From NCBI GenBank assembly GCA_035623855.1, contig DASPSQ010000004.1, positions 1,474-65,473 on the forward strand: a stretch of 64,000 nt of DNA, read 5' to 3'. Below the pieces are notes generated by a model that saw only the letters and a list, made by a program, of their open reading frames with translations, ran no database searches and was not told the origin of the DNA. The position numbers and the translations under genes are program-made. Positions 1-64,000 of this stretch are shown one piece after another. The stretch's first letter is position 1; each line of letters begins with the position of its first letter. The DNA is from Thermoplasmata archaeon. Its GTDB lineage: Archaea; Thermoplasmatota; Thermoplasmata; Lutacidiplasmatales; UBA184.

Positions 1-210
1 GAGGACGACCGCGATCGACTGCCCGGTCAGTCCCGCGGTACCGCTCGAGTACGCGGCGAAATAGATGAAGTTCAGGATCGCGGCGTTCATCCCGATCTCG
101 ATCGCGATGAGCAACAGGATGAAGTTGCGACGCGTGAGGATCCCGAAGAGCCCGATCGCGAGCAGCGCGGCCGAGAGGGCGACGAAGCCGACCTCGGGAA
201 GGGTCGTCAC
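1..210 (-). CDS. nuoK: NADH-quinone oxidoreductase subunit K (partial; C-terminus lies beyond the window edge)
   Basis: Minus-strand translation from GTG at 208-210 gives VTTLPEVGFVALSAALLAIGLFGILTRRNFILLLIAIEIGMNAAILNFIYFAAYSS..., a typical NuoK/ND4L hydrophobic pattern. The start overlaps the nuoJ stop as GTGA. Absent from the ORF track because it is truncated. Confidence 0.8.
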   Translation of the reverse strand, partial: MTTLPEVGFVALSAALLAIGLFGILTRRNFILLLIAIEIGMNAAILNFIYFAAYSSGTAGLTGQSIAVVL

Positions 211-695
211 TCCCGACCCTCCCGAACGAGGTAGATCGCGCCGGCGATCGCGGCGAGCATGATCACGCCGAGCAGGAGAAGCCACGGGCCGTTCACGGTG
301 AAGAGGTTCGCCGAGAGGGCCGTGGGGTCGTAGACCGTCACCGCCGTCGAGCCCTGCGGGAACTCCCCGATCGCCGCGACCAGGAAGATGAACGTCACGA
401 CCGCGAGACCGAACGGGATCGGCCCGATCCCGGTCGCCGCCTCCCGCGAGAAGATCCGCTTGCGCGTGGTCATGATCCCGAACAGGAGGAGGATCGTCAC
501 CGCCCCTGCGTACACGCCGAGCTGGAGGACTCCGAGGAACGGAGCTTGGAGAAGGAAGTAGATCGCGGCGAGGTCGACGAAGAAGATCGCGACCCACATG
601 ATCGTGTGGACGAGCTCTCGAACGAGAAGGGCGGCGATGGACGTCAGGACGGCGGTCGCCGCAAGGACGGCGAACGCGAGTTCCTCGACGATCAC
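207..695 (-). CDS. nuoJ: NADH-quinone oxidoreductase subunit J
   Basis: C-terminal 162 aa of ORF 207..1223 (VIVEELAFAVLAATAVLTS...GVYAGAVTILLLFGIMTT...) are NuoJ-like multi-TM sequence. GTG at 693-695 overlaps the nuoI stop (GTGA). The upstream part of the track ORF lies out of frame over nuoI and is not credible. Confidence 0.8.
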   Translation of the reverse strand: MIVEELAFAVLAATAVLTSIAALLVRELVHTIMWVAIFFVDLAAIYFLLQAPFLGVLQLGVYAGAVTILLLFGIMTTRKRIFSREAATGIGPIPFGLAVVTFIFLVAAIGEFPQGSTAVTVYDPTALSANLFTVNGPWLLLLGVIMLAAIAGAIYLVREGRE

Positions 696-1471
696 TTGTG
701 CGTCCCCCAGAAGAGGCACTCCTTCGGACAGACGCTGATGCAGGTCCCGCAGCGGACGCAATCGGAGTCGTTCACGACCGGTTCCTTCCAGATCCGTCGG
801 GGGAGTTTCTCGCCCGGCTTCGGCTCGGGCTTCGGGACATCCAGCATCGTGATGCATCCCGTGGGACAGTCGCGCGCACACGCGTTGCAACCGATGCAGA
901 GCGGCGGGTCGAGGAGGATCGAATCCTCGTTCTCCGGCCGGGCCAGCCGGATCGGGTTCATCGGCAGCTTCGAGCGGAAGACCGAGTAGAGCTTCTCGGG
1001 CGAATAGACCATCTCGCTCCGCTTCGGGGTCGAGAGCTCGTAGCGAGTCGTCATCGTGAGGCATCCCTCGGGACATGCGTCGGAGCAGAACCCGCAGTAG
1101 CTGCACTTCCCGTAGTCGATCTGAGGGCACTTCTTCGGATGCTTGGGGTCCCCGCCGGGCACCGTGACCATGTCGATGCAGATGTCCGGGCACGAGAACG
1201 CGCAGAGGTTGCAGCTGATGCACGTGGCAATGTTCAGTGCGTGGACTCCACGGTAGTTGTCCCAGACCCGGCCGACGCCGATCGGCTTGCCGGAGGCGAC
1301 CTCAACGCGGTCGCGGAACTTCGGATCTTCCAGTCGCTCGTACGGGTAGACGATCGTCGAGGGCCGGAAGAGGCTCTTGGCGAACTGGCGCGCGGCTGTC
1401 GCCATCGGCCGGGCGACCCAGAGGACGGGGTTCTCGCTCGGTCTCGCTTCCGGTGTGTCGGGCGTCGACAT
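692..1471 (-). CDS. nuoI: NADH-quinone oxidoreductase subunit I with an extra C-terminal 2x[4Fe-4S] ferredoxin domain
   Basis: Four CxxCxxCxxxCP motifs: CISCNLCAFSCP, CSYCGFCSDACP, CIGCNACARDCP and CVRCGTCISVCP. The N-terminal 160 aa align to the canonical NuoI pattern. Positioned between nuoH and nuoJ. Confidence 0.9.
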   Translation of the reverse strand: MSTPDTPEARPSENPVLWVARPMATAARQFAKSLFRPSTIVYPYERLEDPKFRDRVEVASGKPIGVGRVWDNYRGVHALNIATCISCNLCAFSCPDICIDMVTVPGGDPKHPKKCPQIDYGKCSYCGFCSDACPEGCLTMTTRYELSTPKRSEMVYSPEKLYSVFRSKLPMNPIRLARPENEDSILLDPPLCIGCNACARDCPTGCITMLDVPKPEPKPGEKLPRRIWKEPVVNDSDCVRCGTCISVCPKECLFWGTHK

Positions 1472-1483
1472 CGCACGAACCTC

Positions 1484-2614
1484 CTAGACCCCCATCGAGG
1501 GAACGCAGCCGAACGGCCAGACGCATTTCACGGTGACGAGGACCGCGGCGAGGAACACCGCGAGCAGGCTGAGGGGGATCATCCGGTTCCACCCGACCCG
1601 GAGGAGCTGATCCGTCCGCACCCGGGGAAGCGACGCGCGGACCCAGACGAAGATGCCGAAGACGATGTACGTTTTGGCCATGAACCAGAAGATCCCCGCG
1701 AGCGGGAACGACGTCGCCGCGCTCGGGACCCAGGACGGCATCGTCCACCCGCCGAGGAAGAGGAGGACGACCAGGATGCTGCCGACGAGCGCCCGGAGGT
1801 AGTCGGCGAGCATGAAGAACGCGAAGAGCATGCCGCCGTACTCGGTATTCCACCCCTCGACGAGCTCCGCCTCCGCCTCCGGAAGATCGAAGGGGATTCG
1901 CTCCATCTCGGCGAGCATCGCCGCGACGAAGACGATGAGCGCGACGATGAGCGGTCCCCAGAACCAGTAGTTCTGCTGCTCGTAGACGATCGTCGCGAGG
2001 TTGAAGCTCCCCGAGACGATCACGACCGCGACGACCGCGAGGAGGAGAGGGACCTCATAGGCGATCATCTGGGCGGCCGATCGCATCCCGCCCATGAGCG
2101 AGTACTTGTTGTTGCTCGACCACGCGCTGACGAAGATGAACAGCGGGGCGAACGAGAAGATGGCGAGCGCCAGGAGCAGGCTCAGGGGAAGGGATCCGGA
2201 GTTCCACCCTGTGGAGATCGGCAGGATCCCGAAGATGACGAACGAGGTGACCAGGTAGGCGGTCGGGCCGGTAAGGAATCCGAGCGTGTCCGCGTCGCGA
2301 GGCCGAACGGTGTCCTTGCGGAACAGCTTGAAGCCGTCGGCGAAGTTCTGGAGGAGACCTGCGTACCCGACGTGCATCGCGCCCCGTCGGTCCATGAACC
2401 GCCCGAGGAGCTTCCGCTCGTACCAGATCAGGAAGATCGTGTTCAGCATGCTCCCGGCGAGCAGGATCACGGCGAAGATCAGGACCGCAAGGCCGGTGAC
2501 GACGTCCGGGCTCGTGATGGCGGCGCGGGCGCCAATCGGCAGGACCGATCCGATTCCGGTCAGGATCGCGTTCCCGATGTCGTACGAGACCGAATAGAGC
2601 GTGACGCTCGACAT
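1484..2614 (-). CDS. nuoH: NADH-quinone oxidoreductase subunit H
   Basis: 376-aa polytopic membrane protein with NuoH/ND1 signatures (YERKLLGRFMDRRG, AEAELVEGWNTEYGGM). Operon context. Confidence 0.92.
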   Translation of the reverse strand: MSSVTLYSVSYDIGNAILTGIGSVLPIGARAAITSPDVVTGLAVLIFAVILLAGSMLNTIFLIWYERKLLGRFMDRRGAMHVGYAGLLQNFADGFKLFRKDTVRPRDADTLGFLTGPTAYLVTSFVIFGILPISTGWNSGSLPLSLLLALAIFSFAPLFIFVSAWSSNNKYSLMGGMRSAAQMIAYEVPLLLAVVAVVIVSGSFNLATIVYEQQNYWFWGPLIVALIVFVAAMLAEMERIPFDLPEAEAELVEGWNTEYGGMLFAFFMLADYLRALVGSILVVLLFLGGWTMPSWVPSAATSFPLAGIFWFMAKTYIVFGIFVWVRASLPRVRTDQLLRVGWNRMIPLSLLAVFLAAVLVTVKCVWPFGCVPSMGV

Positions 2615-2629
2615 CCTCTGCCTCCTCCG

Positions 2630-3775
2630 TTACCGGTCCACCTCGCCCACGCAGACGTCCACGCTTCCCATGATGGGAGGGATGTCTGCGACTCGGTAGC
2701 CCACGAGGTACTGCCGGGCCGCGCTGACGTTCGCAAAGACTGGGGACCGGAACTTCACCCGGTACGGGTGCTCGCCCCCGTCGTTGACGACGTACGCCTG
2801 CGCCTCGCCGTGGGGTTCCTCCACGGCGGAGAAGCCGACCCCCTTCGGGTAGTTCCGCTTCAGAAGATAGCCCTCCCGGCCCACCGGCGCGTAGGGGGCG
2901 CCGAGCCATCGGGGGAGCCGCTCGGCCATGACCGGCCCGGGGTGGCGGTCCAGCCAGTCCATGACCTGACGGAGGATCCGGACCGACTGGCGCATTTCCT
3001 CCATCCGGACCAAGTACCGCCCGGTCACGTCGGCGGAATCGGCGAGGGCCACGTCGAACTCCAGTTGATCGTACACCGCGTACGGCCGGTCCTTCCGGAG
3101 GTCCCGCTTCATTCCGGCCGAACGGAGCATGGGGCCGGTGACTCCATGGCGAACGCAGTCGGCCGCCTTCAGGGTTCCCAGGTTATCGCAGCGTTTGTGG
3201 AAGATGTCCGATCCCATGCAAAGCTGGTCGTAGTCGTTGAACCGCGCCTCGAGCCAATCGAGCACCTTGCGGGTGTGGTCGGTGAACCCTGGAGGGAGAT
3301 CGTTCCGGACGCCACCGACCCGCATGTACTCGTAGGTCATCCGGGCCCCGGTGTAGCTCTGGAACAGGTCGAGGATCAGGTCCCGGTCGCGCATTCCGTA
3401 GAGGAATGGGCTCATCAGCCCGATGTCCTGAACGAACGCGGCGTACCACATGATGTGAGAACCGATCCGCTGGAATTCGTCGCACATCACGCGCAGGTAG
3501 AGCGCTCGTTCGGGGGGCTCGACATGCAACGCGCCCTCGGACGCGATCATGTAGAGGTGCTCCCAGCTCAGCCCTGCGACGTAGCAGCACCGGTCCATCA
3601 GCGTGATCACCTCGTTGTAGTGGCGGTCCTCGCTGATCTTCTCGATCCCTCGGTGGAGGTAGCCCATCTCGGGGTCGACGTCCCGGACCAACTCCCCGTC
3701 GATGAGCACCCGGAGGTTCCAGAGGCCGTGGGTCATGGGGTGCTGCGGCCCCATGTTGATCCACATCTCAGACAT
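2630..3775 (-). CDS. nuoD: NADH-quinone oxidoreductase subunit D
   Basis: MWINMGPQHPMTHGLWNLRV..., RMEEMRQSVRIL and a C-terminal DVCVGEVDR are classic NuoD/49-kDa subunit motifs. Confidence 0.95.
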   Translation of the reverse strand: MSEMWINMGPQHPMTHGLWNLRVLIDGELVRDVDPEMGYLHRGIEKISEDRHYNEVITLMDRCCYVAGLSWEHLYMIASEGALHVEPPERALYLRVMCDEFQRIGSHIMWYAAFVQDIGLMSPFLYGMRDRDLILDLFQSYTGARMTYEYMRVGGVRNDLPPGFTDHTRKVLDWLEARFNDYDQLCMGSDIFHKRCDNLGTLKAADCVRHGVTGPMLRSAGMKRDLRKDRPYAVYDQLEFDVALADSADVTGRYLVRMEEMRQSVRILRQVMDWLDRHPGPVMAERLPRWLGAPYAPVGREGYLLKRNYPKGVGFSAVEEPHGEAQAYVVNDGGEHPYRVKFRSPVFANVSAARQYLVGYRVADIPPIMGSVDVCVGEVDR

Positions 3776-4244
3776 GGCGCGTCTTCACCTCGAGCTCCTC
3801 GGGCTCGTGGAGCTTGAACGATCGCAGAAGCGGATGGAACTCGTACCCGTCCGGGGTGAGCAGATGGCGCATGTCGGGGTGGTGGTCGAAGACGATGCCG
3901 ACCAGCTCCCAGGCCTCGCGTTCGTGCCAGTTCGCGCTCGGCCACACGCCGCTCGCCGTTTCAACGCGCGGATCGTCCGCCGGCACATCGGTCGAGAGGA
4001 AGAGGTACTGCTTCTCGACGTCCGACCAGACTACGTAGAAGACCTCGCGGTGGTCCACCCAGTCGATCCCCCCGACCATCGAGAGGTGCTGGAAGCCGAG
4101 GTCGTCGTGCACGCTTCGGAAAAGATCCAGCGCTGCACCGCGATCGAACCGGACCCGGCCCGCGGTGCCGGCGAACGCGTCGATCCCTTTCAGACGGTCG
4201 CCGAGCCTCGGGGCGAGAACTTTCCTGAGGTTGTCCGGCTCCAT
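3768..4244 (-). CDS. nuoC: NADH-quinone oxidoreductase subunit C
   Basis: 158 aa with ...SGVWPSANWHEREAWELVGIVFDHHPDMRHLL..., the NuoC/30-kDa signature. Overlaps the nuoD start by 8 nt. Confidence 0.9.
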   Translation of the reverse strand: MEPDNLRKVLAPRLGDRLKGIDAFAGTAGRVRFDRGAALDLFRSVHDDLGFQHLSMVGGIDWVDHREVFYVVWSDVEKQYLFLSTDVPADDPRVETASGVWPSANWHEREAWELVGIVFDHHPDMRHLLTPDGYEFHPLLRSFKLHEPEELEVKTRHV

Positions 4245-4283
4245 GCCCCTTCTCCCCCGGTCGCGCTCCGGCCACCGGAGGTT

Positions 4284-4898
4284 CTACTCCTTCCGTTCGC
4301 GGATCAGCTTCTCGAGTTGGAGGATGCCGTCCAGCATCGCCTCCGGTCGCGGAGGACAGCCGGCGATGTAGACGTCAACGGGGACGAGCTTGTCGACCCC
4401 CGGGACCACCGAGTACGCCGTGCGGAACGGCCCCCCACCCGTCGCGCAGTTCCCCATCGCGATGACCCACTTCGGCTCCGGCATCTGCTCGTAGAGCGTG
4501 ATCAGTTTGTGGGCGACCTTCCACGTCACGGTCCCGTTGACGATCATCACATCGCACTGCCGGGGGGACGAGCGGGGAACGACCCCGAATCGCTCCGCGT
4601 CCCAGCGGGCGCCGAACGCCGCGGCGAATTCGATCGCACAGCACGCGAGCCCCCAGTGGAGGGGGAACAACGAGTTGCGCCCGGCCCAGTTGAATACCGG
4701 GCGCACCACCTTGGCCTGACCTTGTTCCGCGATCAGCGAACCCAACGCCTCCTTGGCCGCTGGGAGGAACTCTTTCGCACGGAGGGTCTCGATTTCGAGG
4801 AACGGGACCGCCGGCTGGTCGACCATGGGAAGCTCCTTCCCGAGGTCGAGTCCCCCTTCCGCCCGGGGGCGGACCACCGGAGTCGGCGCTGCGGTCAC
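4284..4898 (-). CDS. nuoB: NADH-quinone oxidoreductase subunit B
   Basis: [19 protein letters not shown] and [14 protein letters not shown] are the N2-cluster motifs. Start placed at the in-frame GTG 4896-4898, which overlaps the nuoA TGA (GTGA), as seen at the I/J and J/K junctions. Alternative starts are GTG 4907 or ATG 4826. Confidence 0.9.
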
Positions 4899-5260
4899 AC
4901 GACCCACCTCTTCTCACCGCTCAAGGCGTAGTAGATTCCGGTAATCGCAAGGCCCGTGAACGCGACGGCGATGAAGACCGGGTACCACCCCGAGTTCACA
5001 CCGCGGAATGTCAACCCCCAGAGCGCGAGCACGAATCCGAGAACGTCGACCGCGACGAATATGATGGCAAATGTGTAGTGCTGGGTCGGGAAGTCGATCT
5101 GCGCCTCTCCCTCCGCTTCCTCCCCGCACTCGTAGGTCGTGAGCTGAAGATACGACTGTCGGCGCTTCGCGCCGAGCATGCGGTTTGCGACCAGGGATCC
5201 GACGCCGAAGGCCGTCGCAAGGAACGCGAAAACCAGGAACGTCGTCACCCCCGCTTCCAT
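4895..5260 (-). CDS. nuoA: NADH-quinone oxidoreductase subunit A
   Basis: 121-aa 3-TM protein with the YECGEE motif. First gene of the operon. Confidence 0.85.
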
Positions 5261-5283
5261 CGATTTTACTCTCCGCTCGCCGG

Positions 5284-5289
5284 TATATA
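5284..5289 (-). promoter_or_regulatory. TATA-like element about 26 nt upstream of the nuoA ATG (leaderless operon transcript predicted)
   Basis: GGTATATACG stands out in GC-rich DNA. The spacing to the ATG at 5260 matches archaeal TATA-to-TSS distance. Confidence 0.35.
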
Positions 5290-5402
5290 CGTCGGACTCC
5301 CGTCCGTTATTTAACGTGAGCCGGCAGGTTCACCGACGGTAGAAAACGCAACCCCTCTAAACGGAGGATTTCGACGGCGCCCCGGACGGTTAAGCGGGTC
5401 CA

Positions 5403-6755
5403 ATGGATGCGGCGAACCGAATGCGCACCGACAGCTTCCGTACCCCGATCACGCTCGCCGGGCGTCATGTGCGGCTGGTGCCGCTCGACGCGTCGCACGG
5501 TGGTCCGCTCGGTCCGATCTGGTCGAATCCCGAGGTTCATCGCTATCTCATCGGTCTGGTACCGCGTTCGGAAGGTTCCGATCTGCGCCGGCTCATCGAC
5601 CTCCTCCTCTCGCGCCAACGCTCGGGAACGGACCTCGCGTTCACCACGGTACTGGCCTCGGGTGGCCGGCCGATCGGCATGACCCGGTACCTCAACATCG
5701 ACCGGAAGAACGATGCCGTCGAGATCGGTGGGACCTGGCTTGACCCGCTGTACTGGAGGAGCGCCGTCAACACCGAGTCGAAGCTTCTCCTCCTCACGCA
5801 TGCGTTCGAGCGCGAGGGCGCCCACCGGGTCTGCCTCCAGACCGACCTCCGGAACGAGCGGTCCCAACGCGCCATCGCCCGCCTCGGAGCCGAGCGGGAA
5901 GCCGTCCTGCGAGACGACCGGCGGCTTACGGACGACGGCTACCGCTCGTCCGTGTTCTTCAGCATCCTGAGTCCTGAGTGGTCCGGGGTGAAGCGCTCTC
6001 TCGAACGGATGCTCGATCGCCCTTGGGCGCCGCCGCAGGCGCAGCTCCCCGTCTCTCCGGGGACCGCGAGCGGTTCCCCACCCGCGGTGCGGCCGACGGA
6101 GGAGGTCGGGGTGCTGCCGCCGACGAGTTTTCGGCCCCCGGTGACGCTGCGCGGCCGGTACGTAGAACTTGTCCCGCTCGAGCGAGGCCACATCCCGTCT
6201 CTTGTGCGGGCGGGCGGAGATCCCGAAATCTGGCAGCTCCTGCGGATCGGCCCCGGTCGGACCGTGTCCGAAATGACGGCCTTGGTGGACTGGATCCTCT
6301 CCGACCAGGAGCTGGGCACGGTGCTCGCGTTCGTGGTTCTCGCACTGCCGAGCCGAACACCGGTGGGCATGTTCCGGTTCCTCGACATCGACCGGTGGAA
6401 TCGCAAGGTGGAAGGAGGGACCTGGCTCAATCCCGCCGTCTGGCGCAGCCCGGTGAACACCGAACTGAAGTTCCTCGCCCTCTCGTACGCCTTCGAGCGA
6501 GAAGGGGTGCACCGCGTTCAGTTCCGGACGGACTCACGGAACGCCCGCTCCCAAGCGGCGATCGAACGGCTCGGGGCGGTCCCCGAGGGGATCCATCGGG
6601 AGCACCTTCTTCTGGCGGACGGGTACCACCGGACGTCGCTCGTCTACAGCATTCTCGAGTCGGGGTGGCCGTCGGTGAGGCAGGGCCTTGAGGAAAAGCT
6701 CTCACGGCCGTGGACCAGCCGAGAGCTTTCCGAGACCCCGGCGGTCCAGGCGTAG
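5403..6755 (+). CDS. Tandem-domain GNAT (RimJ/RimL-type) N-acetyltransferase
   Basis: Two homologous halves, each with ...VxLVPL..., AFEREGxHRV and RNxRSQxAIxRLGA motifs. Both halves end in ...L(D/S)RPW. Confidence 0.8.
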   Translation: MDAANRMRTDSFRTPITLAGRHVRLVPLDASHGGPLGPIWSNPEVHRYLIGLVPRSEGSDLRRLIDLLLSRQRSGTDLAFTTVLASGGRPIGMTRYLNIDRKNDAVEIGGTWLDPLYWRSAVNTESKLLLLTHAFEREGAHRVCLQTDLRNERSQRAIARLGAEREAVLRDDRRLTDDGYRSSVFFSILSPEWSGVKRSLERMLDRPWAPPQAQLPVSPGTASGSPPAVRPTEEVGVLPPTSFRPPVTLRGRYVELVPLERGHIPSLVRAGGDPEIWQLLRIGPGRTVSEMTALVDWILSDQELGTVLAFVVLALPSRTPVGMFRFLDIDRWNRKVEGGTWLNPAVWRSPVNTELKFLALSYAFEREGVHRVQFRTDSRNARSQAAIERLGAVPEGIHREHLLLADGYHRTSLVYSILESGWPSVRQGLEEKLSRPWTSRELSETPAVQA

Positions 6756-6777
6756 CGGACCGGACCGATCCGCTCGG

Positions 6778-7566
6778 TCAGGACGGCGGGAATTTCGGCT
6801 TCCGTTTTTCCCGGAAGGCCCGGATCCCCTCGGGGAGTTCTCCGCGCCGTGCCGCCTCGACGGCCGCGCGGCGCTCGATCATCATCTGGGATTCCGCGCT
6901 CTCCCGGTACGCGGCATGAAGAAGCCGCTTCGTCCACCCGTAGGCGAACGTCGGTCCTTGGGCGAGCTCCGTCGCCCGCTCCCACGCGCGTCGTTCGAGA
7001 TCCGCTGCGGGTACGACCTCGTGGAGAAGGCCGAGATCTCGACCGCGGGCCGCTGGGATTCGTGCCTCCGTGAACAGGACCTCCTGAGCGAGACCGATTC
7101 CGAGGTAGTGCGGGAGGAAATACGTGAGGCCTCCGTCCGGCACGGCGCCGAGCGAGGGGAAGGCAGGTACGAGGACGGCATCGTCGCTGGCGATCCGCCA
7201 ATCGCAGGCGAGCGCGAGGGAGAGCCCCCCTCCCGCTGCAACCCCTGGGAGCGCGGCTACGACCGGTTTGGACATCCCCATCAGCTCGCGGATCGCGCCC
7301 TCCATCTCCCCGGTAAGGGCATGGAAGAGGGCCGGCAGCTCCCCCCGGGCCCGGTATTCGTCCATGACCGCGATGTCGCCCCCGGCGCAGAACGCCTTTC
7401 CCGTGCCGGTGAGAAGTACCGCGCGGGCATCCCGGTCCGTCGCAGCCGATTGCAGGGCCTGACGGAGGGCCAGCATCGACGGCACGTCGAGCGCGTTCAG
7501 TTTCTCGGGCCGCTGAATCGTGATGGCAAACACGCCGCCTTTACGCTCGGTTCGAATCGGCTCCAT
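6778..7566 (-). CDS. Enoyl-CoA hydratase/isomerase (crotonase) family protein
   Basis: VFAITIQRPEKLNALD, GKAFCAGGDI and PVVAALPGVAAGGGLSLALACD motifs. Start moved to the ATG at 7564-7566 (MEPIRTERKGG) because a TATA-like box lies 30 nt upstream. Confidence 0.85.
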   Translation of the reverse strand: MEPIRTERKGGVFAITIQRPEKLNALDVPSMLALRQALQSAATDRDARAVLLTGTGKAFCAGGDIAVMDEYRARGELPALFHALTGEMEGAIRELMGMSKPVVAALPGVAAGGGLSLALACDWRIASDDAVLVPAFPSLGAVPDGGLTYFLPHYLGIGLAQEVLFTEARIPAARGRDLGLLHEVVPAADLERRAWERATELAQGPTFAYGWTKRLLHAAYRESAESQMMIERRAAVEAARRGELPEGIRAFREKRKPKFPPS

Positions 7567-7591
7567 GGCGTCCCGGGACCGGAGCTTCCGG

Positions 7592-7600
7592 TTCTTAAAG
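7592..7600 (-). promoter_or_regulatory. TATA-like element (CTTTAAGAA on the minus strand) for the crotonase gene
   Basis: A/T-rich 9-mer about 30 nt upstream of the ATG at 7566. Confidence 0.35.
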
Positions 7601-7744
7601 TTCGCCGGCAAGGTCGTCGGGGAGGAGACTGGACTCGGTTCTGGGACCCCCGAGATGCGACGCCGCGTGGGGGCCCGTATCCGTCAGAATAGCCTTGAGC
7701 CAACCTCTCCGAGGGGGGAAGGCCTCTCGAAAGCAGGCAGGGGC

Positions 7745-8992
7745 TCAACCCGTAGAGGGAGGGGGACGTCGGCGTCGGTCGGGGGGTCCACCCTCCGTCG
7801 TGGAGGGGGGGCCACCTGTCGAGGGGGGTGCCGACGGCGACGGTGCCTGCGAGGGCGGGGGAGGAGCAAACTCGTCCGGGGGCGGAAGTGAAGGGACCCC
7901 GGAGGCCTTCGTACCTTTCCCGTACGACGTGACCATCGACGTCGATTCGTCCGACTCGGCCTTGATCTCGTCTTCGATCGACTTGATCTCCGTGAGGAGC
8001 TCTTCCTGCCTCGGGATTGGGCCGAGGATGTTGTCCATCGAACCGATCCGGCGCTCGAGATCGTCGAGAGTGTTCAGGCTCCGGTCCGGCACTTGCCGGC
8101 TGGTTCCCATGTACTCGCTTGCGCCCTCCATGAGGCGTGAAAACTCGAACGGGAACAGGATCTTCGTCGCCTGGCCATCGCCGACCTTCGTCACCGTGTC
8201 GAGGGAGAGCACGGTGAGGGCCTTCGCATCGAGAACTCCCGCACCGAGCGAGAGAATCCGGAGGCGTTGCGACTCCCCCTGGGCCTCGAGGATCGTCGCC
8301 ACCCGGGCCCCCTCGGCCTCCAGGATCTGGGACTGTCGCACGCCTTCCGCCTGAAGGATCCGGGACCGCTTCTGGCCCTCCGCGACGAGGATCGCGCTCC
8401 GCTTCTCCCCATCCGCCCGCAGGACCGCGGCACGCCGCTGGCGCTCGGCCGCCGTCTGCTCTTCCATCGCGGTCTTGACCGGTCCGACGGGGTCGACCTC
8501 CTTGATCTCGACCGCGTCGACACGCACTCCCCACTTGTCGGTCGCCTCGTCGAGGATATCGCGGAGCCGCGTGTTGATCCGCTCGCGGTTGTAGAGGATC
8601 TCGTCGAGCTCCATGTCCCCGATGATCGACCGCAGGGTCGTCTGGGCAAGGGCGACGGTCGCGACGTGGTAATCCTGGACCTGGAAGATCGCCTTCGGCG
8701 CGTCGACCACCTTGATGTAGATGATCGCGTCGACATTCGTCGGCGAGTTGTCCTTCGTGATCACTTCCTGCCGGGGCACTTCGAGCACCTGCGTCCGGAG
8801 GTCGATCTTCAGGACGACCGCCAGTGGGCTCACGAGGTTGAATCCCGGGTTGATCATCCGCTTGTACGAGCCGAGGAGCGTGACGATCCCCTGCTGGTAC
8901 GGCTGGATCGTGTAGATCATCCGTGTCATCAGGACGAGGATGACGATGAACGCGAGGACAATCCCAATGATCAGGAATGTGTAATCCGCCAT
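7745..8992 (-). CDS. SPFH/band-7 (stomatin-like) membrane protein with a long Pro-rich C-terminal tail
   Basis: N-terminal TM segment, then the SPFH core (QQGIVTLLGSYKRMINPGFNLV..., RSIIGDMELDEIL, ...AERQRRAAVLRAD coiled coil). Directly downstream of an NfeD gene. Confidence 0.9.
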   Translation of the reverse strand: MADYTFLIIGIVLAFIVILVLMTRMIYTIQPYQQGIVTLLGSYKRMINPGFNLVSPLAVVLKIDLRTQVLEVPRQEVITKDNSPTNVDAIIYIKVVDAPKAIFQVQDYHVATVALAQTTLRSIIGDMELDEILYNRERINTRLRDILDEATDKWGVRVDAVEIKEVDPVGPVKTAMEEQTAAERQRRAAVLRADGEKRSAILVAEGQKRSRILQAEGVRQSQILEAEGARVATILEAQGESQRLRILSLGAGVLDAKALTVLSLDTVTKVGDGQATKILFPFEFSRLMEGASEYMGTSRQVPDRSLNTLDDLERRIGSMDNILGPIPRQEELLTEIKSIEDEIKAESDESTSMVTSYGKGTKASGVPSLPPPDEFAPPPPSQAPSPSAPPSTGGPPSTTEGGPPDRRRRPPPSTG

Positions 8993-9087
8993 GTTCTACG
9001 CTCCGTTCCCCTCTCCGGTCTCCCGGACCGGCCGTACCCGCACATCCGTAGGAGATGTTACCCTTTCTCCGAGCTCCGGAGCGGGCG

Positions 9088-9558
9088 TCATGGGTTCTTC
9101 GGAGGCTCGATCGGCTCGACGGAGACCGAGACTCCCTCCCCATGGACGATTCGCACCCGGGTGCCGGCAGGGATCGCCACGTTCGAGCGGGCCGACCAGA
9201 CCTCCGAGCGGACCCGGACCTTTCCTTTGAGGGTGTTCGGCACGATGTCCGCCACGACCATTGCCTCGTCCCCCACGAGACCCCCGCTCGTCGTCGCTAA
9301 CGGTCGATGCGTCGGCGCCACCCACCGATAGTACGGAATCTCGATCATCGCCCCGACGATCGCGGCCACGATGATCAACACGGGTCCAATGGCGCTGTCG
9401 AGAAGGATGTCAGGAAGGAAGAGGTAGAGGAACCCGGCGACCAAGAGGATTGAGCCCGGGATGATCAGGAGGGCGCCCGGATGGATGAGCTCCACGGCCA
9501 GGAGGATGATTCCCGCGATGACCAGAGTGACCCCGATGGCCGGGTCGATGGGCGACAT
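9088..9558 (-). CDS. NfeD-family membrane protein (stomatin operon partner)
   Basis: Three or four TM helices followed by an OB-fold-like C-terminus (GKVRVRSEVWSARSNVAIPAGTRVRIVHGEGVSVSVEP). Classic nfeD-stomatin gene order. Confidence 0.8.
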   Translation of the reverse strand: MSPIDPAIGVTLVIAGIILLAVELIHPGALLIIPGSILLVAGFLYLFLPDILLDSAIGPVLIIVAAIVGAMIEIPYYRWVAPTHRPLATTSGGLVGDEAMVVADIVPNTLKGKVRVRSEVWSARSNVAIPAGTRVRIVHGEGVSVSVEPIEPPKNP

Positions 9559-9616
9559 GCCTCGGACTGCTCAAAGGGCCACCGGGCGGATAAGTATGAC
9601 CCGGACGCCCGCATCC

Positions 9617-10189
9617 CTAGCGAATATAGCGTTCCGTGGTCGCAAGGTCGAACCGGGGGACGACCTTCAGCCGGCGACCGTCCCCGCGCGGGGCGAACGC
9701 GAGGAACGGAAACATCTGCCACAGGTCGCCCTCCGCCATCCGAGTGGCGACGTGATCGGGGCCGAAGGAGGACCGAGTCACATGGGCGGTGACCTGCCGG
9801 ACGGCCCGCTCGTCGAGGTACCCCAGCGAGTGGAGGTACTCGTGGGCGAGGATGACGTACACGAACGAGTTCAGCTCGAGAGTCGAGCGGGCGTGGGCCC
9901 GCATGGTCTCGACCAGTCCCTCGTTCATGACGATCAGGTTCCCGGTCACTTGCCAGTACGCCCCCAGCTGAGGCGGCAGGTTGGAGAGACCGAGGCCGAG
10001 ACCCGGTCGCTCGAGTCCCAGAGCGTACCGCACCGCCCCCCGGACGACCCGGAACACTGCATCGTAGTCCGCCGGGCCGTCGAGCAGATGGGCGAGGGGG
10101 AACGGAGGCGTCGAAGTCCCCGGCGAGGTGGGCCGGGACGATGGAGTGCCCACCGAACGGGCGGGGGCCGTGAGGAAGACGGGCCTCAT
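9617..10189 (-). CDS. Predicted small zinc metallopeptidase (HExxH)
   Basis: Only the C-terminal 190 aa of ORF 9617..11281 look like protein (VILAHEYLHSLGYLDE = HExxH). ATG at 10187-10189 has a TATA-like GATATAG at 10214-10220. Upstream, the track ORF runs antisense to rio1. Confidence 0.5.
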   Translation of the reverse strand: MRPVFLTAPARSVGTPSSRPTSPGTSTPPFPLAHLLDGPADYDAVFRVVRGAVRYALGLERPGLGLGLSNLPPQLGAYWQVTGNLIVMNEGLVETMRAHARSTLELNSFVYVILAHEYLHSLGYLDERAVRQVTAHVTRSSFGPDHVATRMAEGDLWQMFPFLAFAPRGDGRRLKVVPRFDLATTERYIR

Positions 10190-10330
10190 GGGTGGACCCA
10201 GCGACCTCGGCTGGATATAGGGTCGGTAACCCGGGCACCACGTGCCTACCCACTGGCCGAGGTCGATGTGAGAACGGTCGAGGGGCCCGGTGCACAATCC
10301 TATGAACGCGCTCCGGCTCGTCGACCTCTC

Positions 10331-11119
10331 ATGCCCCGTCCGGAGGACGTCGTCTTCCCGCGCCAGCGCGAACGGTTCGAGGACCGTCGCAAGGAGACCC
10401 ACCAGCACAAGCTCCTCGACGAGTTCTTCGATCACGGGACACTTCTCTCCGTCTCCCGGATGGTCAGCCACGGTCTCATCGACTCGATCGACTTTCCGAT
10501 CTCGACCGGGAAGGAAGGCGGCGTCTTCCGCGCGAGCAAAGGCCCCGAGTTTCGCGCCGTCAAGATCTACCGGATCAGCAACACGACGTTCCGCCATCTC
10601 CCACCTCATGCCCTTGAGGAGCTCCGGCGGGAGGCGAGTGTTCGGAACTTTGGGGGCCTGATCTATGCGTGGACGCGACGCGAGCACACGATCCTCGGAC
10701 GGCTGAAGGCGGCCGGCGTCCGGGCCCCGGAGCCCATCGGGCACTACCGGAACGTCCTGGTGATGGAGTTTATCGGGGACGCGGAGGGGGCCGCGCCACG
10801 CCTTCAGACTGCTGTCGTCACCGATCCCGACGCACTCTACGAGGACCTCGTCCTGCAGATTGGACGGATGGTCCGGGACGCCCGTCTCGTCCACGGCGAC
10901 CTCTCCCCATACAACGTGCTCTGGTTCCAGGACCGGGTCGTGATCATCGACGTCGCTCAGGCCGTCGCCCGGGAGCATCCGGCGGCCCCGTCGCTCCTGC
11001 GGCGCGACATCGGCCACTTCTCGAAGTTCCTTCGCCGGCTCGGCGTAGAGGTCGACCCCGAGGAGTTTCTGCGTCGCGTCGGAATCGATGAGGTCGGGCC
11101 ACCGAAGGAGGAGTACTAG
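10331..11119 (+). CDS. rio1: RIO-type serine/threonine protein kinase (Rio1)
   Basis: STGKEGGVFRA..., FRAVKIYR and LVHGDLSPYNVLW...VIIDVAQAV are RIO kinase motifs. Start taken at ATG 10331; the longer track ORF is antisense to other genes. Confidence 0.85.
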   Translation: MPRPEDVVFPRQRERFEDRRKETHQHKLLDEFFDHGTLLSVSRMVSHGLIDSIDFPISTGKEGGVFRASKGPEFRAVKIYRISNTTFRHLPPHALEELRREASVRNFGGLIYAWTRREHTILGRLKAAGVRAPEPIGHYRNVLVMEFIGDAEGAAPRLQTAVVTDPDALYEDLVLQIGRMVRDARLVHGDLSPYNVLWFQDRVVIIDVAQAVAREHPAAPSLLRRDIGHFSKFLRRLGVEVDPEEFLRRVGIDEVGPPKEEY

Positions 11120-11121
11120 CG

Positions 11122-11694
11122 ATGCCGGTGCTCTACGCGCGGGTTCCCGAGGACCGGATCGGCGCGGTGATCGGTCCGGGTGGTCGCACGAAGCGCGAGA
11201 TCGCGACGCGGACCGGGACAGAGGTCGACGTCGATACCGATGACGGCGAGGTACGTTTCGCGGGGCCCGATTCCGACCCAATGGGCGTCCTCAAGGCCCG
11301 CGACATCGTCCTCGCCATCGGTCGCGGCTTCTCCCCTGAACGCGCGTTTCGGCTCCTCAAGGAAAACACGTTCCTCGGCGTGCTCGACATCAAGTTCACG
11401 ACCGGCCACCGGGAGAAGTCGTCGCTGCGTCGGATCCGTGCGCGGGCCATCGGCACCCGCGGCAAAGCCCGGAGCCGGATCGAGGAGCTCTCAGGGTGCT
11501 CGATGAGCGTCTACGGGTCGACCGTCGCGCTGATCGGAGAAGAGGAGCAGCTCGAGCGAGCGACCCGCGCGGTCGAATTGCTCCTGCGCGGAAGCGAGCA
11601 TTCCACGGTATTCCAGTACCTCGCCCGAGCGAGGCGCGAGGCGGCGCTCGACGATGCCACACGAGGATCCCGCGCCCCGGACTCCGAGGCGTAG
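11122..11694 (+). CDS. KH-domain RNA-binding protein, archaeal Dim2/Pno1-like
   Basis: RIGAVIGPGGRTKREI (GXXG KH motif) and a second KH-like segment (GTRGKARSRIEELSG). Lies 2 nt after rio1, a conserved archaeal pairing. Confidence 0.8.
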   Translation: MPVLYARVPEDRIGAVIGPGGRTKREIATRTGTEVDVDTDDGEVRFAGPDSDPMGVLKARDIVLAIGRGFSPERAFRLLKENTFLGVLDIKFTTGHREKSSLRRIRARAIGTRGKARSRIEELSGCSMSVYGSTVALIGEEEQLERATRAVELLLRGSEHSTVFQYLARARREAALDDATRGSRAPDSEA

Positions 11695-11696
11695 CT

Positions 11697-12965
11697 TTGG
11701 CGAAGACGGTCGTCCTCGCGGGTCCGACGCTCGAATGGGCACGCTCGATCTTCGCCCGGTACTATGCGCTCGGTTCCGTCTCGCCCCCGAGCCGGTTGAA
11801 CCGACGCGAATTCGCCGCCTTCCCGTTCACCGCGGAGACGATGATGCGTCGCCATGCGACCCTGCGGACGCCCCAGGAGTTCCGCGCGTTCCTCACCCGC
11901 GAGGCGCCGCGGCATGTGTACTATTCCTCCGCGTACTACCGGCATCCGGCCGAGACCTCGATGGCGGCCAAGGAGTGGCTCGGCGCCGACCTCATCTTCG
12001 ACCTCGACTCCGACCACCTTCGTGGGGCCGAAGCTCTCGACTACGCGGGCCAGCTCCGGCTCGTCAAGACCCGTCTCACGGAACTCGTCGACGACTTCTT
12101 GTTCGGCGATTTCGGGATCGACCCTCGCTCGACGGACTTCGTTTTCTCCGGCGGACGGGGCTACCACGTCCACGTCCATGACGCGCGGTTCCTCTCGCTG
12201 ACGAGCCCCGAGCGGCGCGAGCTGGTCGACTACATCCTCGGGACGGGGTTCGACCCCATGCGAGCGGTGGAGGAGCGCCGGGAGGACGTCCGCTCGGGCC
12301 GGAGCTCCGGCGAGCTGGAGGAGGGCGGGGCGACCTCCCCGGCGGGCCGGCGCGAGGTCCCCCGTCTGCGGGCCCTCGCCCCTCCCGATGCTCCCGGATG
12401 GAGGGGTCGGACCACTCGCGCGCTCCTCGCCGTCCTCGCGCGGTGGGAGCAGTCGGGGAGCGACGCCGCGGCGGAGGAGATGATCGGCTACGGGATCCCT
12501 CGTGCCAAGGCCCGGCACTGGGCGAAGGTGCTGGTGGAGAACGGAGGCGCGGCCCGCATCCGCAGCTCGTTGACGCTGGACGTCTTCCGCCACCCCCTCC
12601 CTCCCGAGGTCCTCGAGGCGGTCGTCGGACGTGCCAAGATCGAGGTCCAGGGGGAGACGGACGCGCCGGTCACGACCGATATCCACCGCCTGATCCGGCT
12701 TCCGAACTCGCTGCACGGTGGGACGGGGCTTCGGGTCGTTCCCCTCGACCGGGACGCGATCACCGGGTTCGATCCATTCTCCGACGCGCTCCTCCCCGCG
12801 GAGGAAGACGGAACGACGCCCATCACATTCCGCGAGGAGGTCCGGTACCCCTTCCCACCGTCGGGAGTCTCGGGTTCACCGGGGACGACCGACGAGCTGC
12901 CTACGCCGCTGGCGCTGTTTTTGGTGCTGCGGGGGGAGGCAGAGCTTCGGCTTTCACCGGCATGA
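11697..12965 (+). CDS. priS: DNA primase small (catalytic) subunit PriS
   Basis: REFAAFPF, YYSSAYY, DLIFDLDSDH and GGRGYHVHVHD motifs. The first ATG would delete conserved N-terminal sequence, so the in-frame TTG at 11697 (2 nt after the dim2 stop) is proposed as the start. Confidence 0.82.
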   Translation: MAKTVVLAGPTLEWARSIFARYYALGSVSPPSRLNRREFAAFPFTAETMMRRHATLRTPQEFRAFLTREAPRHVYYSSAYYRHPAETSMAAKEWLGADLIFDLDSDHLRGAEALDYAGQLRLVKTRLTELVDDFLFGDFGIDPRSTDFVFSGGRGYHVHVHDARFLSLTSPERRELVDYILGTGFDPMRAVEERREDVRSGRSSGELEEGGATSPAGRREVPRLRALAPPDAPGWRGRTTRALLAVLARWEQSGSDAAAEEMIGYGIPRAKARHWAKVLVENGGAARIRSSLTLDVFRHPLPPEVLEAVVGRAKIEVQGETDAPVTTDIHRLIRLPNSLHGGTGLRVVPLDRDAITGFDPFSDALLPAEEDGTTPITFREEVRYPFPPSGVSGSPGTTDELPTPLALFLVLRGEAELRLSPA

Positions 12966-13905
12966 CCAGGCGGCCGACCTTCTCGATCGACGCCTCGATG
13001 GAATCGCCGGGTTTCAGCGTCCTCGATACGTTCCCAAACTCGAACCCCGGGACCCCGCCGAGGCTCCCGAGCGACAGGACGTCGCCCGGGAGGAACGTGA
13101 TCCCGAGGGAGAGGTGCGCGAGGATCTCGGGGATCCGGAAGATGTAGTCCGACGTGTCGCCTTTCTGACGGGTCACGCCACCGACCTTGAGCTCCATCGC
13201 AAGGGGGTACGGTTCGCCAATCTCCTCCTTCGGGACGACCCAGGGCCCCACCGCCATCGTCGCATCGAACCCCTTGCCCATCACCCAGTCCACCGGCCCC
13301 TCGGCGGGGTACTGGAGATCCCGGTAGCCCATGTCGAGCGCGATCGTGAAGCCCGCGACGTGCTCCATCGCGGTCTCGGCCGGGATCCTCTTTCCGGCCT
13401 TGCCGATGATCGCCGCCAGCTCGAGCTCGACATCGGGGAAGGTCCCCGCGGGATTCAGCACGAGGCTTTCGCTCGGTCCGACGAGGCTGTTGAAGAAGCG
13501 GGGAAAGACGTACGGCTGCTTCGGGAGGGGCTTTCCCTGCTCGAGGACGTGAGATCGGGAGTTCGAGGCGAGGCAGTAGATCTTCGATCCGTGGACGACC
13601 GGGGCGAGCAGTTTGACCCCCTCCTCGGGCTTGAACAGGTATCGGGCCCCGGTCGCTGCCCGCGGCGTCCAGCCCATCTGGCGCCGTCGGTCGATGTACT
13701 CCTGGATCTTGCGCGTGAGTTGAACGGAGTCCGCCCCACCCGAGAAGAACTGCTGCATGTCGCGGAACCGGCTCGGGTCGGCCCCCTTGACGGGGTTGAC
13801 CCCATAGTAGTCCCGGCACGCCGTGTCGAGGTCGATGAATTCGTTGGCGTCGGTGATCATTCCGAAGTGGAACTGGTCCTGGAGAGAGAAGTGGACGAGC
13901 TTCAT
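12901..13905 (-). CDS. Fumarylacetoacetate hydrolase (FAH) family protein
   Basis: C-terminal 334 aa of ORF 12901..15135 (MKLVHFSL...ELELAAIIGKAGKRI...GFTIALDM...GDVLSLGSLGG) match the FAH fold-family pattern. ATG at 13903-13905. Confidence 0.85.
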   Translation of the reverse strand: MKLVHFSLQDQFHFGMITDANEFIDLDTACRDYYGVNPVKGADPSRFRDMQQFFSGGADSVQLTRKIQEYIDRRRQMGWTPRAATGARYLFKPEEGVKLLAPVVHGSKIYCLASNSRSHVLEQGKPLPKQPYVFPRFFNSLVGPSESLVLNPAGTFPDVELELAAIIGKAGKRIPAETAMEHVAGFTIALDMGYRDLQYPAEGPVDWVMGKGFDATMAVGPWVVPKEEIGEPYPLAMELKVGGVTRQKGDTSDYIFRIPEILAHLSLGITFLPGDVLSLGSLGGVPGFEFGNVSRTLKPGDSIEASIEKVGRLVMPVKAEALPPPAAPKTAPAA

Positions 13906-14018
13906 CGCGCGCCGCCTCGCGCCCGGGAACGCTCGTCCTTGATAACGAATGCGCGGGGGGGCCCCTACTCGGGGGAGGACGGCGCGCGCCGCGGGGCGCA
14001 CCCGCCCAGCGCTCCAAA

Positions 14019-14405
14019 TCAGAAGAAGTGACGGCTCACCGCGATCAGGTAGACGAAGATGATGAGCGAGAGGATGAATCCGAGCGAGATGAAATCGTGG
14101 GCGAGCCCGTAGATCGCGAGCTCGATGAACGTCACGATCAGGGCCAGGACGAGGGCCCAGAGGCGCAGCCGCCAGAGCGCAACCGCCACGCCCAGGATGA
14201 TGAGGCCGATCACCACCACGATGAGGCCGAGGACGACCCCCGAGTACCCGCCCAGCTGGGAGATCCCGATGTAGGAGCTCACTGCGACCCCGGCGAGAAC
14301 GAGGAGACCCGCCAGGAAGACCAGGAAACCGTAGATCCCGACGAGGACGGAAAGGATCGCCACTCCGAGCGGCCGGGACCGAGCCGGTGGATAGTATCCG
14401 CCCAT
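14019..14405 (-). CDS. Small four-TM membrane protein, function unknown
   Basis: 128 aa that are almost entirely hydrophobic helices. High GC3 in frame. Confidence 0.6.
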   Translation of the reverse strand: MGGYYPPARSRPLGVAILSVLVGIYGFLVFLAGLLVLAGVAVSSYIGISQLGGYSGVVLGLIVVVIGLIILGVAVALWRLRLWALVLALIVTFIELAIYGLAHDFISLGFILSLIIFVYLIAVSRHFF

Positions 14406-14435
14406 ACCGGCGCGAAATCACCGTGTCATCGGATA

Positions 14436-15176
14436 TCAAGTTTTGTCCGAGCGCGGAGTCACCGCCCCCGTTTCCGAGGGGGCAGGGGGCAAGGTGGAAG
14501 AGATCTTCCGGGGTACATACGTTGCGACGAATCCTTCCCCCATGGGTTCGAGGCCGACGAGGTCCATCTCGATTTCCTCCTCCGGTCGGTGGGTCTCGAG
14601 GCCCGAAACGACCGGCGGAGCTGTCGCGCCCCCGACCACCACCGGCGCGTAGTAGATCGTGAACCGGTCGAACAGGCGAGCGCGCAGGACGCTCGAGAGG
14701 ATCTCGGCACCTCCCTCGACCATCAGACGTCGGATCCCGAGCTCGTAGAGCAGGGGGAACAGCTCGCCGAAATCGACCTTCTCCTTCCCGACGACGATCG
14801 TGTGGACGGTGGGGGGGAACGTTCGGTGCGACCGCTCCGACGTCGCGAGGATCGTCGGAGCCGAGCCGTCCAACACCCGGGCGTTCTCGGGGGTCCGGCC
14901 GCTCGCGTCCACGATCACGCGCGTGGGGTTGCGCCCGGGAGGTTCCCCGAGAAGCTCCCAGTGCACCCGGAGGGACGGGTCGTCCTTGATGACCGTTCCG
15001 ACGCCGATGAGAATCGCATCGGCGTGCGCACGGAGCTTCTGGACCCGCACGAGATCCTCGGTCGAGGAGAATCGCGCCCGGAGGCCGCCGGCCAGGGCGA
15101 GCCGTCCATCGAGGGACGCGGCGCAGTTCACCCACACCGCCGGTCGCCGTGCCGGGAACGCACCGGGAGCCACCAT
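14436..15176 (-). CDS. 2,5-diamino-6-ribosylamino-4(3H)-pyrimidinone 5-phosphate reductase (RibD C-terminal-domain type, riboflavin biosynthesis)
   Basis: VNCAASLDGRLA..., HADAILIGVGTVIKDDPSL, RVIVD and LMVEGGAEILSSVL motifs. ATG at 15174-15176. Confidence 0.8.
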   Translation of the reverse strand: MVAPGAFPARRPAVWVNCAASLDGRLALAGGLRARFSSTEDLVRVQKLRAHADAILIGVGTVIKDDPSLRVHWELLGEPPGRNPTRVIVDASGRTPENARVLDGSAPTILATSERSHRTFPPTVHTIVVGKEKVDFGELFPLLYELGIRRLMVEGGAEILSSVLRARLFDRFTIYYAPVVVGGATAPPVVSGLETHRPEEEIEMDLVGLEPMGEGFVATYVPRKISSTLPPAPSETGAVTPRSDKT

Positions 15177-15199
15177 CGTCGAGCGTCCGCCGTGGTCCG

Positions 15200-16675
15200 T
15201 CAGCCCGCGGTCGTCAGGCGCGCGATCTCGGCCTCGAGCGCGTCGATCGGCTCCCCGGCGGCTTTCAGGTCCTCGAGGTTGATCGCGACATTCGCGAGCG
15301 CGCCTTCCGCAGCCGCCCGGAACATCGCGAGCGAGGTCACAAGGTCGCTCGCGAGCGCTGCCCGGGTCCGGGTACGGACCGCGTCGAGCCGTCCGGCGAG
15401 CTCGCGCGCCCTCCGAGCGGTCTCGAGAGGGACCTCCGCGGCATGGCGGACCGCCGCGATGTACGCGGGCTGCGCGCCGGGATCGTTCGGCCGGTCCTTG
15501 CATGCGCGTTTTGCGCTCCGGACCCCGTCATACGACGCCGCATCCTCGTCCGCGAGCTCGAGAAACCGACGGCGTCCCTCGGTAAGTCTCCGGGAGGCCT
15601 CCACGAGGTCCTCCGCAGGCTTCGTCGGGTCGATCGAGTACGCGAGGACCATCTCTCCGAGGGCGGCGGCGAGTGCGCCGACCACTCCGGCCGCGGCGCC
15701 GCCCCCGGGAGTCGGGGTCCGGGCGGCGAGCCGGGTCGAGAACGACGCGATCGATTCGTGGCCGGGGACCGAGGCGTCCACCCCCCGGACCTTCCGCTCG
15801 AGGATTTGCCCCCGGTCGAACGAATGGAGCTGAAGATAGTACTCGGCAGCGTCGAAAAGAGCGTCCTCGGGAACAAGCCCGACGACCTCGGACTCCTCGA
15901 CCGAGACCCCGTAGCGCGCCGCCTCACGGCGGACGGACTCGAGCGCCCGGTGGACGGGTGTCACTCGGTAGTCCGTGAGGTTCATCGAGACCTGCGCGCG
16001 GTTCCGTTCCTTGATCTCGAAACCGAGCGCTTTCACTTCGGGGAGGCCGCCGTCCCGGGCGCGGACCGCCCTCGCGACCTTCTTCGCGATCGCGACGTCC
16101 GGCGTGGAAAGGTAGGCATTGTACGCGATCAGGATCGGGCGCGCGCCGATCGCGACCGCGCCGGCGGTCGGGTGGATCTTTGCCTCCCCGAAGTCCGGGA
16201 GGCGGGCCGGATCGGTCGCGATCGAGTCGCGGATTCCCTCGAACTCCCCCGCGCGGACGTTGGCGAGATCGGCGCGTTCCGGCCGGCGAGCGGCGGCGGC
16301 ATAGAGGTAGACCGGGATTCCGAGATCCTTTGCGACGCGCTCCCCGAGGCGTTCGGCGAGCTTCACGGCGTCCGCCATCGTCGACGACCCGAGGGGGACG
16401 AACGGTACGACGTCCGTCGCCCCCATCCGGGGGTGCTCTCCGTGGTGCTGGGTGAGGTCGATCGTCGCGGTCGCGACCCGCATCATCCGAAGGACCGCCT
16501 CGATGAGGGCGTCCCCTTCCCCGACCAGGCTGATGACGCACCGGTGATGGTCCGCATTCCGCTCCACGTCGAGGACCGTGACATCCGGCACCTCGCGGGC
16601 CGCGGCGGCGATCCGCTCGATCTTGGCCGGGTCCCGTCCTTCGGAGAAGTTCGGCACGCATTCGAATCGGCTCAT
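15200..16675 (-). CDS. Glutamate formimidoyltransferase / formimidoyltetrahydrofolate cyclodeaminase fusion (FTCD-like)
   Basis: The N-terminus MSRFECVPNFSEGRD... is the formiminotransferase signature. The C-terminal 180 aa (TPTPGGGAAAGVVGALAAALGEMV) are cyclodeaminase-like. Confidence 0.85.
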   Translation of the reverse strand: MSRFECVPNFSEGRDPAKIERIAAAAREVPDVTVLDVERNADHHRCVISLVGEGDALIEAVLRMMRVATATIDLTQHHGEHPRMGATDVVPFVPLGSSTMADAVKLAERLGERVAKDLGIPVYLYAAAARRPERADLANVRAGEFEGIRDSIATDPARLPDFGEAKIHPTAGAVAIGARPILIAYNAYLSTPDVAIAKKVARAVRARDGGLPEVKALGFEIKERNRAQVSMNLTDYRVTPVHRALESVRREAARYGVSVEESEVVGLVPEDALFDAAEYYLQLHSFDRGQILERKVRGVDASVPGHESIASFSTRLAARTPTPGGGAAAGVVGALAAALGEMVLAYSIDPTKPAEDLVEASRRLTEGRRRFLELADEDAASYDGVRSAKRACKDRPNDPGAQPAYIAAVRHAAEVPLETARRARELAGRLDAVRTRTRAALASDLVTSLAMFRAAAEGALANVAINLEDLKAAGEPIDALEAEIARLTTAG

Positions 16676-17706
16676 GAGCTCTTGCCTCCAAACGTTTCGA
16701 GCAGGGTCTGGTGCGCGCGGGTCTCGGCCGGGGTCGCCCGCGGACCCGGCCGCTGGCGGGCCCGTCCGATCGCCGCGCGGACCCTCGCCTCCGCAAATCC
16801 GTGCTCGTCCACGAGCAGCCGGAGCACCGCTGCCTCATCGACCGGACCGAACGGTGGCGGAGGGACGTCGGTCGCGGTCGGGTGACGGAAGATTTCGGCC
16901 ACCTCCCGTGCCTCCTTCGGATCGAGGCCGACCTTCGCGAGGGTCGCGTCGAACCCCAGGTGCTGCTGGACGAGCTTGAGCGCTTTTTTCGGGCCGTACC
17001 CGCGGACTCCGTCGTTGAAGTCGGTGCCGACGATGAGGCCCAGGAGGATGAGTTCGTCCCCGTCGATCCCGAGCGACGCGAGCAGTTCGTTCCGGTCAAT
17101 GAGCTGGGCCGCCGGCGCACCTCCCCCCGCGCCCCGAGCGGCGAGACCCCGAACGAGGCGAGGGGCTCCGAACAGCAGGGTATCGTAGTCCTCCGATGCG
17201 GAGGCCCAGACCGCGCCCTGGGACGCCATGAACGCCGCTTGGGCCTCTCCCTCCCCCGGGGCCTGAATCGCCGGCACTCCCAGGGCGGCGAGGAGCCGCA
17301 TCAGCTCCTCGGCCATCGGCCGAGTCAGTCGGGAAGTTTGGGCCGCACGGCGCCGTGCGGTCTCGAGATCCCCGGCGGCGAGGGCGGCCTGCCATTGCTC
17401 CTCGGCCTTCTCCTTCGCCTCGATCCGTTGCCGGATCGTGCCGGCCTTACGTTCCGGGGGCCTCCCATCGAACACCCAGAGGGGGAGGATCCCCTCTCGA
17501 AGGAGCGAGGTCGTACGGTAGAAAACCCCGACCAGGTGGCTCGTGACCCGGCCCTCGGCGTCTGTGAAGAGCTGGCCGTCCCGCTGGCGGATCGTCGCGA
17601 GGAACTGGTACGCGGCGTTGAACCCGTCGACCGCCAGCGTGCGGCCCGAGAGCGCCTCCCACGGGAGCTGCTGCGCGGTGACGATATCCTTCAGCGGCAG
17701 CCCCAC
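16672..17706 (-). CDS. fen: Flap endonuclease 1
   Basis: LAVDGFNAAYQFL, TSHLVGVFYRT, PLWVFDG, GEGEAQAA and SEDYDTLLFG motifs. GTG start at 17704-17706; the stop overlaps the FTCD ATG (ATGA). Confidence 0.92.
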   Translation of the reverse strand: MGLPLKDIVTAQQLPWEALSGRTLAVDGFNAAYQFLATIRQRDGQLFTDAEGRVTSHLVGVFYRTTSLLREGILPLWVFDGRPPERKAGTIRQRIEAKEKAEEQWQAALAAGDLETARRRAAQTSRLTRPMAEELMRLLAALGVPAIQAPGEGEAQAAFMASQGAVWASASEDYDTLLFGAPRLVRGLAARGAGGGAPAAQLIDRNELLASLGIDGDELILLGLIVGTDFNDGVRGYGPKKALKLVQQHLGFDATLAKVGLDPKEAREVAEIFRHPTATDVPPPPFGPVDEAAVLRLLVDEHGFAEARVRAAIGRARQRPGPRATPAETRAHQTLLETFGGKSS

Positions 17707-17726
17707 GGCGCTCGTCGAGCGGCGCG

Positions 17727-17734
17727 AAGTATTT
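17727..17734 (-). promoter_or_regulatory. TATA-like element for fen (AAATACTT on the minus strand)
   Basis: About 26 nt upstream of the fen start codon. Confidence 0.3.
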
Positions 17735-17784
17735 GCGGTTGTGGGCCCGGCGGCCTCGCACGAGATAGGCTATAGTCTCTCGAA

Positions 17785-18642
17785 ATGTCCGGGCGGCAGG
17801 TGAACGCCGTGGTGGAATTCGTGTGGCGAGACGAGGCGACGGCCGCACAGAGCTTTGGTTCGGGGTCCGTGGTGATCTCGGCGTTCCCGAGCGCCGGACT
17901 CGCGACGATTGTCGCGGCGCATTACGCGATCCGCGCGCTCAAGCTCCCGCGGGTCGGTCGGTTCGATTCCCCGGACCTCTCACCGATCGCGATCGTCCAG
18001 GGCGGGGAGGTCAACCCGATGGTCCGAGCGTACGGACGGCCGGATCTCGCGCTCGTCCTTTCGGAGTTCCCGCCGACCCCGTCGCAGGCGAACTCCCTCG
18101 CGAAGACGATCCTCGACAACGCGGAGCGACACCGTGCACGAATGATCGTGGCTCTGGAAGGCGTGGTGCCCCATCCCGAGGGGGATGAGGAAGCGGAGAT
18201 CGACGCGACGGCATCCGCTGCGGTCGCGCCCGAGACCGACTCCGGGACGTCGGACATCGGCGAGCAGGTCTGGGTGGCGTTCTCCCGGAAGGACCCCGCG
18301 GTCCTCAAGGCATTCGAGCCCACGAAAGTCCGGGTCCTCGAGGACGGGGTCATTGGAGGGGTCTCGGGAGGTCTCCTCGTCCAAGGGATCTCCCGGAGCA
18401 TCCCGGTCGCGGTTCTCCTGGTGAGCGCCCGGGTCGCCGGGGGGTTGCCGGACCACCGGGCCGGCGCCCTCCTCATCGAGACTCTCGACCGGCTCCTCCC
18501 CGAGATCAAGATCGATACCGGTCCGCTCCGCGCCCAGGCCCAGCAGATCGAGAAGGCGTTGCGCGCGGCGATGCGCCGCACTCCCCAGCCCTCGGTTCCC
18601 TCCCCAGAACGGCCCGAGAAGGGCCCGGGAATGTACGGATAG
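17785..18642 (+). CDS. PAC2-family proteasome assembly chaperone (PbaA/PbaB-like) with C-terminal HbYX motif
   Basis: VVISAFPSAGLATIVAAHYAI...VALEG is PAC2-like. The protein ends ...GPGMYG (hydrophobic-Tyr-X). Start is uncertain: CTATAGT at 17770-17776 would favour the in-frame GTG at 17800. Confidence 0.68.
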   Translation: MSGRQVNAVVEFVWRDEATAAQSFGSGSVVISAFPSAGLATIVAAHYAIRALKLPRVGRFDSPDLSPIAIVQGGEVNPMVRAYGRPDLALVLSEFPPTPSQANSLAKTILDNAERHRARMIVALEGVVPHPEGDEEAEIDATASAAVAPETDSGTSDIGEQVWVAFSRKDPAVLKAFEPTKVRVLEDGVIGGVSGGLLVQGISRSIPVAVLLVSARVAGGLPDHRAGALLIETLDRLLPEIKIDTGPLRAQAQQIEKALRAAMRRTPQPSVPSPERPEKGPGMYG

Positions 18643-18673
18643 CCTTCGGTAGCTCGTGCCCCGGACCCCGGGC

Positions 18674-18841
18674 TCAGCCGAAGGTTTCCGTGTACGTCAG
18701 GAGGTAGAAGGCGCCGATCACCATCGCCGCGAGCAGGGTGAAGATCGCGACGGGGTTCGAGCTGAAGGCGACGACCGTCACCCCGATGAGCGCGGCCGGA
18801 AGCGCGATGAGCAGGAGGAACGTCAGCCAGCGCCCGTCCAT
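18674..18841 (-). CDS. 55-aa two-TM membrane protein (below the ORF-track length cut-off)
   Basis: Hand translation: MDGRWLTFLLLIALPAALIGVTVVAFSSNPVAIFTLLAAMVIGAFYLLTYTETFG*. GC-rich third positions. Lies 92 nt downstream of the FtsZ-like gene on the same strand. Confidence 0.4.
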   Translation of the reverse strand: MDGRWLTFLLLIALPAALIGVTVVAFSSNPVAIFTLLAAMVIGAFYLLTYTETFG

Positions 18842-18933
18842 CGGTTCTCTCGAACGTGCCCCTCAGATAAGCCTGACCGGGGCCTCTGAAGAAGACGGGG
18901 GGCCAAGGGGGACAAGGCCCCCCGTCGAGAGAG

Positions 18934-19857
18934 TTACTGGGCGGTCGGGGGCCGCGGGGGGTTCTCCACCTCGAACGTGAGCTCGACTTCCCCCTCGTCG
19001 GCGTGGGCCGCTGGTATCAGGGGCGTTGGGGCCGGAGGGGCCGAAGGAACCGGCGGCACGAGGTCGATCGGAGTCGCCTCCACCAGGGGGATCTGATTCA
19101 TCGGCCCCGCGGCGATCGCCTCGCTTGCTTCCGTCGCCGAGAGCATCGCTTCGACGGGCGCGAGAAAGGAGTGTTCGATGTGCTCTTCGATCAAGGTCGC
19201 CCAGTGCTGGCTGACGCGAGAGAACGCCGTACGGGCCTGGGTCTCGACCAAGCTCTCGTTGTCGAGGGTCCGCAGGGTCGCGAGCCCCCGCTCCTTTTTC
19301 TCGACGAACGATTCGACGAAGTGAAGACGTGCGATCGCCCGCTCCGCGAGAGACCGCCGCTCGCCCTCGCATCGGAACGGTTTGATCACGAACGCGCTCA
19401 CGACCTCCGCGTTCCGCGATGCGACCTCGAGGACGTACGGGAGCGCGCCGCTCCCGGCACCCCCACCGAGACTGCCCACAACGATCACGAACGTCGCGCC
19501 CTGGAAGATCCGCTGGAGCGCCGGCTCCGCGGCGCGTGCGAGAAGCCCTCCGACAAAGGGGGATCCACCCGTGTCCGTCTCCGCCCCCGTGTCGGGACCG
19601 AGATAGACCCGGCGGTCGAAGTCGTCGAATCCCTGGACCTTGGGGTCACAGTTGATCGCCACTGTTTCGAGGTGGCGGACGTGTTTGCGTGCGATCTCCC
19701 TTCCAATCCGGATCGCCCCCCCGCCCACCGCGGCCAGGACGAATCGAACGTCCTGGCCGAGCCGCAGGTGGGTCTCCCACCCGGTATCGTCGGTTGCGCC
19801 GTATCCCGGCGCGGAGTCTCGCTCGCTCACGGTTCGCTCGGCCTCGTAGGTCCCCAC
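18934..19857 (-). CDS. FtsZ/tubulin-superfamily GTPase lacking the C-terminal (T7-loop) domain
   Basis: AAVGGGAIRIGREIA (T1-like), VVGSLGGGAGSGALPYV (tubulin signature GGGxGxG), SAFVIKPFRCEGERR (FtsZ KPFxFEG) and TLDNESLVE. After helix H7 the sequence becomes a Pro-rich tail. Confidence 0.7.
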   Translation of the reverse strand: MGTYEAERTVSERDSAPGYGATDDTGWETHLRLGQDVRFVLAAVGGGAIRIGREIARKHVRHLETVAINCDPKVQGFDDFDRRVYLGPDTGAETDTGGSPFVGGLLARAAEPALQRIFQGATFVIVVGSLGGGAGSGALPYVLEVASRNAEVVSAFVIKPFRCEGERRSLAERAIARLHFVESFVEKKERGLATLRTLDNESLVETQARTAFSRVSQHWATLIEEHIEHSFLAPVEAMLSATEASEAIAAGPMNQIPLVEATPIDLVPPVPSAPPAPTPLIPAAHADEGEVELTFEVENPPRPPTAQ

Positions 19858-19896
19858 AGCCCACCCCCTCGATCGCGGTCTCCAACCGTCCGGGCG

Positions 19897-20424
19897 TTAG
19901 CGCCCGACGACCCCCTTGCGCTCCAGGTCCTTGCCGCTCTCCTGGAGAGCTCCGACCTGGCTTCGGGTCTCCGCCGCTTCGCGCACCGTCGCACGAGCCC
20001 GCTGGACGAGCTCGTTGACCTTCAGCTCCATCTCGCCGCGGCGGACGATTTCGGCGAGGATGTCCCTCACCGGTCGGCCGTTCGCGACGTGGCGGGCGTA
20101 GGTCTCGAAAGCGGCGTACTCCTCCGGTCGCAGACGTACGGGGACCTCTACAAGGCCCTCGGCGTCCACGGGAGGCGCCGGCGCGGTCGACATCGCCCGG
20201 GAGCGGAGGAACGCGTGCAGCGCGGCCCGCATGAGCTCCGACCGGGTCGAGAACTCGCCGTTCGTCACGAACGAGTCGACCAGGCGGAGCTCCCTGCGGT
20301 TGCACCGTAGCGCGATGCGCGCATCCTCCGGCTCCTCCGGAGCGGCCTCGGGCGCGCGATTGCGCTTCGGATTCCGCTTCGGAACGTTGTCGAACACAGT
20401 CAGCCAAACCGATGTAGATTCCAT
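19897..20424 (-). CDS. Two-domain ribbon-helix-helix (CopG/Arc/MetJ-like) DNA-binding protein
   Basis: IALRCNRRELRLVDSFV...STRSELMRAALHAFL and VPVRLRPEEYAAFETYA...RPVRDILAEIVRRG both fit the beta-alpha-alpha RHH pattern. Start may be the in-frame GTG at 20395-20397, given TTTAAGTA at 20427-20434. Confidence 0.6.
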   Translation of the reverse strand: MESTSVWLTVFDNVPKRNPKRNRAPEAAPEEPEDARIALRCNRRELRLVDSFVTNGEFSTRSELMRAALHAFLRSRAMSTAPAPPVDAEGLVEVPVRLRPEEYAAFETYARHVANGRPVRDILAEIVRRGEMELKVNELVQRARATVREAAETRSQVGALQESGKDLERKGVVGR

Positions 20425-20522
20425 CTACTTAAACACGAGCACCGTCCGTCGAGAATGAAACTGCTCGCGCTCATTTACGCAGGTTTCTGACGTGTCGAAC
20501 ACGGCATGAAAGATGTCGAACA
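20388..20522. promoter_or_regulatory. Three copies of TGTCGAACA (inverted repeat TGT-CGA-ACA), candidate RHH operator
   Basis: Exact 9-mers at 20388-20396, 20493-20501 and 20514-20522. The two upstream copies are 21 bp apart. The proximal copy overlaps the alternative GTG start/TSS of the RHH gene. Confidence 0.3.
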
Positions 20523-20870
20523 AGCTGCGACGCGTGGACTCCCAAAGTATAACAGGAAAAAATTCTGCGTCGGAAGTTCCGGCCCGTTCCGTGGCCAGAG
20601 AATTTCGCGTGTCCGCGGGCAAGATCGCACGGACCCGGCGTCAGAACGGTTCTCGGATCTCGAGAGGAAGCTCCGCGCAGAAATCGGACCGGAGCGGATT
20701 CATTCTATGCAGTTTCTGTATCAGAATCTCTCCGAGAGCCACAATGCGTTAACCCAATCCGGACCGCAGTGACGTCCTGCGTATTGAGGGGCAAGGGTCG
20801 TCCCGGCCGATAGGTACGTCGGGAAGGAGTTGGCGGACGAATCGACCCACGGTATCATTCTAGGGTCGCT

Positions 20871-22496
20871 TCAGCCATCGGTCCCCGCCGGAGAGGATTC
20901 CTCTGGGGCAAAGCTCGAGGAGTTCGCCGGCGCTGGATTGGTTGACGGCTCGATGGCTCGGTGGTTGCGGAGAAACACTCCGATCACTCCGAGGATTCCC
21001 GCAAGGGCGGCACCGACCGCGAAGATCCAGGTGAACGCCGACGTACTCGGCACGCTCAGAACGGCGCCCGTCGGCGGGATGGAGATCGTGCGCGTGAACG
21101 TCGCGAGGAACGTCGCGACCATGACGGGGCCCGCGCTCGCTCCGAGGTCCTGGAACATCTCGGTCATTCCCATATGAATGCCGGTCTCGCCGTGGTGAGA
21201 CGAAAGGGCGATGACGTTCGTCACGGAGACCAGAACGGTCACGAGACCGACGAACGTGGGAACGGCCTCGACCACGAGCTCGACGTACGTCGCGTGGTAG
21301 GCAAGGAGGAGCAGGAATCCGGCCAGGGAGAGCGCCGAGCCGAGCAGCACGAAGGGACGGGGGCCAAACCGGGCGACCCCCTTGCCCACCAGTGGGGCTG
21401 CGACGAACATACTGAGCGTCGTCGGGATGCTCGCGAGTCCGAAGGCGAGAACGCTGTCGCCCAGACCGACGATCGGAAACTCCACCAGCACCGTGAGGAC
21501 CACGAAGGCGGTGAAAAGACCGAGCCCGACGACCAGTGCACCGAGGTAGCTCAGGGAGATGTTCCGGTGACGAAGACGGTCGAAATCAATAATCGGTTCC
21601 TTCGCCGTTCTCTCTCGCCACACGAAAGCGATCGCGAACGCAACCGCGAGGCCGAACAATTCCGGGACGTCCATCGAAAGTCCGAAGAGGGAACCGCCTC
21701 GTAGGCTCGTCCAGCCCCAACTCGGTCCGAGCGTCAGCCCGATCAGGAGTGATGCCAGGGCGCCGCCGAGAAGTCCGGCCCCCGCGAGGTCCATGCGTCC
21801 TCCGGTGCCCGGATGGGAGTCGGGGAGCCATCCGATCGCGAGCAATGGAAGAACCAGGGCGAAGGGAAGCACGGTGGCGTACGCGAACTGCCAGCCGACG
21901 TTCTGGATGAGCCAGGCACCGCCCACCAGCCCTGTGGCGGCTCCGGCCGCGAACATCGAGGCGATCAGTCCCTGCGCGGGCGCGACCTCATGCCGCGGGA
22001 GGCTCTCGGCGACCATCGCGAGAGCCAGAGGGAACATGGCAAGCCCGAGTCCCTGCACGCCGCGGACCCCGATGAGTAGGTAGATGGAATCGGCCCGAGT
22101 GAGTCCCAGGGTGGACCCGAGCACCGGGGTCACTGGGGCGAGCCCCACGGCGACGGAATAGACGCCAAGGACCACCGCGAGGATCCTACGCTTCCCATAG
22201 AGGTCGCCGAGCTTGGCAAAGAGAGGGGTGGTGCAGACCCCTACAACCAGGTACGCGGAGAGCACCCAGGCGACGGTCGTGTAGGGCGCGTTCCCGAAGA
22301 ACGCTGAGAGCTTCGGGAGGGCGGGCACGAGCATCGTTTCGATGAAGTTCACGAGCAGGGCCGCCGCCGCGAGAAGTCCAAGGGTCCGACTGGCGCGGCC
22401 GTTCCGGGGCGTAGCGCTCATCGGATCCTGGGTCGGGGGTTCGGAGGGGGTCGGACTGCGCGTCATCGAGGGGGAGAATGGCCTGGGGCACGTCAA
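20871..22496 (-). CDS. MFS transporter, 14-TM drug:H+ antiporter (DHA2/EmrB-like) type
   Basis: Polytopic protein with MFS motifs (GKLGDLYGKRRIL; many TM segments). Start uncertain (Met1, Met11 or Met26). Confidence 0.85.
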   Translation of the reverse strand: MTCPRPFSPSMTRSPTPSEPPTQDPMSATPRNGRASRTLGLLAAAALLVNFIETMLVPALPKLSAFFGNAPYTTVAWVLSAYLVVGVCTTPLFAKLGDLYGKRRILAVVLGVYSVAVGLAPVTPVLGSTLGLTRADSIYLLIGVRGVQGLGLAMFPLALAMVAESLPRHEVAPAQGLIASMFAAGAATGLVGGAWLIQNVGWQFAYATVLPFALVLPLLAIGWLPDSHPGTGGRMDLAGAGLLGGALASLLIGLTLGPSWGWTSLRGGSLFGLSMDVPELFGLAVAFAIAFVWRERTAKEPIIDFDRLRHRNISLSYLGALVVGLGLFTAFVVLTVLVEFPIVGLGDSVLAFGLASIPTTLSMFVAAPLVGKGVARFGPRPFVLLGSALSLAGFLLLLAYHATYVELVVEAVPTFVGLVTVLVSVTNVIALSSHHGETGIHMGMTEMFQDLGASAGPVMVATFLATFTRTISIPPTGAVLSVPSTSAFTWIFAVGAALAGILGVIGVFLRNHRAIEPSTNPAPANSSSFAPEESSPAGTDG

Positions 22497-22520
22497 CCCC
22501 GTGCCGCGAACGGCGTCAAT

Positions 22521-23555
22521 GTGCGAAACAATTCAGCCCGGTCTTCCGGAATCGTCGGGGAAAGTCAAAAGACCCGAAGTTCGATGCTCCGTCCCATGGT
22601 CGAACACCCGGCCCACCTCATCCCCCGGCCGGCGGACATCGATATTGACATCCTACGCGAGATGTACCACTCCCGAGGCGTGACGATCGCCGGCATCGAT
22701 CCTCGGCTCAATGCGAACCGGGTCGCCCAGAGGCTCGGGGTCAGCCGAGCCCGCGTCGACGCGCGTCTCAAAGAGTGGGCGCGGTACGGTCTCCTTCAAC
22801 GGTTCGACGTATGGCCGAACCCGTCGCTCTTCCACCGCCAAGGATTCACCGTCGATCTCCGGCTCGCGGACCGATTCCGAAAGGAGGAGGTGTTTCACCG
22901 GATCGGGTTGATCGATGGCGCGGTGGGAGGCATGGATTTCGTTGGGGAGTGGATCACGACGCAGTTTGTCGTCCCGACCGAAAGTGACGGCCGTCGGACG
23001 ACGCAGCTCCTCCGCGCGATCTCAGGAATCGTGGAAGTCGGTACCCCCATCCCCTGGACACGGCTCGAGCCTACCCGCGACCTGACACGGCTCGACCGAA
23101 AAATCGTGAGAGTGCTGCGAAAGTATCCAACCGAGCCTCTCTCCGTGATCGCTCGCCACGTGGGAGTTTCGACTCGAACCATGACCACCCGGTACGGGCG
23201 ACTGGTGGACGACCTTGCCGTCTGGTTCGTCCCCGTCCTCGATTTCCGGGCGCTCACTCAGCCGGTGGTGACGGTGAACGTGGAACTGGCCGTCAACGCG
23301 GATCCGGGCGCCGTGTCCCACTCGGTCCGTAAGGCGTTCCCGCAATCCCTCGAACTGGTGCGGACGGCGTTCGGCCCGGCCCTTCCGGAGCACGTCCGGG
23401 TGTTCTTTGTCTTGTGCCCTTCGGCCGCGCGGCTCGAGGAGCTCGAGGGGTTCATCCGGGGTCTCCCCGGGGTCGGCGCGGTGGAAATGCTCGTGATGAT
23501 CCGCAACTTCTCGTTTCCGGAAACGTTCGACCGTCTCGTCCCTGAGGACGGTTGA
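22521..23555 (+). CDS. Transcriptional regulator with two Lrp/AsnC-type winged-HTH modules
   Basis: DILREMY...NRVAQRLGVSRARVDARLKEWARYGLL and LDRKIVRVLRKYPTEPLSVIARHVGVSTRTMTTRYGRLVDD. Divergent from the MFS gene. Start uncertain. Confidence 0.5.
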   Translation: MRNNSARSSGIVGESQKTRSSMLRPMVEHPAHLIPRPADIDIDILREMYHSRGVTIAGIDPRLNANRVAQRLGVSRARVDARLKEWARYGLLQRFDVWPNPSLFHRQGFTVDLRLADRFRKEEVFHRIGLIDGAVGGMDFVGEWITTQFVVPTESDGRRTTQLLRAISGIVEVGTPIPWTRLEPTRDLTRLDRKIVRVLRKYPTEPLSVIARHVGVSTRTMTTRYGRLVDDLAVWFVPVLDFRALTQPVVTVNVELAVNADPGAVSHSVRKAFPQSLELVRTAFGPALPEHVRVFFVLCPSAARLEELEGFIRGLPGVGAVEMLVMIRNFSFPETFDRLVPEDG

Positions 23556-23696
23556 CGCGAGGGCCCAGAAGGGTCCACCGCCCCAAGGTTTCCGGTAGAC
23601 CTGGGGCCGCCGGGCGGTGGCAAAGTCCGCGTTTCCGTCTAGGACCGAATGGTAAAATCGCCGTCGATCCTTGACTCGAAGCGGACGAGTTGGGCC

Positions 23697-24170
23697 ATGG
23701 TGAAGATTTCGCTCCGATACGGGTTTCGTCAGAAGCTCCGGGTCCCGGCCCGGGCCGCCTACGCATGGGCCACTGATTTTCGAAACGACGACGGTCGTCT
23801 CTTCTCCCAGACGATGCGTCGGTCCGTACGGCGGATCGCCGAGGACGCGATCGTCATGACCGATCTAACGTACCCGGAGGGTCGACCCCGGCGGATTCGC
23901 CGGCTGGTCCGGATGGACCCTCAGCGGATGTCGTGGACGAACACGCACCTCAACGGCCCGTTTCGGCATTCACAATTCTGGTATCGGATCGTGCCGGAGG
24001 GACCCCGCGCCTGTCGGCTCGAATTCGATGGGTTGATGCTGGAGGACGTCCCCAAGGCGATGTCGAGCTCCGAGATTGCCCGCCGGGCCCGGGAGAACCA
24101 GGTTCACGACTCGACGGAATGGCGCCGGTGCCTTGCCCCCGCCCTGGAGTCCGAGGCCGTGGCCAGGTGA
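23697..24170 (+). CDS. SRPBCC (START/polyketide-cyclase-like) family protein
   Basis: Weak family-level resemblance (LRVPARAAYAWATDFRNDD..., SWTNTHLNGPF..FWYRIVPEGPRACRLEF). Start taken at the second Met. Confidence 0.4.
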   Translation: MVKISLRYGFRQKLRVPARAAYAWATDFRNDDGRLFSQTMRRSVRRIAEDAIVMTDLTYPEGRPRRIRRLVRMDPQRMSWTNTHLNGPFRHSQFWYRIVPEGPRACRLEFDGLMLEDVPKAMSSSEIARRARENQVHDSTEWRRCLAPALESEAVAR

Positions 24171-25963
24171 CGGTCGAAGAATTCAACCGCCCGACGCGCC
24201 GTTTCGATCTGATTCTCACGGCGCGTGAAGCCGTGTCCTTCGTTCTCGAAGAAGAGCGACTCAACGTGACGACCGGACTTCCCCAGGGCCTCGACGATCT
24301 GCTCGGCCTCGAGGATCGGAACCCGAGGGTCGTTGCGCCCATGAAGGACGAGGAGGGGCGTCCGAATCCGGTCGAGGTGATGGATCGGAGAGATCGACTC
24401 AAGGAACTCGCGATCCCGATCGAGTCTCCCGTACTCCGCCTCCCGCAACGCGCGCCGATAGTCGGCCGTCCGCTCGAGGAACGTGACGAAGTTCGAGATC
24501 CCGAAGATCTCGACCGCGGCGCCCCAGTACTCGGGGTAGGTCGTGATGGACGCCAGCACCATGAACCCGCCGTAGCTGCCTCCGATGATCCCGATCCGCC
24601 CCCGGACCGCCTTCTTCGAACGCGTCAGTCCTTCGGCAATGTCCCGGATGTCGCGGACAGAGTCCATCCGCTTCCTCACGTCATCGAGATGCACGTACGT
24701 CCGACCGTACCCCAAGCTCCCTCGCACGTTGGGAAGGACGACCCTCCATCCTTCCCCGACGAGGAACCCGAGCGCAGGGTCAAAGGACGGGCGTGCTTGG
24801 GCCTCGGGGCCGCCGTGGATCGAAATGAGGGTGCCACGGCGACCCCCTCCGGGACCGACGTACTCCCAGTACGGCAATCGTAGGCCATCGACCGATTTTA
24901 CCGAACCGAGGCGCGGCTCGGAGATCCGACGGGGCGGCGAAACCGCCGAGACGGTCAGCCGACGGGACCGGCGGGACTCTAAGTCGTAGACAAAGATCTC
25001 CCGGCCGTTGGTCCAGCTCAGGTCGAAGGCGACTGCGCTCCCATTGGGGTGCCAGACCGCCTCCTCGATCATCCCCCTCGGTCGCAGCCGGACGAGCCGA
25101 TCGGCGTTGGACTCCGTGTCGACGATATGGAGATCGCTCCAGCCGTCACGATTGACCACGACAGCGAGCCGGCTCCCTCTCGGGGAGATTCGGACGAGTT
25201 CCACGTCCCCATCGTACTCCTGCACGACGGTGGGATCGGTCCCTTCGAATGGGTACCGGAGGAGGCCGACGTATTCTCGTCCCGGATTGGTGGCCACGTA
25301 GACCGCGTCGACGCCGATCGCCGCAGAGCTGACGGTCAGCTCGCCCTCGTGGGGGTTGAGATGGACCGGGGCCCCGGCGGGGCCCAGAAGGAAGAGATCC
25401 GAGTCCAGGCCCGTGTTGTACCGCTGGACAAGGATTCGGTCGGCTCGGGTCGCGACGGCCTCCTGCCAAGCGTCCCCAGTCCAGATCCGTTCCGGGGGGG
25501 ACCAACCATCCACGTTCACGCGATATACGTCGAAGTACCGGCGGTTTCGTGCGTTTGAGGAGAACAGGTACTGGTGTCCATCCATCATCCATCGACCCGG
25601 AAGGTTCATCACGTTCGGATCGGCGGTGAGCGGACGACGACGTTCCCGGGGAGTTCCGATCCCCTCTCGGAGCGTGATGAGTTCCAGTTGCCAGACCTCG
25701 TTCCCGCCGGAATCCTGGGATACGACCGCCCGGCGCACCGTGGGACACGCGTCCACCCGGCCGATGCGATCCCGAGTCTCAAGGAGACGTCGGATCTGTT
25801 CCCCCCGCGCGTCGGTGCGCCACGCTTGGGGTAGCCCCGAAGCGTCGGAAAGGAACAGAACCTCCTGCCCATCACTCGAAAAGCACGGCTGCCACGCCTG
25901 GGCCACCTGGAACCAGCGTCCGAGACGCTCAGTGACAGTCGATTTCGCCCGCGGAGGCGACAC
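24104..25963 (-). CDS. S9-family serine peptidase (prolyl oligopeptidase/acylaminoacyl-peptidase type) with N-terminal beta-propeller
   Basis: GIIGGSYGGFM (nucleophile elbow), LVLHGRNDPRV and ENEGHGF (catalytic His). The N-terminal 350 aa are propeller-like. Confidence 0.85.
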   Translation of the reverse strand: MSPPRAKSTVTERLGRWFQVAQAWQPCFSSDGQEVLFLSDASGLPQAWRTDARGEQIRRLLETRDRIGRVDACPTVRRAVVSQDSGGNEVWQLELITLREGIGTPRERRRPLTADPNVMNLPGRWMMDGHQYLFSSNARNRRYFDVYRVNVDGWSPPERIWTGDAWQEAVATRADRILVQRYNTGLDSDLFLLGPAGAPVHLNPHEGELTVSSAAIGVDAVYVATNPGREYVGLLRYPFEGTDPTVVQEYDGDVELVRISPRGSRLAVVVNRDGWSDLHIVDTESNADRLVRLRPRGMIEEAVWHPNGSAVAFDLSWTNGREIFVYDLESRRSRRLTVSAVSPPRRISEPRLGSVKSVDGLRLPYWEYVGPGGGRRGTLISIHGGPEAQARPSFDPALGFLVGEGWRVVLPNVRGSLGYGRTYVHLDDVRKRMDSVRDIRDIAEGLTRSKKAVRGRIGIIGGSYGGFMVLASITTYPEYWGAAVEIFGISNFVTFLERTADYRRALREAEYGRLDRDREFLESISPIHHLDRIRTPLLVLHGRNDPRVPILEAEQIVEALGKSGRHVESLFFENEGHGFTRRENQIETARRAVEFFDRHLATASDSRAGARHRRHSVES

Positions 25964-26053
25964 AAGGGGCCAAACCGAGGCGACCTTTACCCCTTCGCCT
26001 CCCGCTGAAGCCGGGGGGAAAGGCGATGTGATTACGGTGGCGGACCGATCGAA

Positions 26054-26749
26054 TCAGCGGGGCGCGCTCGCGGCAATCACGCGGAGTCCCTCAACATTTT
26101 GGATCGCGATCCCTGTGACACCCTCCGCCAGCACCCCATCGCCGACCTCGACGTCGTGTCCCTCGACCGACCCGCGACCGGCGAGCACGTAGACCAGCCC
26201 TCGGCGGTCGTGACCCACCCGCTGAAACGTCGTGCTGCGTTCCACGAAGAGAATCTCGCGGCACTCTAACCCGATGGAGGATGTCATCTCGGCTCCCGGA
26301 CCAACCAGCCGGCGGACCACCGCCGACTCTTCGTATTGGGGAAAAACCGGCGGCTCGCTCGCTTGGAGATGCAACTCGTTGGACGCCGAGGGTGGGATTC
26401 CAACCACGAGACTGAACCACCGGATCGGACCGGCACGCGCCGGAGAGATTTGATGGGTCGATCGAGAAGGGGAGGAGAGCAGCCGCGCAGAGCCAGGACT
26501 GAGCAGGTGCGCGGGACGCGTGTCGAGCTGGTACGTCGCGAATCCCTCGCTGACATAGGTCAGAACTTCCTCCCGGTCATGGAGGTGGGAAGGGAACCGG
26601 CGCAACCGGCTCACCACCGTTTCTCCCGCGCGGAGAAATGGTGGCCACGCAGGTTGACCGGACGAAGGGATGACGAGCCGCGTCATCGCACTCTTCGTCT
26701 CGAGTTCGCCTGGGACAATCCGGACGGATCTCGGAGCGGAGCTCGCCAT
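26054..26749 (-). CDS. Pirin-family cupin protein
   Basis: FPSHLHDREEVLTYVSEGFATYQLD resembles the pirin metal-binding motif. Bicupin length. ATG at 26747-26749. Confidence 0.65.
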   Translation of the reverse strand: MASSAPRSVRIVPGELETKSAMTRLVIPSSGQPAWPPFLRAGETVVSRLRRFPSHLHDREEVLTYVSEGFATYQLDTRPAHLLSPGSARLLSSPSRSTHQISPARAGPIRWFSLVVGIPPSASNELHLQASEPPVFPQYEESAVVRRLVGPGAEMTSSIGLECREILFVERSTTFQRVGHDRRGLVYVLAGRGSVEGHDVEVGDGVLAEGVTGIAIQNVEGLRVIAASAPR

Positions 26750-27011
26750 CGCTTCTCCCCCGCGGGCGCGTGAGCATAAGGCCCTTCCGGTGAACGGTGG
26801 GAGAGGCCCGGTCCATTCCGACGACGCAGAATCATGCCCGGTCCACCCCTCTACGGGAAATCCTGAGCGCGACATCGTAATTCGAGCCGCGGACCGGCCT
26901 TGACGCGAATCCCGGAAGCTCGCATGTCAAAGTGTGTCACTATGCGCATCAGTGTGTATTGCGTCAAATGACGTAGTCAAGGTCGTCTCATGCCGTTCAC
27001 TCGGCCTCAGG

Positions 27012-27020
27012 TTTCATATA
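27012..27020 (+). promoter_or_regulatory. TATA-like element (TTTCATATA) upstream of pilin gene 1, with a GGAGG Shine-Dalgarno-like site at 27065-27069
   Basis: A/T-rich box 60 nt upstream of ATG 27079. GGAGG lies 10 nt upstream of the ATG. Confidence 0.3.
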
Positions 27021-27078
27021 CGGGTACTCGGCCATACCGTCACCCGCGGGTCAAAAGGCCCATCGGAGGAAAAGCGGA

Positions 27079-27717
27079 ATGAACGTGTTTGGGGAGAGAG
27101 CGCGAAGCTGGAGAAAGGCGCGGAAGCGCGGAGTGTCGCCGATCATCGCGACGATTCTACTCGTTGCGATCACGGTCGTGCTGGCCGCCGTGTTGTACGT
27201 GCTCATCTCGGGCCTGACGCACGGTCCGAGCTCGGCGCCCTTGGGAACGAACTTCTCGTGGGGCGTGCCGGTCAACGCGACGGGGACGACCACTAACGGA
27301 TGCGGGACGTCAGGCGGAGCCACCCACTCGTTCTGCTACAGCATCGAGATCGCGGGTTCGAGCGTCTCTACCTCGAACTTCGTGCTGGCCCTGCGGAACT
27401 CCGCGGGTGCGACCATTTCGCTCCCCGCTACCGCAACGGTGTCGGTCGACTTGATTAGCCCGACCATCACAGCATCGGGCTGCGTGGCGCCGGGAACGGC
27501 GGCCGCGGGCTGTGTCGCCTACGCGGGTTCGACGACCGGTACCCTCGGCTCGTGGACCAACATCGCATCGTTTACGGGATCGGTCACTGGCGGTTTCACC
27601 GTCGTGATCTTCACGACGGGCGGTGCGGCCGTTAACGCGGGAATGCTCGGTGACATCCTCGTGGCGATCGGTTCGAGCGGGTATTCGGGCAGCGTCATCT
27701 CGCCTGGCTTCACCTAA
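27079..27717 (+). CDS. Archaeal type IV pilin-like protein (class III signal peptide)
   Basis: N-terminus ...RKARKRG/VSPIIATILLVAITVVLAAVLYVLISGL is the canonical prepilin-peptidase site plus hydrophobic helix. The remainder is Thr/Ser/Gly-rich. Confidence 0.75.
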   Translation: MNVFGERARSWRKARKRGVSPIIATILLVAITVVLAAVLYVLISGLTHGPSSAPLGTNFSWGVPVNATGTTTNGCGTSGGATHSFCYSIEIAGSSVSTSNFVLALRNSAGATISLPATATVSVDLISPTITASGCVAPGTAAAGCVAYAGSTTGTLGSWTNIASFTGSVTGGFTVVIFTTGGAAVNAGMLGDILVAIGSSGYSGSVISPGFT

Positions 27718-27755
27718 GCGCGAACGAGCGACACGCGAGCGAACCCTTTCCTACC

Positions 27756-27798
27756 GAGCCCCCCGACAACCTCGGGGAGCTCGGTGATGATTCTTTCT
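27756..27798 (+). terminator. Hairpin plus T-rich tract downstream of pilin gene 1
   Basis: GAGC-C-CCCCGA / CAACC / TCGGGG-A-GCTC stem (10 bp, one mismatch) at 27756-27782, followed by TTCTTTCT at 27791-27798. Confidence 0.3.
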
Positions 27799-28275
27799 CC
27801 AGTGAGAGTCGTTGGGGACCTTCAGATCTCTCTGACCTGCGCCTCGACCGACGCGACTCGCCCGCCTCAAGAGCGAAATGGTCCGTGCGTCGTCTGGGGT
27901 CCTCGAAACACCCGTCCTCCTACGCCGGAGATTCGACCGAGTTCGGTTTCCACTCTCGGGTAGGGGCAGGCATTTCGATCCAGTCGGGAACTCGCTCCGG
28001 AGCGCTTCCGAGATTCGCGAGCAATAACTCCGCGATGCGTGCGGCTCGCTGTCGGCTACACCGGTCCTCCTCGGAGGACCTCCAAACAGTTCAGGAATCT
28101 TGGAACCATCCGCACGACCGAACCGAACGATCATCCGGACGTCGGACGAAGGACGGAGAGTCGCGACAGAACGTCGAGCGACCAGTCGTCACCAGAGAAG
28201 AAACGACAAGGCCTAAATAGCCGCGGCCCGCCTGTTATCGATGGGTTCCAAGCGCGGGACCTCTGACTGGCACGG

Positions 28276-29499
28276 ATGTCGGATAACTCTTCGCAGTGCT
28301 CGCGTCGAGCCAGGTTCGCCGGGCGGGCCCGGGGTCGATGGAAGAAGCGTCCGTCCCGGGGTGTCTCGGACGTCGTCGCAACCATCATCCTCCTCGCCAT
28401 GACCGTCGTCCTCTTTTCTGCGATTTTCGCGTTCGTGACTTCCTTCCCGTCTCCTCCCGCGCAAACTGCGAACCAGTTTCAAGCGTCCCTGTTCTTCACA
28501 GGCAACAACGCGGCGGGAGTCAACATCACCCACCTCGCGGGCCCTCAGGTGGCCGGAAACGGGATGATCTACGTCAAGTCCGCGGGAGGCCCCACCCAGT
28601 GCTTCTCCGGAGTCCCCGTACCGGTCTCGGCCGGCATCAGCACTCCCGTATGGAACTTGGGGGAGACCTGGCACATGCCGTTCGCGAGCTACCCGGGGGG
28701 AGTTTGCCCTGCGGGCACGGTTGACACCTCGAAACCCGACAACCTGACGATCTACGTATTCAGCGGGTCGACGTTGCTCTTCAGCGTCGTTCTCCCCGGC
28801 CAGCCATTCCTCTCGCCTCCTACCATCCTCTCCACCTGGACCGCGCCGTCGCCGATCACGTCGGGAGCGGCGTTCCGCGTCTATGCAACCCTCGCGGGGA
28901 ACCTCGCCGGTCACAAGGCGTTCGTCAACCTTGCGGGGATCACGCACTACGGCGGGTCCACTTCGACCGTCGCGATGTGGTACAATAGCTCGCAGTTGAA
29001 CTGGCAGTTCAACGTCACGGGGCCGAACACTTCCGCCGTAACGCCCGGGACGTACTATGGGGTTGTCAACGTGACGGGGTCCAGCGGGCTCGCGGCCAGC
29101 GCCATCGTCACGATCACGGTCTCGCCCTCGTTCTCGGCGACGGTCACCCCCGTTCCCTCGTCGTTCAAGTCGGCCACTCCCGTGAACTTCATCATCGCGC
29201 TCACCAATTTCGGTTCGACGACCGGCACGACCGTCAACGTCAGTCTCTTTGTCAACGGGACGACCGCGTGGACGACGTATGCCACGTTCCCCCTCGTCTC
29301 CAATGGAAAGGGCGGTTGGTGGATCACCCCGACGGCGGGAGCCACGCTGAGCGCCTACCAGACGATTTCGTGGTCACCGTACTTGACCTCTCCGAGCGCC
29401 GCGTCCGCGTACACCATCACCGTATCCATCACACTCAAGAACTCGATCTTCGCGCCGACGGGGTACTACACCTTCACGACGACCGGCTCGATCTCTTGA
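28276..29499 (+). CDS. Large archaeal type IV pilin-like / pilin-N-domain surface protein
   Basis: ...KKRPSRG/VSDVVATIILLAMTVVLFSAIFAFV class III signal. 350-aa beta-rich Ser/Thr-rich ectodomain with many N-x-S/T sequons. Confidence 0.7.
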   Translation: MSDNSSQCSRRARFAGRARGRWKKRPSRGVSDVVATIILLAMTVVLFSAIFAFVTSFPSPPAQTANQFQASLFFTGNNAAGVNITHLAGPQVAGNGMIYVKSAGGPTQCFSGVPVPVSAGISTPVWNLGETWHMPFASYPGGVCPAGTVDTSKPDNLTIYVFSGSTLLFSVVLPGQPFLSPPTILSTWTAPSPITSGAAFRVYATLAGNLAGHKAFVNLAGITHYGGSTSTVAMWYNSSQLNWQFNVTGPNTSAVTPGTYYGVVNVTGSSGLAASAIVTITVSPSFSATVTPVPSSFKSATPVNFIIALTNFGSTTGTTVNVSLFVNGTTAWTTYATFPLVSNGKGGWWITPTAGATLSAYQTISWSPYLTSPSAASAYTITVSITLKNSIFAPTGYYTFTTTGSIS

Positions 29500-29536
29500 A
29501 CTAGGGGGCGGAGCGCTCGGGGCGCCCACCGTCGTG

Positions 29537-30646
29537 TCAGGCCTGCTTTCCGGACGGGAGGGGGGTTGAGACGGCGGTTTGGGAAAGATCCGCGCCGCAC
29601 TTCCAGCATCTCGTCTCGTTCGCGTAGACTACGGCGTTGCAGTTCGGGCAGGTCCGTTCCCCGGAATCGCCGGCCGGCCCCGTCCCCGCGGGCATCGCCG
29701 GCGGGGGCGCAGAAAGCGTGGTGGGGCCACCGCCGGCCGTCCCCCCACCAGTGGGCGGAACGGGCCCAGCGGCGCGTTTCTGGGCTTCCTGGCGCCTGCG
29801 TTCGCGGCTCTTGTAGAACATGTAGATGAGCAGGACGATGTAGAATGGCCCGGCGAGGAAGAGGAGGTCGTCCACGTAGATCGTCGGCAGAAGTTCCCCG
29901 AAGGTCGTCGCGAACGTACCGACGACCGGCCCCTCGAGCCCGTTGTAGGTGGGGTCACCGGTCAGAGTTTGATAGTACAGGGAGTGGGTCGTGTTGTTCC
30001 GCGTGTAAACTCCCATCTGCCAGTCCCAAATGCCACTCGAACCGATCGAATACTGGAACGTGACCGGGATCGTGGTCGGCGTGCTCGAGTTCACGGTGAG
30101 GTTGTTGAACCAATGGGTGATCTGGTGGAACGGATAGCCGGCCGAGCACCACGAAGGTGGACTGGTGCTGGTGGCGCCTGGGCAGGTGCTGACGTACAGG
30201 GAGAGGTTCACGAGAGTCGTATTCCCCGGCGGGACGTAGCGCGGGAAGACCGTCACCGTCCAGGTAAAGGACGAACCGGCGGTCCCGGTATAGGGGCCCA
30301 CGCTGGCGTTCTGGAGGAGGCCGTTATTGTTGCCGGTACAGGATTCGTTCAAGGAGGAGCACGCGATCGGGATCGGAGCTCGGACCTCTTGGGTGATGAC
30401 CGCCGTGGTCATGGGGGGAACGAGGAGGATGACCACGAGCCCGAACAGCGCGAGAAATCTCGGCCGCTTGAGCCCTGCCCAGATCGGGATTGCGAGGCCG
30501 AAGATCAGGAACGCAGGGATGGCGACGATCGCCTCGACGTAGACATAGCTCGCAAAGACGATCAGGACGGTCAGCGCGATGAGAAGGGCCTTGCCGACGG
30601 GGGTCCCAAGGAAACGTCTAAGTCCGCGAGGTTTCTGTTGCTGCAC
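29537..30646 (-). CDS. Four-TM membrane glycoprotein with a cytoplasmic Pro/Gly-rich linker and C-terminal zinc ribbon
   Basis: Three N-terminal TM helices, a sequon-rich ectodomain, a fourth TM followed by KSRERRRQEAQKR, then CPNCNAVVYANETRCWKCGADL. Confidence 0.65.
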   Translation of the reverse strand: MQQQKPRGLRRFLGTPVGKALLIALTVLIVFASYVYVEAIVAIPAFLIFGLAIPIWAGLKRPRFLALFGLVVILLVPPMTTAVITQEVRAPIPIACSSLNESCTGNNNGLLQNASVGPYTGTAGSSFTWTVTVFPRYVPPGNTTLVNLSLYVSTCPGATSTSPPSWCSAGYPFHQITHWFNNLTVNSSTPTTIPVTFQYSIGSSGIWDWQMGVYTRNNTTHSLYYQTLTGDPTYNGLEGPVVGTFATTFGELLPTIYVDDLLFLAGPFYIVLLIYMFYKSRERRRQEAQKRAAGPVPPTGGGTAGGGPTTLSAPPPAMPAGTGPAGDSGERTCPNCNAVVYANETRCWKCGADLSQTAVSTPLPSGKQA

Positions 30647-30685
30647 GGAACGGCAAGGGAGTTCGCCTGCTCCTTATAAGTTAAT

Positions 30686-32014
30686 GTGACCGCCGAGGAT
30701 TCGTCTGCAAATCCAGCCAGCTCGGCCGCCTGCGCGCTCATCGTACTCGACGGTGTGGGGGATCGGCCGAACCCCGCCACCGGGAACCAGAGCCCGGTCG
30801 ATGCCGCACGTACGCCCTTCCTGGACTCGCTCATCGACCGCGGCCAGATCGGCCAGGTCGTGGTCGTGGGGCCCGGCGTCGCACCGGAATCGGATGCCGG
30901 GGTCTTCGCCCTGCTGGGCTACGATCCGATCCACGACTCGCCGGGCCGCGGGGTCCTGGAGGCGCTGGGGGTCGAGATCCCCCTTGCTTCGGGCGATGTG
31001 GCCCTCCGTCTCAATTTCGCCACGGTCGCGGGCGATGGGCTGGTCCTCGACGCCCGCGTCGGTCGGTCCCTCTCCACCAACGAGTCCAAGGAGCTCGCGA
31101 AATCCCTGACCGCGGCGGACCTCCTTAGAGAGGAGGGGATCCGGGCAGAAGTACGCGCGACGGTCGGCCATCGGGGCGTTCTCTGGCTCCATCCGGTGGA
31201 GGGAGGACCGCTCTCGCCGAACGTCTCGAATGCCGACCCGTTCTACGAGAAGGTGGGCGGGATGGGCCAGGCCCGTCGACCCGAACGCCCGATCGTCCAG
31301 CCGGTCGAGCCGCTCGACGAGACCCCCGAAGCCCGCCGGACCGCCTCCGCCCTCAACCAATTCCTCGAGCGCGCCGCAAAGGTCCTCGCCGGTGAGCGGG
31401 TGAACGCGCGACGGGCCATGAGCGGAAAGAAGCTGGCGAATGCGCTCCTCGTCCGCAACGCCGGCGCGATCCCATCCCACCCAGTACCCCCCTTCCAAAC
31501 GGTCCGGGGCGTGGCGGGAGCTGCCGTGACCGAGATGCCGGTCGAACGGGGCATCGCCCGGTTCCTGGGACTGGAAGACCGGTACGTTGGGCCGATGGGC
31601 CCGGACCGCGACACCGGGTACCGGGAGCGTGCCGGGGTCACCCGAGAGCTTCTCGGACAGTTTCCGTTCGTCTACGTCCACCTGAAGGGCCCGGACGAGC
31701 CAGGGCATGATGGGGACGCGGTGTTGAAGCGGGACGTGATCGAGGCGATCGACCGGTCGTTCTTTGGACCGTTCCTTTCAGGTCTCGATCTCTCGCGCGT
31801 TCGCCTGGCGGTCACCGCCGATCACGCCACGCCATGCGTCCTCAAGGGTCATTCGGACGACCCGGTCCCCTTGATCCTTTCCGGCGCTGGCGTTCCCCCG
31901 GTCCATGGGGGTGCTCCGGCGAAGTTCGGCGAGACCTCGGCCGGGAAGGGCTCTCTGGGCACTCGACGAGGCTCTGAGGTCCTGGCGCTTCTTCTCCATC
32001 CACCGCCGGTTTGA
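30686..32014 (+). CDS. apgM: 2,3-bisphosphoglycerate-independent phosphoglycerate mutase, archaeal type
   Basis: LIVLDGVGDRP, ESDAGVFALLGYDP and VHLKGPDEPGHDGD motifs of the ApgM/alkaline-phosphatase superfamily. Confidence 0.85.
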   Translation: MTAEDSSANPASSAACALIVLDGVGDRPNPATGNQSPVDAARTPFLDSLIDRGQIGQVVVVGPGVAPESDAGVFALLGYDPIHDSPGRGVLEALGVEIPLASGDVALRLNFATVAGDGLVLDARVGRSLSTNESKELAKSLTAADLLREEGIRAEVRATVGHRGVLWLHPVEGGPLSPNVSNADPFYEKVGGMGQARRPERPIVQPVEPLDETPEARRTASALNQFLERAAKVLAGERVNARRAMSGKKLANALLVRNAGAIPSHPVPPFQTVRGVAGAAVTEMPVERGIARFLGLEDRYVGPMGPDRDTGYRERAGVTRELLGQFPFVYVHLKGPDEPGHDGDAVLKRDVIEAIDRSFFGPFLSGLDLSRVRLAVTADHATPCVLKGHSDDPVPLILSGAGVPPVHGGAPAKFGETSAGKGSLGTRRGSEVLALLLHPPPV

Positions 32015-32021
32015 CCTCCGC

Positions 32022-33041
32022 ATGCGATCCCCCGGTCTTCGCGTTCCGCGAAACGAGGGGGAATGGGTTCGCCGGGCGCTGCGCGAGCGGCACCTGCTCC
32101 GGACCGACCTCGAGATTCGAAAGGAGGGGGAGTTCCTGGTCCTTCCGCTTCGCGAGGGGTCGGCGGCCTCAATGCCTCCCGGTGAGATCATCGTCTGCGA
32201 TTTCGCCCCGGTGATGCATGAGACCTTGTCGGACTACCGGGAGCTCCTCAGGGAATTCTCTGGCCCGAAGGAGCTTCTGCCCCGCTCCTTCGACGTCGTC
32301 GGGGACATCGTGCTCATCCGCCTCCCCGACGAGCTCGCCCTTTATGGCGCCGAGATTGGCGAAGCCCTCCTTTCCTTCGTTCCGGCGGCCCGCGTCGTCG
32401 GAAGAGACCTCGGTGTCCACGGTCCGGCGCGCCTACGGCGACTGGAACGGATTGCCGGGACCGGAGAGTGGCGTACGCGCCACCGGGAGAACGGGATCGA
32501 TTTCGAGGTCGACGTCGAGCGGGCCTATTTTTCCCCGCGTCTCGCGCATGAACACGAACGTGTTGCCGCCAACGTCGGTCCCGGGGAAAAAGTGTTGGAC
32601 CTTTGCTGCGGGGTCGGGCCGTTCGCCCTCTCGATCGCCCGGGCGGGAAAGGCGGACCATGTCACTGCGGTCGATTCGAACCCGGCGGCGATCGAACTTC
32701 TCGAGCAGACCCGGGCACGCTACCCGTTCGGGCGCGTGGTGACGCCGGTCCTCGCCCCGCTCGAGTCGTTTCTTCCTCGTGCGCCGATCGTCGGCCGCAC
32801 CATCCTCAATCTCCCTCACGAAGGGATTAAGTACCTACCCTCGGTGGCGCGGACGGTGGCCCCGGGGGGCAGTCTCCACTACTACGAGATCACGCCCCGT
32901 GTGGAGTTCGACAAGAGGGCGGAATCGATCATGGGCGTGCTCGAACCTTGGGGCTGGTCAGTGGTCGATCGTCACGTCGTTCACCCCTATGCGCCGGCGG
33001 CGGACCTGGTCGCATATCTTCTACAACGCGCGGAGTGGTGA
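32022..33041 (+). CDS. trm5: tRNA (guanine37-N1)-methyltransferase Trm5 family
   Basis: FDVVGDIVLIRLP, YFSPRLAHEHERV, VLDLCCGVGPFALSIA and ILNLPHEG. ATG at 32022, 8 nt after the apgM stop. Confidence 0.8.
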   Translation: MRSPGLRVPRNEGEWVRRALRERHLLRTDLEIRKEGEFLVLPLREGSAASMPPGEIIVCDFAPVMHETLSDYRELLREFSGPKELLPRSFDVVGDIVLIRLPDELALYGAEIGEALLSFVPAARVVGRDLGVHGPARLRRLERIAGTGEWRTRHRENGIDFEVDVERAYFSPRLAHEHERVAANVGPGEKVLDLCCGVGPFALSIARAGKADHVTAVDSNPAAIELLEQTRARYPFGRVVTPVLAPLESFLPRAPIVGRTILNLPHEGIKYLPSVARTVAPGGSLHYYEITPRVEFDKRAESIMGVLEPWGWSVVDRHVVHPYAPAADLVAYLLQRAEW

Positions 33042-33050
33042 GGAGGATCC

Positions 33051-35405
33051 GTGACATTTATCGTCGATCTCGCCGACGTGTCGGATTCCGACCTCCCGAC
33101 CGTCGGGGGTAAGGCCGGGAAGCTGGGGGAGCTCGTTCGGCAAGGACTCCCGGTGCCCCCGGGGTTTGTCATCACGACGGCCGCGTACCAGTCGTTCGTC
33201 GATGCGACGGCGCTGAAGCACGAGATCCCGAAGGCGCTCGCGTCGATCAAGGTCGACCAGCCGTCCACGGTCGAGGCTGCCGGTCAACGGATTCGGGCGG
33301 CGTTCGAGTCGACGCCCTTCCCGGCCGATCTCCGATCGACCCTCGTGGAGGCGTACGAGGCGTTCCTCCGGAAGCACTCGGTCCGGTACAGCGCGGTGCG
33401 CTCCAGCGCGACCGCCGAGGACCTGGAGGGCGCGTCGTTCGCGGGCCTTCAGGAGACCTACCTCAACGTGACCGGGACCGAGAACATCCTCAACGCGGTA
33501 CGGAAGTGCTGGGGATCCCTCTTCACGCCCCGGGTCCTGGTCTACCGCGAGCGGAAGGGGTTCGATCACTCTCAGGTTCGTCTCGCAGTCCTCGTCCAGA
33601 AGATGGTCGACGCGACCGTGAGCGGGATCCTCTTCACCCGTGACCCGAACACCGGAGAGAACCACATGATCGTCGAGGCGGCGTTCGGCCTCGGCGAGGC
33701 GGTGGTGGGCGGGGAAGTGACACCGGATCACTATGTGGTCGATGGCGCGACGCTGAAGCTCGTCCACAAGCAGATATCCGAGCAGAAGGTGCAGCTTCTT
33801 CGTGCCGAGGAAGGGGGAAACGTCCGGGAGGAGGTGCCGGCGGCTCATCGAAAGGTCCAGAAGCTTCCGGACCACCGGCTGCACCGGCTCGTCTCGCTCG
33901 CGCGGGTCATCGAGTCGCACTATCGGCGACCGATGGACATCGAGTGGTGCGGGGACGCGGATTCCCTCTATATCGTGCAGGCGAGGCCCGTGACGACCAT
34001 ACCAACGTCCACAATCCCGGGAGGCGGTGGCGAACGTACTGAGGCTCGAGGCGCGGAAGGAAAGGAGGAGGAGCACCCGATCCTCCGGGGATTCGGCGCG
34101 AGCCCCGGCGTGGCCATCGGGACCGCACGGATCCTTCGCGGCGCGCAGGAGATGGAGAAGCTGAAGCCGGGAGAGGTCCTCGTCACGACGATGACAACGC
34201 CGGACATGGTGCCGGCGATGTCCCAGGCTTCCGCCATCGTGACGGACGAGGGCGGGATGACCTGCCACGCGGCGATCGTGTCGCGCGAGCTCGGAGTCCC
34301 CTGCGTGGTGGGGACCCGCGAGGCCACGACGATTCTCACGGATGGCCTGGAGGTCACGGTCGATGGGAAGACCGGGGTCGTCTACAAAGGCGCCGTCCAC
34401 CGTGGGGGGACGACAGCACCCGGGGCGGCCGCGTCCTCGGCCCCGAGTGTGGGCGCCATGGCGTCCGCTCATCACGAAGGGGTACCGGTCACCGCGACCA
34501 AGATCTACGTGAACGTCGGAGTCCCCGAGAAGGCCGAGGAGTACGCCCGCCTCCCCGTATCGGGCGTCGGGCTGTTGCGGATCGAGTTCATCTTCACCGC
34601 GCACGTCCGGGACCACCCACTCGCGCTCCTGAAGCGCGGGAAGAAGGACGAGCTCGTTCGGCGCCTCGCCGACGGGATCGGGAAAGTCTGCCAGGCGTTC
34701 CACCCCCGGCCGGTGATCATCCGGACCTCCGACTTCAAGACGAACGAATATCGCGGGATGCCCGGCGGCGAGGAGTTCGAGCCCACCGAAGAGAACCCGA
34801 TGATCGGATGGCGGGGCTGCTCGCGCTACATCTCCCCCGTGTTCAAGCCCGCGTTTCTCTGCGAGCTCGAAGCGATCCACCGGGTCCGGACCGAGATGGG
34901 GATGAAGAACGCCATGGTCATGCTCCCCTTCGTCCGCAACACCTGGGAGCTCGAGGAGATCACCGAGATGATGAGGGCCCAGGGGCTCCGGCGGTCGAGG
35001 GATTTCCAGCTCTACCTCATGGCCGAGGTCCCATCGACCGTCTTGCTCGCGCGGGACTTCTCGAAGCACTGCGACGGTTTCTCGATCGGTTCGAACGACC
35101 TCACCCAGCTCGTCCTCGGCGCCGACCGGGACTCCGAGACCCTCGGCCGGATGGGCTACTTCGACGAACGCGACCCCGCCGTGCAGCGTGCCATTTCGCT
35201 GCTCCTCGAGGGCGCGCATGCCGAGGGACGGACCGTGGGGATCTGCGGTCAGGGACCCAGCGTCTACCCGGAGTTCGCGGAATTCCTCGTCCGCGAGGGG
35301 ATCGATTCGATTTCCCTCAATGCCGACACGGTGCTCGCCACGATCCGGACGATCGCCTCCCTCGAGCAGCGGATGAAGCTCGCGGGGCTTCGCCACCGCG
35401 CCTAG
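33051..35405 (+). CDS. ppsA: Phosphoenolpyruvate synthase (pyruvate, water dikinase)
   Basis: VGGKAGKLGEL, RSSATAEDLEGASFAG, GGMTCHAAIVSRELGVP (phospho-His) and GICGQ motifs. GTG start preceded by AGGAGG at 33041-33046. Confidence 0.93.
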   Translation: MTFIVDLADVSDSDLPTVGGKAGKLGELVRQGLPVPPGFVITTAAYQSFVDATALKHEIPKALASIKVDQPSTVEAAGQRIRAAFESTPFPADLRSTLVEAYEAFLRKHSVRYSAVRSSATAEDLEGASFAGLQETYLNVTGTENILNAVRKCWGSLFTPRVLVYRERKGFDHSQVRLAVLVQKMVDATVSGILFTRDPNTGENHMIVEAAFGLGEAVVGGEVTPDHYVVDGATLKLVHKQISEQKVQLLRAEEGGNVREEVPAAHRKVQKLPDHRLHRLVSLARVIESHYRRPMDIEWCGDADSLYIVQARPVTTIPTSTIPGGGGERTEARGAEGKEEEHPILRGFGASPGVAIGTARILRGAQEMEKLKPGEVLVTTMTTPDMVPAMSQASAIVTDEGGMTCHAAIVSRELGVPCVVGTREATTILTDGLEVTVDGKTGVVYKGAVHRGGTTAPGAAASSAPSVGAMASAHHEGVPVTATKIYVNVGVPEKAEEYARLPVSGVGLLRIEFIFTAHVRDHPLALLKRGKKDELVRRLADGIGKVCQAFHPRPVIIRTSDFKTNEYRGMPGGEEFEPTEENPMIGWRGCSRYISPVFKPAFLCELEAIHRVRTEMGMKNAMVMLPFVRNTWELEEITEMMRAQGLRRSRDFQLYLMAEVPSTVLLARDFSKHCDGFSIGSNDLTQLVLGADRDSETLGRMGYFDERDPAVQRAISLLLEGAHAEGRTVGICGQGPSVYPEFAEFLVREGIDSISLNADTVLATIRTIASLEQRMKLAGLRHRA

Positions 35406-35419
35406 CGGATTTTCCGCCA

Positions 35420-36277
35420 TCACTCCCGGCGGGCCGTCCGACCCCGCGGCGGACGCCACTGGGGAGGCTGCGGAGGGCCGGGAGGCGGGATCGCCAGTAC
35501 GGCGTCCGGAGGCAGTTCGAAAACCCGGAACTCCCGGGCCCGACGGAATCCAAGGTGCTCGAGGTGCGACTCGAGGCGGGCGGAATCCGCGAACATCGAA
35601 TATCGAACCCCGGTGCCGACCGGCTGGTGCTCGAGCGCGAACGCGACGAGCTCCGACGCCGCCCCTTTCCCTCGGGCAGACGGTTGGGTCGCGACCGCGT
35701 GGATCCCCGCGCTCGTCCGGTAGCGGTAAACGAGCGCCGAGGCGATCGGCTCACCGTGGAGCAGGGCGACGAGGGGCGCGAGGCGCTCGTGAGGGTTCGG
35801 GTGGCTCCACGCGACATCCATCGCGGTGCGGAATTCGGCCCGTTCGGACGGGCCCGTCCAAAACGAGGCGACGAGGTCCAGGTCCGACCGGTCCGCGACC
35901 CGCACCTCGATCTCCTTTCCGAACTTGGCGGGACCGGCTCCCGTGGAGAGAAGAAGTCTGAGCAACTCGGATCGCGGGCGAAAGCCAAATCGGAGGAGAC
36001 CGGACGCGACGTGGTTCGGGACCGGCTCGGGCACTCGGAAGGTCGGCCGCAGCGCCCGCTGGAAGTAGTGATCGAGAGCGCGTTCGAAGAACGCCGTCTG
36101 ACGTTCCGGCCCGACTCCCATCTCCTGGACGAAGTTGAACCGGGGGACCGGGATCTTCTCGTGCGTGACGAGGGTCGCTCCGGGAATCTCGAGCGCGAAC
36201 CCTCCGAGCGTCAGGACGAACTGTCGCTCCGCCTCGAGGGCCGCCTCGGTGGCGAGCTCCGTGAGCTCATCGACCAC
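35420..36277 (-). CDS. GNAT-family N-acetyltransferase
   Basis: IHAVATQPSARGKGAASELVAFAL is the acetyl-CoA-binding Q/RxxGxG/A motif. Confidence 0.6.
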   Translation of the reverse strand: MVDELTELATEAALEAERQFVLTLGGFALEIPGATLVTHEKIPVPRFNFVQEMGVGPERQTAFFERALDHYFQRALRPTFRVPEPVPNHVASGLLRFGFRPRSELLRLLLSTGAGPAKFGKEIEVRVADRSDLDLVASFWTGPSERAEFRTAMDVAWSHPNPHERLAPLVALLHGEPIASALVYRYRTSAGIHAVATQPSARGKGAASELVAFALEHQPVGTGVRYSMFADSARLESHLEHLGFRRAREFRVFELPPDAVLAIPPPGPPQPPQWRPPRGRTARRE

Positions 36278-36413
36278 AGTTCCGGGAGCGTTCGGGACTT
36301 AATCAGGTGGCCCACGTTCCCCCGCCGGGCCGAACAGGGTCCGTCCGCCGACCTTTAGTACCCTACGCTCCGTCCGCGGCGCCGACGGAGGCCTCCGTCG
36401 CGGAAGGGATCGG

Positions 36414-38321
36414 ATGGTCATCGAATCGATTCGCCCACCGGCGTCGATCGCGGTCCTTGGCGGAGGGAACATGGGCAACGGCATCGCGCAGGCGTGCGCC
36501 CAGGCCGGATTCACCGTTCGCGTCCGCGACATTGATTCGGCGGCGATCGAGCGGGGCCGCGGGCTCCTCGAAACGATGTTGAAGGGCGCAATCGATCGCC
36601 AGAAGCTCACACCGGCGAAGCGGGACGAGATCCTGAACCGGATCACGTTCGGAACCGAGCTCAAGGCGGCGGTCGACGGCGTGCCGCTCGTGATCGAAGC
36701 GGTCTTCGAGGAGGAGGCGGTGAAGCGGGCGCTGTTCGAGGAGCTCGTGCCGCTCCTCGGACCAAAGACGGTGGTCGCGACGAACACGTCCTCGTTGTCC
36801 GTCACCGCCCTCGCACGGTCGTTCCCACATCCGGCCCGGTTCGCGGGGCTGCACTTCTTCTACCCCGCGGCGGTGAATCAGCTCGTCGAGGTGGTCGGCG
36901 GGGAGTCCACCGATCCCGCCACGCTCGAGGAGCTCGACCGGTTCTGCTACCGGCTCCGGAAGATTCCGATCGCGACGGGGGATCGCGCCGGGTTCTGTGT
37001 GAACCGTTTCTTCGTCCCGTACCTCAACGAGTCCGTCCGGATCGCCGAGGAAGGGCTTGCGAGTCTCGCGACGATCGAGGAGGTGGGCCGGGAGCTGTTC
37101 GGAGCGACCCTCGGTCCGTTCGAGCTCATGAACGTGACCGGAATCCCCATCGCCTACCACGCCCAGAGCTCGCTCTATCGGGCGTTCGGGCCGGCATACG
37201 AGCCGGCGAAACTCCTCGAGCAGCAATTCCGAGCCGGAACGCCCTGGCGATGGAAGGAGACGCAGGTCGAACCGGAGAAGAAGGGCGCGGTCCGGCGCCG
37301 CCTTCTCGGGCTCACCATCGGTATCGCGACCCAGCTCGTCGAGGAGGGGGTCGCCACGCCCGAGGCGACGGACCGTGGGGCGACGGTCGGATTGCGCCGC
37401 AAGTGGGGACCGTTCGCCCAGCTCTCCTCGGTGGGGATCTCCGAGGGCGTCGAGGTCGTCGAGGAGTATGCGAAGCGCTGGCCAGGGAACTTTCCGGTCT
37501 CCGAGGAGCTCCGTGCGCGGGCGAAGAGGGGGGACCGTCGCTGGCCGCTGCTCTACGTTCGGCTCGAGTGGAAGGGGCCAATCGCCTGGGTCCTCCTGGA
37601 CCGCCCCGAGGCTCTGAACTCGCTGTCCACCGAGGTCCTGGAGCAGCTCGAAGCGACGTTCCACGTGCTCGAGACCGATCGATCGGTGAGGGCCGTCGTC
37701 CTCGCCGGGTCCTCCCCGGTGTTCGCCGCCGGAGCGGACATCGCCGAGATGGAGAAGAAGACACTCGCCGAAGGGATCGAGTTCGGGTTCCTCGGCCAGC
37801 GCGTCGCGGAGCGGATCGAACGGTTCCCGACCCCCGTGATCGCGCTCGTGGAGGGGTACGCCCTCGGCGGGGGGCTCGAGCTCGCGCTCGCCACGGACTT
37901 CATCGTCGCGGCGGAAGGGGCCCAGCTCGGTCTTCCCGAGGTCACGGTCGGGATCCACCCCGGGATGGGAGGCGCGACCCGCCTCACCCGCCTCATCGGG
38001 CGGGCGAACACGAAGCTTCTTGCCTACACCGGAACCCCGGTCAGCGCGGAGGAAGCGTTCCGCCTCGGCTTCGTGGTCAAGGTCGTTCCGAAGGACCGCG
38101 CCCGGGAGGAGGTCGAGGCGCTCGCGGAGACGATCGCGAGCCGGGCGCCCCTCGGGGTCCGATGGGTCAAGCAGGTCATCGATCGGGGCCTCGACGCGCC
38201 CCTCGCGACCGCCCTCCAGCTCGAGGGAGAGTCCGCCGGCCACACCTTCGGCACGAACGACCGGACCGAGGGGATGCGGGCGTTTCTGGAGCGCCGCAAG
38301 CCCAACTTCGAGGGCCGGTAG
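36414..38321 (+). CDS. Bifunctional 3-hydroxyacyl-CoA dehydrogenase (N-terminal) / enoyl-CoA hydratase (C-terminal)
   Basis: IAVLGGGNMGNGIAQ Rossmann motif and HFFYPA in the N-terminal half. IAWVLLDRPEALNSL, FAAGADI and GYALGGGLELALATD in the C-terminal crotonase half. Confidence 0.88.
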   Translation: MVIESIRPPASIAVLGGGNMGNGIAQACAQAGFTVRVRDIDSAAIERGRGLLETMLKGAIDRQKLTPAKRDEILNRITFGTELKAAVDGVPLVIEAVFEEEAVKRALFEELVPLLGPKTVVATNTSSLSVTALARSFPHPARFAGLHFFYPAAVNQLVEVVGGESTDPATLEELDRFCYRLRKIPIATGDRAGFCVNRFFVPYLNESVRIAEEGLASLATIEEVGRELFGATLGPFELMNVTGIPIAYHAQSSLYRAFGPAYEPAKLLEQQFRAGTPWRWKETQVEPEKKGAVRRRLLGLTIGIATQLVEEGVATPEATDRGATVGLRRKWGPFAQLSSVGISEGVEVVEEYAKRWPGNFPVSEELRARAKRGDRRWPLLYVRLEWKGPIAWVLLDRPEALNSLSTEVLEQLEATFHVLETDRSVRAVVLAGSSPVFAAGADIAEMEKKTLAEGIEFGFLGQRVAERIERFPTPVIALVEGYALGGGLELALATDFIVAAEGAQLGLPEVTVGIHPGMGGATRLTRLIGRANTKLLAYTGTPVSAEEAFRLGFVVKVVPKDRAREEVEALAETIASRAPLGVRWVKQVIDRGLDAPLATALQLEGESAGHTFGTNDRTEGMRAFLERRKPNFEGR

Positions 38322-38330
38322 CGTCCCCCG

Positions 38331-38723
38331 CTAGCCCGATTTCTCGAGCTCTCGATACGCTTGAGGGCTGAGCAGGCCCGACGTGTCCAGCGGTCCCGAG
38401 AGCTTGAGCTTGTAGAGCCATCCCTTCCCGTACGGGTCGTGGTTCACGAGTTCGGGGTGCGCCTTGAGCTCGCCGTTCGCGGACTCGACGGTCCCATCCC
38501 CGGGAGCGTAGACGTCGGCGACGGTCTTGACGGACTCGAGGACGAGCACGCTTCCCCCCTTCGTCACCGGCTTTCCCGCGGCGGGCAAATCGACGAAGAC
38601 GATGTCGGTCAGCTGCCCCTGGGCGTGGTCGGTGATCCCGACCGTCGCGACATTCCCCTCGACTCGGACCCACTCGTGCGTCTTCGTGTACTTGAGATCC
38701 TCCGGCACCTTGGTTTCGCTCAT
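38331..38723 (-). CDS. gcvH: Glycine cleavage system H protein (lipoyl carrier)
   Basis: YTKTHEWV, GITDHAQ and VLESVKTVADVYAP (lipoyl-Lys). Start set at ATG 38721-38723, which overlaps the ahcY TGA (ATGA). Confidence 0.88.
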   Translation of the reverse strand: MSETKVPEDLKYTKTHEWVRVEGNVATVGITDHAQGQLTDIVFVDLPAAGKPVTKGGSVLVLESVKTVADVYAPGDGTVESANGELKAHPELVNHDPYGKGWLYKLKLSGPLDTSGLLSPQAYRELEKSG

Positions 38724-39955
38724 GATGTTCCTCCTTCCCACTCGGTCGCGTATCGTTCCTGCTCCTTCGTCGGTCGGTCGATCCGCACACCCATCGGGGC
38801 CAGCGCCGCCTCCGCGACCTGACGGTCGAGCGCGGCGGGAACGGCGTGGACCCGCGGCTCCATCGAACGCCCGTACTTAGCCAGATGCTCCGCGCTCAGG
38901 GCTTGCAAGGCGAAGGAGAGGTCCATGATCTCGACCGGATGGCCCTGACCGGCGGCGAGATTGATGAGGCGGCCCTCCCCCAGAAGGTACGCCCGCCGGC
39001 CGTCCGCGAAGCGGTACTCCTCGACGTTTGGCCGGGCGGTTCGATGGCTGACCGCGAGGCCTTCGAGGTCCTTCTTCGAGACCTCGACATCGAAGTGACC
39101 GGAGTTCGCGAGCAGGCATCCGTCCTTCAGGACCTTCAGATGCTCGGACCGGACGACGCCCGTCGACCCGGTGACCGTGACGATCAGGTCGGCGATCCTC
39201 GCCGCTTCGAGCATCGGCACGACCCGGAACCCGTCCATGCGGGCCTCGAGCGCGCGGACCGGGTCGACCTCGGTCACGAGGACGTCGCCTCCCATGCCGC
39301 GCAACCGGGCCGCAACGCCCTTCCCGCACCAGCCGTAGCCCGCGACGACCGCGACCTTTCCGGCAATGAGGAGATTGGTGGCCGTGAAGATCCCATCGAG
39401 GGTCGACTGGCCGGTTCCGTAGCGGTTGTCGAAGAGGTGCTTCATCTCCGCGTCGTTCACGTCGATCGCAGGGAACCGGAGCTTTCCGGACCGTTCGAGC
39501 GCGCGAAGGCGGATCACCCCGGTCGTCGTCTCCTCCGTCGAACCTCGGATCTTTCCGCGGTCGGAGCGGGCCGTGTGGGCCAGCGCCACGAGGTCGGCCC
39601 CATCGTCGATGATCACGTCGGGGTCGGCGTCGAGCATCGCCTGGATCCCCGCATGGTACCGGGCCAGCGATTCTCCCTTCTCGGCGAGGGTCTCGACCCC
39701 GGCCTCCCGAACCGCCGCGACCGCGTCGTCGTCCGTGGACAGCGGGTTGCCCGCCGCGAGGCGCACATCTGCCCCGCCGGCCTTCAGGGCAAGGGCCAGG
39801 ACGCAGGTCTTCGCCTCGACGTGAAGGACCGCCGAAACCGTGAGCCCGGCGAGGGGCCGCTCGGTCTCGAAACGCCGCTGGACCCCCTGCAGCACCGGCA
39901 TGTGGGACCGGGCCCACTCCAGCTTGAGCCGACCCCGATCGACGTCGCCCGCCAT
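38720..39955 (-). CDS. ahcY: Adenosylhomocysteinase
   Basis: HVEAKTCVL, DDGADL, EETTTG, AGYGWCGKG and SGHFDVE motifs. Confidence 0.92.
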   Translation of the reverse strand: MAGDVDRGRLKLEWARSHMPVLQGVQRRFETERPLAGLTVSAVLHVEAKTCVLALALKAGGADVRLAAGNPLSTDDDAVAAVREAGVETLAEKGESLARYHAGIQAMLDADPDVIIDDGADLVALAHTARSDRGKIRGSTEETTTGVIRLRALERSGKLRFPAIDVNDAEMKHLFDNRYGTGQSTLDGIFTATNLLIAGKVAVVAGYGWCGKGVAARLRGMGGDVLVTEVDPVRALEARMDGFRVVPMLEAARIADLIVTVTGSTGVVRSEHLKVLKDGCLLANSGHFDVEVSKKDLEGLAVSHRTARPNVEEYRFADGRRAYLLGEGRLINLAAGQGHPVEIMDLSFALQALSAEHLAKYGRSMEPRVHAVPAALDRQVAEAALAPMGVRIDRPTKEQERYATEWEGGTS

Positions 39956-40031
39956 CTTCGGCCGGCGAGGGAAGCTCAGGACACGATAAAGGGTGGGGGA
40001 ATGAGTTCGGGATTCTTTGGTCGCGCGCGCC

Positions 40032-43000
40032 CTACTGGGTCACCGCGTTACAGAAGGGGCAGATGAGGTACTCCGCCGGAATCTCCTTGCCACAGCTCGG
40101 GCACGCCTTCAGGTTCGCTGCGGGCGTCCCCGGAGGGGTCCCGGCGCCGGGTGCTCCTGGCATCGTCGACGGGGCCCGGGATTCGGCCGAGCCGCCGGTC
40201 GGAAGCGTCGCACCGCACACATTGCAGAACCGGGCATTCGGAGCGTAGGCCGTCCCGCACTTCGGGCACGTGAGCGGGGCGGGAGCAGCGGACGGCCCGG
40301 CGGGAGGAGTCGGTGGCGCGCCCGGACCCCCAGGCGGCGCGGCGGCTCCCGGAGGCGGAAGTCCTTCGCCCGTCAGGGTCGTCTCGATCACCGTTTCCGT
40401 GGGCGCGGGCGGCGCGGTCATCCCCGCGCGGGACGTTCCCGTTCCCTGCTGGAGCTTCCACTGGCTGAAGGAGACGTAGGACGGCTGGCGCTTCCACCAG
40501 TCCCAGAACGCCCCCTCGCTGTAGTTGTCGCCGAGCTCGCGCTTCCCCTCGGCGCGGTACTTCTCCGTGAAGTCCGCGTACCCCTGGCGCTCCGGATCGG
40601 CCTCCGCTTCGCCCGGCTTACCGAGGAGGACGGCGGCGCATTCGGGGCAGACCTTGGAGTCGGCGGGGATCGTGGACGCGCATCGACTGCACCGGATGAG
40701 ATCGTGCTCGAACTCGGCACCGCACTTCGGACAGACGGTCGCATCCTCGGGGATCAGGTTCCCGCACTCCCCGCACTCGACGAGCTTTCCGGCGGCTTGG
40801 CGGCGCGCGACAAGGAGGAAGGCGAGAAGGCCCGCGACGATGACCGCCGCGATGGCGAGCCAGACCCAGACGGGCAGCCCAAGGACCTTCTGGAGGAAGA
40901 AGTTGGGCGCGGGTCCCGGCACCGAGTAAATCCCGGGGATCGTGTACGGCGCCGACGTCACTCCATAGGCCGTCGCCGTCACGGAAAGCGTGTACGAGGT
41001 TCCCGGGGAGAGGACCGAGTTCAAGGAGCTCCACGTCACGGTGAACTGCGTGTTCGGTGTGGCGGTGCCGGATCCCACGAGGATGCTCGCACCCCCCGAG
41101 GTCGGCGTCGCGTAGACGTCCACGGTCGCCGGCTGGGTACCGTTGTACGCCACGACGCCCGACGTGTAGTACGTCTGACCGAGATTGAGCGTCGTGGAGG
41201 ACGGTGCGGTCGCCGAGACGATCTTGATCACGAACGCGTAGCCGAGGAACGTCTGGGCCGGGGCGAAGTCCGGCCGGCCGCAGCCGGGCGTGCCGCTCGC
41301 GACACCGGTCGGGTACGGCGACGCGGACCACCCGAACCAGTGAGTCGGTACGGTGTTGCCCGGAACCGAGACGGCCACGTGGTAGTCTCCGAGGAAGATG
41401 CCGTCGGGAAGGCTCAGCCAGGTCAGCTCCGTTGACGCGACGAGGAGGGACGTGACGCCCTTCGAATTCGCCAATCCATACCCGGTCGTCCCCCGCTCGG
41501 CGTCGAGGTACTCGACGTACCCCCACATCGCGGGGTCGGTGGACGCAATGTCGTTGAGCCGTGAGGTGGTTTGGTTGTTGGACTGGAGCGAGTTGTACGC
41601 ATAGTACATCGAGAGCTGGGCCCCGCTGATCGCCGTGTTTCCGGCGCCCCCGGTGACGTTGAGTTCCCCCCACCGGTAGAAGTTGACCTGACTCGTGTTA
41701 TCGGGCAGAATCGCGGAGGTTCCGAACGCATCCGGCAGCGGGTTCGGGGTCGATAGGTTCGCGAGGTACCCCACCGAGTCATTCGAGAACGTCAGCTTGT
41801 TCGAGAACCACGGGTACTCCGCTGCGTAGAGCTGGTAGATCGACGAACCGACCGGGTTCCAGTTGAGGCCGAGCAGTGTGTCCACGGTCGTGAGTTCGGC
41901 GCCGGCTCCCGAGACGTGCATGTCAAAGTCCGGACCGGTGGTGTTGAGCAGGAACGTGGTGTTCGTCACGTTGACCGGTGGACCGTTCACGTTGGTGTAA
42001 TTGAGGAAAATCTGTTCGGGGGTGGAAAAGCTTCCCGTCGCATTGATGTAGTTCAGCATCCCGCCGGCCGTGATCGCGTCCAGAAGGGGGGCCGAGAGAG
42101 GCACGATCTCCTCCCCTCGCGTGCCGTTGGCGAAGAACAGGGAGGGACTCAGCGCGTAGTCGGTCCCGTAGTACTGTACGCCCAACGTGGCGGTCGTAAC
42201 ACCGATCGCGTTGGTGTCGGTGTAATTGACCAGCACGTAACCGCTGGCTGCGGAGGCACTGGGGTACAGCCAGTCCTGCATGAGCGCCTCGGGGGTGTTG
42301 GGCCCGATCAGGCCGGTGATCGAGTTCCCGACCAGGAGGAGCGGCCCCCCCACGAGCGGCGCGGGACGGGTGTACCCGAACGTGAGCAGGTTGTCCGCGT
42401 AGATTTCGGTGACTCGACTTCCAAAGAGGTTGAGTTTGGCGCCACTCAGAGTGTAGATCGTCGGGGCCCACTGCGTGTCGCCCCAGATGCTCGCGGGCTC
42501 ATACGGTCCGATACTGGGGACCGCGGGGTTCCCAGTGACGACGGAGTTGTTCAGGGTGACGACGGCCTTGGAACCATTGACATAGAACCATCCCGGGAAC
42601 TCGAACGAGGAGTCCACGGCCGTGAGAACGCCCGTGACCGTGAGGTTGAGCTTTGCGTAGGGGTTGAGGATCCCGACATCGGTCGTGACGGTCGCGTTGT
42701 ACAGGACCACCGAGCCCTGATCCACAAAGTGGTAGATGTGGCTCAAACGCTGCTCCGCCGTGCCCGTGTCCCCTACGAATTGGACGAACGAGAGGGTGAC
42801 GTTCCGTACGAACAGGATCCCGCCGGCATCGATGGTGATGTTCCCGCCTTGGAAGTAGGTGAAGCCGCCCGAAGTGGGCTGAATGGTGTAGTTTTCGCCC
42901 GCCCCGACGACGAGGTCCCCGTGGGTCGGTGGGACCGCGGACGGCGTCCGGGCGGACGCATCCGAAGCGTATGCGGGGTGGGTGGACATCGACGGCAGGG

Positions 43001-43139
43001 GAGTCAGTGCGACGTACAGGCTGGTCGTGGCGAGGAGAGCCACAAGTGCAACGAGGGAGATGCCCAGCGCCTGCGCTCGGAAATTTGGCCTTCGCGTCGT
43101 CCCTCCGACGCGGGAGGAATAGCCCAAGGAACAGTTCAC
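40032..43139 (-). CDS. Large (1035 aa) sequon-rich surface protein with N-terminal anchor, C-proximal TM and a cytoplasmic tail carrying four zinc ribbons
   Basis: N-terminal RRPNFRAQALGISLVALVALLATTSLYVAL. About 700-aa Thr/Ser/Asn-rich ectodomain. TM VWVWLAIAAVIVAGLLAFLLVA followed by RRQAAGK. Then CGECGN..CPKCG, CSRCAS..CPECA, CPKCGT..CNVCG and CPSCGK..CPFCN. Confidence 0.75.
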   Translation of the reverse strand: MNCSLGYSSRVGGTTRRPNFRAQALGISLVALVALLATTSLYVALTPLPSMSTHPAYASDASARTPSAVPPTHGDLVVGAGENYTIQPTSGGFTYFQGGNITIDAGGILFVRNVTLSFVQFVGDTGTAEQRLSHIYHFVDQGSVVLYNATVTTDVGILNPYAKLNLTVTGVLTAVDSSFEFPGWFYVNGSKAVVTLNNSVVTGNPAVPSIGPYEPASIWGDTQWAPTIYTLSGAKLNLFGSRVTEIYADNLLTFGYTRPAPLVGGPLLLVGNSITGLIGPNTPEALMQDWLYPSASAASGYVLVNYTDTNAIGVTTATLGVQYYGTDYALSPSLFFANGTRGEEIVPLSAPLLDAITAGGMLNYINATGSFSTPEQIFLNYTNVNGPPVNVTNTTFLLNTTGPDFDMHVSGAGAELTTVDTLLGLNWNPVGSSIYQLYAAEYPWFSNKLTFSNDSVGYLANLSTPNPLPDAFGTSAILPDNTSQVNFYRWGELNVTGGAGNTAISGAQLSMYYAYNSLQSNNQTTSRLNDIASTDPAMWGYVEYLDAERGTTGYGLANSKGVTSLLVASTELTWLSLPDGIFLGDYHVAVSVPGNTVPTHWFGWSASPYPTGVASGTPGCGRPDFAPAQTFLGYAFVIKIVSATAPSSTTLNLGQTYYTSGVVAYNGTQPATVDVYATPTSGGASILVGSGTATPNTQFTVTWSSLNSVLSPGTSYTLSVTATAYGVTSAPYTIPGIYSVPGPAPNFFLQKVLGLPVWVWLAIAAVIVAGLLAFLLVARRQAAGKLVECGECGNLIPEDATVCPKCGAEFEHDLIRCSRCASTIPADSKVCPECAAVLLGKPGEAEADPERQGYADFTEKYRAEGKRELGDNYSEGAFWDWWKRQPSYVSFSQWKLQQGTGTSRAGMTAPPAPTETVIETTLTGEGLPPPGAAAPPGGPGAPPTPPAGPSAAPAPLTCPKCGTAYAPNARFCNVCGATLPTGGSAESRAPSTMPGAPGAGTPPGTPAANLKACPSCGKEIPAEYLICPFCNAVTQ

Positions 43140-43163
43140 GACCGAAGAAAGGTCGGGTTCCTG

Positions 43164-43170
43164 TATTTAA
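43164..43170 (-). promoter_or_regulatory. TATA-like element (TTAAATA on the minus strand) for the 1035-aa surface-protein gene
   Basis: About 28 nt upstream of the ATG at 43139. Confidence 0.35.
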
Positions 43171-43251
43171 GAGTCACTTCGGGGCGCCTTCCCTCTCGGT
43201 TGGCGGACCGCCGGACGGGCCCGCCTCTGCGGCTCCCCCGGCTCTGCGTCG

Positions 43252-44286
43252 CTAGGGCAGTTCCACGACGATCTTTCCGAACAGATCCGGCGCGTCGAAG
43301 CGACGGAACGCCTCCCCCGCCTTCTCGAACGGGGTGACCGAGTCGACGACCGGACGGAGCCGACCCTGGGCGATGTGCTCGAGAACCTCCGCGAACTCTC
43401 GGGCATTCGACATCGTGCTCCCTCGGATCGACGCCTGCCGCCAGAACAGGTTTCGCACGTCGAGATCGATGGTCGGCCCGCCCGTCGCCCCGATGACCAC
43501 GACCCGTCCGGCGCGGGCCAGGGACCGGACCGATCGGCTGAGCGTCGGCGCGCCGACCGAGTCGAGGATCACGTCCACCCCCCGTTTCTCGCTCCACTGC
43601 CAGAGGACCCGGTCGAGAGGGTTCGCCTCATCGTACGAGAGTGCGGCCTCGGCCCCGAGGGCCAACGCCCGCTCGGCTTTTTCCCGGGACCGGGAGACGA
43701 CCGCGACCCGAGCTCCGAGAAGTTTCGCGATCTGAACCGCCGCAGTCGGGACCCCGCCCCCCGCACCGATGATCGCCACCCGGTCCCCCGGGCCGATCGA
43801 CCCCACGGTCTTCAGGGCCCGCCACGCGGTGAGAAACACGAGAGGCGCCGCGGCTCCTTCGGAGAACGATAGTCGATCCGGCAACGGATGCACATTCCGC
43901 CGTGGTACGACGACAAATCTCGTCGCGGTGCCCTGCGTATGTTCTCCGAGGATCCGATAGTTCCGGCACAGCTCCTCGTGCCCCGACCGGCATGCCTCGC
44001 AGGTTCCATCCCCCATCCCGGGGTTGATCAGGACGTTGGCACCGACCGTGAGGTCCGCGATGCCCGAACCGAGACGGTCGACGCGACCGGAGCCATCGGA
44101 TCCGAGGACGTGGGGTCGGTCGACGGTCACGCCGGGGATCCCTTCCAAGGTGAACCGGTCGAGCCGGTTGAACGCTGCCGCGCGAACGAGGATTCGGATC
44201 TCTCCCTCCCGCGGCTCTGGCTCCGGGATCTCGACGAATCCTAACCGGTCGTAGCCTCCGTGTTCGACGAAGCCGAACCCTCGCAT
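43252..44286 (-). CDS. Zinc-type alcohol dehydrogenase / quinone oxidoreductase (MDR superfamily)
   Basis: GSDGSGRV, C-x2-C-x..C structural-zinc-like CEACRSGHEELC and AIIGAGGGVPTAAVQIAK Rossmann motif. ATG at 44284-44286; the rest of the track ORF is antisense to cysS. Confidence 0.85.
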   Translation of the reverse strand: MRGFGFVEHGGYDRLGFVEIPEPEPREGEIRILVRAAAFNRLDRFTLEGIPGVTVDRPHVLGSDGSGRVDRLGSGIADLTVGANVLINPGMGDGTCEACRSGHEELCRNYRILGEHTQGTATRFVVVPRRNVHPLPDRLSFSEGAAAPLVFLTAWRALKTVGSIGPGDRVAIIGAGGGVPTAAVQIAKLLGARVAVVSRSREKAERALALGAEAALSYDEANPLDRVLWQWSEKRGVDVILDSVGAPTLSRSVRSLARAGRVVVIGATGGPTIDLDVRNLFWRQASIRGSTMSNAREFAEVLEHIAQGRLRPVVDSVTPFEKAGEAFRRFDAPDLFGKIVVELP

Positions 44287-44300
44287 CGTTCCCTTCCCCG

Positions 44301-45740
44301 TCAGCTCGGACCCGAGAACTCCCACCGGGTCCCCGACGCGTCGTCTTCGAGCCGGATCCCGGCCCGGCGCAGCTCCTCCCGGATCCGGTCGGCCTCGGCA
44401 AAGTCCCCCCGCGCCCGGGCGCGGGCCCGCGCGGCGATCGCGATCGGCACGACCGCCGCCCAGGCGCCCGCGCGGCCGGTCGGCTCCCGCACGAACAGTC
44501 CGAGGGTCTCCTCGCCCCACGCGTACGGCGCCCGAAGCGCATCGAGCGCATCGCCGGAGTACGAGGGCAGCTGATCCTGCAGATCGAGGAGCTCCCGAGT
44601 CCAGCCGAAGAGGAGAGCGATCGCCTCGCGGGTGTTGAAGTCGTCGGCCAGGATGGTGTCGAGTCGCTCGACCAACGCGTCCGAGCGCGCCGCGAGCTCC
44701 TCGGGGAGGTCGCGACCGGGCCGGTCGCGGCCCTCGCGTTCGAGCATCTCGGCGATGCGATCTGCGGGCAGGGACAGCCGTCCGTACGCCTCGCGCGCTT
44801 CTTCGAGGCTCTTCCCTCGGACGAATTCGAGCGGGCTCCGATACTGGGCGTTGAGATAGAAAAACCGGAGCACCATCGGGCCGAATTCGTCGAGGGCGGT
44901 GTCGAGGCCGTAGACGTTGCCGAGCGACTTCGACATCTTCTCTCCCCCCATGTTCAAGAGCCCGCCGTGCATCCAGTAGTTGACGAGGGGAGACTCGCCC
45001 GTCGCGGCCTCGGCCAACGCGATCTCGGACTCGTGGTGCGGGAAGATCAGGTCGAGTCCGCCTCCGTGGAGGTCGTACCGGGACCCGAGCAAGCGAAGGG
45101 TGATCGCGGTGTCCTCGATGTGCCAGCCGGGACGCCCGGGTCCCCAAGGGCTCTCCCAGCTCGGCTCTCCCGGCGTCGCGGCCTTCCAGATCACGAAGTC
45201 TTCCGGCGAACGCTTCGCCGGATCGATTTCGACGCGCGCCCCGGGACGGAGCGCTTCGGTCCTCTGGCCGGAGAGCGTCCCGTAGGAGGGAAACCGGGAG
45301 AGATCGTAGTAGACCGATCCCGAGCTCGCATAGGCATTTCCCCGGTCGATCAGCAGCTGGATCTGCGCCAGGATCTCCGGGACGTAGTCGGTCGCACGCG
45401 GGTAGTGGTTCACGGACCGGATGCCGAGCCGCTCCGCGGCCCGGCGCCAGGTCAGGAAGTGATGTTCGGCGAGGGCCAACGGGTCCTCGTCGAGCTCCGC
45501 GGCGCGGTCGATGATCTTGTCATCGAGGTTCGTCACGTTCTGCACCGAGAAGACCCGATACCCCCACCGGCTCAGGGCCCGGGCGACGACGTCGAAGAAG
45601 ACGAACGTTCGGGCGTGACCGATGTGCGGCTCGTCGTACGGCGTCAGGCCGCAGACGAACAGCCCGACCCGAGGGGGCTGGATCGGCGCGAAGACCCGAA
45701 CCGATCGGCTCAGCGAATCGTAGACCGTCACCCGGCGCAT
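44301..45740 (-). CDS. cysS: Cysteine--tRNA ligase
   Basis: PHIGHARTF (HIGH), KMSKSLGN (KMSKS), WHIEDTA. Confidence 0.93.
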   Translation of the reverse strand: MRRVTVYDSLSRSVRVFAPIQPPRVGLFVCGLTPYDEPHIGHARTFVFFDVVARALSRWGYRVFSVQNVTNLDDKIIDRAAELDEDPLALAEHHFLTWRRAAERLGIRSVNHYPRATDYVPEILAQIQLLIDRGNAYASSGSVYYDLSRFPSYGTLSGQRTEALRPGARVEIDPAKRSPEDFVIWKAATPGEPSWESPWGPGRPGWHIEDTAITLRLLGSRYDLHGGGLDLIFPHHESEIALAEAATGESPLVNYWMHGGLLNMGGEKMSKSLGNVYGLDTALDEFGPMVLRFFYLNAQYRSPLEFVRGKSLEEAREAYGRLSLPADRIAEMLEREGRDRPGRDLPEELAARSDALVERLDTILADDFNTREAIALLFGWTRELLDLQDQLPSYSGDALDALRAPYAWGEETLGLFVREPTGRAGAWAAVVPIAIAARARARARGDFAEADRIREELRRAGIRLEDDASGTRWEFSGPS

Positions 45741-45741
45741 A

Positions 45742-46884
45742 TCACGCTCCTCGCAGCGCGGCGCGGACGTCGTTCGCGAGGTCGGCCGGGTCCTCGATCC
45801 CGCACGAGATACGGACGAGACCCTCCGTCACTCCGTGGGCCTCTCGCTCCTTGCGGGGAACGCTCGCATGGGTCATCGACGCCGGATGGTCCACCAGCGA
45901 TTCGACTCCCCCCAGGCTCTCCGCGAGCGTGAAGATCTTGAGACGCCGCATGAACGCGATGGCGGCTCGCCGGCCGCCGGCGAGATCGACGCTCACGATT
46001 CCCCCGAAGCCGGACATCTGCCGGCGGGCCAGGCGGTGCTGCGGGTGACCGGGGAGTCCGGGATAGTGGACCGCTCGGACGCGTCGGTGCCCGTCGAGCA
46101 CTTCCGCCACGGCTCGCGCGGACTCACCGTGCGCGCGCATCCGGACCCCCAGCGTGTGAAGGCCCCTCAAGACGAGGAAGCTGTCGAACGGACTCGGGAC
46201 CGCGCCGATCGCGTTCTGCAACCAGGCGAACCGCTCCATCGCACGTCGAGATCGGACGGCGAGCGCGCCTCCGATGATGTCGGAGTGTCCGCCCAGGTAC
46301 TTGGTGGTCGAGTGCAGGACGATGTCAGCGCCGAACTCGATCGGTCGCTGGAGCGCCGGGGTCGCGAAGGTGTTGTCGACCGCCAGCCGGGCGCGCGCGG
46401 TGTGCGCCAGCTCCCCGACCGCGCGAAGGTCCACCAGCCGGAGCAAAGGGTTGGTGGGGGTCTCGACGTACACGAGGTCCGCCCGTTCGCGAAGGGCCGA
46501 TCGAAGGTTTGCCGGGTCTGTCATATCGACGTAATCGATCCGGACCCCGAACTGGCGGCGATGATGCTCAAAGAGGCGCCACGTTCCACCGTAGAGGTCG
46601 TCGACCGAGACGATGCGGCTGCCCGTGGGGAAGGCGGAAAGGAGGGTGGCGAGTGCGCCAAGGCCGGAAGCGAATGCGAGTCCTCCCGCGCCGGACTCGA
46701 GGGAACCGATCGCCGCTTCGAGGACCGCGCGAGTCGGGTTCCCGGACCGGCTGTAGACGAACCCCTGGTTGCGGTCCGGGGCGAGCTGGCGGAACGTGCT
46801 CGAGAGGTAGATCGGCACGTTCACCGCTCCCGTGAGCGGGTCCGGCGGCTGGCTCTCGTGGATGAGGCGAGTGTTAAACCGCAT
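45742..46884 (-). CDS. Cys/Met-metabolism PLP enzyme (cystathionine gamma-lyase / gamma-synthase / beta-lyase family)
   Basis: YSRSGNPT, DNTFATP and HSTTKYLGGHSD (PLP-Lys) motifs. Confidence 0.85.
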   Translation of the reverse strand: MRFNTRLIHESQPPDPLTGAVNVPIYLSSTFRQLAPDRNQGFVYSRSGNPTRAVLEAAIGSLESGAGGLAFASGLGALATLLSAFPTGSRIVSVDDLYGGTWRLFEHHRRQFGVRIDYVDMTDPANLRSALRERADLVYVETPTNPLLRLVDLRAVGELAHTARARLAVDNTFATPALQRPIEFGADIVLHSTTKYLGGHSDIIGGALAVRSRRAMERFAWLQNAIGAVPSPFDSFLVLRGLHTLGVRMRAHGESARAVAEVLDGHRRVRAVHYPGLPGHPQHRLARRQMSGFGGIVSVDLAGGRRAAIAFMRRLKIFTLAESLGGVESLVDHPASMTHASVPRKEREAHGVTEGLVRISCGIEDPADLANDVRAALRGA

Positions 46885-48274
46885 CCGTACCTCCCATCTC
46901 GGACAAGTACCCGACGAGATCGTGTCGGGTCAAGACCCCGACCGGGGCGTCCGTTGTCGAATCCCGGACGAGGAGCGTGCCCTCCTCCTTGAACCGATGG
47001 AGCACCTCCGAGACCGGCGCGTCGGCGGAGACCTCCGGGAGTGGCGGTGAGAGTGCCTGGCGGACGGAGCGGTCGAGGACCGTCTCGTCGATCAGGCCGG
47101 CGTGAAGGATGTGGTCCTCCTGGACCGTTCCGACCGAGGTGGTTCCTGAAAGGACCGGCAGCACCGCGAACCCATGTTGTCGGAGGAGTGCGAGGGCGTC
47201 CCGCACGACGGTGGTGGGCTCGACCGCGACGAGCGCCGGGACGGCACCCTTCCGCCCGACCAGCTCCCGGGCGGTCGCTCCGACGTCGAGGAACCCTTTC
47301 TCGCGCATCCAGTCGTCCGAGTAGAACTTCGTCAGGTACCGGTCTCCCGAGTCCGGCAGAAGGACGACCACGGCGGCGCCGTCAGGGAGGGGGCGCTTTG
47401 CGAGCCACTTCAGCGCTCCCGCGACCGCCGAGCCCGACGATCCTCCCACGAAGAATCCCTCGTCCCGTGCGAGGCGACGCGCCATCTGGAACGACTCCCG
47501 GTCGTTGACCTCCACGAACTCGTCGAGGAACTCGAAGTGGATCGACCCGGGGACCATGTCCTCCCCGATCCCTTCGACTTGGTACGGGACCGCCTTGCCG
47601 GTCGTCCCCGTCCGGAAGAACCCTCCCAGCACCGATCCCTCGGGGTCGACCGCGACGATTCGGACCGACGGCCGATGCTCCTTGAAGTACCGGCCCACCC
47701 CGCTCATCGTTCCTCCCGTGCCGACCGTCCCGATCACCGCCCCGAGCCCCGGCCCCGCATCCCGGTCGATCTCGGGCCCGGTGGTCCGGTAGTGGGCGTC
47801 GGGGTTCCCCTGATTCTGATATTGGTTGGGGTAGTACGCGCCCGGAATCTCCCGGGCGAGCCGCTGGGCGACGGAATAGTGACTCATCGGGTGCTCTGGA
47901 GGCACGCCCGAGGGAGTGACGACGACGCGAGCCCCGTACGCGCGGAGAAGGCGGATCTTCTCCGAGCTCATCTTGTCCGGGATGACGAACACGGTGCGGT
48001 ACCCCCGTACCGCGGCGACCAGCGCGAGGCCCACCCCAGTGTTTCCGCTCGTCGCCTCGACGAGCGTCCCGCCCGGCTTCAGACGCCCGGTGCGTTCCGC
48101 CTCCTCGATCATGCTCGCGCCGATCCGGTCCTTCACCGATCCGCCGGGATTTAGGAATTCCAACTTCGCGAGCACCCGGTACGGCAACCCTTGAGCCACC
48201 CGCCGCAGCGGGACGAGCGGGGTGTTCCCCACGAGGTCGAGGATGCTCCCGAGCACCCGAGGAGTTTCCGGCAT
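46874..48274 (-). CDS. Cystathionine beta-synthase-like protein (PLP cysteine-synthase fold plus C-terminal CBS-domain pair)
   Basis: GNTPLV, NPGGSVKDR, TSGNTGVGLA and GTGGTMSG, followed by two CBS-like repeats in the last 130 aa. Confidence 0.85.
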   Translation of the reverse strand: MPETPRVLGSILDLVGNTPLVPLRRVAQGLPYRVLAKLEFLNPGGSVKDRIGASMIEEAERTGRLKPGGTLVEATSGNTGVGLALVAAVRGYRTVFVIPDKMSSEKIRLLRAYGARVVVTPSGVPPEHPMSHYSVAQRLAREIPGAYYPNQYQNQGNPDAHYRTTGPEIDRDAGPGLGAVIGTVGTGGTMSGVGRYFKEHRPSVRIVAVDPEGSVLGGFFRTGTTGKAVPYQVEGIGEDMVPGSIHFEFLDEFVEVNDRESFQMARRLARDEGFFVGGSSGSAVAGALKWLAKRPLPDGAAVVVLLPDSGDRYLTKFYSDDWMREKGFLDVGATARELVGRKGAVPALVAVEPTTVVRDALALLRQHGFAVLPVLSGTTSVGTVQEDHILHAGLIDETVLDRSVRQALSPPLPEVSADAPVSEVLHRFKEEGTLLVRDSTTDAPVGVLTRHDLVGYLSEMGGTDAV

Positions 48275-48736
48275 GGCGGGCGCGTATCTTGAGGCCGGTT
48301 AAGAGCCTATCCGAATCGTGCGAAGAAAACCCGGAGGGTTGCGGAGGGTGGGTGCCGCACGCCCACGCCGCGCGTGGTATCAAACATGTTCTCACCTGTC
48401 CAACTGGATATCGGTTTTTACTCATTTCGATAAGTTCATCAGTGATGGACACCGAATTGGCGGTCTCGATGCTTTGGCGCGTAGACGCTAGGATTGAAAC
48501 GCGGGCCGCTCGGGGGGCGACTCGTACTTCGGTTGCGGCGAGGGGGCCGGCCGTCCTCGCCGTCGCATAACCCCGGTTTCGGGCGACGACCACCCCGGTG
48601 GCGCTGATGTCGGAGGTTCGCCCTCTGCCGTCTCCGACGGCGACTATTCTACGGGCGAAGGCGGGCGCGACCGTCCGCTGACCCAGCCCCTGCCGGATGC
48701 GTTCAGTACGTACCAGTTCGTTTCGGTCCTCCTCAC

Positions 48737-48757
48737 TTAATAAGGCGGGAACCCGCC
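48737..48757 (+). promoter_or_regulatory. TATA-like TTAATAA followed immediately by perfect inverted repeat GGCGGG-AA-CCCGCC upstream of the BlaI-like gene
   Basis: TTAATAA at 48737-48743. Inverted repeat at 48744-48757. ATG at 48780. Confidence 0.3.
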
Positions 48758-48779
48758 TCCAGCGCACGGATTCAACTGG

Positions 48780-49139
48780 ATGCTCGGCTCTCTTGAAACG
48801 GAGGTCCTCGCCGCGCTCCGCGATCTCGGAGAGGGCCCCGCCCGGGACGTGCGACGGGCGCTCGAACGTCGCGGCGTTCGAGTCGCCTACACCACCGTGG
48901 CGACCACGCTCTCGCGCCTCTTCGACAAGGGACTTGTCCACCGGCGCCGGGAGACTTGTCGCGGCGGGGAGCGGTACGTCTACCGGCCAGCGAACGTCGA
49001 GCAGAAATACCTCCGGAATCTTCTGCGCGGGGTCGTGGAGATGTTCGGCCCGGCAGGGGTCATTCACCTGAACGAGGAGATCGCGAAGCTGGACCCGTCC
49101 CAGGAGCAGGAGCTCCGGCGGCGGCTCCGCCTCGACTGA
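48780..49139 (+). CDS. BlaI/MecI/CopY-family winged-helix transcriptional repressor
   Basis: LETEVLAALRDLGEGPARDVRRAL.....AYTTVATTLSRLFDKGLVHRRRE...YVYRP is the family pattern (penicillinase repressor fold). Confidence 0.72.
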   Translation: MLGSLETEVLAALRDLGEGPARDVRRALERRGVRVAYTTVATTLSRLFDKGLVHRRRETCRGGERYVYRPANVEQKYLRNLLRGVVEMFGPAGVIHLNEEIAKLDPSQEQELRRRLRLD

Positions 49140-49155
49140 TCCCTGGGTCCCGCCG

Positions 49156-50052
49156 ATGGCCGTCGCGGCGCTCTTGTTGAGCTACACGCCCGTGCTCGCC
49201 TGGGTCGCCGTCGGTCTCATCCTTCTCGTCATGTTCCGTCAAGGTGCCTCGCCGACGGTCTTCCGACTCGCCGCCATCTTTCTCGGGACCTGGGCCCTGC
49301 TCGCAACCACCGTGCTGGTCTGGGTACTGAGTCGCGGGGGGACCGCCGGGGTCCTCCGCATCGTCCGCGCACCGCTCTCGCTGTTTCAGGCGGTCCCACC
49401 GACGGTGTGGGTCTGGGGAGCGGTCGGTGCGTTTCTCGTCTTTCTTGTGGCATTCCTCCTGAGCCAGACCGTCGGGCGTGGGTTCATCGCTCTCCTTCGA
49501 CCGACCCCTGTGCCGTTTCCCCCACGACTGCCCATTCCGACGACACCGACGAGCCTCCTGCGGTTCCCCTCCCGCCAATCGGAGGCGTTCACCTTCACCT
49601 TGCTCGAAGTTGGGGGGCCCCGCCGGATCCGTCGGCGCGACGTGATCCTTGTCGCGGACGGCCTTCTCGAGCAGCTCGAGCCCGAGGAGTGGGAGGCGGT
49701 GGTCGCGCACGAGCTCGGCCATCTGCGCGAGCTCGATGGGCGGTACCTCACGTTCATCCGCACGCTCTCCCGCATGATGCGCTGGGATCCGGTCCTCGCG
49801 TACCTGGCCGACTCGCTCACCCGCCGGGAGGAGTACCGAGCCGATCTGGATGCCGTCCAACTCACCGCTCGTCCACGGGCTCTCGCCCGTGCGCTCTACA
49901 AGGCGTCGTTGCAGCCGCCCCGCCGGGCGGGCTCCCTCGCGAGTCTCCTGGGAGTCGGGGGCCGTCGGGGACGTAGGGAAACGGTGGAGCGGATCCGGCG
50001 TCTCGTCGCGCTCGCAGAGAGCGGGCGATTCCCGGAGGATTCCCTTGCCTAG
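49156..50052 (+). CDS. BlaR1-like M56/M48 membrane zinc metalloprotease (no extracellular sensor domain)
   Basis: Three N-terminal TM helices, then EEWEAVVAHELGHLRELD (HExxH...D). Lies 16 nt after the BlaI-like gene. Confidence 0.7.
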   Translation: MAVAALLLSYTPVLAWVAVGLILLVMFRQGASPTVFRLAAIFLGTWALLATTVLVWVLSRGGTAGVLRIVRAPLSLFQAVPPTVWVWGAVGAFLVFLVAFLLSQTVGRGFIALLRPTPVPFPPRLPIPTTPTSLLRFPSRQSEAFTFTLLEVGGPRRIRRRDVILVADGLLEQLEPEEWEAVVAHELGHLRELDGRYLTFIRTLSRMMRWDPVLAYLADSLTRREEYRADLDAVQLTARPRALARALYKASLQPPRRAGSLASLLGVGGRRGRRETVERIRRLVALAESGRFPEDSLA

Positions 50053-50788
50053 GTCGGGTCGCGTCCTCGGGTCCGTGTGGAAAGCGACGACGGTCATCGC
50101 GGCCGTCCTCGCCCTCGTCGGGGTCCCTGGATCGGTACGGGCGGCTCCGTATCCGCCGTTGCCGATCGAGGACGGTCGGGAGCTCGTCGGCAATCTCTCG
50201 GCGCCGTCGCTCGCCGCGGGGGCGAGCGGCAATCTCGATTTCAGTGTCGCGAATCCGCTGGCAGGCCCGATCGATGCCGTCACGCTCACGTTTCAGGTCT
50301 ACGCGTTCAACGCGTTCCCCGGGAATGCGACGTCGACGGTTCCCGTGGCCGGAGCGCCGGTCCTGACGGTCCCCGGTGCCTCCGGTATCTCCGTGAACGT
50401 GAGCGTCCCGAATCTCGAACCCGGCAACGTCTACCGCGGGTCCGTCGGGGTCGTCACGGCCTCGTCTACGCCCGCGGGCACGTTCGCGGTTCGAACGGCC
50501 CTCTCGTTCGATCTTGCCATGAACGGGTCCGCGTACCGGCTCGAGTCGCGGGGCTGGTTCACCGCGGCCGCCTGGACCGCCGCGACGGAGCTCCCGAACG
50601 GAAGCGCGACCCTCAACCTCTCCCGCCTCGGCGTATCGGGCGTGACCCCCGAGACCGCGGTGCTCGTGACCAACCAGAATTGGGACTGGGTCCTGGGGAG
50701 CCTTTTGGCAGCGGCGATCGTACTCGCTGGTGTCGCCGCGTGGATCTACTTCCGCCGGGGACCGGGATCGACGTCGGGCGCCCGGTAA
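50045..50788 (+). CDS. Secreted, sequon-rich protein with signal peptide and C-terminal TM anchor
   Basis: From in-frame TTG 50045 (or GTG 50075): (M)PRSGRVLGSVWKATTVIAAVLALVGVPGSVRA/AP... Sequons include NLS, NAT, NVS, NGS and NLS. C-terminal LGSLLAAAIVLAGVAAWIYFRR. Confidence 0.6.
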   Translation: MPRSGRVLGSVWKATTVIAAVLALVGVPGSVRAAPYPPLPIEDGRELVGNLSAPSLAAGASGNLDFSVANPLAGPIDAVTLTFQVYAFNAFPGNATSTVPVAGAPVLTVPGASGISVNVSVPNLEPGNVYRGSVGVVTASSTPAGTFAVRTALSFDLAMNGSAYRLESRGWFTAAAWTAATELPNGSATLNLSRLGVSGVTPETAVLVTNQNWDWVLGSLLAAAIVLAGVAAWIYFRRGPGSTSGAR

Positions 50789-52047
50789 CCGGCCGGCGCG
50801 ACCCACGCCCCCAGCGCTTTGGGCAGGAGCCGGACGAGCGACGGCGACCGCCGGAGGAGCTCACGGACGACGTGCGTCGGGAAGTCGATGTCCCCGAAGG
50901 CGACGATCGTCGCCCCGAGCTCGGAGGTGCGCAGGGCCGCGACGAGGGCATCGAGGTCCGGATCGCTGAGCCGGGTGAATACCCGGCGCAGATAGAGGGC
51001 ACGACGGAACTCCTCTCCGAACTCCGCCCGCCATGCGCGGTCGTACGCCGCGAGCGACCGCTCCGAGAGGTCGTCGCGTTCGAGCGCGCTGCCGAGGACC
51101 GACGCGGCGAGCTCCGCGCAGCGCATTCCCGTGAAGATCCCCCCTCCCGAGAGCGGCTTCACCTGAGCCGCCGCGTCGCCGACCAGCAGGACCCGCTCCC
51201 CGTGCGTCGCGGGCACTTGCCCGATCGGGATCCCCGAGACGACGTAGCCCGTGGGGTTTCCGAATCCCTCCCCGAAGCGTCGCGCGAGGTAGGAGAGAAG
51301 GCGGGCGAAGTACGTCCGAGCGGGCGTCCCATCCGCGTCGGCCGCGAGCCCCACGCGGGCACCCCCAGCTCCGTCCGGGATCCACCAGCCGAAAAGCCCG
51401 GGAGCGAAGGTTCGGCCGAGATACACCTCGACTCCGCCCGCGTCGCCGAGCCCGCGTGGGAATTCCGCCTCGAACGCCGGAAGGATCTCGACCGGCCGCC
51501 GAAGACGGTAGGCGCGAGCGACGGCGCTCGCGACCCCGTCCGCGCCGATGACAACCCGCGCCGAGATCTCCCGGGCGACCCCGTCCTCGGAGATCGTTCG
51601 AACGACCTCACGCCCGCCGGACGGCGAGAGGCGACGATCGAACCGTTCGGCGGTGCGGAACGTCGCACCGGCGCGAGCGGCCCGGTCCGCGAGGTGGACG
51701 TCGAGCGCCGCCCGATCGATGACGAACGCCCGGGGGTTGGCGGCCCGGAACGTGATCGACCCGAGGCCGGGTCCAAAAACGGAGGCGCCGTTCACCGACG
51801 CCCGGACCATCGAGGTGGAGCCCGCGAGGTCGAGGACCCGCTGCGAAACCAATCCCGCACACTGGACGGGCTGGCCCACGCGTTCGTGCTCCTCGAGCAC
51901 GAGGGTGGTCCATCCCCCTTCGGCGAGTCGGTGGGCCACCGTCGAGCCCGCGGGCCCGGCCCCGACCACGAGCGCGTCGACCGACTCCACGGACCCGGGG
52001 AGGACCGGTGGGGACTTAACGGACGGGCGTCCTACCCCGCCCTCCAC
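50746..52047 (-). CDS. Geranylgeranyl reductase family FAD-dependent oxidoreductase
   Basis: DALVVGAGPAGSTVAHRLAEGGWTTLVLEE dinucleotide motif, LVGDAAAQVKPLSGGGI. Start uncertain (track start overlaps kae1 by 16 nt). Confidence 0.8.
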   Translation of the reverse strand: MEGGVGRPSVKSPPVLPGSVESVDALVVGAGPAGSTVAHRLAEGGWTTLVLEEHERVGQPVQCAGLVSQRVLDLAGSTSMVRASVNGASVFGPGLGSITFRAANPRAFVIDRAALDVHLADRAARAGATFRTAERFDRRLSPSGGREVVRTISEDGVAREISARVVIGADGVASAVARAYRLRRPVEILPAFEAEFPRGLGDAGGVEVYLGRTFAPGLFGWWIPDGAGGARVGLAADADGTPARTYFARLLSYLARRFGEGFGNPTGYVVSGIPIGQVPATHGERVLLVGDAAAQVKPLSGGGIFTGMRCAELAASVLGSALERDDLSERSLAAYDRAWRAEFGEEFRRALYLRRVFTRLSDPDLDALVAALRTSELGATIVAFGDIDFPTHVVRELLRRSPSLVRLLPKALGAWVAPAGYRAPDVDPGPRRK

Positions 52048-53021
52048 GGAGTGGGAACCAGGTCGGTGCGTTGCCTCGGCTCGACCGCGGAATTCTCTAC
52101 TGGTACGACGAGCCCGGATCGCAGTGCGAGGAGCCCGGTCCAGGCGATCATGGCGCCGTTGTCGACGCAGAGCGATCGCGGTGGGGCGAACATCGTTCCG
52201 CCCCGGCCCTCGACCATCGTCCGGACCATCGTGCGAAGCCGCTCATTGCACGCGACTCCCCCACCGAGCACGACGGAATTCCGGCGGCGGTGGGCCAGGG
52301 CCCGCTCGGTGATCTCGGTGAGCATCGCATACGCGGTCACCTCCACGGAGTAGGCGAGGTCGGGCCGTCGCACGCCTTTCGCGTGGAGCGCGAGGGTCGC
52401 GGTGAGGAGCCCCGAGAACGCCACGTCCATCCCGTGAACGGAGTACGGCAGGGGGACGAGTTCTCCGCCCCCGTTCCGCGCCTCGAGCTCGAGTGCGGGG
52501 CCCCCGGGAAACGTCCCGCCGAGCTCGATCCACAGCTTGTCGAGAAAGTTTCCAATCCCGATGTCCAGGGTTTCCCCGAGGACCCGATAGCGGCCCCAGC
52601 CGTGGGCGATCACCTGAGTGTTCCCGCCGCTCGCGTAGAGAAGGAGCGGATCGTCGAGCCCGCTCAGAACCCGCGCGATCTCGACGTGCGCGACGCAGTG
52701 GTTCACCGGGACGAGCGGTCGGTCCCACGCGAGGGACAGCATGCGCGCCACCGTCGCTCCGGCACGGAGGCACGGACCGAGCCCGGGTCCTTGGGCGAAC
52801 GACACTGCGTCGATTTCACGAGGCCGGACGTGGGCGGTCTCGAGCGCCCGGGTCACCAGGTCAGGGAGGACGTCCACGTGGTGGTTTGCTGCCTCCCGGG
52901 GATGGATTCCGCCCTTCGGCGGCCGGTACATGTCCGATGCGAGGCCCAGCACTTCGGCGCCCTCGCCGACGATTCCGACCGAGGCGGTGTGCGCGGTCGA
53001 CTCGATCCCGAGCACTACCAT
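52032..53021 (-). CDS. kae1: tRNA N6-adenosine threonylcarbamoyltransferase Kae1 (no Bud32 fusion)
   Basis: MVVLGIESTAHTASVGIV, VNHCVAHVEI, SGGNTQV and CVDNGAMIA motifs. ATG at 53019-53021. Confidence 0.92.
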   Translation of the reverse strand: MVVLGIESTAHTASVGIVGEGAEVLGLASDMYRPPKGGIHPREAANHHVDVLPDLVTRALETAHVRPREIDAVSFAQGPGLGPCLRAGATVARMLSLAWDRPLVPVNHCVAHVEIARVLSGLDDPLLLYASGGNTQVIAHGWGRYRVLGETLDIGIGNFLDKLWIELGGTFPGGPALELEARNGGGELVPLPYSVHGMDVAFSGLLTATLALHAKGVRRPDLAYSVEVTAYAMLTEITERALAHRRRNSVVLGGGVACNERLRTMVRTMVEGRGGTMFAPPRSLCVDNGAMIAWTGLLALRSGLVVPVENSAVEPRQRTDLVPTPWRAG

Positions 53022-53073
53022 TCTACGGTACCCCCACGCGCGATCCGCCTGCCCGTGGCACCGGCCGACTCTC

Positions 53074-53304
53074 CTATTCCTCGGACGACTCAATGCGGAA
53101 CTTGACGCGTTTTCCCCGAAGGGCTTCTTGGATTCGATCGGCGAACTCGAGCGCCTCCATCACGCTCGCCGGTCGGCCCCAGTCGTACGCGAAGTCGTAT
53201 CCCTCGGTCTCGGCTCGGAACCCGAGGTCCTCCAGCACCTCCGCCACTTCGGAGTACGGCGCGCCCTCGCTATCGAGCTGAAGAAGAAGGAACGTCTTGG
53301 TCAT
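53074..53304 (-). CDS. 76-aa conserved-looking hypothetical protein (predicted beta-alpha-beta-beta-alpha-beta)
   Basis: MTKTFLLLQLDSEGAPYSEVAEVLEDLGFRAETEGYDFAYDWGRPASVMEALEFADRIQEALRGKRVKFRIESSEE. ATG lies 2 nt after the arcTGT stop. Only the C-terminal part of track ORF 53074..53454 is used. Confidence 0.5.
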   Translation of the reverse strand: MTKTFLLLQLDSEGAPYSEVAEVLEDLGFRAETEGYDFAYDWGRPASVMEALEFADRIQEALRGKRVKFRIESSEE

Positions 53305-53306
53305 GG

Positions 53307-55352
53307 TCACGGCCCGGCCCGGTGGGACGGCCGGGAATCGTCGCGGCCCATAAAGGTCTCTTCTCCGGATTCCCGATCTCCGTCGCGGAAGGCCGGTTCT
53401 GGACCAGTCTCGTCGGGGGGTGACGATCGGGATCGGGCGTGAGATGTGACCCAAGCCGCGACTCCTCTCGGGAGCGCGGGGATTTCGTGGGGGGCCAGAA
53501 GGAGGCGGCCCACCGCGAGAAGATGATCGGCCCGATCGACCAGGAGGGCGCTCGAGCCCGGGGACAACGCCGGGTCGCTATCGACGACAAACCGGGTGAA
53601 AAGGGTACGTCCTTCGCGCACGAACGGGACCGCGTCGTCCGCGACGACGACACGGACGCGTCCCGCCGGGAGCGTCGCGTGAAGGATCTTGGCTCCTACG
53701 AAGGTCGGTCGCGGAACTCCATCCGTTCCGATGTAGAACGCGATCTTCCCCTCGGAGAGCGTCGCCCGAAGGCGGCCGGTACGACGGGAGCGTTCTCCGG
53801 AGAATCCGTGAGCGAGCTCCTCCGCGGCGTTCGGCCCATAGGTCCATTCGAGAAGACCCGAAATCTGTCGGCGGGTCCATGCTTCGGTCCAGTCCCGCCC
53901 CCGCTCGGTCCGTTCTCCCAACGCGGAGTCGACCGCCGGAACGATCGAACTGGGCGAGCGGTGCTGGGGCCGCCGCACGAACTCCTCTTCGCCAAGGTAC
54001 GGCCCCACCGGGTAGAGGTCGGTCAGCTCCAGGGGGACCGGTCCGAGCGGAGTGGACACCTGCCAATCGACGCTGGAGCCGGAGGTGTCGGTCGTCGGGA
54101 CGTGCTGCAGGTACTCCGGTCGCAAGGGGATCCGGGGAAGCTCGAGCGGCCGTACTCGGCCCGCGGAATAGACCGCGACCCGACGACGGAACCGGACGAC
54201 ACTCGGCCGTCTTCGACTCTCGGGGTCAACCTCCCGAAACGCCCGTCGGCTTTCCGGTTCGGTCGGAAGGAAAACCTCCGGGCCATCCCGGGCGGCCGCG
54301 AGACCTGCCCGCAGTGCGGGGTGCGCGCCGGCCCGCCGCTCGGCGAGCTCCCATAACACCCCATCGCGGATCGCCTGGCGGACGCGCCCGATCTCGTCGA
54401 CGGATGCGAGGAGATTGTGGATCGCCACCCATCGCTCGCGCTCCTCCGCACGAAGTTTGGCGACCTCCGTGAGGGGCCGATCCGCGCAGAGAAAACAGTG
54501 GCAGGTGGACTCTCGTACGTCCTTAAGCGCGGTCGTCCCGTCGGGGAAGAGAAGGTCGCCCCGTCGGGCGAACTTGAGATACGCCGCGGAGTCGAACAGA
54601 TCGACCCCGAACAGAGCGGCGAACGCGAACATCATTGGGTGACCGGTCCCGAACAGATGCACTGCCGCGCCCGGAGAGAGTGTCGGTCGCACTGCGCCGA
54701 GGACGCCCGCGAGTTCTGGGAATCGGTACTGCTCCATCAGAGGCACGACGCCGCCGACGGCCAGAACCTCGCCAAGGGCGCTCGCCTCCGCCGCCGCACG
54801 TGACCGCAGAGAGCCGTGGCTTCCGCCCTGAACCGGCACGGCGAGTAGCCCTCGACGCCCCCGTCGGGCCTCTCGCGCCCGATCGAGGGTCATCTCGAGG
54901 GACGTGGTCGCGGAATCGAGCGATGCGTCCGGCTCGGTGAAGACATCGAGCACAGTGGCAATGTCCGTCCCGATCCGATTCTGGAACTCGAGGATCTCGG
55001 AAGGCTGGACCTCGATCGATCCGTAGGCATGCTGCTGAAATGCCCCCGAGTCGGTCATGATCGGCCCATCGAAGCCAAGGAGGCCGTGGATCCCATCTCG
55101 CTCGACCCGGGCGCGCAGAGGCGGGATGCGGCCGACGATGTACGCCGACGTGATCACGGCCCGGACTCCAAGCCGCCGCCGCATCTCGGCCGGCGAGATC
55201 GGCTGGCGATTCGGGTCCGGATGGACGACGGGGAGCAGTGCCGGCGTTTCGATCGGACCGTGAGGGGTGGTGAGTCGTCCGATCCGCGCAAGGCCGTCGC
55301 GTTCCAGCACCTCGAACGACGGGGCGACGTCCGACGTGGTTTGTTCCCTCAC
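53307..55352 (-). CDS. tgtA: Archaeosine tRNA-guanine transglycosylase (ArcTGT) with C-terminal extension/PUA-like region
   Basis: FEVLERDGLARIGRLTTPHGPIETPALLPVV, IMTDSGAFQ and CHCFLC zinc site. 681-aa length typical of ArcTGT. GTG start overlaps the UDG stop (GTGA). Confidence 0.9.
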   Translation of the reverse strand: MREQTTSDVAPSFEVLERDGLARIGRLTTPHGPIETPALLPVVHPDPNRQPISPAEMRRRLGVRAVITSAYIVGRIPPLRARVERDGIHGLLGFDGPIMTDSGAFQQHAYGSIEVQPSEILEFQNRIGTDIATVLDVFTEPDASLDSATTSLEMTLDRAREARRGRRGLLAVPVQGGSHGSLRSRAAAEASALGEVLAVGGVVPLMEQYRFPELAGVLGAVRPTLSPGAAVHLFGTGHPMMFAFAALFGVDLFDSAAYLKFARRGDLLFPDGTTALKDVRESTCHCFLCADRPLTEVAKLRAEERERWVAIHNLLASVDEIGRVRQAIRDGVLWELAERRAGAHPALRAGLAAARDGPEVFLPTEPESRRAFREVDPESRRRPSVVRFRRRVAVYSAGRVRPLELPRIPLRPEYLQHVPTTDTSGSSVDWQVSTPLGPVPLELTDLYPVGPYLGEEEFVRRPQHRSPSSIVPAVDSALGERTERGRDWTEAWTRRQISGLLEWTYGPNAAEELAHGFSGERSRRTGRLRATLSEGKIAFYIGTDGVPRPTFVGAKILHATLPAGRVRVVVADDAVPFVREGRTLFTRFVVDSDPALSPGSSALLVDRADHLLAVGRLLLAPHEIPALPRGVAAWVTSHARSRSSPPDETGPEPAFRDGDRESGEETFMGRDDSRPSHRAGP

Positions 55353-56062
55353 GTGGCGCCTCCTGATCCATTCGAGCGGGTCTCAAAAGACTCCCGAATG
55401 CGGGTCAGGAGCCCGACGAGCATCTCGTGGGAGAGCTTGCCGGTGTTTGTGTTCTGCGGACTGGGGTGGTACGATCCCCAGAGAAGGGGTCGGCCTGGAC
55501 CGAGCGACGCGCACGCTCCATGGGCGAACGGGACGGTGGGCCGGGGCCGGTCGTAGGCGATCGGCACGACCTCGCGGAGTGCGTCCCAAGCAAACCCGCC
55601 GAGCGCGAGGATCGCCCGAGCGTTGGTCAGCAGTCGAAGTTCGCGCGCGAGGTACGGCGCGCAGTTCTCACGCTCCCGGGGTGCGGGGCGGTTGCCCGGC
55701 GGGGCGCATCGGACGGCCGCGGTGAGGTAGAGATCGGTGTACCGAAGACCGTCCCCGCGTCGGACCGAAGTGGGCTGGTTCGCGAATCCGGCGGCGTGGA
55801 ATGCTCGGACGAGGAACGCCGCGGACCGGTCCCCGGTGAACATCCGGCCGGTCCGGTTGGACCCATGCGCGGCCGGAGCGAGCCCGACCGCCACAAGCCG
55901 GGCGTGGGGATCGCCGAAACCGGGAACTCCTCGTGCCCAGTAGTCGTCCCCGCGGAACTCCCGCTTCTTTTCACGGGCGATGCCCTCTCGAAACCGGACG
56001 AGTCGCGGGCACCGAACACAGGCGATGACCTCGGAACGTATCGATTCGAACGAATCGGCCAC
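55349..56062 (-). CDS. Uracil-DNA glycosylase, family 5 (UDGb)-like, Fe-S type
   Basis: CVRCPRLV cysteine cluster, GLAPAAHGSNRTGRMFTGD (the GLAPA motif is characteristic of family 5, versus GE(A/G)PG in family 4), HPSPQN. Confidence 0.82.
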   Translation of the reverse strand: MADSFESIRSEVIACVRCPRLVRFREGIAREKKREFRGDDYWARGVPGFGDPHARLVAVGLAPAAHGSNRTGRMFTGDRSAAFLVRAFHAAGFANQPTSVRRGDGLRYTDLYLTAAVRCAPPGNRPAPRERENCAPYLARELRLLTNARAILALGGFAWDALREVVPIAYDRPRPTVPFAHGACASLGPGRPLLWGSYHPSPQNTNTGKLSHEMLVGLLTRIRESFETRSNGSGGAT

Positions 56063-56142
56063 ACCCCCTGGGGGAATTGCAGAAAGATATGGGCTTCGCC
56101 GAGCGGTGGTCGCCCGCAGTGGTCACCGAGCGTGACCTACCC

Positions 56143-56149
56143 CTATAGA
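56143..56149 (+). promoter_or_regulatory. TATA-like CTATAGA about 27 nt upstream of ATG 56173
   Basis: The only A/T-rich block in the 92-nt intergenic region. Supports the second start (MTETRVPRG). Confidence 0.35.
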
Positions 56150-56172
56150 AGGACGTGCCGTATCGATCTCCG

Positions 56173-57390
56173 ATGACCGAAACCCGTGTCCCGAGAGGCG
56201 CCCGCGTACGCCTCGGAGCGCTCTCGGGCGACTTAAGGGTCGAAGCGAACGCTCGCCTCGACGTCGACGGTCGGCTGGTAGTGCCGGGTGAGGCCCGCTT
56301 CCAGGGCACGTCCGACATCCTCGGGGATTTCGAGTGCCGATCGCTTCGTTCCGACGACGGGACCGTTCATGTCCACGGAAATCTCACCGTCGAAGAGGAC
56401 ATTCACTCCGAGGACGCGGCCCTGGAAGTCGACGGAGAGCTGCGATCCCGCGACGTGGACGTCGATCGGGGGCTCCAGGTGCGCGGGCCCATTCGAGGTC
56501 GCTCGTTCGAGGTCGGTGGGTATCTCGAAGGGGGATCGACCTTGGACGGGACCCGTGTCTCGGCGGGAGGCAAAGTGCGGCTCGCCGGGAAGATGACCGC
56601 TCAAGAGGTGGAAGCGGGAGGCTCGATCGACATCGCCGAGGTGGACCTGGAGGCTCTCGAGGCCGGTGGGCTCGTGCACATTGGGGGAGGGACGGTCCGT
56701 CGCTCGATTAAGGTAGGTGGACGGTTCGTCTCCGAGGCTCCCACACACTTCGGTGCGCTGAACGCGGGGGGGTTTGCGGAACTCCGAGGCGACGGGTACG
56801 GGGGATCCGTGAAGGTCGGTGGGTTCTTTACGGCACGTAGAAACCTCACCTTCACGACCTTTGAAGCCGGGGGATTTGGGACCGTCGAGGGGGACGCCCG
56901 AGGAGCGGATGTCGAAATCGGGGGCCGCTTCCGTGTCGGGGGAGCCCTCGTTCTCACCGGGACTCTGGAAGTGGGTGGCTCCATTTCGGTTCGCCGAGAG
57001 CTCTTGGCCCAACGACTTGACCTCGGGGGGAAGCTCTCCGCGCAGCGAGGAACGATCCAATCCAGTGCGGACGTCGGTGGCGCGATCGAGACCCAGGACG
57101 GGCTCAAGGCCGAGCGCATTCTCCTCGGCCGACACGCGCGAGCCACCGGACCCCTCGTTGGCGGCGCCGTCGAACTCCGGGAGAAGGCCCGGGCCGAGGA
57201 CGTCTACGGCGAGTCCGTCGAACTCCGATCGCGTGCGAGTGCCCGCCGGATTGTGGCGGTGACCGTACGCCTCGGAGAAGACGCGAAGGCGGACGAGGTC
57301 ATCTACTCCCAGACGGTCGAGGTTTCGCCCGGCGCCTCCGTGCGAACTCCACCGCGAAAGGTCGACCAGCTTCCTCCGTTCCCTCTCTGA
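56173..57390 (+). CDS. Bactofilin-like (polymer-forming cytoskeletal family) beta-helix repeat protein
   Basis: About 30 short repeats with a hydrophobic-x-hydrophobic-x-GG period (VEAGGSIDI, LEAGGLVHIGGG, IKVGGRFV, LNAGGFAEL, VKVGGFFT, FEAGGFGTV, VEIGGRFRVGG, LEVGGSISV, LDLGGKLS, ADVGGAIET). Confidence 0.5.
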   Translation: MTETRVPRGARVRLGALSGDLRVEANARLDVDGRLVVPGEARFQGTSDILGDFECRSLRSDDGTVHVHGNLTVEEDIHSEDAALEVDGELRSRDVDVDRGLQVRGPIRGRSFEVGGYLEGGSTLDGTRVSAGGKVRLAGKMTAQEVEAGGSIDIAEVDLEALEAGGLVHIGGGTVRRSIKVGGRFVSEAPTHFGALNAGGFAELRGDGYGGSVKVGGFFTARRNLTFTTFEAGGFGTVEGDARGADVEIGGRFRVGGALVLTGTLEVGGSISVRRELLAQRLDLGGKLSAQRGTIQSSADVGGAIETQDGLKAERILLGRHARATGPLVGGAVELREKARAEDVYGESVELRSRASARRIVAVTVRLGEDAKADEVIYSQTVEVSPGASVRTPPRKVDQLPPFPL

Positions 57391-57405
57391 TCCGAGGTCC
57401 CGGGG

Positions 57406-57738
57406 ATGTTGGGCGACCAAGAGGCACGGGGAGGAGGGACGCGGCGGCGAGAGGCCACCGACCTCTACGCGACCGTCCTTGAGGTCGTGAAGCGCTATCA
57501 CGGGGCCGCGCGAATCACGCGGGTCTCGTATGGCGCGGGCATGCCGGTGGACCGGGTCCGGATCTTGGTCCGGAGGCTGATCGGAGCCGGTCTACTCCGG
57601 ACGGAGGAACGGGACGGCCGGCCGGTGTACGACATCACCGCGAGGGGCCAGGAGTTCCTCGACACCTACTGGAAGATGCGGGGATACGTGGAGTCGCTCA
57701 ATCGGTCGCCCGAGGAGCGAACCTTCCGACGGCGGTGA
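57406..57738 (+). CDS. Small winged-helix DNA-binding protein
   Basis: LYATVLEVVKRYHGAARITRVSYGAGMPVDRVRILVRRLIGAGLLRTEERDGRPVYDITARGQEFL is a wHTH pattern. Lies 15 nt after the bactofilin-like gene. Confidence 0.55.
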   Translation: MLGDQEARGGGTRRREATDLYATVLEVVKRYHGAARITRVSYGAGMPVDRVRILVRRLIGAGLLRTEERDGRPVYDITARGQEFLDTYWKMRGYVESLNRSPEERTFRRR

Positions 57739-57761
57739 TCCTCGAACGACGACTGCTCCGG

Positions 57762-58121
57762 CTAGCCGTACCGAGGGACGGTAGGGTCAACCTCGAGCGA
57801 CCATGCGTCAATTCCCCCGGAGAGATTGGCCACAGATTTCCACCCCCGGCTCGAGAGGAATCCCGCCACCATATTGGAGCGCGAACCGGCGTGACAGTAG
57901 ACGATCACTTCCCGATCCTTCGGGATCTCTGCGAGTCGTGCCGGCACTTCGGACATCGGGATATGGAGGGACGGGGCGATCGTCGCGAGCTCCCTCTCAT
58001 ACGGCTCTCGAACGTCCAGGAATAGGACCTCATCGGGCCGCTCTTTGAGCTGGCGGGCCGCCTCCTCCGCGGAAACCTGGGAGACCATCGACCTCTCCCA
58101 GCTCATCCTGGAGAAAGACAT
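57762..58121 (-). CDS. Single-domain rhodanese-like sulfurtransferase
   Basis: LFLDVREPYE and IVYCHAGSRS active-site loop, GGIDAW. Real start may be Met12 (58088), with an A/T-rich box at 58112-58118. Confidence 0.85.
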   Translation of the reverse strand: MSFSRMSWERSMVSQVSAEEAARQLKERPDEVLFLDVREPYERELATIAPSLHIPMSEVPARLAEIPKDREVIVYCHAGSRSNMVAGFLSSRGWKSVANLSGGIDAWSLEVDPTVPRYG

Positions 58122-58253
58122 TGCGGTGCCACGAAATCGAGGACGCTACAGTTCCGGTCGGTGCGTGTGCGCAGTCCAAATCGTTTAGTACGACCATCGC
58201 CCAAGCCCGGCACTCCCATGGAATTTCGATGTGATCGAAGGGGGTTGTAGTCG

Positions 58254-59201
58254 ATGGCTGCTGCATCGATTGAGACGTATGACCTCACGAAACAGTTCGG
58301 GAGGTTCACCGCCCTCGATTCCCTGAACCTGAAGATTGAGGGAACGAAGTGTGTCGGGTTCCTGGGACCGAACGGCGCCGGGAAGACCACCACTCTGAAG
58401 CTCCTCACCGACATGATTTTTCCGAGCCGTGGCGGATGCTCGATCAACGGGATCTCCGTTCGGGAGAACCGAAAGGACGCTCTCGCCCGAACCGGGGTCC
58501 TGATCGAAAGCCCGGAGATCTATCCGTCGCTCACTCCGAACGAAGCTCTCGGAATGGTCGCCGACCTGCGGGGCATCCCTCCCTCCGAGCGGAAGTCCCG
58601 CATCGAGACGGTCCTCGGGGACGTGAAGATGTTGGATTGGGCCGACCAAAAGGTCGGCCGGATGTCGAAAGGGATGAAGCAGCGGATCAACATCGCCTCC
58701 GCGCTCGTCCATAACCCGGATGTCCTGCTCCTGGACGAACCGTCGACCGGGCTCGACCCTCGCGGGATGGCGGAAGTCCGTGCAATCGTCCGGGACCTCA
58801 AGAAGAGCCAGCGACTGATCTTCATGAGCAGCCACATCCTCAGCGAAGTAGTCGACATCTGCGACGAGGTGGCGCTGATCGACAAGGGGAAGCTGCTGTT
58901 CTACGACACCCTGGAAAACGTGACCTCCCGGTTCGCCGTCGCCCACACCTCCGTGGACGTCGAGTTCGCCCGTCCGGTCGCGCCTGAAGTCGTAGCCCAG
59001 AAGTTCGGCGCGCTGGCCGGGGTGACGAATACCCAGGTCTTGGACCCGAAACGAGTCCGAGTTGGGTTCACCGGTGGTCTCGAGGGCCAGGAGCGCCTGT
59101 TCAGCTCGCTTGTCGGCCTTCAGCTCGGGGTCATCGGAATGCGCGAGTCGGAAAGCGCGCTCGAGGAAATCTACCTCAGCCAGATCTCCCGGGGGGACTA
59201 G
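58254..59201 (+). CDS. ABC transporter ATP-binding protein (ABC-2 exporter type)
   Basis: GFLGPNGAGKTTT (Walker A), MSKGMKQR (signature-like), LLLDEPSTGLD (Walker B). Confidence 0.92.
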   Translation: MAAASIETYDLTKQFGRFTALDSLNLKIEGTKCVGFLGPNGAGKTTTLKLLTDMIFPSRGGCSINGISVRENRKDALARTGVLIESPEIYPSLTPNEALGMVADLRGIPPSERKSRIETVLGDVKMLDWADQKVGRMSKGMKQRINIASALVHNPDVLLLDEPSTGLDPRGMAEVRAIVRDLKKSQRLIFMSSHILSEVVDICDEVALIDKGKLLFYDTLENVTSRFAVAHTSVDVEFARPVAPEVVAQKFGALAGVTNTQVLDPKRVRVGFTGGLEGQERLFSSLVGLQLGVIGMRESESALEEIYLSQISRGD

Positions 59202-59259
59202 AACCGTGGCGGCGGAGGATATCCTCGTGGGGTCCGGTCCGCTTCGAGTGCCGGCATCG

Positions 59260-60084
59260 ATGCAACAGGTGGGCAAGCTGACCCGGTACCAATTCCGCGA
59301 GTATCTTCGCTCGCGCCGGTTCGTCGCGCTCGCCGCGATCGTCCTCCTCATTGGAGCCATCCTCACGGCGGTGGTCGGGTACTACCGCACGTCGGTCATC
59401 TCGACGAACCTGGCCTTCTACGGCTCTTTCTGGGGGAGTGGAGCGGACATCGTGATCGTTCTTGCCGCCGTGTTCTTCGGTGGCGACGCGATCGCCGGCG
59501 AGTTCCAAAACAAGACCGGCTACTTCCTCATGGGACTCCCGCTTCGTCGGTCCACGGTCTACGTGGGAAAGTTCATCGCCGCCTACGCCGCGTCGCTCTC
59601 GATGCTTCTTCTGTTCCTCGTGGTCCTCGTGGGGAACGGGGTCTACTACTTCGGGAGCAGTGCGCTCCCCTGGCAACTCGGGCTATCGCTGCTGATCGCG
59701 ATCGTCTATCTCAGCGCGGTCCTCGGCGCCACCTTCCTCTTCAGCTCCTTGTTCAAGACGAGCGCGTACGGCTTCGTTCTCACGGCCATTCTCTTCCTCT
59801 TCGGGTTCACGCTCCTGCAGGACCTCGTGACCGGGCTCGTCAAGATCGAGCCGTGGATGATCATCTCCTACGCGGAGTCGACCATCGGGAGCGTCTTTTC
59901 CTCGAGCGTGAACTGGGGAATTCAGGGGTCGGTCGTGACCACGACGACCATGTTCGGACGCAGAGCGGTCACGACGACCACGTACACGGCCGGCATCGCC
60001 GAGGGGATTGTGATCATGATCGCCTATCTCGTGATCACGGCGGTCGCCGGGCTGTGGCTGTTCGAACGAGAGGAGTTCACCTAG
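59260..60084 (+). CDS. ABC-2 family permease (NosY/COG1277-like)
   Basis: Six TM segments. GEFQNKTGYFLMGLPLRRSTVYVGKF motif. Start at ATG 59260, or in-frame GTG at 59206 or 59248. Confidence 0.75.
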   Translation: MQQVGKLTRYQFREYLRSRRFVALAAIVLLIGAILTAVVGYYRTSVISTNLAFYGSFWGSGADIVIVLAAVFFGGDAIAGEFQNKTGYFLMGLPLRRSTVYVGKFIAAYAASLSMLLLFLVVLVGNGVYYFGSSALPWQLGLSLLIAIVYLSAVLGATFLFSSLFKTSAYGFVLTAILFLFGFTLLQDLVTGLVKIEPWMIISYAESTIGSVFSSSVNWGIQGSVVTTTTMFGRRAVTTTTYTAGIAEGIVIMIAYLVITAVAGLWLFEREEFT

Positions 60085-60127
60085 GCAACGGCCATGACCC
60101 GAGCGTGGACGCAAATCCCGAGGCGGC

Positions 60128-61009
60128 GTGCCGCGGCTCGGAGTGCGGTATCCACGTCGCGTTGAGCCGAGGACACCCGAAGGATCGACCGTGGACCTCT
60201 CTCGGCTGCCCTCCGACTACCTCCAGCTGATCTCAGCGTTCCGCCGTCAGCTCCGATTCTACCTGCGCACACTTCGCTACGTCGGATGTCTGGGATTCGT
60301 CCTCGTGGTCGGAGGCGCAGTGACGGGCGTCACGATCGCCGAAGGCTCGTCGATGGGCACCGCGGCCGCCTCCCTCGCGTCGGGGCTCGGGAGCATCGCG
60401 ACGCTCGGCATCATCTTCTGCGCTCTGATCGGCGGCGATGCGATCGCGATGGATTTCGGCAGCGGGACGGGCTACTTCATGCTGGTTCTTCCAGTGCGCC
60501 GCGCGATCCTCCTCCTTGGTCGGTACCTTGGAGCCTTCGTCGTAACCGTATCGCTGGTCCTCGTGATCTACGCCTTTGCGATCTTCGCGACCGCGTGGTT
60601 CTACGGACTCGGGGGGATCCCTTGGGCGGACGTCGGGGCGTCGTTCCTCCTCGCCCTCCTCTTCGTGGCGTCCGTCCTCGCGACCGCGTTCTTCTTCAGT
60701 TCGTTCTTCCGCAGTCCGGCGATGAGCATCGTCACGACGATCCTCGTGCTCTTCTTGGGTCTGGACATCGCCGACGGGATCCTCGTAGTGACGGGGATCG
60801 AGCCGTGGTTTTCCATCCTGTACGCAGGAGAGGTCATTTCGAACGCGATCGTTCCGGTCGCGCACAAGACCGTGACCCAGGTGGCCGGTCTCACGATCAC
60901 GACGTACAGCCCCTACCAGTGGGAAGGGGCGGTCATCATGGTGGCCTACCTGGTCGTGTTTCTGTTCCTCAGCATCGTGATCTACCAGCGGAAGGAGTCG
61001 AAAGGCTGA
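60128..61009 (+). CDS. ABC-2 family permease, paralogue of the preceding gene
   Basis: MDFGSGTGYFMLVLPVRRAILLLGRYL parallels the motif in the upstream permease. Six TM segments. Start uncertain. Confidence 0.7.
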   Translation: MPRLGVRYPRRVEPRTPEGSTVDLSRLPSDYLQLISAFRRQLRFYLRTLRYVGCLGFVLVVGGAVTGVTIAEGSSMGTAAASLASGLGSIATLGIIFCALIGGDAIAMDFGSGTGYFMLVLPVRRAILLLGRYLGAFVVTVSLVLVIYAFAIFATAWFYGLGGIPWADVGASFLLALLFVASVLATAFFFSSFFRSPAMSIVTTILVLFLGLDIADGILVVTGIEPWFSILYAGEVISNAIVPVAHKTVTQVAGLTITTYSPYQWEGAVIMVAYLVVFLFLSIVIYQRKESKG

Positions 61010-61011
61010 CC

Positions 61012-61980
61012 GTGTCGCGCATCGAGGTCCATGAGCTCAGTAAGTACTTCACCGCGAGCCGACCGGCGCTCGTCGACGCATCGTTCGCCTACGAAGGTTC
61101 GGGCGCGATCGGGTATCTCGGCCCAAATGGGGCCGGAAAGACGACCACCCTCAAACTCCTGACCGGCCTCCTCCGACCCACGCGGGGGTCCGCGACGATC
61201 AACGGAATCGACGTGGCGGAGGATCCCAAACATGCAATGGCCGATGTGGGGGCAGTCATCGAAACACCCGAACCGTACCCGTCCCAAACCGTCTCCGAGG
61301 CGATCGAGATGGTCGCTGAATTCCGAACCGGAGACCTCCGCGGGTCGCGGGAGGAGATTGCGGCACTCCACGCGCGGCTCGAACTGCCCCCCTTCGACCA
61401 GCGCACCGGTCGACTGTCGAAGGGCCAGCGTCAGCGCGTGGTGGTCGCCGCCGCGCTCGTGCGCGATCCCCGGATCCTCCTCCTGGACGAACCGACGAAT
61501 GGTCTCGACCCGAAGGAGCGGATCCTGATTCGGAACCTTCTCAACGACCTCAAGAAAGATCACCTGATTCTGATGAGCTCGCACTTGATGCAAGAGGTCA
61601 CGGAAATCTGCGACCAGGTGATCTTCATCAATCAAGGACAGATCGTCCTCCGCGACACGGTGGAGAACATCGCACGTCGCTTCCAGGCGCGCGCGGTCGA
61701 TGCGGAGTTCGCGACCCCGATGCCGATCGATCGGATCCGCGGCCTCGGGCCGCTCGTCCAGGACGTCGTGGTGATTGGGGAGCGGAGATTCCGGATCATG
61801 TTCGATGGAACGAACTCCGCCCGAGCGGAGATTCTGGCCGGCTTGGTGAAGCTGGGGCCCGTCCTCTCCTACGCGAGTGCGTCGCTGGTGCTCGAGGAAG
61901 CCTACCTCTCCCTGATGCAGGGAACCGGTAATGCACACGTCGGTGCCTCGCCAAGGAGTAGCTCCGACGTTGCCGGGTAG
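61012..61980 (+). CDS. ABC transporter ATP-binding protein (second copy)
   Basis: GTG at 61012 gives VSRIEVHELSKYF...GYLGPNGAGKTTT, LSKGQRQR, LLLDEPTNGLD. The N-terminal 240 aa of track ORF 60286..61980 are out-of-frame overlap with the permease. Confidence 0.9.
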   Translation: MSRIEVHELSKYFTASRPALVDASFAYEGSGAIGYLGPNGAGKTTTLKLLTGLLRPTRGSATINGIDVAEDPKHAMADVGAVIETPEPYPSQTVSEAIEMVAEFRTGDLRGSREEIAALHARLELPPFDQRTGRLSKGQRQRVVVAAALVRDPRILLLDEPTNGLDPKERILIRNLLNDLKKDHLILMSSHLMQEVTEICDQVIFINQGQIVLRDTVENIARRFQARAVDAEFATPMPIDRIRGLGPLVQDVVVIGERRFRIMFDGTNSARAEILAGLVKLGPVLSYASASLVLEEAYLSLMQGTGNAHVGASPRSSSDVAG

Positions 61981-62067
61981 ATCCGGCCCGGCCGAACGCC
62001 GGGGCCGTCCGGGCGCGCAGCACTTTCCAAAACCTTATGGGGCGAGGCCGGGTCGTTTGCCCCGCCG

Positions 62068-63045
62068 ATGGGGGACCAGGACCTTTCGACCGAGCTTTCG
62101 GGCCAGGGCTACCAGCTGGTCGGCAAGCACAGCGCCGTCAAACTCTGCTACTGGACCCGTGAATCGCTGGCCCACGGACGAGATTGCTACAAGGGCCGGT
62201 TTTACGGAATCGAGAGCCACCGATGCCTCCAGATGTCCCCCTCGATCGACTCGTGCAACCTCCACTGCCGGTTCTGCTGGCGGAACCAGGGATGGGAGAA
62301 CGACTCGATCATGCCGGAGTACGACGATCCCGAGGGACTCCTCGATCGGTCGATCGACGCACAGCGTCGGATCTTGTCGGGGTTCAAGGGGGATCCTGCG
62401 GTCGAGCTCGGACGCTGGGAGGAGTCCCAGAGGCCGAAGCATATCGCGATCTCCCTGACCGGAGAGCCGACCCTCTATCCCGAGATGAACCGCTTCCTCG
62501 AACTCTGCCACGAGCGCGGGATCACGACGTTCCTCGTCACGAACGGCACGAATCCGGATGCGCTCCGGGCGCTCCAACCTCTCCCGACCCAACTCTACGT
62601 CTCCGTGACGGCGCCCAATCCCGAGGTCTTCGAACGTCTGACCCTTCCGGCACAGGACGACGCCTGGGATCGACTCCTGGAGTCGCTGGCGATCGTCCGG
62701 GACCTCAAGACCCGGCGGGTCGTGCGCCACACCCTTGTCCGGGGCTGGAACCTCGGTTGGGTCGATCAGTACGCTGCGCTCGACGTCATCGCGCAACCGG
62801 ATTTCATCGAGCCGAAGGGGTATGTCTACATGGGAAAGTCGCGTCAGCGCCTCGGGAAGGACCACGTCCCCGAGCACGAAGAGATCGCAGAGTTCGCGCG
62901 CCGTCTCGCCGCACGAACGGGGTATCTCGTGCTGGACGAGTCGCCGGAATCGAAGGTGGTTCTTCTCGGCCGGACCTCGGAGGGCCGGTTCCTCCAGGGA
63001 CGGTCTCCTGAGCTTAGCGCTCTGCCGATGGCCGCCTCGGCCTAG
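62068..63045 (+). CDS. taw1: 4-demethylwyosine synthase (radical SAM; TYW1/Taw1)
   Basis: GQGYQLVGKHSAVKLCYW, SCNLHCRFCWR (Cx3Cx2C), SLTGEPTLYP, FLVTNG. Confidence 0.88.
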   Translation: MGDQDLSTELSGQGYQLVGKHSAVKLCYWTRESLAHGRDCYKGRFYGIESHRCLQMSPSIDSCNLHCRFCWRNQGWENDSIMPEYDDPEGLLDRSIDAQRRILSGFKGDPAVELGRWEESQRPKHIAISLTGEPTLYPEMNRFLELCHERGITTFLVTNGTNPDALRALQPLPTQLYVSVTAPNPEVFERLTLPAQDDAWDRLLESLAIVRDLKTRRVVRHTLVRGWNLGWVDQYAALDVIAQPDFIEPKGYVYMGKSRQRLGKDHVPEHEEIAEFARRLAARTGYLVLDESPESKVVLLGRTSEGRFLQGRSPELSALPMAASA

Positions 63046-63081
63046 CCCGTAAGCACGACCGAGGCGAGACGCCCTCGGAGC

Positions 63082-63243
63082 TCAGATACCGCGCCAGTTC
63101 AGGATCTCGACGAAGACCGCCGCGCCGATCCCGAGGCCGATCACCAGATACGGATTGATCTTGAGCGCTCGGGTCTCCTCCATGTCGTAGTATTGGATGA
63201 GCCCGGCCGCGCTGGAAAAGCCGGAACGTTTCTGATCGGGCAT
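63082..63243 (-). CDS. secG: Preprotein translocase subunit Sec61-beta (53 aa; below the ORF-track cut-off)
   Basis: Hand translation: MPDQKRSGFSSAAGLIQYYDMEETRALKINPYLVIGLGIGAAVFVEILNWRGI*. It has the SAGL(I)xYYxE motif plus a single C-terminal TM, typical of archaeal Sec61-beta. Confidence 0.75.
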   Translation of the reverse strand: MPDQKRSGFSSAAGLIQYYDMEETRALKINPYLVIGLGIGAAVFVEILNWRGI

Positions 63244-63306
63244 CGACGCCCGGACGAGCGCAGGAGCGCTATTAATCCTCTTCGAGGGCTGTGCGAAGCC
63301 TCGCCC

Positions 63307-64000
63307 TTAGCGGCCGAGAGAGAATCCACTCCAGTCGGCGACGACGTCCTCGACTGCGTCGGCGAATCGCGTCACGAGCCCCCCGCCCATCCCGTTCGCC
63401 GGGCCGTAGAGGACCCGGTCCATCAGCGCCCGCGGGGGTGCGACCCGGACCGTCTTTCGGGAGGGGACCCCGGTGAGCTGCGCGAGCTCCTCGATGGCGG
63501 CCTCTCGGTCGGCGAGGGCGTCGACGAGCCCGAGTTTCAGCGCCTGGACCCCTGTCCAGAACTCCCCGGTGGCGAGGGAGCGGATCTCTTCCACCGGGCG
63601 CTTTCGTTCTCGGGCGACGAGCCCGATGAACTCCTCGTACCCTTCGTGGGCGATCGCCTGGAGCTTCGTCCGCTCCTCGTCGGTCAGGGGTCGGTATCCC
63701 TGGTAGGCGTCCTTGTGGACGCCTTCGTGGAGAAGCTCGACGGAGATGCCGAGGCGGCGGATGAGTTCGCGCAGTGCAAAGTGCGCATAGACGACACCGA
63801 TCGACCCGACCTCCGAGCCGGGGTAGGCGTAGACGCGCCGCGCGCCGAGCGCGGCCATGTACGCCCCCGACGCACCGATCGAGCCAATCGATGCATAGAC
63901 CGGTTTCACTTGGTCGAGCCGTTTCACGGCGAGGTAGAAGTCCATCGAGGCGACCGCCTCACCTCCGCCGCTCGAAATGTCCAACAGCACGCCCCGGACT
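63307..64000 (-). CDS. sppA: Signal peptide peptidase SppA (S49 family), N-terminus beyond the window edge
   Basis: LLDISSGGGE, PVYASIGSIGASGAYMAA, GSIGV, ...ALKLGLVDAL. The reading frame stays open to the window end. Confidence 0.8.
   Translation of the reverse strand, partial: VRGVLLDISSGGGEAVASMDFYLAVKRLDQVKPVYASIGSIGASGAYMAALGARRVYAYPGSEVGSIGVVYAHFALRELIRRLGISVELLHEGVHKDAYQGYRPLTDEERTKLQAIAHEGYEEFIGLVARERKRPVEEIRSLATGEFWTGVQALKLGLVDALADREAAIEELAQLTGVPSRKTVRVAPPRALMDRVLYGPANGMGGGLVTRFADAVEDVVADWSGFSLGR

Follow-up and report, generated by a model that had tools for sequence, protein, structure and literature searches.

FtsZ-based cell division in archaea is poorly understood, and few of its regulators are known. 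A locus in a soil archaeon of the class Thermoplasmata raises the question of what an FtsZ-family protein can do that consists of little more than the nucleotide-binding half of FtsZ and is encoded between a ribbon-helix-helix (RHH) protein and a small membrane protein. We analysed this locus within a window of 64,000 nucleotides, which is the whole stretch of DNA studied; the coordinates of all features are collected in Table 1. The first-pass annotation had not stated the strand of the three open reading frames, namely the RHH gene, the gene of the truncated FtsZ (hereafter half-FtsZ) and the gene of a protein with two transmembrane (TM) helices. All three lie on the minus strand, and the spacings given before hold, with gaps of 39 nt between the RHH and half-FtsZ genes and 92 nt between the half-FtsZ and TM genes. 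The dN/dS values across the three (0.12-0.5) indicate that all of them are real genes. Our literature search found no paper describing an RHH / half-FtsZ / small-TM three-gene module, and the papers on Lutacidiplasmatales and Thermoplasmatota, with their supplements, leave division genes unmentioned.

Table 1. Features of the half-FtsZ locus, with positions in the 64,000-nucleotide window
Feature	Position	Strand	Basis or remark
RHH-like regulator gene, 166 aa from GTG 20397; 175 aa from alternative ATG 20424	19897..20397	-	profiles, homologue lengths, dN/dS
Half-FtsZ gene, 307 aa, GTG start	18934..19857	-	ORF with Pfam/TIGR profiles, AlphaFold2, Foldseek, hhalign
55-aa membrane microprotein gene, two TM helices	18674..18841	-	invariant residues, synteny, dN/dS
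Codons of peptide EVELTFEV, half-FtsZ residues 290-297	18967..18990	-	alignment conservation
GTTATAC box, some 30 nt 5' of O1	20547..20553	-	at least 90% conserved in 61-locus alignment
Operator-like site O1 TGTTCGACA, at -125, 21 bp upstream of O2	20514..20522	-	
Operator-like site O2 TGTTCGACA, at -104, inside block TGTTCGACACGTCA	20493..20501	-	block at least 90% conserved
TATA-like box TTTAAGTA, -36 to -29 from GTG 20397	20426..20433	-	distance constant in almost every locus
Operator-like site O3 TGTTCGACA, overlapping RHH GTG start codon	20388..20396	-	
Purine-rich Shine-Dalgarno-like GAGGGGGTGG, in the 39-nt gap, 4 nt upstream of half-FtsZ GTG	19861..19870	-	
GC-rich hairpin GACGGGGGGCC / GGCCCCCCGTC, 11-bp stem, then TTCTTC, directly 3' of half-FtsZ stop	18894..18926	-	
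TATA-like box CTTATCTG, 30 nt upstream of TM-gene ATG	18864..18871	-	

Half-FtsZ consists of the N-terminal nucleotide-binding domain of FtsZ and helix H7, after which comes a Pro-rich linker that is predicted to be disordered. Its layout comprises an N-terminal extension of about 35 aa, strands S1-S6 with loops T1-T6, H7 (residues ~212-249), the linker, which is variable, and a conserved C-terminal peptide. The four motifs quoted in the first-pass annotation (GGGAIRIG, GSLGGGAGSGALP, KPFRCEGERR and LDNESL) are all present, and its assignment of the protein to the FtsZ/tubulin superfamily by an N-terminal GTPase domain alone is backed by Pfam, hhalign and AlphaFold2/Foldseek in agreement. The Pfam Tubulin model (PF00091) matches residues 60-178 with 50.5 bits (cut-off 33), and FtsZ_C (PF12327) gives no match. 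With the ftsZ model TIGR00065 the protein reaches 70.9 bits against a curated cut-off of 295.2, and this match is confined to positions 23-161 of 353, the N-terminal half of the profile. An hhalign comparison pairs half-FtsZ residues 24-228 with residues 14-207 of the 357 of canonical Thermoplasmata FtsZ2 (probability 98.6%, E = 1e-15) and yields no alignment past H7. The AlphaFold2 model shows strands S1-S6, a long helix at 212-249 and disorder from about residue 250. Its best Foldseek matches in the PDB are all FtsZ (about 200 columns, E = 2e-11), as are all 49 PDB sequence matches at E <= 0.01. The claimed absence of a T7 loop and C-terminal domain also stands: the T7-like motif sought (NxDxxD/E) occurs in 0 of 70 orthologues, and neither the Pfam search nor hhalign found a counterpart beyond H7. 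Judged by these profiles, half-FtsZ lies outside the canonical FtsZ equivalog TIGR00065, being below its cut-off and having neither T7 nor FtsZ_C. Membership in CetZ was rejected, as no CetZ or tubulin chain is found among the 49 PDB sequence matches or the top 50 Foldseek matches, and the C-terminal domain is missing. Conserved segments that are specific to the family are the N-terminal YEAER...DR, LRLGQDVRF, a stretch of 10 aa inserted between H5 and S6, and SFLAPxEA after H7.

The nucleotide loops are kept in most of the orthologues (T1 in 65, T2 in 70, T4 in 62 and T6 in 67 of 70), and GTP binding by half-FtsZ is plausible. Several contacts are nevertheless altered. T4 reads GGGAGSG where the FtsZ signature is GGGTG[ST]G, T1 has Arg for Asn, and H7 carries HW where the guanine-contacting ND pair is expected; the latter two replacements make the nucleotide specificity uncertain. 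T4 is degenerate (GGEAGTE, GGETGSS) in four of the 70 orthologues, which are deep-branching ones, so that in these members function cannot rest on canonical GTP binding.

A short peptide, EVELTFEV, which the first-pass annotation had missed, is conserved at the end of half-FtsZ. It is placed where the variable linker ends, and its hydrophobic and acidic residues alternate as is typical of a beta-strand. E292, L293, F295 and E296 are invariant in the orthologue alignment, and at least 60 of 70 orthologues carry the motif [DEGT]x[ED]hxhEh. The protein terminates in ...EVELTFEVENPPRPPTAQ, and the archaeal 'GID' motif for SepF binding is absent from this tail. The layout resembles that of an FtsZ C-terminal tail and is comparable to the tail by which archaeal FtsZ binds SepF (PMC8178401); we infer that EVELTFEV is a docking motif.

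The gene upstream of half-FtsZ had been described as encoding a 175-aa protein with two RHH modules. The gene and its adjacency hold, while its start is most likely not ATG 20424 but GTG 20397, giving 166 aa, because most homologues have this length and the TTTAAGTA box lies 36 nt upstream of this codon in nearly all loci; only about 7 nt separate the box from the alternative ATG. The protein consists of module 1 (residues ~26-69), an RHH-like module 2 (~84-125) and a long C-terminal helix, and it closes with an invariant DLERKGVVGR. Module 1 is supported by its similarity (E = 7e-6) to RHH_1-positive proteins encoded directly ahead of full-length ftsZ2 genes elsewhere in Thermoplasmata. Module 2 is recognised by pattern and by collinearity, as the protein aligns over both modules with the tandem-RHH proteins encoded 5' of these full-length ftsZ2 genes; the similarity of module 1 to module 2 in hhalign is not significant, and an internal repeat is thus unsupported. 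Pfam RHH_1 (14 bits) and RHH_8 (14.8 bits) both remain under their cut-offs, and a PHROG 'transcriptional repressor' was matched at E = 3.8e-5. One homologue has a precomputed PF01402 match, and many are named 'Arc/MetJ-type RHH' by their sources. The AlphaFold2 model of the RHH protein is of low confidence (pLDDT 56) and too weak for a fold search. The gene has a dN/dS of 0.16-0.40.

The region upstream of the RHH gene holds a TATA-like box, three operator-like sites and the GTTATAC box, and this architecture is conserved across about 60 species. The TTTAAGTA box is the predicted promoter of an operon of the RHH and half-FtsZ genes and implies a very short leader; the GTTATAC box may be a second TATA-like promoter element. 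Of 64 loci, 63 carry a pair of GTTCGAC motifs at -125/-104, where the background is 0.2 per region, and the window contains exactly three exact matches to TGTTCGACA, all of them here (chance expectation 0.34). At O3, GTGTTCGACAA is identical in 64 loci and the codons after it vary. A small open reading frame spanning the upstream conserved blocks was ruled out, since conservation is lost between the blocks. The gap between the RHH and half-FtsZ genes is without a TATA box, which suggests that the two are co-transcribed; it measures 37-40 nt in the called loci, and in L008 the genes overlap by 23 nt. The hairpin 3' of the half-FtsZ gene may be a terminator or stabiliser. Hairpins of differing sequence stand at the same position in many loci, with a modest median z of -1.1 and values below -2 in 20 of 74. 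The TM gene appears to have a promoter of its own, implying a leaderless transcript, as 64 of 74 loci have a TATA-like motif at -33 to -28, compared with 0.9% of random control windows. Neither the operator and promoter architecture nor this separate promoter had been noticed in the first-pass annotation.

In the 55-aa microprotein two TM helices are joined by a short SSNP turn, and its C-terminal YLLTYTE is conserved. Ten residues are invariant even when the distant copy of L008 is included (G3, P15, F26, N29, P30, G43, Y46, L47, Y50 and E52), and the dN/dS of the gene is 0.12-0.5. No Pfam, PADLOC or PHROG family matches the microprotein. Since it has its own promoter, the TM gene is tied to the other two by adjacency alone.

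Half-FtsZ occurs in 74 GTDB species, and each assembly has a single locus. Virtually all are MAGs of Thermoplasmata, among them Ca. Lutacidiplasma and UBA184. At 90% identity the family falls into at least 452 protein clusters, and the RHH partner into about as many; no member bears a specific name. Conservation of the triad in related genomes, which had been proposed as a check, was found: the RHH gene lies upstream in 71 of 74 loci and the 55-aa two-TM gene downstream in 69 of 74, and in the distant loci L008 and L009 the triad is kept amid different flanking genes. The neighbourhood of the family otherwise contains PAC2, FEN1 and FTCD. According to our analysis, the three-gene module is single-copy and vertically inherited across an order-level lineage (Lutacidiplasmatales/UBA184 and relatives). 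A neighbour-joining tree of the GTPase domain (200 bootstraps), in which MjFtsZ1 is the only labelled FtsZ1 or CetZ sequence, shows the family as monophyletic (100%) on a long branch. Its sole sister group is P0151/P0171 with 58% support, and the deeper nodes stay below 25%. NCBIfam has no separate models for FtsZ1 and FtsZ2. Within the 64-kb window there is no other tubulin-family open reading frame or full-length FtsZ, and none of 120 canonical Thermoplasmata FtsZ matches could be assigned to a contig carrying the half-FtsZ family. No housekeeping genes were found in common by which the relatedness of the two could be gauged.

The closest parallel is the cdrS-ftsZ2 operon (Darnell et al. 2020, Liao et al. 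2021), where an RHH gene likewise lies directly 5' of an FtsZ-family gene with which it is apparently co-transcribed, in a synteny that is widespread in archaea (PMC7439475; PMC8178401). The resemblance to this operon had been suggested before, and it gains support from this synteny, from the homology of module 1 and from a sub-threshold match of the RHH protein to the CdrS model NF058555 (21 bits, cut-off 100; E = 2.5e-4, residues 36-74). The operator-like sites at about -104/-125 from the start codon fall in the same distance range as the reported CdrS motifs, 41-110 nt upstream of the transcription start site. The half-FtsZ module differs in having other flanking genes and an additional conserved TM microprotein, and half-FtsZ has neither the T7 loop and C-terminal subdomain nor the GID motif of FtsZ2. 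Membership of the RHH protein in the CdrS equivalog was rejected: its score is sub-threshold, and its 166 aa comprise two modules and a long helix, in contrast to the single RHH of about 60 aa that makes up CdrS.

Full-length FtsZ, represented by M. jannaschii FtsZ1 (PDB 1W58) and bacterial FtsZ, shares with half-FtsZ the Rossmann-like N-domain, T1-T6, H7 and a linker with a short tail peptide. In contrast, half-FtsZ ends after H7, lacking T7, H8 and the C-terminal subdomain, deviates at T1, T4 and H7 as described above, and adds the H5-S6 insertion and the N-terminal extension. Membership in the FtsZl families, offered in the first-pass annotation as a possibility, does not agree with the definitions of FtsZl1 and FtsZl2 (PMC2875224). 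FtsZl1 proteins have about 1000 aa with a coiled coil, an alpha-helical C-terminal domain, Tubulin_2 (PF13809) and vWA/GTPase/OmpA neighbours (PMC2875224), whereas half-FtsZ has 307 aa, scores 14.7 bits with PF13809 (cut-off 27) and has RHH, TM, PAC2 and FEN1 neighbours. FtsZl2 is proteobacterial, keeps T6, T7 and H7 and carries an extra C-terminal alpha/beta region of about 300 aa (PMC2875224); the half-FtsZ family is archaeal and has neither T7 nor such a region. A likeness to FtsZl1 exists insofar as both are divergent superfamily members without recognisable polymerisation elements past the N-terminal core.

Based on the sequences and structural models, we tentatively favour, as the likeliest reading, that half-FtsZ is a derivative of the FtsZ2 lineage and acts as a membrane-tethered, non-polymerising nucleotide-binding regulator, possibly a filament capper, under CdrS-like autoregulation. 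The RHH protein would bind the TGTTCGACA sites and autoregulate the operon in the manner of CdrS or of a type II antitoxin. Half-FtsZ would bind nucleotide, and alone it would neither hydrolyse it nor polymerise head-to-tail, since the face that bears T7 is missing. Docking to a membrane partner would occur through the tail peptide, with the co-conserved microprotein as the simplest candidate partner and SepF as an alternative. The tethered protein would then regulate division or membrane remodelling and not form filaments. In the most specific version, the intact nucleotide face of half-FtsZ would bind the T7 face at the end of a full-length FtsZ filament and cap it, which would explain a tight control of its expression. 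CdpC, a new haloarchaeal Z-ring anchor, was also considered and is an unrelated zinc-ribbon protein.

Isolated N-terminal domains of FtsZ reportedly fold and bind GTP but have no GTPase activity, and FtsZ mutants with a defective bottom face are said to cap filaments sub-stoichiometrically. Like these laboratory proteins, half-FtsZ has the nucleotide-bearing top face while a functional bottom (T7) face is missing. They are, however, constructs of an otherwise canonical FtsZ, whereas half-FtsZ is natural, highly diverged, conserved and equipped with its own regulator, and the compatibility of its top face with full-length FtsZ is hypothetical. We know of no natural FtsZ end-capping protein in archaea, and the half-FtsZ module may represent a new kind of division regulator.

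Other explanations were weighed against such a regulator. Half-FtsZ might polymerise, or form defined oligomers, via a non-canonical interface, for which the candidates are the N-terminal extension, the H5-S6 insertion, or the acidic tail peptide placed in a neighbour's nucleotide pocket instead of T7. It would then act as a minimal filament of the cytoskeleton or of membrane remodelling, with the TM microprotein as its anchor. We regard this as unlikely, in spite of the strong conservation of the family-specific elements, the invariant acidic residues of the tail peptide and the fact that Makarova and Koonin proposed the same for FtsZl1, also described as having no counterparts of T6-H7 and the C-terminal domain (PMC2875224). 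Neither the sequence nor the structural model of half-FtsZ shows anything like a second polymerisation face, and AlphaFold2 predicts disorder past residue 250. The N-terminal domain of canonical FtsZ is not known to polymerise in isolation. An evolutionary alternative, which we likewise hold to be improbable, is that half-FtsZ replaced FtsZ2: the cdrS-ftsZ2 pair would have been remodelled, leaving genomes with FtsZ1 and a half-FtsZ that tethers or recruits at the division site without constricting. This scenario overlaps with the regulator that we favour and differs from it in evolutionary origin and gene complement. It accords with the homology and collinearity of the RHH proteins of both operon types, and four of five sampled canonical cdrS-ftsZ2 loci have a GC content of 55-60%, outside the half-FtsZ range of 63-73%. 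None of the three canonical assemblies identified (DASWLL01, JBFOMW01 and JBAROJ01) is among the 74 half-FtsZ species, and the short FtsZ P0185, with an RHH gene 5' and a vestigial T7/H8, looks like an intermediate. The flanks, however, differ wholly (SpoU/TruA/PriL at canonical loci, PAC2/FEN1/FTCD at half-FtsZ loci); the canonical locus L012, at 66% GC, falls within the half-FtsZ range, and the tree does not resolve an origin from FtsZ2.

Two further readings concern the module as a whole and its persistence. A toxin-antitoxin or defence-like system, in which the C-terminal helix of an RHH antitoxin neutralises a half-FtsZ 'toxin' that poisons FtsZ polymerisation when released, would have the classic type II layout seen here, with the RHH gene first, operator repeats on its own promoter and the effector directly downstream. 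In RHH proteins beside short FtsZ the helical C-terminal extension is also longer than in the 104-aa RHH proteins beside full-length FtsZ2, and a capping half-FtsZ would in principle be toxic. Yet we consider such a system very improbable, given a single-copy module with a fixed housekeeping neighbourhood that is vertically inherited across an order-level lineage of 74 species and in which the third (TM) gene is conserved as well. PADLOC gave 0 matches, the PADLOC defence, PHROG phage and Rfam searches returned no family that explains the module, and the 64-kb window has no mobile-element genes near the locus. That half-FtsZ is a decaying and functionless FtsZ remnant could be argued from the loss of half of the ancestral protein and from the degenerate T4 of a few members, but it is effectively refuted by conservation: the half-FtsZ gene is under purifying selection (dN/dS 0.12-0.31), the protein keeps a constant length (median 307 aa, range 285-333), a large number of its residues do not vary in 74 species, and the promoter and both partner genes are conserved.

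Whether FtsZ dynamics can be regulated by an N-terminal domain alone is testable here with three small proteins and one DNA motif. The module also bears on how FtsZ-type tails find membrane receptors other than SepF and on DNA recognition by CdrS-type RHH regulators. In addition, it illustrates that proteins with a Tubulin domain only, which are easily lost to the coverage filters of FtsZ surveys, can make up large conserved families.

Comparable short FtsZ proteins exist outside the family. P0185 (273 aa, Methanomassiliicoccales, locus L006) and the P0151/P0171 group share with half-FtsZ an N-domain only, a length of about 270-300 aa, a disordered tail and a two-module RHH-like gene directly upstream. 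They are nearer to canonical FtsZ, with Pfam Tubulin scores of 111-145 bits for P0174/P0185 and 65-66 for P0151/P0171 versus 50 for half-FtsZ. P0185 keeps its vestigial T7/H8, the short FtsZ group is without EVELTFEV, and in L006 no TM microprotein gene follows. It is conceivable, although we deem it doubtful, that the 'bottom-less' FtsZ proteins of Thermoplasmata (the half-FtsZ family, those of Methanomassiliicoccales and other short forms) are membrane-tethered FtsZ cappers or brakes, each with an autoregulating tandem-RHH protein whose C-terminal helix may restrain the capper. They would then form a chromosomally fixed, antitoxin-like division circuit, with the 55-aa microprotein as a new FtsZ-tail receptor. 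A protein in which RHH and FtsZ are fused (P0161) also exists.

The FtsZ-like gene encodes an FtsZ reduced to its N-terminal GTPase domain, here termed half-FtsZ. In the 307-aa protein, Pfam returned the Tubulin/FtsZ GTPase domain alone (50.5 bits; cut-off 33) and no match to FtsZ_C, which is the outcome the first-pass annotation had expected. The NCBIfam ftsZ equivalog model scored 70.9 bits (cut-off 295), its N-terminal 40% alone being matched, and all 49 matches in a sequence search of the PDB were FtsZ, every one stopping near query residue 180. When the family profile was compared with one built from 18 full-length FtsZ proteins of Thermoplasmata, residues 24-228 aligned with residues 14-207 of 357 (probability 98.6%, E = 1e-15), and no residues were aligned beyond helix H7. 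The AlphaFold2 model comprises strands S1-S6, the helices that go with them and a long helix at 212-249, with a core pLDDT of 80-96 and disorder from about residue 250 on. Foldseek searches with this model returned FtsZ structures over about 200 columns. By its PDB and Foldseek matches the protein is not CetZ-like.

The nucleotide-binding loops were mapped against M. jannaschii FtsZ1 (reference identical to PDB 1W58 at 364/364 positions) and E. coli FtsZ. Loops T1-T6 are recognizable with family-specific changes, and the motifs quoted earlier are all found in the protein. The T7 motif (NxDxxD) occurs in 0 of 70 orthologues, which, with the lack of FtsZ_C and of any alignment past H7, upholds the description of a protein without T7 and C-terminal domain. 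A feature missed at first pass is the terminus itself, where about 40 residues of variable, Pro-rich linker precede a conserved peptide, E-[VA]-E-L-T-F-E-[VI] (residues 290-297), present in at least 60 of the 70 orthologues. A disordered linker ending in a short conserved peptide is also how the FtsZ C-terminal tail is built, but the motif differs from the 'GID' through which the archaeal FtsZ tail binds SepF (PMC8178401). In a MAFFT alignment EVELTFEV falls against S10, the final beta-strand of full-length FtsZ (ELRVTVVATG, TVRVLLVITG), which could be chance or a remnant of the C-terminal subdomain, otherwise lost by internal deletion.

Features of the half-FtsZ locus and protein, and other features of the window
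Feature	Position	Window coordinates	Strand	Remark or source
RHH ORF		19897..20424	-	175 aa counted from ATG
RHH gene from GTG 20397		19897-20397	-
FtsZ-like ORF		18934..19857	-	307 aa, GTG start
TM ORF		18674..18841	-	55 aa
GTTATAC block	about -156 from GTG 20397	20547-20553		61-region alignment
GTTCGAC block	-125 from GTG 20397	within 20514-20522		61-region alignment
TGTTCGACACGTCA block	-105 from GTG 20397	includes 20493-20501		61-region alignment
TTTAAGTA block	-36 from GTG 20397	20426-20433		61-region alignment
GTGTTCGACAA block	start codon of RHH gene	includes 20388-20396		61-region alignment
SD-like GAGGGGGTGG	39-nt gap before FtsZ-like gene			sequence
T1				GGGxxR (GGGGxN in FtsZ)
T2				NCD
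T3				DTGGSP
T4				GGGAGSG
T5				KPFRCEGERR
H5-S6				10-residue insertion in the family
T6				LDNE
H7				invariant HW replacing guanine-contacting ND of FtsZ
EVELTFEV		18967-18990	-
Antisense ORF		19003-20310	+
Antisense ORF		14028-15833	+
Antisense ORF		16711-17775	+
Pilin_N gene		28276-29499	+	archaeal type IV pilin
Zinc-ribbon protein gene		40032-43139	-	1035 aa
SPFH/Band 7 gene, adjoining NfeD		7745-9558	-
tRNA-Pro(CGG)		63796-63882	-	ARAGORN, 87 nt
High-GC3 ORF		63307-63990	-	227 aa

The half-FtsZ family is real and conserved. It comprises at least 452 clusters at 90% identity, nearly all of 304-316 aa, whose source names are 'hypothetical protein' or 'Tubulin/FtsZ family, GTPase domain', none of them specific. 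A search of 1.84 billion representatives yielded about 26 family representatives (50% clustering), beyond which scores dropped sharply to ordinary FtsZ matched over positions 38-185 only. Scanning one genome per GTDB species placed the family in 74 species with one locus each, almost all titled Thermoplasmata MAGs, with Candidatus Lutacidiplasma silvani and UBA184 among them; these proteins share 35% to 74% identity with that of the window, and dN/dS is 0.12-0.31. In three long-read MAG contigs (L064, L077, L095) the FtsZ-like gene appears split or frameshifted; these breaks are most likely assembly errors and not pseudogenes, because many neighboring genes are fragmented likewise.

Conservation extends to the gene triad. 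The three ORFs, all on the minus strand, are consecutive, with the gaps of 39 nt (RHH/FtsZ-like) and 92 nt (FtsZ-like/TM) described at first pass, and the arrangement recurs widely: of 74 genome loci, 71 have the RHH gene immediately upstream, the other three lying at contig edges, and 69 have the TM gene downstream. The RHH family, with 458 clusters, is about equal in size to the FtsZ-like family. In closer relatives PAC2, FEN1, FTCD and RibD_C follow the triad, and a distant member (P0136, about 36% identity) keeps both partners amid wholly different flanks (NDK, Sua5 and M24 peptidase genes at one end and RNA polymerase subunit genes at the other), with the ten invariant residues of the TM protein retained. 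In several related loci (L001-L005) Pilin_N genes precede the RHH gene by a few kb; in the window the two are separated by genes for an MFS transporter and an AsnC-type HTH protein. The upstream flank of the module is thus variable and the downstream flank fixed. Between the window and the related locus L001, synonymous divergence of the RHH gene (dS 0.22) is far below that of the FtsZ-like (1.09) and TM (1.13) genes, possibly through nucleotide-level constraint or recent exchange of the segment.

Not all members have intact loops. Four deep-branching proteins (4/70 orthologues) carry a degenerate T4 (GGEAGTE, GGETGSS), and in P0131, P0132 and P0125, likewise deep-branching, T4 reads GGEAGTE, GGETGSS or GGRSGTG and T3 is lost. 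Because overall length, tail peptide and both partner genes are kept in the latter, canonical GTP binding may be dispensable for the conserved function of the family.

Our literature search found no paper describing the family; a 2023 superfamily survey excluded sequences with <60% alignment coverage. Membership of FtsZl1 or FtsZl2, offered at first pass as a possibility, was rejected, and the triad is not a known defence or phage module, with no hit in PADLOC. Short N-domain-only FtsZ proteins also occur in other lineages (loci L006, L010, L011). Six such proteins (P0151, P0157, P0171, P0174, P0185, P0235) measure 268-303 aa, and an RHH-like gene lies immediately upstream of P0185, P0174 and P0151 each, with two modules in the first two cases (120 and 131 aa) and the second module alone visible at a contig edge in the third. 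P0185, a Methanomassiliicoccales protein (L006:5506-6822), has a vestigial T7/H8 (LQIE-TDVKEML vs INVDFADVKAVM). P0151/P0171 form the sister of half-FtsZ in our tree with weak support (58%), and the deeper nodes all lack resolution.

The RHH protein connects the triad with FtsZ2-linked regulators. Its homologues are mostly 166 aa long and begin with MFDN or VFDN, equivalent to GTG 20397 in the window, and nearly all loci have a TTTAAGTA box between -36 and -29 relative to that codon; from ATG 20424 it would stand only about 7 nt away. Homologue length and box spacing thus make the 166-aa form the likely product. Module 1 (beta 'RIALRC', helix, helix 'TRSELMRAALHAFL') is probably an RHH domain, judged by its matches (Pfam RHH_1 and RHH_8 sub-threshold, CdrS likewise sub-threshold at E = 2.5e-4, a PHROG repressor at 3.8e-5). 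The pattern recurs in the second segment (beta 'VPVRLR', helix, helix), whose similarity to module 1 is not significant, and a weak AlphaFold2 model (pLDDT 56) has two pairs of helices and, at the C-terminus, a helix of about 50 residues.

In other Thermoplasmata, genes for RHH_1 proteins of 86-104 aa precede full-length ftsZ (345-370 aa, Tubulin + FtsZ_C) within conserved surroundings of their own (SpoU, TruA, AAA_18, CDP-OH transferase, PriL). The 104-aa proteins before ftsZ2 are visibly two-module (L012:154-468, L089:3607-3921, L096:1292-1606; VTIRLP...TISDVIRTAIDRFVE, then ITVELP...SVDDAIRNAVREYIRRR), and this tandem structure suggests that the CdrS-type partner of FtsZ2 may be a single-chain pseudo-dimer in Thermoplasmata. 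The window RHH protein is homologous to them and collinear over both modules (69 columns at full length, E = 6e-5; module 1 alone, E = 7e-6). P0161 (461 aa) joins an N-terminal RHH-like segment (ILNVRIPSSLASQLDEAYKKRGFKNKSEFVRTSIRDAI) to full-length FtsZ and is either a natural fusion or a gene-calling merge. Synteny of cdrS and ftsZ2 is reportedly widespread in archaea (PMC7439475). The first-pass annotation stands in its observations, and its interpretation in part: the kinship with FtsZ2-linked regulators is supported, the FtsZl suggestion is not. Half-FtsZ is a new variant of the FtsZ superfamily in a regulatory circuit related to cdrS-ftsZ2.

Alignment of 61 regions 5' of the RHH gene revealed discrete conserved blocks separated by unconserved sequence, the signature of regulatory and not coding DNA. 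Two GTTCGAC copies 21 bp apart, at -125 and -104, occur in 63 of 64 loci (background 0.2 per region), and TGTTCGACA is matched exactly three times in the 64-kb window (chance expectation 0.34), each time at the triad locus. Codons 1-4 of the RHH gene are nucleotide-identical across loci and the following 20 or so variable, so that the constraint over the start is probably on the DNA. We infer that the GTTCGAC/TGTTCGACA sites are putative operators for the RHH protein, with O3, which overlaps GTG 20397, positioned to repress. No promoter was seen in the 39-nt RHH/FtsZ-like gap. A TATA-like box at -33 to -28 of the TM gene (64/74 loci; 0.9% of control windows) implies a separate, leaderless transcript, and many loci have a GC-rich hairpin just 3' of the FtsZ-like stop codon, with modest statistical support.

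We posit that the RHH protein would autoregulate through its putative TGTTCGACA operators, and that half-FtsZ would bind nucleotide without hydrolysis or head-to-tail polymerization and act as a regulator, not a filament. Its tail peptide may dock to a membrane partner, either the TM microprotein or SepF. In the most specific version, the intact nucleotide face would cap putative full-length FtsZ filaments; isolated FtsZ N-terminal domains and filament-capping mutants of the bottom face offer a precedent. GC content is 55-60% in four of five sampled canonical cdrS-ftsZ2 loci and 63-73% in half-FtsZ loci, a difference that hints at, and does not prove, mutual exclusivity, that is, replacement of FtsZ2.

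The window (about 66% GC) otherwise carries ordinary archaeal housekeeping and metabolic genes, including FEN1, a PAC2 proteasome chaperone, PriS, Kae1, archaeosine TGT, Tyw1, NADH dehydrogenase subunits and archaeal pilins. Long antisense ORFs of up to 601 aa opposite real genes, one of them (435 aa) opposite the FtsZ-like and RHH genes, are high-GC artefacts and not genes. Rfam matched no family in the whole window. ARAGORN placed a tRNA-Pro(CGG) within a high-GC3 ORF; unless the tRNA has an intron, one of these two predictions is spurious. The 1035-aa protein has several zinc-ribbon and double-zinc-ribbon (DZR) matches near its C-terminus and no other recognized domain; DZR domains are also present in CdrL, a haloarchaeal division regulator. 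The SPFH/Band 7 gene and the adjoining NfeD gene represent a membrane-microdomain scaffold and its partner.
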